Virus record (IMG/VR): IMGVR_UViG_2061766007_000905 | Direction: 5' to 3' (one strand) | DNA: 20,000 bases | Origin: an uncultured virus (IMG/VR IMGVR_UViG_2061766007_000905) | Taxonomy: Duplodnaviria > Heunggongvirae > Uroviricota > Caudoviricetes | Part shown: positions 1 to 20,000 of the stretch, one piece after another | Numbering within the stretch: position 1 is the stretch's first letter | Layout: each line of letters begins with the position of its first letter | Notes under the pieces: generated by a model | Told to the model about the DNA's origin: nothing | Databases searched by the model: none | What the model saw: only the letters and a program-made list of their open reading frames with translations | Made by a program: the position numbers and the translations under genes

Positions 1-255
1 AGAATTAAATACGAAGATACTTCTGTAAAGCTTCGTAGCGATTGGTCGGACGTTATCAATCACATAAAGCCGGATAACTGGATTACGTTGTTTAACATGC
101 AGATGAAAAATGAAAAGGGAAATCCCATTTCAATTACGTTTGCTGTAACACCGATTAAGGTCAAGAAAGATTACATGTACTTTAATGTTAAACGTTGGGC
201 AATTTTTGACCCGGTAAAGTCCAGGCAGGAAATTCTGGAAGAGGATGATGAGTAA
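1..255 (+). CDS. hypothetical protein, 5' truncated by window edge
   Basis: Open frame from base 1 (RIKYEDTSVKLRSDW...EILEEDDE) to TAA 253-255; next ATG at 258. Confidence 0.75.
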   Translation, partial: RIKYEDTSVKLRSDWSDVINHIKPDNWITLFNMQMKNEKGNPISITFAVTPIKVKKDYMYFNVKRWAIFDPVKSRQEILEEDDE

Positions 256-257
256 TT

Positions 258-869
258 ATGTCAATGGTTATTCCTAATGCATATCTTTTTAAGAAGAATG
301 CTGATTTTAACGACCTTAACAAGTGTATTGCAGAACTTGTAGACCTTAAGAAGAAATACCATGAATGGTTGCTTAAGGAATTTGCTGAACATGATTACAT
401 GAATAAGGATATTTGTCCTATGGGCGATTCTACGACCGACTGGAAACGTATTCGTTCATTCGGCAAGATGTTAAAGGAACGTTCTGAAACGGCAGAACGT
501 GCAGTTGGTTTCGATTTAAGTTTTAATGCTATAATTTATTGCCGACAGGTAAACGGCGTAAACTTTATTGTCGTTCAGTTCTTTCCCGGTATGCATGCCA
601 ACCAGTTTTTAAGGACTAAGCCGATTAACTGGCCGGAATATTGGTACACCAACCAGTGTACTGACGGATGCGAGGATATTCCAGATTATCCTGAACGCGA
701 AGAATTTTGGGAAGGACTTTTTGAAAAGTCTGGTATTCCGTCTGAAAATGGGTTTAATTTTGAATTGATTCCGATGGCTGATTGGGATTTCATGGAATTA
801 GCCCATGACATTTATGATGTAATTAAAGAAAAACAGGAAAAGGAGTCCAAAAATGCTAACCAAAAATGA
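258..869 (+). CDS. hypothetical phage protein, paralog of 11384-11977
   Basis: 203 aa ORF in co-directional gene string; shared blocks with 11384-11977 (ER-x-EFW-xx-L-x-EK, G-I-x-S-xx-G-xxx-E). Confidence 0.85.
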   Translation: MSMVIPNAYLFKKNADFNDLNKCIAELVDLKKKYHEWLLKEFAEHDYMNKDICPMGDSTTDWKRIRSFGKMLKERSETAERAVGFDLSFNAIIYCRQVNGVNFIVVQFFPGMHANQFLRTKPINWPEYWYTNQCTDGCEDIPDYPEREEFWEGLFEKSGIPSENGFNFELIPMADWDFMELAHDIYDVIKEKQEKESKNANQK

Positions 870-1308
870 TGTTGATAAGACACTTGAAGACTACGATAAG
901 CTCGTAGACCGTGCACAACACGTGTTTAATCGTCTTTATACTGAACTTTATAAAAAGCATAATGTTCCGGGATTTTGCGATTGGTCTTGCGGTCAGCTTT
1001 TCAGAGGTCGTGATAACTATGATATGCATGTTCGCCAAACCGACAATAAATGAGATTACGTAGATTTTGGTACTTCCGATACCGATAGGGATGGTGACTT
1101 TATTGGTTATACCGAATTTAAAAAGGAATTCCTTTATGATGACGACGCTTTGACCAAGTATATCAAGGAAGAAGACGAAAAATATACAGAACAAGCGCGT
1201 CGTCAGCGTGAACGTGAGGCGAAAGAACGTCAACGCGCGAAAGAAAAGAAAGAAGCGGAAGAACGCGCCGAATACGAAAGATTAAAAGCAAAATACGGAG
1301 ACAAGTAA
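853..1308 (+). pseudogene. hypothetical protein interrupted by a single in-frame TGA (1051-1053); nonsense allele, readthrough or sequence error
   Basis: AAGGAG SD before ATG 853; the same frame stays open after the TGA (DYVDFGTSD...EERAEYERLKAKYGDK) to TAA 1306-1308, which overlaps the next ATG (TAATG). Confidence 0.7.
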
Positions 1309-2069
1309 TGAAAAATCTTCTTACCGGAAAAGAAAAGTTTTTGTGGTTTATTTGGGATCATAAGTCTGCAATGAATCATTCGATTGAACGATTCGAACAG
1401 GAATTCAAGGCTATTGACCCAGTAATCTATGCACAGCTGAAAGAAAAGTATAATCTTCATTTTGAACATGCTAATATCTGGCCGGATAATTATAAACAGT
1501 TTGGATTCGTAGTTAAAATCAATTACAATAAGCAGAAGTTTAAGTTTATTTCACAAGTTGACGAATTCAAGATTCAGCGATTTTCTACATATTGCGACTT
1601 TGAAGATTATTTCTTGGATAAGGAATTTCCGAGCACAATGTATAATTCCATTCAGGAACTTTTCGATGCAGTTGTAAAGACCAAACAGGATTTTGATGAA
1701 CGAATTTCGATGTATGAAGCAAATGCTGAAAAGTATATTAAGTATATGGATGCCGGCTTCATGTTTAACGATGTTCTTGACCCGAAGCGTGACGGTAATG
1801 CTGAGGTTTACTTGTATATAAATGAAGTCGACAAGTATCTTGACATGCTTCCGGCAGATGCGGAAAAAGACGATTACAAGAAGTTCATTATTGAAACTTT
1901 CAAGGAAAACTTTACGGATGAAGGCGTTACTGTTAATCACGATACTGGCTGCTGGGTAATTACGTACGAACAATGGCTTGTTATCCGTGATGAACGTGCA
2001 AAAGAAAAGAAAGAAATGGAAGAGAAGAACAAGCAGTATAAAAAGCTTCTCGACGCTATAAATAAATAA
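1308..2069 (+). CDS. hypothetical protein
   Basis: 253 aa ORF, GGAG SD, TAATG coupling to upstream gene. Confidence 0.85.
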   Translation: MKNLLTGKEKFLWFIWDHKSAMNHSIERFEQEFKAIDPVIYAQLKEKYNLHFEHANIWPDNYKQFGFVVKINYNKQKFKFISQVDEFKIQRFSTYCDFEDYFLDKEFPSTMYNSIQELFDAVVKTKQDFDERISMYEANAEKYIKYMDAGFMFNDVLDPKRDGNAEVYLYINEVDKYLDMLPADAEKDDYKKFIIETFKENFTDEGVTVNHDTGCWVITYEQWLVIRDERAKEKKEMEEKNKQYKKLLDAINK

Positions 2070-2070
2070 C

Positions 2071-2476
2071 ATGAAATTTGATACTGACTGGCATACATTT
2101 AAAGATTCTAGCCCATGGGATAATCAAGACCAATGGGATAAGTCTTGGTGTATTCTGGTCAATATTAAATTATATCCTTGGAATAAAGATGATCCTTACG
2201 AGATAGTCAACGCGAAGATTGTCTTTGATAAGGAACATAATTGTTGGGATTGGGCGAAGCCAGTAAAAGATAACGATTTTGATGTAGATTGTGACCATCA
2301 TGTATATGATGCAGGTTGGTGGAGGTTTGTAGANNNNNNNNNNAAAGATTGTATTTGATAAGGAACATAATTGTTGGGATTGGGCGAAGCCAGTAAAAGA
2401 CAACGATTTCGACGTAGATTGTGACCATCATGTATATGATGCAGGTTGGTGGAGGTTTGTAGAGGAAGAACTGTGA
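2071..2476 (+). CDS. hypothetical Trp-rich protein (loosely DUF551-like); internal duplication around N gap is an assembly artefact
   Basis: MKFDTDWHTF...; ~120 nt before the gap at 2334-2343 recur after it; merged frame ends GWWRFVEEEL-TGA 2474-2476. Confidence 0.7.
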
Positions 2477-2844
2477 AGAATAGGCAAAAAGACAGATATG
2501 AGAAGAAGCTCCTCCGTTTTATGAAAGAGCATGATAATCTTTGGGAAAAGTCTAAAGATTCTAATGGTATTATCAATGTGGAAAAATGGCGACAACTTTC
2601 GGATGATTTAGAAAAACAGTACGGTATGACCGAGGCTGACCGCCAGCGTGCTTATTCTTTGCACAGACATCACTCTGACAGGCATTATTGGCATGATACG
2701 CAGTTCTATAAGGGCGAGCAAAAACAAAAGGCCTACGACCGCGCAGAACGCAACGGTTCGCGTGCCCAATATTCAGATGAAACTTTAGAAGCCTTTGATA
2801 AGGCTGAACAGGATTGGATTTTAGATGTCTTCGACTGGCAATAA
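2473..2844 (+). CDS. hypothetical protein
   Basis: Likely GTG start at 2473 (GTGA overlap with upstream stop, GAGG SD) within ORF 2446..2844. Confidence 0.75.
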   Translation: MKNRQKDRYEKKLLRFMKEHDNLWEKSKDSNGIINVEKWRQLSDDLEKQYGMTEADRQRAYSLHRHHSDRHYWHDTQFYKGEQKQKAYDRAERNGSRAQYSDETLEAFDKAEQDWILDVFDWQ

Positions 2845-3112
2845 AGAACCTACATGGTCAGAATGGTTGGATTGGAACCAGGATGACATTTATGATACAA
2901 TCTATCATGAAGTTCCAGGTAGTAACTGGGGCGACGTTGAAATAGAATTTGAACATGAAGACGGTCATACAAGTAAGGCTTATATGGTTCCATGGGAAGA
3001 ATACACCGACGACGATTGGTGGAAATCTTATGATTTACAGGATGAGAATTACAAATGGCCGTGTGATACAAAAGATGTCAAAAAATGGCGTTATTTAAAT
3101 GATTGGGAATAA
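2825..3112 (+). CDS. hypothetical acidic Trp-rich protein
   Basis: 95 aa ORF overlapping the upstream stop, in the gene string. Confidence 0.75.
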   Translation: MSSTGNKEPTWSEWLDWNQDDIYDTIYHEVPGSNWGDVEIEFEHEDGHTSKAYMVPWEEYTDDDWWKSYDLQDENYKWPCDTKDVKKWRYLNDWE

Positions 3113-3115
3113 ATT

Positions 3116-3457
3116 ATGATTGATTTCAGTAAAAACGATTTCGCAGTAAATAATTTTTGTAAAAACCTCGTAACTTGGAAACGCATCGCGGAAGAAGCCA
3201 AGGGTAACGAAGACAAGATGGCATTATTCATACTTCCAGAACCGATAATCCATGAATATAAAAAACCTGGTTCTGATGGCAGTGAAGTTATTAAAATGAA
3301 ATTTCCGGCTATGACCATGCTCAAGCTTCCTAGCGGCCAGCAGATTTCTATCCTGGTTCGTTTTGACGAAAACGGTAAGCCTTTGTTTGGCGTTTCCGAA
3401 GACATCATGAAATTGTTTGTTGAAGAACATAAACCAGAAGAATCTAATGGAAATTAA
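3116..3457 (+). CDS. hypothetical protein
   Basis: 113 aa ORF, 3 nt after upstream stop. Confidence 0.8.
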   Translation: MIDFSKNDFAVNNFCKNLVTWKRIAEEAKGNEDKMALFILPEPIIHEYKKPGSDGSEVIKMKFPAMTMLKLPSGQQISILVRFDENGKPLFGVSEDIMKLFVEEHKPEESNGN

Positions 3458-3790
3458 ACACGAAATTGTCAAACAGTTGCACCAAGATACAGGTCATGGA
3501 ATGATGGTCTGTAAACAGGCATTTATCAATAATGGTTGCGATTACAATAAGGCCAAAGATTATCTGTTGAGACATAGGTATTCTCGGCCTTTATCTGGTT
3601 GTGTCTATACAGGACCAGACGAACACGATTATGACTTTGAAGCATTTGACTATGACTTCTGGCATACACGTGTTTCTCGAAAAATCGATGTGTATCTGAC
3701 AAAAGACGGAACTATCGATTATAAAAAGTCTCGTTGGCCAGAACGTATTTCTGACATTCGTGAACGCGAAGCCCGCGAACTGAGACGTAT
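3447..3790 (+). CDS. protein with EF-Ts N-terminal (UBA-like) domain; 3' end lost in N gap
   Basis: MEIKHEIVKQLHQDTGHGMMVCKQAFINNGCDYNKAKDYL matches the EF-Ts N-terminal pattern VKELRERTGAGMMDCKKAL-x3-GD; the remainder is not EF-Ts-like. Confidence 0.75.
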
Positions 3791-3861
3791 NNNNNNNNNN
3801 TAAATGAGTTCCTGGAGTTTGTAGGTAGCTTCTGCACAAAATCAAAAACCTTCATTTATAT

Positions 3862-3938
3862 GCTGTATTAGTTCAGTTGGTTTTTAGAACGACTCCTTGC
3901 CATGGAGTAGGTCACCAGTTCGAGCCTGGTATACAGCT
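3862..3938 (+). tRNA. tRNA-Gly(GCC)
   Basis: Acceptor GCTGTAT/ATACAGC, anticodon arm ACTCC-TTGCCAT-GGAGT, T arm ACCAG-TTCGAGC-CTGGT, U73. Confidence 0.92.
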
Positions 3939-3947
3939 CTAAATAAT

Positions 3948-4020
3948 GTGTCCATGGTGTAGTGGTTTAACATCAGTGACCGCCAGTCATTGGTCGCCGG
4001 TTCGAATCCGGCTGGACGTT
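3948..4020 (+). tRNA. tRNA-Gly(GCC), atypical (C33; G1-U72 and U2-G71)
   Basis: Acceptor GTGTCCA/TGGACGT, anticodon arm AGTGA-CCGCCAG-TCATT, T arm GCCGG-TTCGAAT-CCGGC. Confidence 0.82.
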
Positions 4021-4030
4021 CTAAAAATTT

Positions 4031-4103
4031 GCCTCAGTGGCGCAATTGGTAGCGCAGCTGACTCTTAATCAGTGGGTTGAAGGTTCGAGTCCTTCCTGGG
4101 GTA
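4031..4103 (+). tRNA. tRNA-Lys(CTT)
   Basis: Acceptor GCCTCAG/CTGGGGT, anticodon arm GCTGA-CTCTTAA-TCAGT, T arm GAAGG-TTCGAGT-CCTTC. Confidence 0.95.
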
Positions 4104-4113
4104 CGAAAATTAT

Positions 4114-4204
4114 GGGCACGTAGGCTAAAGAGTGAATAACCGGATTACCAGGAGGCTGTACGCAAGGAAGCCACCGCATACGGGTTCGAATCCCGTCGAG
4201 TCCA
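4114..4204 (+). ncRNA. tRNA-like RNA with Ala acceptor identity and no recognisable anticodon arm (mini-tmRNA/TLD-like)
   Basis: Acceptor GGGCACG/CGAGTCC-A (G3-U70, A73), perfect T arm ACGGG-TTCGAAT-CCCGT, internal helix GGAGGCT/AGCCACC; sits in the tRNA array with the same CTAAAA trailer. Confidence 0.7.
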
Positions 4205-4216
4205 CTAAAAATTTTT

Positions 4217-4289
4217 GCCTCTATATGATAATGGCCTAGTCGAGCTGACTCTTAATCAGCGGGTCCTGGTTCGAGTCCAGGTAGTGGCA
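4217..4289 (+). tRNA. tRNA-Lys(CTT), second divergent copy
   Basis: Acceptor GCCTCTA/TAGTGGC (one U-U mismatch), anticodon arm GCTGA-CTCTTAA-TCAGC, T arm CCTGG-TTCGAGT-CCAGG. Confidence 0.88.
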
Positions 4290-4297
4290 CTAAATAT

Positions 4298-4371
4298 GCG
4301 TCATTGGTGTAATGGCTTAACATGGCTGGCTTCCAACCAGCGGACTGTCGGTTCGAGTCCGACATGACGCT
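4298..4371 (+). tRNA. tRNA-Gly(TCC)
   Basis: Acceptor GCGTCAT/ATGACGC, anticodon arm GCTGG-CTTCCAA-CCAGC, T arm GTCGG-TTCGAGT-CCGAC, U73. Confidence 0.95.
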
Positions 4372-4382
4372 CTAAAATCATC

Positions 4383-4453
4383 CCATACGTAGTGTAACGG
4401 CAGCACAACAAACTGTGACTTTGTTAGATTGTGTTCGACTCACAACTTGTGGA
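4383..4453 (+). tRNA. tRNA-His(GTG), atypical (no encoded G-1, A73)
   Basis: Anticodon arm ACAAA-CTGTGAC-TTTGT, T arm TTGTG-TTCGACT-CACAA, acceptor CCATACG/CTTGTGG with one mismatch. Confidence 0.78.
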
Positions 4454-4520
4454 TTATAAATAGAAAAACGGGACAGATGGTTGCTGCCATTTGTAAGGTA
4501 TTTTATAGAAAATAAAATAA

Positions 4521-4552
4521 GGGTTGACGAAAGTCAATCCATTTTTTATATT
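4521..4552 (+). promoter_or_regulatory. sigma70-type promoter embedded in terminator-like hairpin
   Basis: TTGACG(4524)-N17-TATATT(4547); GGGTTGAC-GAAA-GTCAATCC hairpin followed by T tract. Confidence 0.8.
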
Positions 4553-4573
4553 ATAAACAAAAAGGAGCTTATA

Positions 4574-5395
4574 ATGGGCGCATTGATTACAGAAGATTAT
4601 GCAAAGGAATGTCTTAATGAACTTAACGAAGCGGTAAAGATTAACCCTTCCATGTTCCGCGAAGACAAAGTAAAGTCGTTCTATCAGGACCTTTACGGTA
4701 CCGGTGACCAGAAAATTTATGATGTTTTCGGTGCATACAATAAGGTCTATGCGACCGAAATTCGTTTTACGGAAGACGAATTCAATGCGGTCAAAAATGT
4801 CGTTAAGGAATACGGTTTCGAAATTATTGAAGAAAGCAAGAAGGAATCTCGTGAAGAAGCGATGAAGCGACTCGGCAACGACTATAACCCGGTTCGTGAC
4901 GACTATGCGATTATTCTCCAGAAAGGCGAAGACCAGTTTTATTTGCATGCGTATAAGTCCTGTCCGAATCCTGGGCATTTCGTGAAGCATGCGAAGGCGA
5001 ACAAGCTTGAAGTTACTTATGGCTTTAACCGTTTCTGTGCCAACAAGGAAGATACACGGCATTTCTATACTACTCCGCAGACGCAGTTTATCATGGAGCA
5101 GTTTGACCCGAAGAATTTTAATGCGTTTATCGATATTCTTCGTGCAGGCTTGGAATTAAGACAGTATACTCAGGATAATTCAGATGATTATCATGACGTA
5201 TTGCGTGACCTGTATCATGAAGACGATAAGCGTAAGCGTTCTACCCTTAAGGGCCGTTTGCAGATTATTAAAAAGTATGAAGCGAAGCTCGTCGAGAAGG
5301 CCAAGAAGGCAGCTGAACGTGAAGCTAAGTTGGCTGCAAAGCAGGCCGAACGCGAAGCTAAGAAGGCAGCTAAGAAGGCAGCTAAGAAGAAGTAA
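4574..5395 (+). CDS. hypothetical protein with Lys/Ala-rich (KKAAK) C-terminal tail; paralog of 9783-10389
   Basis: AAGGAG SD before ATG 4574 within ORF 4481..5395; C-terminus AKKAAKKAAKKK. Confidence 0.85.
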   Translation: MGALITEDYAKECLNELNEAVKINPSMFREDKVKSFYQDLYGTGDQKIYDVFGAYNKVYATEIRFTEDEFNAVKNVVKEYGFEIIEESKKESREEAMKRLGNDYNPVRDDYAIILQKGEDQFYLHAYKSCPNPGHFVKHAKANKLEVTYGFNRFCANKEDTRHFYTTPQTQFIMEQFDPKNFNAFIDILRAGLELRQYTQDNSDDYHDVLRDLYHEDDKRKRSTLKGRLQIIKKYEAKLVEKAKKAAEREAKLAAKQAEREAKKAAKKAAKKK

Positions 5396-5535
5396 TATGA
5401 AACAAAAGTATAAGAGTATATGGTTGGATTGCCAGTTAATTAAAAAGAGTTGATATTTNNNNNNNNNNAAGGCAGCAAAGAAGAAGTAATATGAAACAAA
5501 ATTATAAGAGTATATGGTTGGATTGCCAGTTAATT

Positions 5536-5566
5536 AAAAAGAGTTGATATTTGTCAACTCTTTTTT
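5536..5566 (+). terminator. intrinsic terminator (hairpin-family member without a matching + strand promoter)
   Basis: AAAAAGAGTTGA-tatttg-TCAACTCTTTTTT. Confidence 0.75.
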
Positions 5567-5569
5567 ACA

Positions 5570-5577
5570 TATAAATA
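5570..5577 (+). promoter_or_regulatory. T4-type late promoter motif TATAAATA
   Basis: Exact TATAAATA 4 nt upstream of ATG 5582, directly after a terminator; AT-rich background lowers specificity. Confidence 0.55.
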
Positions 5578-5581
5578 TTAT

Positions 5582-6466
5582 ATGGAATTGAATGAAGCTA
5601 TTTTAATATTAAAAGAAAATAATTATATAGTAACAGAATCATTGGTATCTAATGGACCAAAACTTTTGGCTATGATAAATGATTATCTGAAGAAATCTGG
5701 TAACTATGAAGAGCCATTTAGAGTAGCAGAATATATTTTGCACAAATCGACAATTAAAGGCAGTGAATCTTTTAGAGTATATAGGTCTGGCGAAAAACTT
5801 GCTTATAATGATGATTTTCTTAAAGCATTAAAACATGCATGCGATGTTTGCGGGTTCTATTGTAATTTTGACGCTCCGAGAGTAATTAACATTACGCCGA
5901 AACAAATGACGAAGCAAAAGAAAAGAGACCCGGGTAAATGTTTTTATCATGTTTCCAAGGCAGCGAACCTCGATAAGACTGGCATAAGAATTAAGAGTAG
6001 GCTAAAAGATGACATGTTTGACATATATGAAGGCCGAATCTATATGGCGATGATTAAGCCTTCTGGTGTAAAATCACTAATTACGATGATTACGAAAGAA
6101 CATCGTATGAGAATGTCAGAGCTCAATATATATAAAGTTGATGTTCCGGCGAATTATGAAATATATCAAGATCCTACTTTGGGCTCGGCGGTTTATGTTA
6201 CCAATAATATTCCGGCGAAATATGTAACCAAGCTAGACGTGCTTGATTTTATGACGCCGCGATATTATAAAATGCATGATAAGCCGCTCGATTTCAAAAA
6301 AGATAAAGGATTCCATTTCGAACTTTCAAGAATATTTAGCGATTACGGTATAAGTTATGATTTTTATCAGGACCTTATTGAAAAAGAAGCTGACAAGATT
6401 CAAAAAATGTATATGAATGACGATACGCCTCACACGATAGTAAAAAAGCTTTTAGGACTTAAATAA
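5582..6466 (+). CDS. putative ADP-ribosyltransferase/Tpt1-like fold protein, possibly virion-packaged
   Basis: 294 aa; motif order FYHVS...GI...RIYMA...IYKVD...YQDP...AVYVTNNIPAKYV resembles Tpt1/ART-fold proteins; function call by eye only. Confidence 0.5.
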   Translation: MELNEAILILKENNYIVTESLVSNGPKLLAMINDYLKKSGNYEEPFRVAEYILHKSTIKGSESFRVYRSGEKLAYNDDFLKALKHACDVCGFYCNFDAPRVINITPKQMTKQKKRDPGKCFYHVSKAANLDKTGIRIKSRLKDDMFDIYEGRIYMAMIKPSGVKSLITMITKEHRMRMSELNIYKVDVPANYEIYQDPTLGSAVYVTNNIPAKYVTKLDVLDFMTPRYYKMHDKPLDFKKDKGFHFELSRIFSDYGISYDFYQDLIEKEADKIQKMYMNDDTPHTIVKKLLGLK

Positions 6467-6470
6467 TTTA

Positions 6471-6506
6471 AAAAGGGTTGACATTGGTCAACTCTTTTAT
6501 TATATT
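6471..6506 (+). promoter_or_regulatory. hairpin-embedded sigma70-type promoter/terminator
   Basis: TTGACA(6478)-N17-TATATT(6501); AAAAGGGTTGAC-attg-GTCAACTCTTTT. Confidence 0.85.
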
Positions 6507-6530
6507 AATATAATATAGGAAAACATTAGT

Positions 6531-6740
6531 ATGAAAAAGATTGTAAGGAAATTTTTTTATATTGGCGAAGTGTGTATCGGTTTACCGTTCATCACGTGTT
6601 TGTGGTTGATTTTTGACCTCATTCCAGCAATCCAGGCATGGGCGTTCGATAATGACGACATCAAGTTTATTGATTTCATGAAAGCGCGGTTCCATAAGAT
6701 GGTAATCGAGGATTTTGACTTTAATCTATTGATTAAATAA
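6531..6740 (+). CDS. small hypothetical membrane protein
   Basis: 69 aa, AGGA SD, hydrophobic stretch CIGLPFITCLWLIFDLIPAI. Confidence 0.75.
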   Translation: MKKIVRKFFYIGEVCIGLPFITCLWLIFDLIPAIQAWAFDNDDIKFIDFMKARFHKMVIEDFDFNLLIK

Positions 6741-6773
6741 AGGGTTAACATTGGTCAACTCTTTTATTATATT
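6738..6773 (+). promoter_or_regulatory. hairpin-embedded promoter, variant -35 (TTAACA)
   Basis: Near-identical copy of 6471-6506: TTAACA(6745)-N17-TATATT(6768). Confidence 0.7.
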
Positions 6774-6780
6774 AACGTAT

Positions 6781-6993
6781 ATGGATGGTTGTAGTGTATT
6801 AAAGCTTGAAGAATTTATTAAATATTGTAAAACTACATTTTTTATAGATTATGATGGCTATGGTTATTATAGTAATATCAAAGAAATAGGCGAAGACTGT
6901 AATGAACCTGAAGATTTAAAGGTATGGCCTTCAGAAATTTGTGACGGAAAAATTAACTATAATTACAAATACGTGCATTGGTATAATCGATAG
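6781..6993 (+). CDS. hypothetical protein (likely leaderless)
   Basis: ATG 6781 lies 7 nt after the -10 box; the ORF-track TTG start at 6751 falls inside the promoter. Confidence 0.7.
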   Translation: MDGCSVLKLEEFIKYCKTTFFIDYDGYGYYSNIKEIGEDCNEPEDLKVWPSEICDGKINYNYKYVHWYNR

Positions 6994-7002
6994 GAGAATA
7001 TT

Positions 7003-7191
7003 ATGAAAGCTTCTGAACTTTTGGAACAGGTCCAAAATATTATTATAAAATATGGCGATATCGATGTGGTGAAACCATATCGTGAAGAAGGCTGGTTATA
7101 TTCCGAATATGAACCTATTTCTGATGCATCAGTTACACGTAAAGTTATTTGTTATGAAGAAACAGGTCCTTATCTGCTTTCTATTGATTAA
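7003..7191 (+). CDS. small hypothetical phage protein
   Basis: 62 aa, AGGAG SD. Confidence 0.8.
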   Translation: MKASELLEQVQNIIIKYGDIDVVKPYREEGWLYSEYEPISDASVTRKVICYEETGPYLLSID

Positions 7192-7193
7192 AT

Positions 7194-7228
7194 AAGGGGT
7201 TGACATTCGTCAACCTTTTTATTATATT
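7194..7228 (+). promoter_or_regulatory. hairpin-embedded sigma70-type promoter/terminator
   Basis: TTGACA(7200)-N17-TATATT(7223); GGGGTTGAC-attc-GTCAACCTTTTT. Confidence 0.85.
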
Positions 7229-7250
7229 AAAAAATTAGAGAAGTAAAATT

Positions 7251-7481
7251 ATGAAAATTAGTGAAATAATTAACGAGCTAACTGAATTAAAAGAATACAT
7301 CGGCGACAAAGAACTTGAAGCATGCATTGCAAATGCTGTAACAGCAGGTGTCAATGTTATGTATCAGAACGATGATGGTGGCATTACTAGTACGTCGCTG
7401 GAAGGCGAAAAGATGGTCAAGCTAATTAAGGAAACTACGAGTGACCAAGAGGCGCTTGACGAGAAGGCGAATAATAAATGA
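7251..7481 (+). CDS. small hypothetical phage protein
   Basis: 76 aa ORF after promoter; ATGA overlap with next gene. Confidence 0.8.
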   Translation: MKISEIINELTELKEYIGDKELEACIANAVTAGVNVMYQNDDGGITSTSLEGEKMVKLIKETTSDQEALDEKANNK

Positions 7482-7813
7482 GTCTGTATAAAGAAAAAAT
7501 TTTAAAGAAAGTTTATATTGTTTCAGGACTTGACGAAAAAGATGGTGATTCGACACTAGATAACTGGCGTTTTCAAAATGTAGGCCATGATATTCGTGAA
7601 TACATTCGAGAAATGGACTGGGACGAAGACTTAATTTATGAAGTCGATTTAACTGGTAAAAATATCGAATTTAGTAAATGTAGCATGGATTGTTATTGGA
7701 CCACAAGTTCTGAATTAAAGCTTAAAGACTTAAAAGTTACATGTTATAGAATTACTTCAGAACATAAGACTCTTGATGATGTTGTAGATGTTCCCTGGAA
7801 AAACGATAAGTAA
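7478..7813 (+). CDS. hypothetical protein
   Basis: 111 aa, ATGA-coupled. Confidence 0.8.
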   Translation: MSLYKEKILKKVYIVSGLDEKDGDSTLDNWRFQNVGHDIREYIREMDWDEDLIYEVDLTGKNIEFSKCSMDCYWTTSSELKLKDLKVTCYRITSEHKTLDDVVDVPWKNDK

Positions 7814-7846
7814 AAAATTAAAATAATATCTATAAGGAAATAAAAA

Positions 7847-8431
7847 ATGGCAAGAAAAAAGAAAAATACCACATCTGATGACGATCCAGTAGTATGCTAT
7901 ACAACTGATGGACCACGTACCAAGAGTCAAGAAAAAGCACGTCTTAAGAACCTTCGTGACGGTATAATTGAGGCGATGAAGAAGGCTGTAAAGGACGAGC
8001 CAGATGTGTATGATGCAAATCGACTTGAAGATGCCATTAACGCTTTGAATAAGGTATCAGATGAAAATCTCGATGCATATTTAATTCTTGGTGAGCATTT
8101 TTCAATTTTGATGAAACAGATTGAATTCAGTAAAGCTGAAGTTGATAAACTGTATAAGATGTTAAAGAAAAATTTTGAAATAGTCAAGGACCAACAATGT
8201 GAAAAAGACGATAGAACACGTGATGACTTCCAATTTTTGATTAAGACCAAGAATTGTGATGGCGTTATTGTATGGGTAAATAAAATGAAACCTTTATTCA
8301 GCGATTACAAAAACGGATATTATAATATTTTAATGTGTGGCGATATGTTTTCCATGGTCGAAAAAAATTTTGACAAATTTGAAGACATGCTTGATGACCT
8401 CAAGGGTCGTATTGAAAAATGCAAGTTTTAA
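7847..8431 (+). CDS. hypothetical protein
   Basis: 194 aa, TAAGGA SD. Confidence 0.85.
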   Translation: MARKKKNTTSDDDPVVCYTTDGPRTKSQEKARLKNLRDGIIEAMKKAVKDEPDVYDANRLEDAINALNKVSDENLDAYLILGEHFSILMKQIEFSKAEVDKLYKMLKKNFEIVKDQQCEKDDRTRDDFQFLIKTKNCDGVIVWVNKMKPLFSDYKNGYYNILMCGDMFSMVEKNFDKFEDMLDDLKGRIEKCKF

Positions 8432-8457
8432 AGCGGACTGAAATAAAATATTTTAGG

Positions 8458-8494
8458 AAAAAGGGTTGACATTTGTCAATTCTTTTTTTATTTT
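8458..8494 (+). promoter_or_regulatory. hairpin-embedded sigma70-type promoter/terminator
   Basis: TTGACA(8466)-N17-TATTTT(8489); AAAAGGGTTGAC-attt-GTCAATTCTTTT. Confidence 0.75.
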
Positions 8495-8514
8495 AATAAA
8501 AAAGGAGTAACAAT

Positions 8515-9121
8515 ATGTACGAAGCGCTTTTTAAACGAATCAAATCAACTGACTTTCCATTAAAGTGTAGAGGTATGTATTACTTCTCTAAAGGTCGTCA
8601 TGCCCATCAGGAACGTAAAGGTTCTGGTTTTCCATATTTCGTACACCCTCGCGGTGTTGCTTATATTGTAATNNNNNNNNNNTCATCAAGAAAGAAAAGG
8701 CTCTGGTTTTCCATATTTCGTACACCCTCGCGGTGTTGCTTATATTGTAATGGAACACGGAGGTTCTGTAGACCAAATCAACGCAGCTTTTGCACATGAC
8801 TTGTTGGAAGATACCGAAACTTCTTATCTTGAAATCATGGCTGTCGGTAATTCTGAGCATTGTGCTGATTTGTGCACTGAACTCAGGAATAACGAAATCC
8901 TTAAAGAAGAAATGGGCAAGGAAGCTTATATTAGCGAAAAACTGCTCAAGATGAGTGAAGAAGCTTTGCTTGTTAAACTCGCAGATATGGTTTACAATTC
9001 TTTTGATCAACCTGGTGAAAAGGCTTTGAACAGAATGTATAAAAATGTTTGCGAGCTTCTTCTGAAGCGCGAGCTTAATGATAAATGTAGAGAACTTGCA
9101 AACTTGGTTATTTTGGCTTAA
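8515..9121 (+). CDS. HD-domain protein, RelA/SpoT hydrolase (small alarmone hydrolase/Mesh1)-like; split by N-gap duplication
   Basis: HAHQERKGSGFPYFVHP...AAFAHDLLEDT...LLVKLADMVYN matches RSH hydrolase motifs; ~60 nt repeated on both sides of gap 8673-8682. Confidence 0.85.
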
Positions 9122-9152
9122 TTATAAAAGCTATATTTATTAAGGAGTACAA

Positions 9153-9245
9153 ATGAAATCACAATCGTCACTTCAACAACTTTTGCGCTATAACAAATGG
9201 TATGAAAAGTGGTTGAAAAAGAACAAGAAGATTAATAAGGGTTGA
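9153..9245 (+). CDS. 30 aa basic micropeptide MKSQSSLQQLLRYNKWYEKWLKKNKKINKG
   Basis: Strong TAAGGAG SD, fills the intergenic gap; TGA stop lies within the next -35 box. Confidence 0.6.
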   Translation: MKSQSSLQQLLRYNKWYEKWLKKNKKINKG

Positions 9246-9270
9246 CATGTATCAACCTTTTTTCTATATT
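9237..9270 (+). promoter_or_regulatory. hairpin-embedded sigma70-type promoter/terminator
   Basis: TTGACA(9242)-N17-TATATT(9265); AAGGGTTGA-catgta-TCAACCTTTTTT. Confidence 0.85.
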
Positions 9271-9277
9271 ATATAAT

Positions 9278-9696
9278 ATGGGAAAATTAGTCAAAATCGA
9301 AAAACTCTTTCCATTTACTAAAGAAGAAATCGCTCAGATTAAAACAGGATTTAGTCCTTCACTAGATGAATTGTGGTTTCCATATTCTGATATTGATCCG
9401 AAGGATTTAGATTGCTTCTATGAGAAAGATAAGCCTGAAGAAAATAAGAAGGTATACGTAAGCTATATCGGTAATCCTGCATATTGGGATTGGATGATTA
9501 AAGACCGTATTAAGCTCGATAGCTATGATTATGGTTTCTGTGATAATGCCACTCAGGCTAGACTGTATGCAGAAGAACAGATGAAGAATGATGATAGAGA
9601 ATATTGCATTGTTCTTGAAGCCTTTGATGCACAAGCCGATTATGGTGAAAAGTTCTATTATAGAAATGGTCCTTATATCGGTAAGATTCCGCATCA
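9278..9696 (+). CDS. hypothetical protein (likely leaderless), 3' end lost in N gap
   Basis: ATG 9278 lies 7 nt after the -10 box; frame open to the gap at 9697. Confidence 0.75.
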
Positions 9697-9782
9697 NNNN
9701 NNNNNNNNNNNNNNNNNNNNNNNNNNNNNNNNNNNNNNNNNNNNNNNNNNNNNNNNNNNNNNNNNNNNNNNNNNNNNNNNNN

Positions 9783-10389
9783 ACTTGAAGAAGCAATCAA
9801 AATTAATCCTGATATGTTCAATCTCGATAAGGTTGCAGAATATAGCAAAGAATTACAGAAATTTGAGGGCAACTTCTTTGAAACTTTAAAGAAGCTTGAC
9901 CAAATTTATAAAGAAGAAGTTCGTTTTACCGAAGAAGAACGTAATTCAATTAAACAGGTCATTATTGATGTTGGTCATACAATTAAGGAAGAAGTCATAA
10001 AAGGAACTAAAGAAGAAATCGGCGAAGAATTGTTTAATCCTTTACGTGACGATTATTACATTGTACTTGATAATAATACATTAATTCATTTTCTAAAAAT
10101 TCATAAAAGACGCGGTGGTTTTGTTGTTGATGCTAAAGAAGGTATTAAAGTAGAATATAATATTCTTGAATTTTTTACTCCAGAAACATGTCAACGTTTC
10201 TTTAATACTGCTGAACTTGAACACGTGCTTTATAAGCTATTTGATGCAGAAGATTATTCTTTAGAATCTAATCTTGATAATCTTCGTAAGGCGTTTACAC
10301 TTAATTCTGAACCTGAATCTGACGATGATTATTGGAAGCATCGTGATGAGTATGAAGAAGAACGTAGAAAAGAAAGAAAAACGTTATAA
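9783..10389 (+). CDS. hypothetical protein, paralog of 4574-5395; 5' end lost in N gap
   Basis: LEEAIKINPDMF...EVRFTEEE...FNPLRDDY aligns with NEAVKINPSMF...EIRFTEDE...YNPVRDDY. Confidence 0.8.
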
Positions 10390-10427
10390 AGATTATAAAG
10401 AATACTTATTGTCAACATTAAGAAGGC

Positions 10428-10964
10428 ATGATGGAAACTGATCATATTTTTAAAAAAGAAATTAACGGTAAAATAAAATGGATTTACCAAAATAATAGCT
10501 ATAACGGTTTTTATGACCGAGTATTTTCGCATGAAACCGAGTTCGATACTTTTTATGATGCGGAGCATTATGCAAGAGTTCATAGCGATAATAAAAAATA
10601 TAAAGGAACATTTACACGTCTCTATGACAAAAACGGCAATGTGACATATAAAAAAGAAGATGCCGTATTTGAGATTATTCCGCCGGATTCTAATCGATAT
10701 TTTTACGTTAGAACGTTTAATGCTGACTTGGCTAAGGCAATTAAACGTTATGAAAATTCATTTTGGCGAAAACTATTTAAGTTTTTCTTCAAAATCACTG
10801 ATGAACCTTTGGATTATCCAAAAACCAAAGTTAAAATGGTTCATAATGGTAACGAAATAACTATTTTCGAAGGCGAGGATTGGGGCAAGGCAGAAAACTA
10901 TATTAAACAGTTTGTAAAGACCAATCCAATTTATGACCTGTCGAATAGTGATATAATTATGTAA
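10428..10964 (+). CDS. hypothetical protein
   Basis: 178 aa ORF. Confidence 0.8.
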   Translation: MMETDHIFKKEINGKIKWIYQNNSYNGFYDRVFSHETEFDTFYDAEHYARVHSDNKKYKGTFTRLYDKNGNVTYKKEDAVFEIIPPDSNRYFYVRTFNADLAKAIKRYENSFWRKLFKFFFKITDEPLDYPKTKVKMVHNGNEITIFEGEDWGKAENYIKQFVKTNPIYDLSNSDIIM

Positions 10965-10980
10965 AATAACGGAGTTATAA

Positions 10981-11376
10981 ATGGAATTTCTTAAATGCAT
11001 GGGCATGTTGGCTGCAGGGTTAATGGTTTTTACCGTAGCTGGTGGCAGTGCAGATTTACAGCATCATCGTGCTATGGAAACACGAGTCGACAAAAAGATT
11101 GAGCGTTCGGAACTTAAACAAACTGGCAAAGTTCTTGTAGAAATGTATACCGTTATTGACGACGGCATTACAAAACGAACTTTAAAATCACAAATAGTAG
11201 TTGATTCTATTTATGATAGGGACGTCGAAAATCTTAATATGGCGTTAAAAGACATGACATATAAGACCGTAGTTGAAAGACAGCGTGAAATCGATAATAC
11301 ACAATATATTCCTTTAGACCAGGCTGCAGAAAAAACAATAGATGACCTGCAGACAATTTTTAGCATAAAACAATAA
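10981..11376 (+). CDS. hypothetical exported/membrane-anchored protein
   Basis: GGAG SD; N-terminal hydrophobic segment MGMLAAGLMVFTVAGG. Confidence 0.8.
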   Translation: MEFLKCMGMLAAGLMVFTVAGGSADLQHHRAMETRVDKKIERSELKQTGKVLVEMYTVIDDGITKRTLKSQIVVDSIYDRDVENLNMALKDMTYKTVVERQREIDNTQYIPLDQAAEKTIDDLQTIFSIKQ

Positions 11377-11383
11377 GTAAATT

Positions 11384-11977
11384 ATGTCATATAGATATTT
11401 AAACGCATTAATTTATGATAAACCAGAAGAAGATCTTATTCTTGAGCTTAATTCTGTCCGCGACGACTATCATAAGTATATTACAAAGCAAATTAAGCAG
11501 CATGCAAAAATTTACATAGATTTTGGCGATAAGAAATATAAGCCTGAAGAAGATGAAAGCGGCGCTAAACTTTTGTCAAGAGCGCTTAGGACTATCGAAA
11601 AGGGTGCATATGCTGTCGAACGTGGAAATCCGGTAGATTTTAGCGGGAGTTGCGTCGTATTAAAAAGCTTAGGTAAGATTGTCCTTTGGTTTTTTTCTGG
11701 ATATCATTTTGACGACTTTAAAAGAGGAAATCCTATTCTTAGGCGTCTAAAAGATTATTCGTATATGGACAGCGCCGATATTGAATTTAATAACGAGGCG
11801 GAAGAAAAAGATTGGAATGAAAGAGGAGAATTCTGGAATTCTCTTTATGAAAAGTATCAGACGGGTATTGCGTCAAGAATGGGTTTAGTATATGAATTCT
11901 TTACCCATGACGATATTTGGGATTTCGGCTGTAAATTAAGCGAAGAATACGAAAAGCAGACTAAAAAGGGAAAATAA
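11384..11977 (+). CDS. hypothetical phage protein, paralog of 258-869
   Basis: 197 aa ORF with shared motifs. Confidence 0.85.
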   Translation: MSYRYLNALIYDKPEEDLILELNSVRDDYHKYITKQIKQHAKIYIDFGDKKYKPEEDESGAKLLSRALRTIEKGAYAVERGNPVDFSGSCVVLKSLGKIVLWFFSGYHFDDFKRGNPILRRLKDYSYMDSADIEFNNEAEEKDWNERGEFWNSLYEKYQTGIASRMGLVYEFFTHDDIWDFGCKLSEEYEKQTKKGK

Positions 11978-11978
11978 T

Positions 11979-12431
11979 ATGAGACGATTGTTTATTATTA
12001 GAAAAGATTTGAATCTTCATGCCGGTAAACTTGCCGCTATGGTTGGACATTGTGCTGAAGGATATTGGATGAATATTATTCGTAACGATGCAAACACAGA
12101 ACAGTTCTTCAAGGACGGTATTGTAACTGGCTACAAGATTTATATCGATAATGATATAGTTACGGATTATATCAACGGTATATTTACAAAAACTATTTGT
12201 GAAGCTAAGAATTTGAACCACCTTATGAAAGTGGTCGATATTGCTAAGGAACTTGGGCTTCATGAAGGTACTGATTATGGCTTTATCGATGACGTCTGTA
12301 AGACTGATTTGACGCCAGAATTTACCGATGAAAATGGTGTCGGCCGTTGCCGTGTCGGTATATGGTTTAAACCATTATCTGATGAAATTAGTCATAAACT
12401 TAGTAAAAAATATCAACTATATAAAGGTTAA
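11979..12431 (+). CDS. pth2: peptidyl-tRNA hydrolase, Pth2 family
   Basis: IIRKDLNLHAGKLAAMVGHCA matches the Pth2 signature VVRxDLxMxxGKxAAQxxHA; later D-xx-KT and G-x-P motifs. Confidence 0.85.
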   Translation: MRRLFIIRKDLNLHAGKLAAMVGHCAEGYWMNIIRNDANTEQFFKDGIVTGYKIYIDNDIVTDYINGIFTKTICEAKNLNHLMKVVDIAKELGLHEGTDYGFIDDVCKTDLTPEFTDENGVGRCRVGIWFKPLSDEISHKLSKKYQLYKG

Positions 12432-12433
12432 TT

Positions 12434-12973
12434 ATGAGAGAACGTAAAAATATATCAGTTGAAGAATATAAAAACGTATGTAAAAAACTTGGATTAACAC
12501 TGGAAGAATCCACAGATCCAAAAATTCCAGGTTTTTTAGGAATATATGCATATGTCTATAGTCCAATTTTTAAATTTGGAAAAGATAGTATTGCAGATTT
12601 ATTAATTCAGGATGCGCATCAGGATCATCCATGGGTTACATATTGCAATAGCGTTGAAAAAGACGATAATTATGGAAATTACATTGCAATCGATAAAGAA
12701 TTGTCTGGCTGTTGGAATGCGCCATGGGATGTAGATGATTTTGAATTGCAATTACGTAGAACGCTTGACAAGATAAAAGAAGTTGAAGAAAAAACTAAAT
12801 GGCCAAAAAGACAACATATTCAAATTGATGTCTATTATGACCAAGAACGTGATAATCGATTCTTGCGTCAAGACTTAGATGAAGTCGTGTGGAAATTTTT
12901 TGATGATTTAAATGATAAAGTTTCGGTAGCAGTTCTTAATGCCGCAGGTAAAACATATTATACCAAGGATTAA
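12434..12973 (+). CDS. hypothetical protein
   Basis: 179 aa ORF, AAAGGT SD. Confidence 0.8.
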   Translation: MRERKNISVEEYKNVCKKLGLTLEESTDPKIPGFLGIYAYVYSPIFKFGKDSIADLLIQDAHQDHPWVTYCNSVEKDDNYGNYIAIDKELSGCWNAPWDVDDFELQLRRTLDKIKEVEEKTKWPKRQHIQIDVYYDQERDNRFLRQDLDEVVWKFFDDLNDKVSVAVLNAAGKTYYTKD

Positions 12974-12976
12974 TAA

Positions 12977-13228
12977 ATGACTGGCTACGATCCGAAAGAC
13001 AGTAAAGAAAGACGCGTATTTAAGGCGTTTTGCTTTTGCAAATCAATGCAAAAGAAAGGACAGGATAAAAACGTAGCGCTACAAGTCGCCAGTAAGTATT
13101 ATCATGTTCCTGAAGAATCAGTCCGCGAATATGTAGAAGGTGAAGATAACGACGATATTTATTTTATGCTAAATGGCGCCATACCGATTGCAGCAAGTGA
13201 TATATTTGATCCGGGAGATTTTTGTTAG
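12977..13228 (+). CDS. hypothetical protein (possible small helical/HTH-like)
   Basis: 83 aa ORF, AAGGA SD. Confidence 0.75.
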   Translation: MTGYDPKDSKERRVFKAFCFCKSMQKKGQDKNVALQVASKYYHVPEESVREYVEGEDNDDIYFMLNGAIPIAASDIFDPGDFC

Positions 13229-13229
13229 C

Positions 13230-13949
13230 ATGAAAGTTGGATTAATTGGAAGTAATATCTGGTATAGCAAGTCCAAAGAAATATTTGAATCACAAGGAAT
13301 AGAATATAAGATTTATGATGTATCTTGTGTAGAACAAGGACTTGAACTGGCTATAGCCAATAAGTTGGACGGTTTCAACGTAACGAAACCGTTTAAAAAA
13401 GATATTGTCAAGTATATGGATTCATTGATGCCTGAAGCACAACGTATTGGGACTGTGAACTGTGTTAAAATCATAAATGATTGTTTTATCGGCGAAAATT
13501 TCGATGGCGAAGCATTCCGAATTTCTTTGGATCATTATGTCAGCAATCATGATGATTGGGAATTCGATTATCCGCATCGTATGGCTATTCTTGGGAATGG
13601 AGGAGTAGTTCCGGCTATTCTTACCGCACTTCATGACGCCACCGATTTAACTACTTCTAGTCATGAAATGACAGTATTTGCCCGTAATCCGAAGTGTATA
13701 GATGAAAAAAGTATTTCGGAATTCGATGCCAAGAAATTCGATCTTATCGTCAACACCATTCCTTTCGAAACCGGAATAGATATCAATTTCAATAATAAGA
13801 GTAAGTTCATCTATTATGATTTGAATTATGCTGAACCAAATTTACTTGTTAAAAAGGCTGAAAGGAATAAACACTGTTCCTGGTCAATCAACGGGTTGGA
13901 TATGCTTGAACGCCAGGCAGAAATGTCGCTTAAGTGGTGGAAGGAATAA
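13230..13949 (+). CDS. aroE: shikimate dehydrogenase family protein
   Basis: GFNVTKPFK, AQRIGTVNCV, GENFDG, ILGNGG, LIVNT, YDLNY and GLDMLERQA motifs; ATG 13230 follows the upstream stop. Confidence 0.88.
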   Translation: MKVGLIGSNIWYSKSKEIFESQGIEYKIYDVSCVEQGLELAIANKLDGFNVTKPFKKDIVKYMDSLMPEAQRIGTVNCVKIINDCFIGENFDGEAFRISLDHYVSNHDDWEFDYPHRMAILGNGGVVPAILTALHDATDLTTSSHEMTVFARNPKCIDEKSISEFDAKKFDLIVNTIPFETGIDINFNNKSKFIYYDLNYAEPNLLVKKAERNKHCSWSINGLDMLERQAEMSLKWWKE

Positions 13950-14206
13950 TGGCTAATACAAAAGAAAAATATTTTAATATCGATACTGATGAAGTTGTAT
14001 GTCCATATTGTGGTGCTGAAGTAATGGATTCATGGGAATTGCCTGATTGTGATGATATTGAATGCTGGGAATGTGGAAAGAAGTTTCATTATGAAAGAGA
14101 AGTAACTGTAACTTATTGGTCACATAGAATTAAAGAAGATGGTAAAGTCGATTATTATGACGATTTAATTAAGGAAGAACAAGAGAAAAATAAAGCGGGT
14201 ATTTAG
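13949..14206 (+). CDS. zinc-ribbon protein
   Basis: CPYC and CWEC pairs; TAATG coupling. Confidence 0.8.
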   Translation: MANTKEKYFNIDTDEVVCPYCGAEVMDSWELPDCDDIECWECGKKFHYEREVTVTYWSHRIKEDGKVDYYDDLIKEEQEKNKAGI

Positions 14207-14216
14207 CCCGCTTTTT
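14192..14216. terminator. bidirectional intrinsic terminator between convergent genes
   Basis: AAAGCGGGT-attta-GCCCGCTTTTT. Confidence 0.85.
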
Positions 14217-14217
14217 A

Positions 14218-15147
14218 TTATTCGAATTTTATATCGTAAGTCGCATCTTCTACTTCTTCAATAGTTAGCTTTTTATTGAATAACTGTTTTAATTTTTCCA
14301 TTAAACCTTTAGCTTCTTCCCTAGATAATGGGCTTGTATTTATGTTTAATGTAATCGTATTAGCTTCTTCTATTGGAGTAGAAAGAATAAATGCTGCATC
14401 ATATTCTTGTGTAAAGAACTTTATACCATAATCTCTAATAGTCTTATTTTTCCATGCTTCATCACGGCCAGGCATACAGTCATACCCGATATGCGTCGCG
14501 ATAAATGATGATTTGCCAGCCTTGGCATTAGAATAGATTGTATAGAATTCATTATCTCCGTGCGGCGTGGACAGTAATATTACTTGCGAATTAACGCTGG
14601 CACTGACTGTTGGGAATACGGACTTCATAAATTGGTCGAGCGATTTTTCTTTACAGTATGCAAATTCGTCAAAAACAATTAAGTCTATATGCTTGCCTAG
14701 AACTGCACTGCTTGAAAACGGCGCATTAAAGATATATGAACCGTTTTCGAATTCGATGCGTCCGTGTTTGCTTTTGGTAATTTTGACTTTAAGAAAATCC
14801 GGAAGATGTTCATATAATTCCATTACTTTTTCAAGTATAGATCTAGACTGGAGTTCTGTATTTGCAAGAATCGCGATAGTTCTTTGCTCGTTGAATAACG
14901 CGAACCACAAAAGATATATTATGGCAATAGTCGTTTTTCCACATTGCCTAGGAGCTACCACAACATGGTTATGCTTCATTTCTTTTCTATTAATCCAGCT
15001 CTTGGCAAACTTACGTAAAAGCTTTGCTTGAAACTGGTAAGGCCGAAATTCAGTAAAACCATCAGCGGTAAGTATTTCGATATATTGTATAAATTTGTTG
15101 ATGTTTTTAGCACACGCTTTACGTATGCTTGATTGTTTGATATTCAT
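14218..15147 (-). CDS. terminase large subunit-like ATPase domain (T4 gp17-like), lacking the C-terminal nuclease domain
   Basis: FRPYQFQ adenine-binding motif, Walker A APRQCGKTT, Walker B IVFDEFAY, motif III LSTPHG, QEY; only ~55 aa follow QEY. Confidence 0.85.
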   Translation of the reverse strand: MNIKQSSIRKACAKNINKFIQYIEILTADGFTEFRPYQFQAKLLRKFAKSWINRKEMKHNHVVVAPRQCGKTTIAIIYLLWFALFNEQRTIAILANTELQSRSILEKVMELYEHLPDFLKVKITKSKHGRIEFENGSYIFNAPFSSSAVLGKHIDLIVFDEFAYCKEKSLDQFMKSVFPTVSASVNSQVILLSTPHGDNEFYTIYSNAKAGKSSFIATHIGYDCMPGRDEAWKNKTIRDYGIKFFTQEYDAAFILSTPIEEANTITLNINTSPLSREEAKGLMEKLKQLFNKKLTIEEVEDATYDIKFE

Positions 15148-15316
15148 TTTTCACCTTAATTTTTTAATATTAACCTTCGGATAATCCATACCAAGTTAGA
15201 TATATCAGTTTCCTCCGCTATGGGTTTTTAATGGCTAACCCTTCCGCCTATATGGCGTACGGCATATTCAGTTTGAACTATGCTTTTGAAAACCTTTAAT
15301 ATATATGGTTTAAGTA

Positions 15317-15345
15317 TTGACGAATATGGAAATTTTTACTATATT
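15317..15345 (+). promoter_or_regulatory. sigma70-type promoter (no hairpin; divergent intergenic region)
   Basis: TTGACG-N17-TATATT. Confidence 0.75.
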
Positions 15346-15371
15346 GTATTTACCAACTAAAGGAGTATCAA

Positions 15372-15977
15372 ATGGCAGAAATTTCTATCGTAGCATTTGT
15401 AATCAGCATTGTTATTACATTGCTTTATTATTTCGGTATTAAGTTTCTTTATACATATCGCCTAAAGTCAACATTTATCATCGGCTTTCTTGTTTTCATT
15501 TCTATTGTCGGATATAATTTTTATAAGAATTATCAAGAAGAAAAAAATGTAGAATCCGTATTGAATGAAGTAACTACGGAAATTAGCCATATTAACAAGA
15601 GTATGATGGCCGATGACGATTTCCATCATTTCGTCGAAACATTTATTCCTAAAAAGGACGGCGTAAAATTCAATGTCGTTCCAAGAATTGATACAGCAAT
15701 CCTTAAGGTCAATAAGGTTTATCAAAGCGTATTGAATGACCCTGACTATAAGATATTGATTACCAGTGCGAACGATTCAAAGTCACATTCTAAGAACTCG
15801 GCACATTATCGTGGTGAAGCAGTCGATGTTAGAATTAACAATATTAATCCAAAGTTAAAAAATGAAATTGTGCAAATGGTAAATGACGTATTGGGTTCGG
15901 ACTTTTTTGTCCTACATGAAGATAAGGACAAGCCGAATGAGCATTTGCATGTACAGTTGAGGAATAAGAAAAGCTAA
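15372..15977 (+). CDS. membrane-anchored M15 (Hedgehog/DD-peptidase fold) zinc peptidase
   Basis: Two N-terminal hydrophobic segments; ITSAND...SAHYRGEAVDVR...HLHVQ motifs; AAGGAG SD. Confidence 0.8.
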   Translation: MAEISIVAFVISIVITLLYYFGIKFLYTYRLKSTFIIGFLVFISIVGYNFYKNYQEEKNVESVLNEVTTEISHINKSMMADDDFHHFVETFIPKKDGVKFNVVPRIDTAILKVNKVYQSVLNDPDYKILITSANDSKSHSKNSAHYRGEAVDVRINNINPKLKNEIVQMVNDVLGSDFFVLHEDKDKPNEHLHVQLRNKKS

Positions 15978-16156
15978 TGACGTTTGAAGAGTTATATAAT
16001 AAATTGACATATATCAGATGGCTTGGCGAAGTTAAGCCAGATGCTGAAGTGTATTTAACCACTCATGAACATTTTGAACCGCATCATGTTCAATTACGCA
16101 CAGTGACAACGATATCAAAAAATAAAATCGACTTGATGGGTGTCGGCGAAATGTAA
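15977..16156 (+). CDS. small hypothetical protein (59 aa, MTFEELYNKL...)
   Basis: TAATG-coupled ORF ending just before the next hairpin; below ORF-track cutoff. Confidence 0.7.
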   Translation: MTFEELYNKLTYIRWLGEVKPDAEVYLTTHEHFEPHHVQLRTVTTISKNKIDLMGVGEM

Positions 16157-16191
16157 AAGGGATTGACAAAAGTCAATCCTTTTCCTATATT
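16155..16191 (+). promoter_or_regulatory. hairpin-embedded sigma70-type promoter/terminator
   Basis: TTGACA(16163)-N17-TATATT(16186); GGGATTGAC-aaaa-GTCAATCCTTTT. Confidence 0.85.
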
Positions 16192-16211
16192 ATTGATATC
16201 AAAGGTCGGAT

Positions 16212-16706
16212 ATGAAAAAAATTTTTTATTCTGGAACATATCGAGTTCAGCATCGTCTTATTACGGAAGAAAACGTCAAAGCCATGTTAAAAGATGATCT
16301 TCGTTCTATGCTCGTTGACAATATTGATGATGTCATTTATGCAAGTGAAGGCATAATAACGAAAAATCCCAATGTAACATATGTTGGTGGTTTTTATTAT
16401 GAAAAAGGCGAAGGCGCAACTGTGACGGAAAAAGTTGTCAATGCGGAACTTAGCCAGATTGAACGTGCTGATTTTGTAATTGTTAACCTTCTTGGCCATG
16501 CAGCTATTGGAAGCCTTGCTGAAATTATGTATGCGGCATCCATTAATAAGCCGATGGTTATTTTTGTCAAAAACGACAATAAGTTGTTTGACGTAACCGG
16601 GGAATATTGGTTTCCGTTATTAACGCTTAACAAAATGAATGTCGAATATATTTTGAAGAAAGTGGACAGCGAGCAAGAAATTATCGATTATATTATGAAT
16701 CTCTAA
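16212..16706 (+). CDS. nucleoside 2-deoxyribosyltransferase-like / nucleotide N-glycosidase-like protein
   Basis: QIERADFVIV...IGSLAEIMYAASINKPMVIF matches the NDT family pattern aD-vi...G-xx-E-xx-A-xxx-gKP. Confidence 0.7.
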   Translation: MKKIFYSGTYRVQHRLITEENVKAMLKDDLRSMLVDNIDDVIYASEGIITKNPNVTYVGGFYYEKGEGATVTEKVVNAELSQIERADFVIVNLLGHAAIGSLAEIMYAASINKPMVIFVKNDNKLFDVTGEYWFPLLTLNKMNVEYILKKVDSEQEIIDYIMNL

Positions 16707-16720
16707 TAAAAGGAATAACG

Positions 16721-17149
16721 ATGAATATCATTATCGAAGGCACAGACGGATGCGGTAAGACAACTACAATCGAAGCGTTGAAGACAATGTTTCCAAAGGC
16801 GAACTTCTCCGACCGTAACCACGACACTATCTGCAAATATATGTTGAAAGACGTCGACATGAAGACCCGTATTGACGCATATCAGGCTTTTTTAAAGGCA
16901 AATGATGTCAAGGTAGTATTCTTAATTAACAATGACGGCGAAGAGCTCCTAAGGCGTATTAAAACACGAAATAAGCCTATTTCGGATTTCGATTTGGAAG
17001 CGCCGCTTTATAATACGTTATACCGTGATACGTATGTTATCATGAAGGTCAATAATATGACGGAAGGAAAGCTGTTTATGGTTGACGTGACGGGTCTTTC
17101 TTTGTCTGAGCAGATTGACAAGGTAAAGAAAACGATTGAAACTTTTTAA
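16721..17149 (+). CDS. P-loop nucleoside monophosphate (thymidylate) kinase-like protein
   Basis: IIIEGTDGCGKTT, DR motif, ELLRRIKTR lid. Confidence 0.75.
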   Translation: MNIIIEGTDGCGKTTTIEALKTMFPKANFSDRNHDTICKYMLKDVDMKTRIDAYQAFLKANDVKVVFLINNDGEELLRRIKTRNKPISDFDLEAPLYNTLYRDTYVIMKVNNMTEGKLFMVDVTGLSLSEQIDKVKKTIETF

Positions 17150-17172
17150 TGATATAGAATTTCTTTTACATT

Positions 17173-17209
17173 GTTCAGGGTTTACAGCTCTGAACCTTTT
17201 TTCTATATT
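17173..17209 (+). promoter_or_regulatory. hairpin-embedded promoter/terminator, TTTACA variant
   Basis: TTTACA(17181)-N17-TATATT(17204); GTTCAGGG...CTCTGAAC stem then T tract. Confidence 0.75.
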
Positions 17210-17234
17210 AAAGATGTAAACGAGAGGTTTAAGA

Positions 17235-17786
17235 ATGGAATTAGTGACCGGTAATATTGTTAATACTGAACGTAAGTTCATCATCCGTCCGAATTCTAAT
17301 AACTATTGGCTATATCGTGATTGGATTCATCATCTTGGCGACGCTAAAGAAGACTATTGGATTGAACAGTTCTATATCGGTGACATCAAATACCGTTGTA
17401 TTACGGTAGAAGAATCAAGTGGCTCTTTCTTTGATGACGGTGAAACCGAAACAAAGGTTGTTGGTTACACCAAGAATGTCAAGAACGGTAATATAACCAA
17501 TGTAATGGAAATCAGCGAACAGGAATATAATGAAGCTTATAAGTATGCAGACTGTATCGTTTCTTATAAGAATCGTATGAGCTATGTGACAACCATGAAC
17601 GGGAATGAATTCCATATAGATGATGATTATTATACTACGACTGGTGAAACAATTATTGAAGTATCTGGCGAACATCTGGAAGAATTCAATCCGCCGGAAA
17701 TTTTCGAAGAAGTGACAGGCAATCCATATTATTCTGCTAAAGCAATTTATGACCGTCTTGTTGAATTCGTAAAACGAAACCGCTAA
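17235..17786 (+). CDS. CYTH (triphosphate tunnel metalloenzyme) domain protein
   Basis: ERKF, IEQFYI, EISEQEY, K-x-R, IIEV and EVTGNPYYS motifs. Confidence 0.8.
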   Translation: MELVTGNIVNTERKFIIRPNSNNYWLYRDWIHHLGDAKEDYWIEQFYIGDIKYRCITVEESSGSFFDDGETETKVVGYTKNVKNGNITNVMEISEQEYNEAYKYADCIVSYKNRMSYVTTMNGNEFHIDDDYYTTTGETIIEVSGEHLEEFNPPEIFEEVTGNPYYSAKAIYDRLVEFVKRNR

Positions 17787-17819
17787 ATTAACTATACAAC
17801 CATTAACAAAGGATAATAA

Positions 17820-18489
17820 ATGATTGAAATCACCGCAACAATCTTCGGTCTGCTTCAAGGCATGCTTGTCATGCTTAATAAGCGTTGTAACTGGATTTTT
17901 TATGTAATCCAGATGGTATTGATGATAGTCTTTTCTGCACAAAATCATCTTTATGGCGACGTAGTGAACAGCTCTGTTTATATCGTCATCGGCATNNNNN
18001 NNNNNCAACTGGATTTTTTATGTAATCCAGATGGTATTGATGATAGTCTTTTCTGTACAAAACCATCTTTATGGCGACGTAGTGAACAGCTCTGTTTATA
18101 TCGTCATCGGCATGATCGGCTGGTTTCTTTGGGGAAAAGACGTTGGACAAAAAGTAACAAAGGCAAGCATACTGGAAACGGTCATTTACTTGACGGTGAT
18201 GATTTTTGGTACAATCGGCGTTACAAAGTGGCTGTCTGGAACAGATGACCCTTTACCAACGTTAGATGCATTTACGACAGTTTCTTCTTTCGTGGCAACT
18301 ATCTTGATGGTAAGACATAAGATTGATACGTGGATTATCTGGTTCATAAATGATATTGCATATTGCATTGAATACTGGTTACTTCCAGATCAGGCATTAT
18401 ATTTGCTTGGCTTGAATTTCATATGGACAGGAATGGCAGTCGGATCTTTTATTATTTGGTTTAAGGAATTAAAAAAGGATATGGTATAA
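17820..18489 (+). CDS. pnuC: PnuC-family nicotinamide riboside/vitamin transporter; split by N-gap duplication
   Basis: Polytopic membrane protein with GWFLW, TDDPLPTLDAFTT and WIIWFINDI motifs; ~110 nt duplicated around gap 17996-18005. Confidence 0.85.
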
Positions 18490-18492
18490 AAT

Positions 18493-18927
18493 ATGGAAAT
18501 TTTTAATACTAAACGGGTATATCTTGAAGATAAGCCGATGACATTAGAACATATTATCAGGCTATACGACAGTGGAAAGCTCGACAAGAGTAATCTTTAT
18601 GTAAGCTGGGATTATCCGTCATATATTGAATCATTGTTGCTCGGTATCGACAATAACCATATTCTTATGTCCATCGGTACGATGAAGGACGGCGAATACC
18701 GTGTTGAAAAGGGCGATAATAAAATCGCCACGATTCTTAAGTTTGTAAAAGACGGGATGAAGCTCGAAGGCATGCAGTATTTTACTGAGCTTGAAGGAAT
18801 GACATATGACGAGCTTCCGCCGTTAAAATATAATGCTCTAATGGAGCATGTTTTTATCGTTAAACTAATTTCGCCGAGCAATAGTTTGGCTGTTACAGAA
18901 AATCTTATTAACCGTTTTGATTTTTAA
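18493..18927 (+). CDS. DUF262/ParB-like domain protein, degenerate
   Basis: W...YIESLLLGI...YRVEKGDNKIATILKF resembles DUF262 (IESLLLGxP...vIDGqQRLtti) but lacks DGQQR. Confidence 0.55.
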   Translation: MEIFNTKRVYLEDKPMTLEHIIRLYDSGKLDKSNLYVSWDYPSYIESLLLGIDNNHILMSIGTMKDGEYRVEKGDNKIATILKFVKDGMKLEGMQYFTELEGMTYDELPPLKYNALMEHVFIVKLISPSNSLAVTENLINRFDF

Positions 18928-18933
18928 TAAGGA

Positions 18934-19386
18934 ATGATTATGAATTACACAAAAGACGATTTAATCAACAATGACTATTTAATTAAAGACTGGGATGGCA
19001 AATCCATGGAAGTATTGGCCTGGAATAATGACCAAACGTTTGAGCCATGTAAGTATCAGTTACTCGGCATTCATTATGGTGAAGATGGATTTAAATGGGT
19101 TGTAAAAGTATATTATCAAGATGGTTGGGATAAGGCATATAAGGATTTCGTCGCAAGAGTGCCTACCGACTGGACGCCATATATTGAGCCGAAGCAGATT
19201 CCGTTATTCGAATGCGAAGTTGGCAAGCGTTACAGGGTAAAGGGCGTTTGTGGAATGGATTTTGATAGAATCATGTATTGTGTTCAAGCAGATCCTAATA
19301 AAGGCTATTTGTTCGGAACGACGATGGACGATACGAAACGTATTGGCGACGCCTGGATTAACGAAGTGTATATTTGTGAAAAGTGA
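18934..19386 (+). CDS. hypothetical protein
   Basis: 150 aa ORF, TAAGGA SD (start may be 18940). Confidence 0.8.
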   Translation: MIMNYTKDDLINNDYLIKDWDGKSMEVLAWNNDQTFEPCKYQLLGIHYGEDGFKWVVKVYYQDGWDKAYKDFVARVPTDWTPYIEPKQIPLFECEVGKRYRVKGVCGMDFDRIMYCVQADPNKGYLFGTTMDDTKRIGDAWINEVYICEK

Positions 19387-19391
19387 TAAAA

Positions 19392-19435
19392 AAATTATTT
19401 TTAGGGTTTACAAAACAAAAATAATTTACTATATT
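19392..19435 (+). promoter_or_regulatory. promoter of the leader-peptide/tRNA operon, within an inverted repeat
   Basis: GGG-TTTACA(19407)-N17-TATATT(19430); AAATTATTTTT(19392-19402)/AAAAATAATTT(19417-19427). Confidence 0.75.
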
Positions 19436-19497
19436 TAACAACGTAAAATAACGAAAAACAAGAAAATAAAAACATATATAATATAAAGGTTAAAACA

Positions 19498-19584
19498 ATG
19501 AACGTACTTAGTTTGAACATTCTCCTACTCAGTAGCCTGCTCCTCAGCTGGTTATTGCGTCGTAGTATAGTGGGAACTAGGTAG
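19498..19584 (+). CDS. attenuator leader peptide MNVLSLNILLLSSLLLSWLLRRSIVGTR (28 aa)
   Basis: AAAGGT SD 7 nt before ATG; 10 Leu codons covering all six synonyms, 5 AGY Ser, 1 TGG; TAG 19582-19584. Confidence 0.8.
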   Translation: MNVLSLNILLLSSLLLSWLLRRSIVGTR

Positions 19585-19623
19585 TTCGATTTTTTAGTCG
19601 TATGAAAGTTTAAAGGTTCCCAC
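19570..19623 (+). promoter_or_regulatory. antiterminator helix of the putative attenuator
   Basis: GTGGGAAC (19570-19577) is the exact reverse complement of GTTCCCAC (19616-19623), which overlaps the terminator 5' arm. Confidence 0.75.
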
Positions 19624-19645
19624 AAGTTGGGGACCTTAATTTTTT
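19613..19645 (+). terminator. intrinsic terminator (attenuator) immediately upstream of tRNA-Trp
   Basis: AAGGTTCCCA-caagt-TGGGGACCTT, then AA and TTTTTT (19640-19645). Confidence 0.8.
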
Positions 19646-19649
19646 ATAT

Positions 19650-19721
19650 AGCTCTATGTGGTAATTGGTAACCGAGGTGACTCCAAATCTCCTGTTCCCT
19701 GTTCGAATCGGGGTAGGGCTG
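19650..19721 (+). tRNA. tRNA-Trp(CCA)
   Basis: Acceptor AGCTCTA/TAGGGCT-G, anticodon arm GGTGA-CTCCAAA-TCTCC (one U-U), T arm CCCTG-TTCGAAT-CGGGG. Confidence 0.9.
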
Positions 19722-19725
19722 TAAA

Positions 19726-19815
19726 CGGTCTGTGATTGGAATTGGTATACAGCATCGGCTTAAACCCGGTGGCCGAGATAAGCGCGGATTGGGGGTTCGA
19801 GTCCCTTCAGACCGA
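19726..19815 (+). tRNA. tRNA-Leu(TAA)
   Basis: Acceptor CGGTCTG/CAGACCG-A, anticodon arm ATCGG-CTTAAAC-CCGGT, long variable arm, T arm GGGGG-TTCGAGT-CCCTT. Confidence 0.9.
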
Positions 19816-19823
19816 TAATATAA

Positions 19824-19905
19824 CGGTATGTGATGGAATGTATACATGCGGGCTTGAGAGGTCCGTGCCCGAAAGGGATTGGGAGTGCGAGTCTCCCCGT
19901 ACCGA
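19824..19905 (+). tRNA. tRNA-Leu(GAG), T loop variant TGCGAGT
   Basis: Acceptor CGGTATG/CGTACCG-A, anticodon arm CGGGC-TTGAGAG-GTCCG, variable arm CCC-GAAA-GGG. Confidence 0.88.
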
Positions 19906-19913
19906 TAACATAA

Positions 19914-19997
19914 CGTCAGGTGGAGTAATTGGTAGCCTCGCAAGAATGAGAGTCTTGTGGTAGAAATACCGTGAGGGTTCGAGTCCCTCTCTGACGA
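19914..19997 (+). tRNA. tRNA-Leu(GAG), second divergent copy
   Basis: Acceptor CGTCAGG/TCTGACG-A, anticodon arm CAAGA-ATGAGAG-TCTTG, variable arm GGTA-GAAA-TACC, T arm GAGGG-TTCGAGT-CCCTC. Confidence 0.88.
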
Positions 19998-20000
19998 TAA

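Follow-up and report, generated by a model that had tools for sequence, protein, structure and literature searches.

The window analysed here, a 20,000-nucleotide stretch of an uncultured Caudoviricetes virus, contains a six-tRNA array in which a 91-nt tRNA-like gene (the element) is positioned between two tRNA-Lys(CTT) genes; the original prediction had placed it inside the tRNA array. The features of the locus are as follows; positions within the element are counted from 4114 as 1, while the residues of acceptor-stem pairs carry tRNA numbers.

3862–4453, + strand: tRNA array Gly(GCC), Gly(GCC), Lys(CTT), element, Lys(CTT), Gly(TCC), His(GTG), with spacers of ~8–12 nt
4114–4204, + strand: anticodon-less tRNA-like gene with an Ala-type acceptor, 91 nt (from the sequence; same ends in seven other contigs, cleanly missing from contig L122)
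4114–4120, + strand: 5′ strand of the acceptor stem, G1 G2 G3 C4 A5 C6 G7 (invariant in 3/3 haplotypes)
4121–4128, + strand: tRNA-type core start, U8 A9, positions 10–13, A14 A15 (from alignment to L147:3801)
4129–4179, + strand: rebuilt middle without a canonical anticodon arm, folds A and B both being candidates (fold predictions)
4180–4196, + strand: T arm, 5 bp, the first pair A-U in the window and G-C in L305/L321/L345 (compensatory)
4197–4204, + strand: 3′ strand of the acceptor stem with U70 and discriminator A73, CCA not encoded (from the sequence)
4521–4552, + strand: terminator-like hairpin and sigma-70-like site, overlapping each other past the 3′ end of the array (matches to consensus only)

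The acceptor stem of the element is composed of the pairs G1-C72, G2-C71, G3·U70, C4-G69, C6-G67 and G7-C66 with A73 as the discriminator, and it is interrupted by an A5·A68 mismatch, so that six of the seven acceptor pairs are formed; the T arm is a perfect stem (5/5 pairs) with a standard T loop. The terminal pairs, A73 and the perfect T arm that had been claimed for this stretch are all present in the sequence, and its description as an anticodon-less tRNA-like RNA with alanine identity holds. The acceptor determinants are invariant in all three haplotypes. A73 is followed by CTA, not CCA, and a CTA trailer is also observed at several neighbouring tRNA genes. The element was not called when ARAGORN was run on the array, and in the Rfam scan it fell under every gathering score: the tRNA model RF00005 gave 25.0 bits (cut-off 29; E 0.0026) with only the ends and the T arm aligned, and RF00023 gave 20.4–22.3 bits (cut-off 47). 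ARAGORN, RF00005 and a strict scripted rule agree that the element contains no 5-bp anticodon stem with a 7-nt U33 loop, as the prediction had it, and the gene is therefore not an ordinary tRNA with a standard anticodon. The eight letters that follow its 5′ acceptor strand are those of the tRNA-Ser(GCT) of a sister phage (L147:3801), and U8/A14, together with A15 and the U before the T stem, fit a tRNA core. An Rfam match to SpF41 (16.4 bits, E 3.3) was taken for chance tRNA-likeness.

Elsewhere in the window, the tRNA-Gly(GCC) at 3948–4021 has a non-standard anticodon loop (C33, A37, G38) that is also present in L345 and is possibly a nuclease-evading variant. Pfam matches were obtained for a PTH2 peptidyl-tRNA hydrolase (11979–12431), a shikimate dehydrogenase N domain (13173–13949), a T4-type terminase N domain (14218–15147, minus strand) and an NMN transporter (18031–18489). 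Short duplications flanking N runs at 2170–2460, 5360–5530 and 17950–18050 are typical of scaffolding artefacts.

Two folds were considered for the middle segment. Fold A is a helix of positions 38–44 with 56–62 (4151–4157/4169–4175) that carries a GNRA cap and contains an A·A mismatch; it is the GGAGGCT/AGCCACC helix of the original prediction, and it is favoured in the window haplotype, with pair probabilities of 0.63–0.75, but drops to 0.00–0.01 in the other two haplotypes, where G57A breaks C43-G57. Fold B forms a D stem (10–13/41–44; 4123–4126/4154–4157) around a hairpin at 4132–4148 and the GG at 4151–4152, followed by an arm at 4158–4162/4175–4179. When the acceptor and T stems were forced in L305, one joint-lowest-energy fold was such a cloverleaf (10–13/41–44; hairpin 19–22/32–35; GG 38–39; arm 45–49/62–66), and in the window haplotype the probability of fold B is ~0 (10–13/41–44 = 0.0). 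Each of the two folds has one pair broken in two of the three haplotypes. The claim that a canonical D stem is missing was too strong, since positions 10–13 can pair with 25–28 (3/4 pairs) or with 41–44 (4/4 pairs, two of them G·U).

The top of the acceptor stem is the sole part stable in the predictions for all three haplotypes, the T stem reaching 0.15–0.17 in L340. Folding of the whole element was no better than that of shuffled sequences (z +0.55), and a second run gave +0.65 vs −0.64 to −1.96 for six neighbouring tRNAs. Covariation, which had been proposed as a check, was tested over the three haplotypes and was not significant, the observed value being reached by 163/500 and 142/500 shuffles. 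An imperfect 8-nt tandem is found at positions 21–28/29–36, with six of eight letters alike.

The element was found with the same boundaries in seven other contigs, as three haplotypes that differ by five changes or fewer. Three viral contigs (411, 291 and 90 kb; three of the five matches) carry identical copies and may not be independent of the source of the window; the best-matching runs bear the label bovine gut metagenome. In two DNA runs of other studies, contigs span the element (4047–4295 and 4030–4295) with one letter different, which shows that it is not an assembly artefact. A structural pattern run over metagenomes returned 42 stretches, four of which are this element (L340, L305, L321 and L345). 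The L340 haplotype differs from the window by G57A, and that of L305/L321/L345 by C50U, G57A, C64U, and A67G with U83C, the last two converting an A-U pair of the T stem to G-C; this compensatory change is the only one of its kind. Positions 1–49 and the acceptor are invariant in the three haplotypes, and the chance that all five changes would fall outside 1–49 is 0.021 if placement is uniform. In the RNA runs X17 and X18 no contig spans the element; the contigs there come from mixed libraries and have no bearing on expression.

The element lies between two Lys genes in the window, in L002/L003/L005 and in L340, and follows a Gly gene in the reordered array of L305/L321/L345, while in L122 one Lys gene directly follows the other and the element is cleanly missing. 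It is also absent from the complete relatives G003 (capsid 92%) and G007. Given these different array contexts and the clean absences, the element behaves like an accessory gene cassette whose ends are exact and which is gained, lost and reshuffled. Searches beyond these contigs returned no diverged homolog. Covariance model R1 found nothing but ordinary tRNAs in G001, G003–G006 and G007–G011, which are mostly fragments with G003 and G007 complete, and just the three identical copies in 34 array loci; relaxed patterns on viral contigs gave 19 and 43 stretches, each set including two identical copies and no diverged homolog. The species genomes contain a single exact 19-base match in a context that is not tRNA-like, and blastn against annotated phages gave T-arm-sized matches only, with none of 89 records covering 80% of the query. 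The original prediction had named a lack of conserved homologs as the mark of a decaying gene; homologs exist, in seven contigs and three haplotypes, but their occurrence is patchy.

The divergence of the element was compared with that of its neighbours. Between L002 and the L305/L345 type, the element shows 5/91 changes, and the tRNAs show 3/74 (Lys), 6/74 (Gly) and 1/76 (Asp). Of the genes neighbouring the L305/L345 copies, two are identical to their G003 counterparts. The capsid genes of G002 and G003 differ at 72/217 four-fold sites, a distance at which ~30 changes would have accumulated in neutrally evolving DNA. The low divergence of the element thus suggests purifying selection. Recent exchange rather than selection may also explain it, because the arrays recombine: a third neighbour, Asp, is nearer to L002 (2 vs 14 differences).

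The element is found in a single lineage of T4-type-capsid phages of ~410 kb, within their tRNA arrays. The near-complete 411-kb sister record G002 carries a capsid gene of the Gp23 family and several clusters of tRNA genes, as well as a full tmRNA of its own (tag ANTYAMAA; G002:117222–117578); no tmRNA above the cut-off was found in the complete relative G003. Both G002 and G003 encode a PF01743 nucleotidyltransferase (CCA/polyA family) and RtcB, and a gene for SmpB or for a TROVE/Ro60 protein was found in neither. The four ORFs nearest the array gave no Pfam match.

The original prediction had described the gene as mini-tmRNA-like, with a stemless D loop and with helix 2 standing where the anticodon arm would be. 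Candidate RNAs of that type were collected in a loose scan of viral contigs (at least 116 stretches), from which tmRNA-like RNAs consisting of the tRNA-like domain (TLD) only were picked by eye. Among the matches listed, ten were such compact genes of 65–85 nt with no tag frame (L026, L030, L034, L036, L042, L060, L075, L095, L112 and L120), and DS6A-type RNAs look widespread in phages. L184, at first taken for one of them, is a permuted tmRNA gene and was left out; L075 and L095 were omitted from alignment A5 owing to a one-column shift and used as held-out tests. In all nine aligned TLD-only RNAs the D loop has the invariant motif U-G-G-x-U-U-x-G-A, 3–5 nt after the acceptor strand, and the linker before the T stem has an invariant A-C. 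The element has 21 nt before its GG, misses the U, G and A of the motif, and reads GCAU or GUAU in place of the A-C linker. A model built from seven TLD-only RNAs (R2) recovered the three others held out at 43.1–59.5 bits, with ordinary tRNAs scoring up to 23.9, and gave no full-length match at E ≤ 1 to the element in L002, L340 or L305. RF00023 alone is a weak test, as only three of the nine by-eye TLD-only RNAs pass it (69.5–72 bits) and six lie under the cut-off; in G002 the element ranks second to the true tmRNA (20.4 bits), and an ordinary G003 tRNA reaches 20.2. The acceptor stem of the element equals that of the sister phage's tmRNA at 12 of 14 positions plus A73, and the outer four acceptor pairs are also common to most of the phage's Ala tRNAs. 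With D-loop length, motif and linker at odds with all nine TLD-only RNAs, no R2 match, and a helix 2 that is not kept among the haplotypes, the mini-tmRNA layout was abandoned, and on present sequence evidence the view of the element as a miniature tmRNA or tmRNA derivative is not supported.

Anticodon arms that have been rebuilt are frequent among phage contigs and are not Ala-specific. When acceptors with G3·U70 and A73 followed by a long middle segment were searched for, 43 stretches were returned, 35 of them distinct and 31 with intact acceptor and T stems, and 24 of these 31, the element included, have no canonical anticodon arm. The G3-C70 control returned at least 111 stretches; among the matches listed 58 were distinct, 54 intact and 31 of the 54 without a canonical arm. 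The anticodon-arm rule was our own and strict, so that some molecules counted as lacking the arm are slightly irregular true tRNAs, and both patterns favour long molecules. Close analogues of the element are found in L154/L186, a pair with Ala acceptors and a hairpin in the D loop, in which the short arm is capped by a tetraloop and differs between the two by a compensatory change. Among the matches listed, one G3-C70 tRNA-like form accounts for 39 of 111 stretches. Normal D and T arms with a long hairpin or insert replacing the anticodon loop are seen in L151–L193 and L194–L304, and several tRNA-like matches resemble tRNAs whose anticodon loop is interrupted by an insert.

An 80-nt tRNA-like family was also observed in sister arrays, with 15 distinct sequences (L002:1183–1263, L122:7879–7960 and L444–L477; alignment A6). 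It is composed of a 7-bp acceptor, a 5-bp/7-nt arm that begins 8 nt after the acceptor, in the place of the D arm, a D-loop-like GG-A segment and a T arm, and its anticodons are only those of Arg (TCT, TCG, ACG). The invariance of the GG-A segment follows from its use as the search pattern, and non-tRNA-like ones among the 34 matches were dropped. In this alignment 99% of cells pair, 17/21 pairs show compensatory changes and 0/500 shuffles reach the observed covariation; a covarying pair 10:48 (3/15) suggests a D stem that would enclose the anticodon arm. ARAGORN names none of the 15 (one is reported as 'tRNA-???'), and Rfam gives tRNA only, with 32.9 bits for L457. No Arg-type RNA was found in the window, whose upstream side has an N gap at 3791–3800. 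The Arg-type RNA is better supported than the element.

Related kinds of RNA include allo-tRNAs, non-proteinogenic tRNAs and YrlA. YrlA and Y RNA-like mimics are tRNA-shaped RNAs that do not decode. The element resembles them in this respect, but it has no RF02553 match and no Ro60-family gene was found in G002 or G003. T4 RNA C and RNA D sit in the T4 tRNA cluster. Like the element they are phage non-coding RNAs, and the element has no sequence match to annotated phages over 80% of its length; their function is given as unknown in the available part of PMC9697503. Canonical tRNAs (RF00005, with an Ala acceptor and a class II D-arm start) share with the element the 7-bp acceptor, U8 A9, A14 A15 with the U before the T stem, the T arm, and also array position and trailer; they differ from it in having a 5-bp/7-nt anticodon arm and in clearing the RF00005 cut-off. 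TLD-only tmRNAs (DS6A, and the CDS-less plastid and mitochondrial tmRNAs) are similar in their Ala-type acceptor, T arm, want of a tag frame and anticodon, and phage-borne occurrence, and are unlike the element in the short spacing of their GG and in their conserved D-loop motif and linker. The Lak megaphage tRNAs with 'introns' or inserts, as excerpted from PMC6784885, are likewise over-long jumbo-phage tRNA genes that are kept among strains and missed by standard annotation, whereas removal of one insert from the element restores no cloverleaf. The open-licence papers searched, supplements being outside their scope, contain no description of the element, the anticodon-less class or the Arg-type RNA, and jumbo-phage tRNA tables may already list such genes.

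The element is a real, lineage-restricted, anticodon-less Ala-type tRNA-like gene. The reading that we favour, held tentatively and as possible rather than probable, is that of an accessory RNA derived from a tRNA: processing, CCA addition and alanylation would take place, decoding would not, and the RNA would act as a sink for whichever host factors recognise the acceptor/T half. On this view the element is one case among a broad set of phage tRNA-like RNAs whose D and anticodon arms are rebuilt. The element would be co-transcribed with the array and cut out like the neighbouring tRNAs; CCA would then be added, possibly by the phage's own nucleotidyltransferase of the CCA/polyA family, and host AlaRS, blind to the anticodon, would alanylate it. 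Since it could not decode, the acceptor/T half would be its active part, a decoy or sink that occupies a host factor specific for that half of tRNA; an acceptor-stem-modifying toxin or some other anti-phage enzyme that targets tRNA would be examples. G3·U70 and A73 are given as bacterial Ala determinants, with no anticodon element listed, in the accessible part of PMC9976931, where G4-C69 is listed as well; the C4-G69 pair of the element and its A5·A68 mismatch argue against Ala charging, and C4-G69 is also present in most of the phage's own Ala tRNAs and in its tmRNA. Since the anticodon-less class extends beyond Ala acceptors, alanylation may not be what matters. Acceptor-stem-acting anti-phage toxins are mentioned in the portion available of 10.64898/2026.07.10.737580. 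Two published cases of phage tRNAs acting against defence weigh against a sink or decoy, since both, as far as the excerpts go, work by supplying functional tRNA: an anticodon change abolished rescue in PMC11555353, and in the OLD preprint (10.64898/2026.07.10.737580) a phage tRNA counters the defence while host tRNA is still degraded. The original prediction had also suggested a decoy; a decoy of anticodon nucleases is unlikely because the element has no anticodon loop, and the idea in its general form is retained in the sink reading.

The main rival, somewhat unlikely in our estimate, is a degenerate tRNA gene, arisen by insertion or duplication within a tRNA and carried and reshuffled with the arrays with no function of its own. 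Its narrow and patchy distribution, poor folding z scores, acceptor mismatch, imperfect tandem and want of a middle fold common to all haplotypes would be expected of such a gene, and the arrays hold many other broken-looking tRNA-like genes. Decay is harder to reconcile with a divergence equal to that of working tRNAs, the compensatory T-stem change, the placement of all five changes outside 1–49, and the exact gene boundaries retained in different array contexts. Non-proteinogenic tRNAs serve as non-ribosomal amino-acid donors in some bacteria. By analogy, AlaRS could charge the element and an Ala-tRNA-dependent transferase could draw on it for cell wall, lipid or a phage product, the missing anticodon keeping it from translation; its Ala identity is complete without an anticodon, but the T stem is ordinary-looking, the ORFs nearest the array gave no Pfam match, and the wider class is not restricted to Ala, which makes this role improbable.

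Two further alternatives were considered. A TLD-only tmRNA mimic, binding SmpB/EF-Tu and inhibiting or short-cutting trans-translation, would have a precedent in the TLD-only tmRNA of mycobacteriophage DS6A (in the parts available of PMC4131195 and PMC11915505), so that a correct tmRNA call would add a member to a known kind. The similarity of its acceptor to that of the sister phage's tmRNA and its rank in G002 point the same way, and a low RF00023 score is not decisive alone; we nevertheless consider this very improbable, as the D loop and linker depart from all TLD-only RNAs aligned, R2 finds no full-length match vs 43–60 bits in the held-out TLDs, an ordinary tRNA scores nearly as high with RF00023, the helix-2 analogue is not kept, and the start U8-A9...A14-A15 is of tRNA type. 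G002 moreover has a full tmRNA, and neither it nor G003 has an SmpB gene. A tRNA with removable inserts would instead use a stem of 38–42/58–62 with an 8-nt insert in a CU-GUA-AA loop, and after excision RtcB would ligate the product into an Ala-acceptor tRNA with a Tyr anticodon, either mistranslating or nuclease-resistant. With A57 (4/4 variant loci) the loop does read C-U-G-U-A...A-A, the phage encodes RtcB, tRNA 'introns' are reported in Lak phages (in the excerpt of PMC6784885), and several long tRNA-like matches resemble tRNAs with such an insert; but a second insert, in the D loop, must be tolerated, the stem has a probability of 0.00–0.01 in the A57 haplotypes, and the window has G57. 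This explanation is accordingly the most improbable of those considered.

The sink reading could be extended to a class. Jumbo phages may keep chargeable, non-decoding tRNA mimics, with a hairpin-enclosing D stem and a rebuilt anticodon site, as a counter-defence against enzymes that attack or sense the acceptor/elbow half, the element being the Ala member beside the Arg-anticodon form; we regard this broader proposal as doubtful. A conserved chargeable, non-decoding RNA would, if real, point to a second anti-defence route, by decoy or sink, beside tRNA supply. Taken alone the element makes a moderate case, its distribution being narrow and its predicted middle fold varying between haplotypes; in the survey, genes of this sort turn up frequently in phage arrays, where ARAGORN and Rfam cut-offs often discard them.

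Further unusual tRNA-like genes were observed in the sister phages. A second Ala-identity element (G3·U70, A73) with no normal anticodon stem is located at L122:4365–4439 and L123:2265–2342 and scores 22.3 bits with the TLD-only model. Odd genes at L122:7344–7417, L122:8509–8602, L145:~1800–1885, L146:~1490–1600 and L146:~9440–9800 include a GNRA-tetraloop-capped anticodon arm, hairpins inserted in D loops, and anticodon-arm inserts of 40–50 nt that share a short recurring motif, which is also found between genes. A conserved non-coding element of ~137 nt (L002:1654–1790, and in L305, L340 and L122), absent from the window and with 5–7 differences among strains, contains an anticodon hairpin resembling that of tRNA-Gly(GCC) but no tRNA ends.

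Follow-up and report, generated by a model that had tools for sequence, protein, structure and literature searches.

A probable ribosome-mediated attenuator before the tRNA genes of large cattle-gut phages

A short open reading frame and an intrinsic terminator stand directly before a tRNA cluster at the 3' end of the window, by which we mean the whole 20,000-nt stretch of viral DNA analysed (IMGVR_UViG_2061766007_000905). We interpret this unit as a trp-type ribosome-mediated transcription attenuator gating tRNA genes, a reading to which we give a probability of roughly 0.78, and the phage probably makes the downstream tRNAs only when ribosomes read their codons slowly. A leader-peptide attenuator had been proposed in an earlier note on this DNA, and the proposal is supported by conservation, codon match, co-variation and alternative pairings; these, with the anatomy of the unit and the codon-anticodon match across phages, are results of computation. 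The marks of such an attenuator are found together here, namely a promoter and a Shine-Dalgarno-led short ORF, enrichment in the codons of the product, a terminator, a 2:3 antiterminator, and a stop codon placed so as to bring segment 2 under the ribosome.

Anatomy of the unit

The elements of the unit are given below in positions of the window.

19407..19435, + strand: sigma-70-like promoter, TTTACA (19407-12), 17-nt spacer, TATATT (19430-35), 10/12 matches
19436..19497, + strand: A-rich 5'UTR with a conserved ATATATAATATAAAGG box and the Shine-Dalgarno motif AAAGGT (19486-91)
19498..19584, + strand: leader ORF, 28 sense codons, ATG at 19498, TAG at 19582-84
19507..19514, + strand: segment 1, the first cognate codons CTT AGT TT, with predicted partner 19574-81
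19570..19578, + strand: segment 2, the antiterminator strand, 4-13 nt 5' of the stop codon
19613..19645, + strand: intrinsic terminator, 5' arm 19613-22 (segment 3), loop 19623-27, 3' arm 19628-37 (segment 4)
19640-45, + strand: T6 of the terminator
19649..19722, + strand: tRNA-Trp(cca), by ARAGORN and Rfam
19726..19815, + strand: tRNA-Leu(taa), by ARAGORN
19824..19905, + strand: tRNA-Leu(gag), by ARAGORN
19914..19997, + strand: tRNA-Leu(gag), second copy, by ARAGORN; the cluster continues past the window end

Every part that the earlier note had listed is thus present in the sequence, from the promoter, Shine-Dalgarno motif and 28-codon ORF to the hairpin with T6, tRNA-Trp and the three tRNA-Leu genes. 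The TTTACA-N17-TATATT promoter has a conserved AGGG just 5' of it, and the translated leader ORF (19498-19584) reads MNVLSLNILLLSSLLLSWLLRRSIVGTR. Segment 2 lies within the footprint of a ribosome parked at the TAG, if the textbook footprint size is used. The terminator hairpin (19613-19637) has 10 pairs, of which 5 are G-C, and a loop of 5, followed by AATTTTTT; it ranks first of 31 terminator-like sites in the window, shuffles of which yield 10.5. The T-run is separated from tRNA-Trp, which starts at 19649 according to ARAGORN and at 19650 according to Rfam, by a gap of only 3-4 nt, which leaves no room for a promoter after the terminator. The promoter scan of the window likewise lists no + strand promoter-like site between 19436 and 19649, and a separate tRNA promoter 3' of the terminator is what the earlier note had named as evidence against its proposal. 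The window's other tRNA cluster (3862-4453) has an ORF upstream, with no leader directly before the cluster. The leader was also considered as a decayed tRNA on account of D-arm-like and T-loop-like strings at 19560-19600, where no tRNA is found by ARAGORN or by Rfam at E up to 10.

Codon content of the window leader

The window leader contains 10 Leu codons covering all six Leu triplets (CTC four times), 5 Ser codons, all of them AGY, and 1 Trp codon. Of the 27 leader codons, 16 have a cognate tRNA in the cluster that follows, as compared with 10.7% in window ORFs (p=1.2e-9, with background codon usage taken from 36 mechanically listed window ORFs), and all seven distinct anticodons of the cluster have a codon in the leader. 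Codons 4-20 are nearly all decoded by the downstream tRNAs (Leu, Ser-AGY and Trp). The choice among synonymous codons is also skewed: CTC makes up 4 of the 10 Leu codons against a usage of 7.6% (p=0.005), and AGY 5 of the 5 Ser codons (p=0.004). The match is confined to the reading frame, with 16/27 codons in frame versus 3/27 and 2/27 out of frame.

Conservation and co-variation in relatives

Relatives were sought with a site in a tRNA-Leu gene, picked independently of the leader, as anchor, and this yielded 10 viral loci. A promoter, a Shine-Dalgarno motif, a short ORF, and a hairpin with T-run lie directly 5' of tRNA-Trp in all eight loci that hold this gene; of the other two, one is cut before Trp and the second is the contig G001, the leader of which is identical to that of the window. 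Nine distinct versions occur over all loci and the unit is kept in every one of them, the upstream ORF included, the conservation of which the earlier note had made a test of its proposal.

The tRNA content of the cluster differs among relatives, and the leader follows it. The 96%-identical record G001 has the cluster Trp, Leu taa, Leu gag, Leu cag, Leu gag, Ser gct, Leu caa, Leu tag. G006 encodes Gln(ctg) and Cys(gca) in its cluster and carries CAG twice, TGT and TGC in its leader; G009, with Cys and without Gln tRNA, has two Cys codons and zero Gln codons; and in the window type both tRNAs and their codons are absent. Leader and tRNA content therefore co-vary: where the cluster has acquired a Cys tRNA, alone or together with a Gln tRNA, the leader has acquired the matching codons. 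In the relatives' leaders, non-cognate peptide positions vary freely and cognate positions are kept.

The terminator helix is paired in 90 of 90 cells across nine relatives, with one compensatory pair. The complementarity between segments 2 and 3, which had been expected to be kept in relatives, is maintained as well, a C-to-T change in the 5' arm being matched in both the 3' arm and segment 2. There is one compensatory pair per helix, found in 2/9 sequences and equalled by 15/500 and 9/500 column shuffles, and this covariation evidence is weak because the sequences compared are related.

Beyond these loci, the stretch 19300-20000 had no Megablast match among 50,697 phage records, a distant-mode search of phage records matched tRNA-Leu genes alone, and the search with neighbouring proteins matched the G001 contig alone. 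A metagenome scan with the tRNA anchor returned six loci and zero new leader variants. Scanning viral contigs for the AT-rich 5'UTR pattern produced mostly noise, and at least 12 loci among 80 examined carry a short leader ORF and tRNAs; in a thirteenth, the leader is cut off by the locus end, with the tRNAs out of view.

Six leader types across the phage family

The unit belongs to a family of ~420-kb phages of the cattle gut, whose leaders fall into six types (A-F); the peptides are unrelated between types, and every type has a terminator of its own. In the complete relative G007 (424-kb), 49 of 52 tRNA-model hits lie behind one of six units. The fractions of codons of the six G007 leaders that match their own cluster are 0.68, 0.50, 0.47, 0.59, 0.72 and 0.65, whereas matches to other clusters average 0.091; of the 720 possible pairings of leaders with clusters, the true one scores highest. 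The true pairing likewise ranks first among 120 in G002 and among 6 in each of G009 and G008. Codon matching, which the earlier note had described for a single unit, thus extends to units that it had not seen: in five further, unrelated leaders, too, the codons are those read by the cluster behind the leader. The p-values cannot be treated as independent between genomes, since only the six leader types count as independent units, and the many doubtful calls made by relaxed ARAGORN with introns were excluded from the statistics. Coverage ranges from the E leader of G007, with 8/8 anticodon families covered, to its A leader, where 4/9 anticodons are without a codon; the own-cluster match is modest for the F leader of G009 (0.29) and for the B leader of G002 (0.32, with ARAGORN calls only).

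Promoter and 5'UTR are repeated at 76-89% identity before the other leaders of relatives, and the terminator follows the stop codon by 25-35 nt in 20/20 leaders (19 located by script, G002_B by eye). The share of cognate codons is 66% in the leader body and 21% in the last six codons, which is the site of the antiterminator strand. Over all leaders, 295 of 536 triplets match in frame (55%) versus 66/536 and 77/536 (12-14%) out of frame. A Shine-Dalgarno motif (AAGG, GAGG, AGGA or GGAG at -18 to -4) is present in 19/21 leaders, and the ORF is open in 20/21 A- to F-type leaders despite substitutions, the exception being the E type of G008, with an in-frame TAA at codon 9. These three observations speak against the region being non-coding, with the ORF and its codon match as by-products of composition or RNA structure and only promoter and terminator of importance. 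That explanation has in its favour that the ORF folds into a strong hairpin (z -3.12), which constrains its sequence; we find the explanation hardly credible.

The choice of codon box follows the isoacceptors encoded downstream. Ser codons are AGY with Ser(gct) and TCN with Ser(gga/tga/cga), while Ile codons are ATA with Ile(tat) and ATT/ATC with Ile(gat). Leaders before Lys(ttt) use AAA in 3/3 cases in G008 and AAA three times and AAG once in G009; leaders before Lys(ctt) use AAG. Leaders before Arg(tct) use AGR, and the leader before Arg(acg) in G002 has CGN in the body plus two AGR in the antiterminator stretch. The F-type leader contains ATA, AGA, AAA and CAA, and of these ATA and AGA are rare in E. 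coli. Tested statistically, the isoacceptor-level excess is significant for some leaders only (15/15 versus 11.7 expected for the win_D leader, p=0.004; 18/21 versus 16.6 for the G007_B leader, p=0.30), and the bulk of the match is at the amino-acid level.

That last result bears on what the leader would sense. The same hardware could report amino-acid supply via charged tRNA rather than tRNA abundance, in which case tRNA output would rise in host starvation and the phage tRNAs would exert no feedback. A stalled ribosome cannot tell a missing tRNA from an uncharged one, the architecture is known from textbook amino-acid operons, and the predominance of matches at the amino-acid level also speaks for such a sensor. 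The leaders nevertheless use the box of their own isoacceptor for Ser (AGY versus TCN) and Ile (ATA versus ATT/ATC) and mostly for Lys (AAA versus AAG) and Arg (AGR versus mainly CGN); box-specific codons are not required for sensing amino acids, and extra tRNA is no remedy for an amino-acid shortage. We therefore consider amino-acid supply an unlikely signal, and favour sensing of the tRNAs themselves.

RNA folding and the proposed mechanism

The stretches GTGGGAAC (19570-77) and GTTCCCAC (19616-23), the latter within the terminator 5' arm, are perfectly complementary, as had been noticed from the sequence alone. Folding of the nascent RNA extends this antiterminator helix to 9 bp, between 19570-78 and 19615-23, and the duplex has an energy of -16.4 kcal/mol, where 300 dinucleotide-shuffled sequences give -5.6 kcal/mol (z -6.25). 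The 1:2 helix first suggested, between 19523-29 and 19569-75, is possible if one G-U pair is allowed, yet the predicted fold lacks it. In the predicted fold with no ribosome, the ORF forms one hairpin (19500-19587, -31.3 kcal/mol, z -3.12, equalled by 1/200 shuffles), to which segment 1 belongs; within it, 19507-14 pairs with 19574-81, a helix that is kept, nearly invariant, in the RNAalifold consensus of eight relatives.

The switch that the earlier note expected from folding with and without 19560-95 blocked does not appear at equilibrium, where the terminator has a probability of ~0.95 in every state. It is seen only while the 3' arm of the terminator is still untranscribed, that is, in folding of the nascent RNA. 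As equilibrium never favours the antiterminator, the model has to assume, as is usual, that kinetics let the antiterminator form before the terminator. In nascent folds of all 20 leaders, 6-12 nt of the terminator 5' arm pair with a strand located -23 to +22 from the stop codon. The duplex reaches z -2.2 to -6.3 in 15 of the 20 leaders; in the other five (the A type of G002, G007 and G011, with z -0.5 to -0.8, and the E type of G001 and G002, with z -1.1 and -1.9), the complementarity is no better than in shuffles. The no-ribosome fold conceals segment 2 in 12/20 leaders, and in 8/20 the antiterminator still forms.

From these pairings we infer leader translation, stalling, read-through and a natural trigger as follows. 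Transcription would begin from the 19407-35 promoter, and a ribosome would load at the Shine-Dalgarno motif and read the 28-codon leader. If charged tRNAs for the Leu, Ser-AGY or Trp codons were scarce, the ribosome would stall on those codons and keep segment 1 open, leaving segment 2 (19570-78) free to pair with the newly made 5' arm (19615-23). With the antiterminator formed there would be no terminator, and RNA polymerase would enter tRNA-Trp and the Leu and Ser tRNAs. Fast reading would instead bring the ribosome to the TAG, where it would mask segment 2, and the hairpin at 19613-37 with T6 would form, halting transcription 3-4 nt before the tRNA genes. With no ribosome, the ORF is predicted to fold on itself, hiding segment 2 as well. 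Since the operon's products would relieve the stall, the result would be a direct negative-feedback loop on decoding capacity. Candidate triggers include loss of host tRNAs, anticodon nucleases, codons rare in the host and a shortage of amino acids.

The direction of regulation could be the opposite. Stalling might lower tRNA output, through uncoupling and Rho or mRNA decay, or smooth translation might be needed for read-through, so that tRNAs would be made only while decoding works. The direction is a matter of what we infer, and the formation of the antiterminator without a ribosome in 8/20 leaders makes the default state uncertain. The geometry, however, is of the trp type, since a ribosome at the stop codon would cover the antiterminator strand, and in 20/20 leaders 25-35 nt lie between the end of the ORF and the terminator, so that a translating ribosome cannot directly disrupt the hairpin, unlike in pyrBI-type control. 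Positive feedback on tRNA supply would, moreover, be unstable. We judge inverted logic very improbable, and retain read-through upon stalling as the direction of the model.

Contigs from RNA libraries (4/6 runs) also touch the terminator: some stop at it (19639, 19646) and others bridge it (to 19678, 19682), with no cover beyond 19723. Such contigs cannot show ends, strand or level and may stem from DNA carry-over, and the contig end at 19646 is accordingly a weak hint of terminator use. Contigs that both end at and cross the terminator would also be expected if nothing were sensed, and the unit were a translated small gene plus a leaky terminator that fixes a low read-through, or plus a hairpin that stabilises or processes the 5' end of the tRNA precursor. 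The dominance of the terminator at equilibrium in all states, the promoter-terminator pairs frequent throughout the genome, and the resemblance of the window leader to a small hydrophobic peptide fit that explanation too. It leaves unexplained, however, why six unrelated peptides mirror their own tRNA blocks (1/720 pairings), why leader codons and tRNAs are gained and lost jointly, why the complement of the 5' arm is always near the stop codon, and why positions vary freely where non-cognate and are retained where cognate. We hold the absence of sensing to be quite improbable, and an attenuator that responds to decoding to be the better account of the unit.

Comparison with known systems

The leaders trpL, hisL, leuL and pheL are leader-peptide attenuators of enterobacterial amino-acid operons. 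The phage unit resembles them in its promoter, its Shine-Dalgarno-led short ORF rich in regulatory codons, and its terminator before the first structural gene, as well as in the mutually exclusive 2:3 and 3:4 pairings, to which a candidate 1:2 pairing may be added, and a stop codon placed for masking of segment 2 by the ribosome. It differs from them in gating tRNAs and not enzymes, so that its own RNA products would relieve the stall, in having a leader with several codon families matched to isoacceptor, and in being present as six units per phage genome. Multivalent attenuators are known from the thr leader (Thr/Ile) and the ilvGMEDA and ilvBN leaders (Leu/Val/Ile), in which, as in the phage, one leader reports several amino acids; the phage leader, however, covers up to eight anticodon families, a set given by the neighbouring tRNA genes and not by a pathway. 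The pheST attenuator, with its pheM leader, controls phenylalanyl-tRNA synthetase. It is likewise a leader-peptide attenuator that acts on a component of the translation apparatus and responds to charged tRNA, but pheST is a protein gene for a one-amino-acid synthetase in a cellular genome, whereas the phage unit governs tRNA genes.

T-box riboswitches also sense tRNA status and choose between terminator and antiterminator. They bind uncharged tRNA directly, without translation, on synthetase and amino-acid genes, whereas in the phage unit a predicted translated ORF would do the sensing. Neither a T-box nor any other Rfam cis-regulatory family is found in 19000-20000 at E up to 10, the sole non-tRNA Rfam row there being a 17-bit chance match on the opposite strand, which speaks against a T-box riboswitch with its specifier loop, T-box sequence and direct tRNA binding. 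According to its annotation, phage T5 (NC_005859) similarly has tRNA genes amid promoters, terminators, small ORFs and stable tRNA-like RNAs; inspection by eye of 12 small CDS and the stretch after P14a revealed no codon-matched short leader with terminator in the T5 tRNA region. In the literature searched, we found no attenuator described for tRNA genes.

Meaning for phage tRNA genes

Passages of PMC10264068 describe the reason why phages carry tRNA genes as debated for more than 50 years, and passages of the same paper and of PMC11555353 link phage tRNAs to escape from tRNA-cutting host defences. A leader matched to its downstream tRNAs would let the phage gauge decoding speed per codon family and make tRNAs on demand, which favours supply-and-demand explanations of phage tRNAs and makes their role testable by a simple reporter. 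It would carry a mechanism familiar from textbooks over to targets of a new class, namely RNA genes with feedback on the sensor that controls them, and the units may serve as compact modular parts for sensing the supply of chosen tRNAs.

The unit in the window would be one of six in the phage family, each tuned to its own tRNA block. We lean towards the further view that these units constitute a genome-wide, codon-resolved homeostat, in which every tRNA operon is autoregulated by its products via a translated leader that samples just the codons these tRNAs decode, and only the tRNA species being lost is replaced, loss in the infected cell occurring via host shut-off, anticodon nucleases or rarity in the host. 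If true, this would be the first class of attenuator in which an RNA made from the operon itself acts as the effector, and direct evidence for tRNA supply as a quantity that phages regulate.

Organization and conservation of the leader unit

The promoter, Shine-Dalgarno site, 28-codon ORF, terminator and tRNA-Trp with three tRNA-Leu genes claimed by the earlier note were all confirmed in the sequence, by ARAGORN and by Rfam.

Elements of the unit in the window
19407-35, +, promoter-like TTTACA-N17-TATATT (10/12 matches)
19486-91, +, Shine-Dalgarno AAAGGT (sequence)
19498-19584, +, leader ORF (sequence): ATG at 19498, 28 sense codons MNVLSLNILLLSSLLLSWLLRRSIVGTR, TAG at 19582-84
19613-37, +, terminator hairpin of 10 pairs, 5 of them G-C, then AATTTTTT
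19649-19722, +, tRNA-Trp(cca) (ARAGORN; start at 19650 by Rfam)
after Trp, to 19997, +, Leu(taa), Leu(gag), Leu(gag) (ARAGORN; Rfam concordant)

The hairpin is the top-ranked of 31 terminator-like sites (shuffle expectation 10.5), and Rfam, searched with E up to 10, gave no tRNA-like or other RNA family in 19436-19648. RNA evidence consists of assembled contigs from four of six RNA-library runs, which prove neither ends nor transcription: one spans 19319-19646 with zero differences from the window, another spans 19540-19639, two cross the terminator, to 19678 and 19682, and there is no coverage past 19723 in the four runs. This pattern is compatible with terminated as well as read-through RNA.

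The runs containing the window DNA are cattle-gut metagenomes. A 30.8-kb virus record, G001, has 96% identity to the window and an identical leader, followed by a cluster in the order Trp, Leu taa, gag, cag, gag, Ser gct, Leu caa, tag. Relatives include G007, a complete genome of 424,163 bp with terminal repeats, and G008, a 411-kb record with an estimated completeness of 98%. A terminase-like ORF at window 14218-15147 (minus strand) shows 36% identity to T4-type cyanophage terminases; this large-subunit homologue is just 309 aa long with partial profile matches (e.g. positions 263-456 of 807), which may point to a split or interrupted gene.

A conservation search anchored on a tRNA-Leu gene, without use of the leader, found 10 viral loci. 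All eight loci bearing tRNA-Trp carry a promoter, a Shine-Dalgarno site, a short ORF and a T-run hairpin immediately 5' of Trp; of the other two, one ends before Trp and one is the G001 contig. Across all loci there are nine distinct versions of the unit, in which the non-cognate leader positions 2, 3, 7 and 8 are free to vary, and Leu, Ser and Trp positions remain cognate, i.e. encoded by codons that tRNAs of the downstream cluster read, with synonymous substitutions, TTG to TTA and CTC to CTT among them.

Match between leader codons and tRNA clusters

Of the 27 post-start codons of the window leader, 16 are cognate to the cluster, against a background of 10.7% in 5,353 codons of window ORFs under standard wobble rules (binomial p=1.2e-9), and the leader includes a codon for each of the seven distinct cluster anticodons. 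CTC makes up 4 of the 10 Leu codons, against 7.6% usage (p=0.005), and all five Ser codons are AGY, the box read by Ser(gct) (p=0.004). The cluster of a related genome, G006, adds Gln(ctg) and Cys(gca), and its leader has two CAG codons, TGT and TGC; that of another, G009, has Cys without Gln and is preceded by a leader with two Cys codons and zero Gln codons; the window-type unit has neither these tRNAs nor these codons. Judged from these sequences, the codon-anticodon match shifts along with tRNA content across relatives.

Other tRNA clusters of the relatives are preceded by a recurrent copy of the window promoter and 5'UTR, each leading into its own distinct short ORF and terminator. With the window leader as type D, this gives six unrelated leader types, A to F.

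Leaders of G007 other than type D, and the tRNAs downstream
Type A, MQLVVTTNVTPVNNPKVTFD: Asn, Pro, Thr, Met, Val and others
Type B, MTMNVFEHEFFAAERAAAEFAAAAFEAFCSDTVHRIR: Glu, Ala, Phe
Type C, MTKFVVDTHDCKTRRDGRGFGKHDKDRYLHRVI: Asp, Lys(ctt), Gly, His
Type E, MNLQSYTSSCISICGQQSSIYCMYSIKTGG: Tyr, Cys, Met, Ile(gat), Ser(gga, tga, cga), Gln
Type F, MMSIRKQIRIRKQGSPWF: Arg(tct), Gln(ttg), Lys(ttt), Met, Ile(tat)

ARAGORN supplied the anticodons, with calls lacking a three-letter anticodon excluded, and clusters were bounded by the next leader or a gap of more than 1,300 nt; in G007, cluster C was joined across record ends, and the window cluster was taken from G001. In G007, own-cluster match is 0.68, 0.50, 0.47, 0.59, 0.72 and 0.65 for types A to F and mean match to other clusters 0.091, the true leader-cluster pairing being the best of 720; it is also the best of 120 in the related genome G002 and the best of 6 in both G009 and G008. 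These genomes are mutually related, and it is therefore the six leader types that count as independent units. As a frame control, 295 of 536 triplets are cognate in frame, versus 66 and 77 in the other frames.

The leader-cluster match lies partly at the level of codons. Leaders of Ser(gct) clusters use AGY and those of Ser(gga/tga/cga) clusters TCN; ATA occurs in leaders with Ile(tat) and ATT/ATC in those with Ile(gat). The Lys codon is AAG in Lys(ctt) leaders; among Lys(ttt) leaders, AAA accounts for 3/3 Lys codons in G008, and G009 has three AAA and one AAG. Arg(tct) leaders use AGR, and the Arg(acg) leader of G002 has CGN in its body and two AGR codons within the antiterminator stretch.

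Downstream of one of the six units lie 49 of the 52 tRNA-model hits of G007. One of the three outside is a solitary tRNA-Leu(taa) (L182; G007 330022-330106, minus strand) that lacks a leader ORF and has a TTGACA promoter to itself. In G008, the type-E leader (L178 1299-1394) has an in-frame TAA at codon 9, past which the remaining frame, antiterminator strand and terminator are all kept; possible explanations are a defective leader, an error in assembly, or decoding of the TAA by a suppressor tRNA.

Terminator and antiterminator

Over the nine versions of the unit, the terminator has 90/90 cells paired, and one pair shows a compensatory change, C-G to U-A, in two versions. The antiterminator, formed by 19570-77 near the leader stop codon (segment 2) with 19616-23 in the terminator 5' arm, has 95.8% of its cells paired and shows compensation, G-C to A-U, in that same column; its three unpaired cells all fall in the misaligned G009 row, where the matching strand is positioned earlier. 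Column shuffles equal the observed score in 15/500 and 9/500 trials for the terminator and antiterminator helices, respectively, and the covariation support they lend among these related sequences is weak.

Of 20 leaders, 15 have a stop-proximal stretch whose pairing with the terminator 5' arm beats 300 shuffles (z -2.2 to -6.3; window leader -6.25); the five without better-than-shuffle pairing are type A of three genomes and type E of two. When nascent RNA is folded, its free part starting 26 nt ahead of the stop and ending with the terminator loop, all 20 leaders pair the 5' arm with a strand at -23 to +22 from the stop (9 bp, -15.9 kcal/mol in the window). The ribosome-free window fold contains a hairpin of the ORF (19500-19587, -31.3 kcal/mol, z -3.12) that hides segment 2; its helix is retained in the consensus of eight of the nine versions, excluding the unalignable G009, with nearly no covariation, and segment 2 is hidden in only 12 of 20 leaders. 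The earlier note had expected folding to reveal a switch, and this did not hold at equilibrium, where the terminator prevails in every state (P about 0.95). The attenuator model therefore depends on which strands are transcribed first, as do classical attenuators.

A Shine-Dalgarno motif is present in 19 of 21 leaders. The stop codon lies 25-35 nt upstream of the 5' arm in all 20 leaders, and the share of cognate codons is 66% in the leader body versus 21% in the last six codons. This stop-codon geometry, the frame control and the co-variation of leader with tRNA content oppose three rival explanations: that the terminator is simply leaky, with no sensing at all; that the regulatory logic is inverted; and that the leader region is non-coding.

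Other elements in the window and its relatives

An intergenic cassette recurs at window 4521-4552, 6471-6506, 7194-7228, 8456-8494, 9237-9270 and 16156-16191, comprising a hairpin with the -35 hexamer TTGACA inside its stem (AAGGGTTGACA....TGTCAACCCTTTT), then TATATT. Between + strand genes it appears to be a terminator and promoter fused into a single element.

The Gly/Lys/His tRNA cluster at window 3862-4453 is preceded by a 128-aa ORF (3417-3803), with no leader before the cluster; masked N stretches occur in the window, e.g. near 3792-3801. In G007 and G002 these tRNAs form the distal portion of the type-C operon, and ORFs may therefore have entered the operon in the window phage. Between two tRNA-Lys genes, 4105-4216 (112 nt) has a tRNA-like acceptor and T arm and no tRNA call by ARAGORN or Rfam; it may be an insertion-bearing tRNA or a decayed copy.

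Two tRNA-like genes of G002 (L051 6567-6641 and 13977-14047) have a 4-nt loop at the anticodon-loop position, the second being located between the promoter and 5'UTR of the type-C leader. The first tRNA past the type-A terminator, Asn gtt by eye, has its anticodon loop interrupted in G002 (L051 4681-4995) by about 240 nt of extra sequence, to which Rfam gave no name at gathering score and which may be a group I intron; in G007 (L173 7790-7863) this tRNA has no such insertion. The gap between the type-E terminator and tRNA-Tyr holds a conserved element, about 75-100 nt long and containing a small hairpin (L019 12735-12810, minus strand, in G001), also found in G007, G008 and G009 and absent from G002. 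Within the type-E cluster of G001, long non-coding stretches separate tRNA genes (L019 12080-12550 and 10160-10550, minus strand); they lack ORFs as well as Rfam matches at gathering score, and may be unknown stable RNAs or introns.

Proposed regulation of tRNAs by their own decoding

In a literature of about 8.4 million full texts, with subscription journals largely outside it, no attenuator or leader peptide for tRNA genes was found. A rival explanation is that the leader senses amino acids instead of tRNA. The best-supported reading is that the window unit is a trp-type attenuator regulating the tRNAs that decode its own leader. With those tRNAs as the regulated genes, the unit would constitute a negative-feedback loop, in which the tRNA products would feed back through decoding of the leader and decoding capacity would be the regulated quantity.
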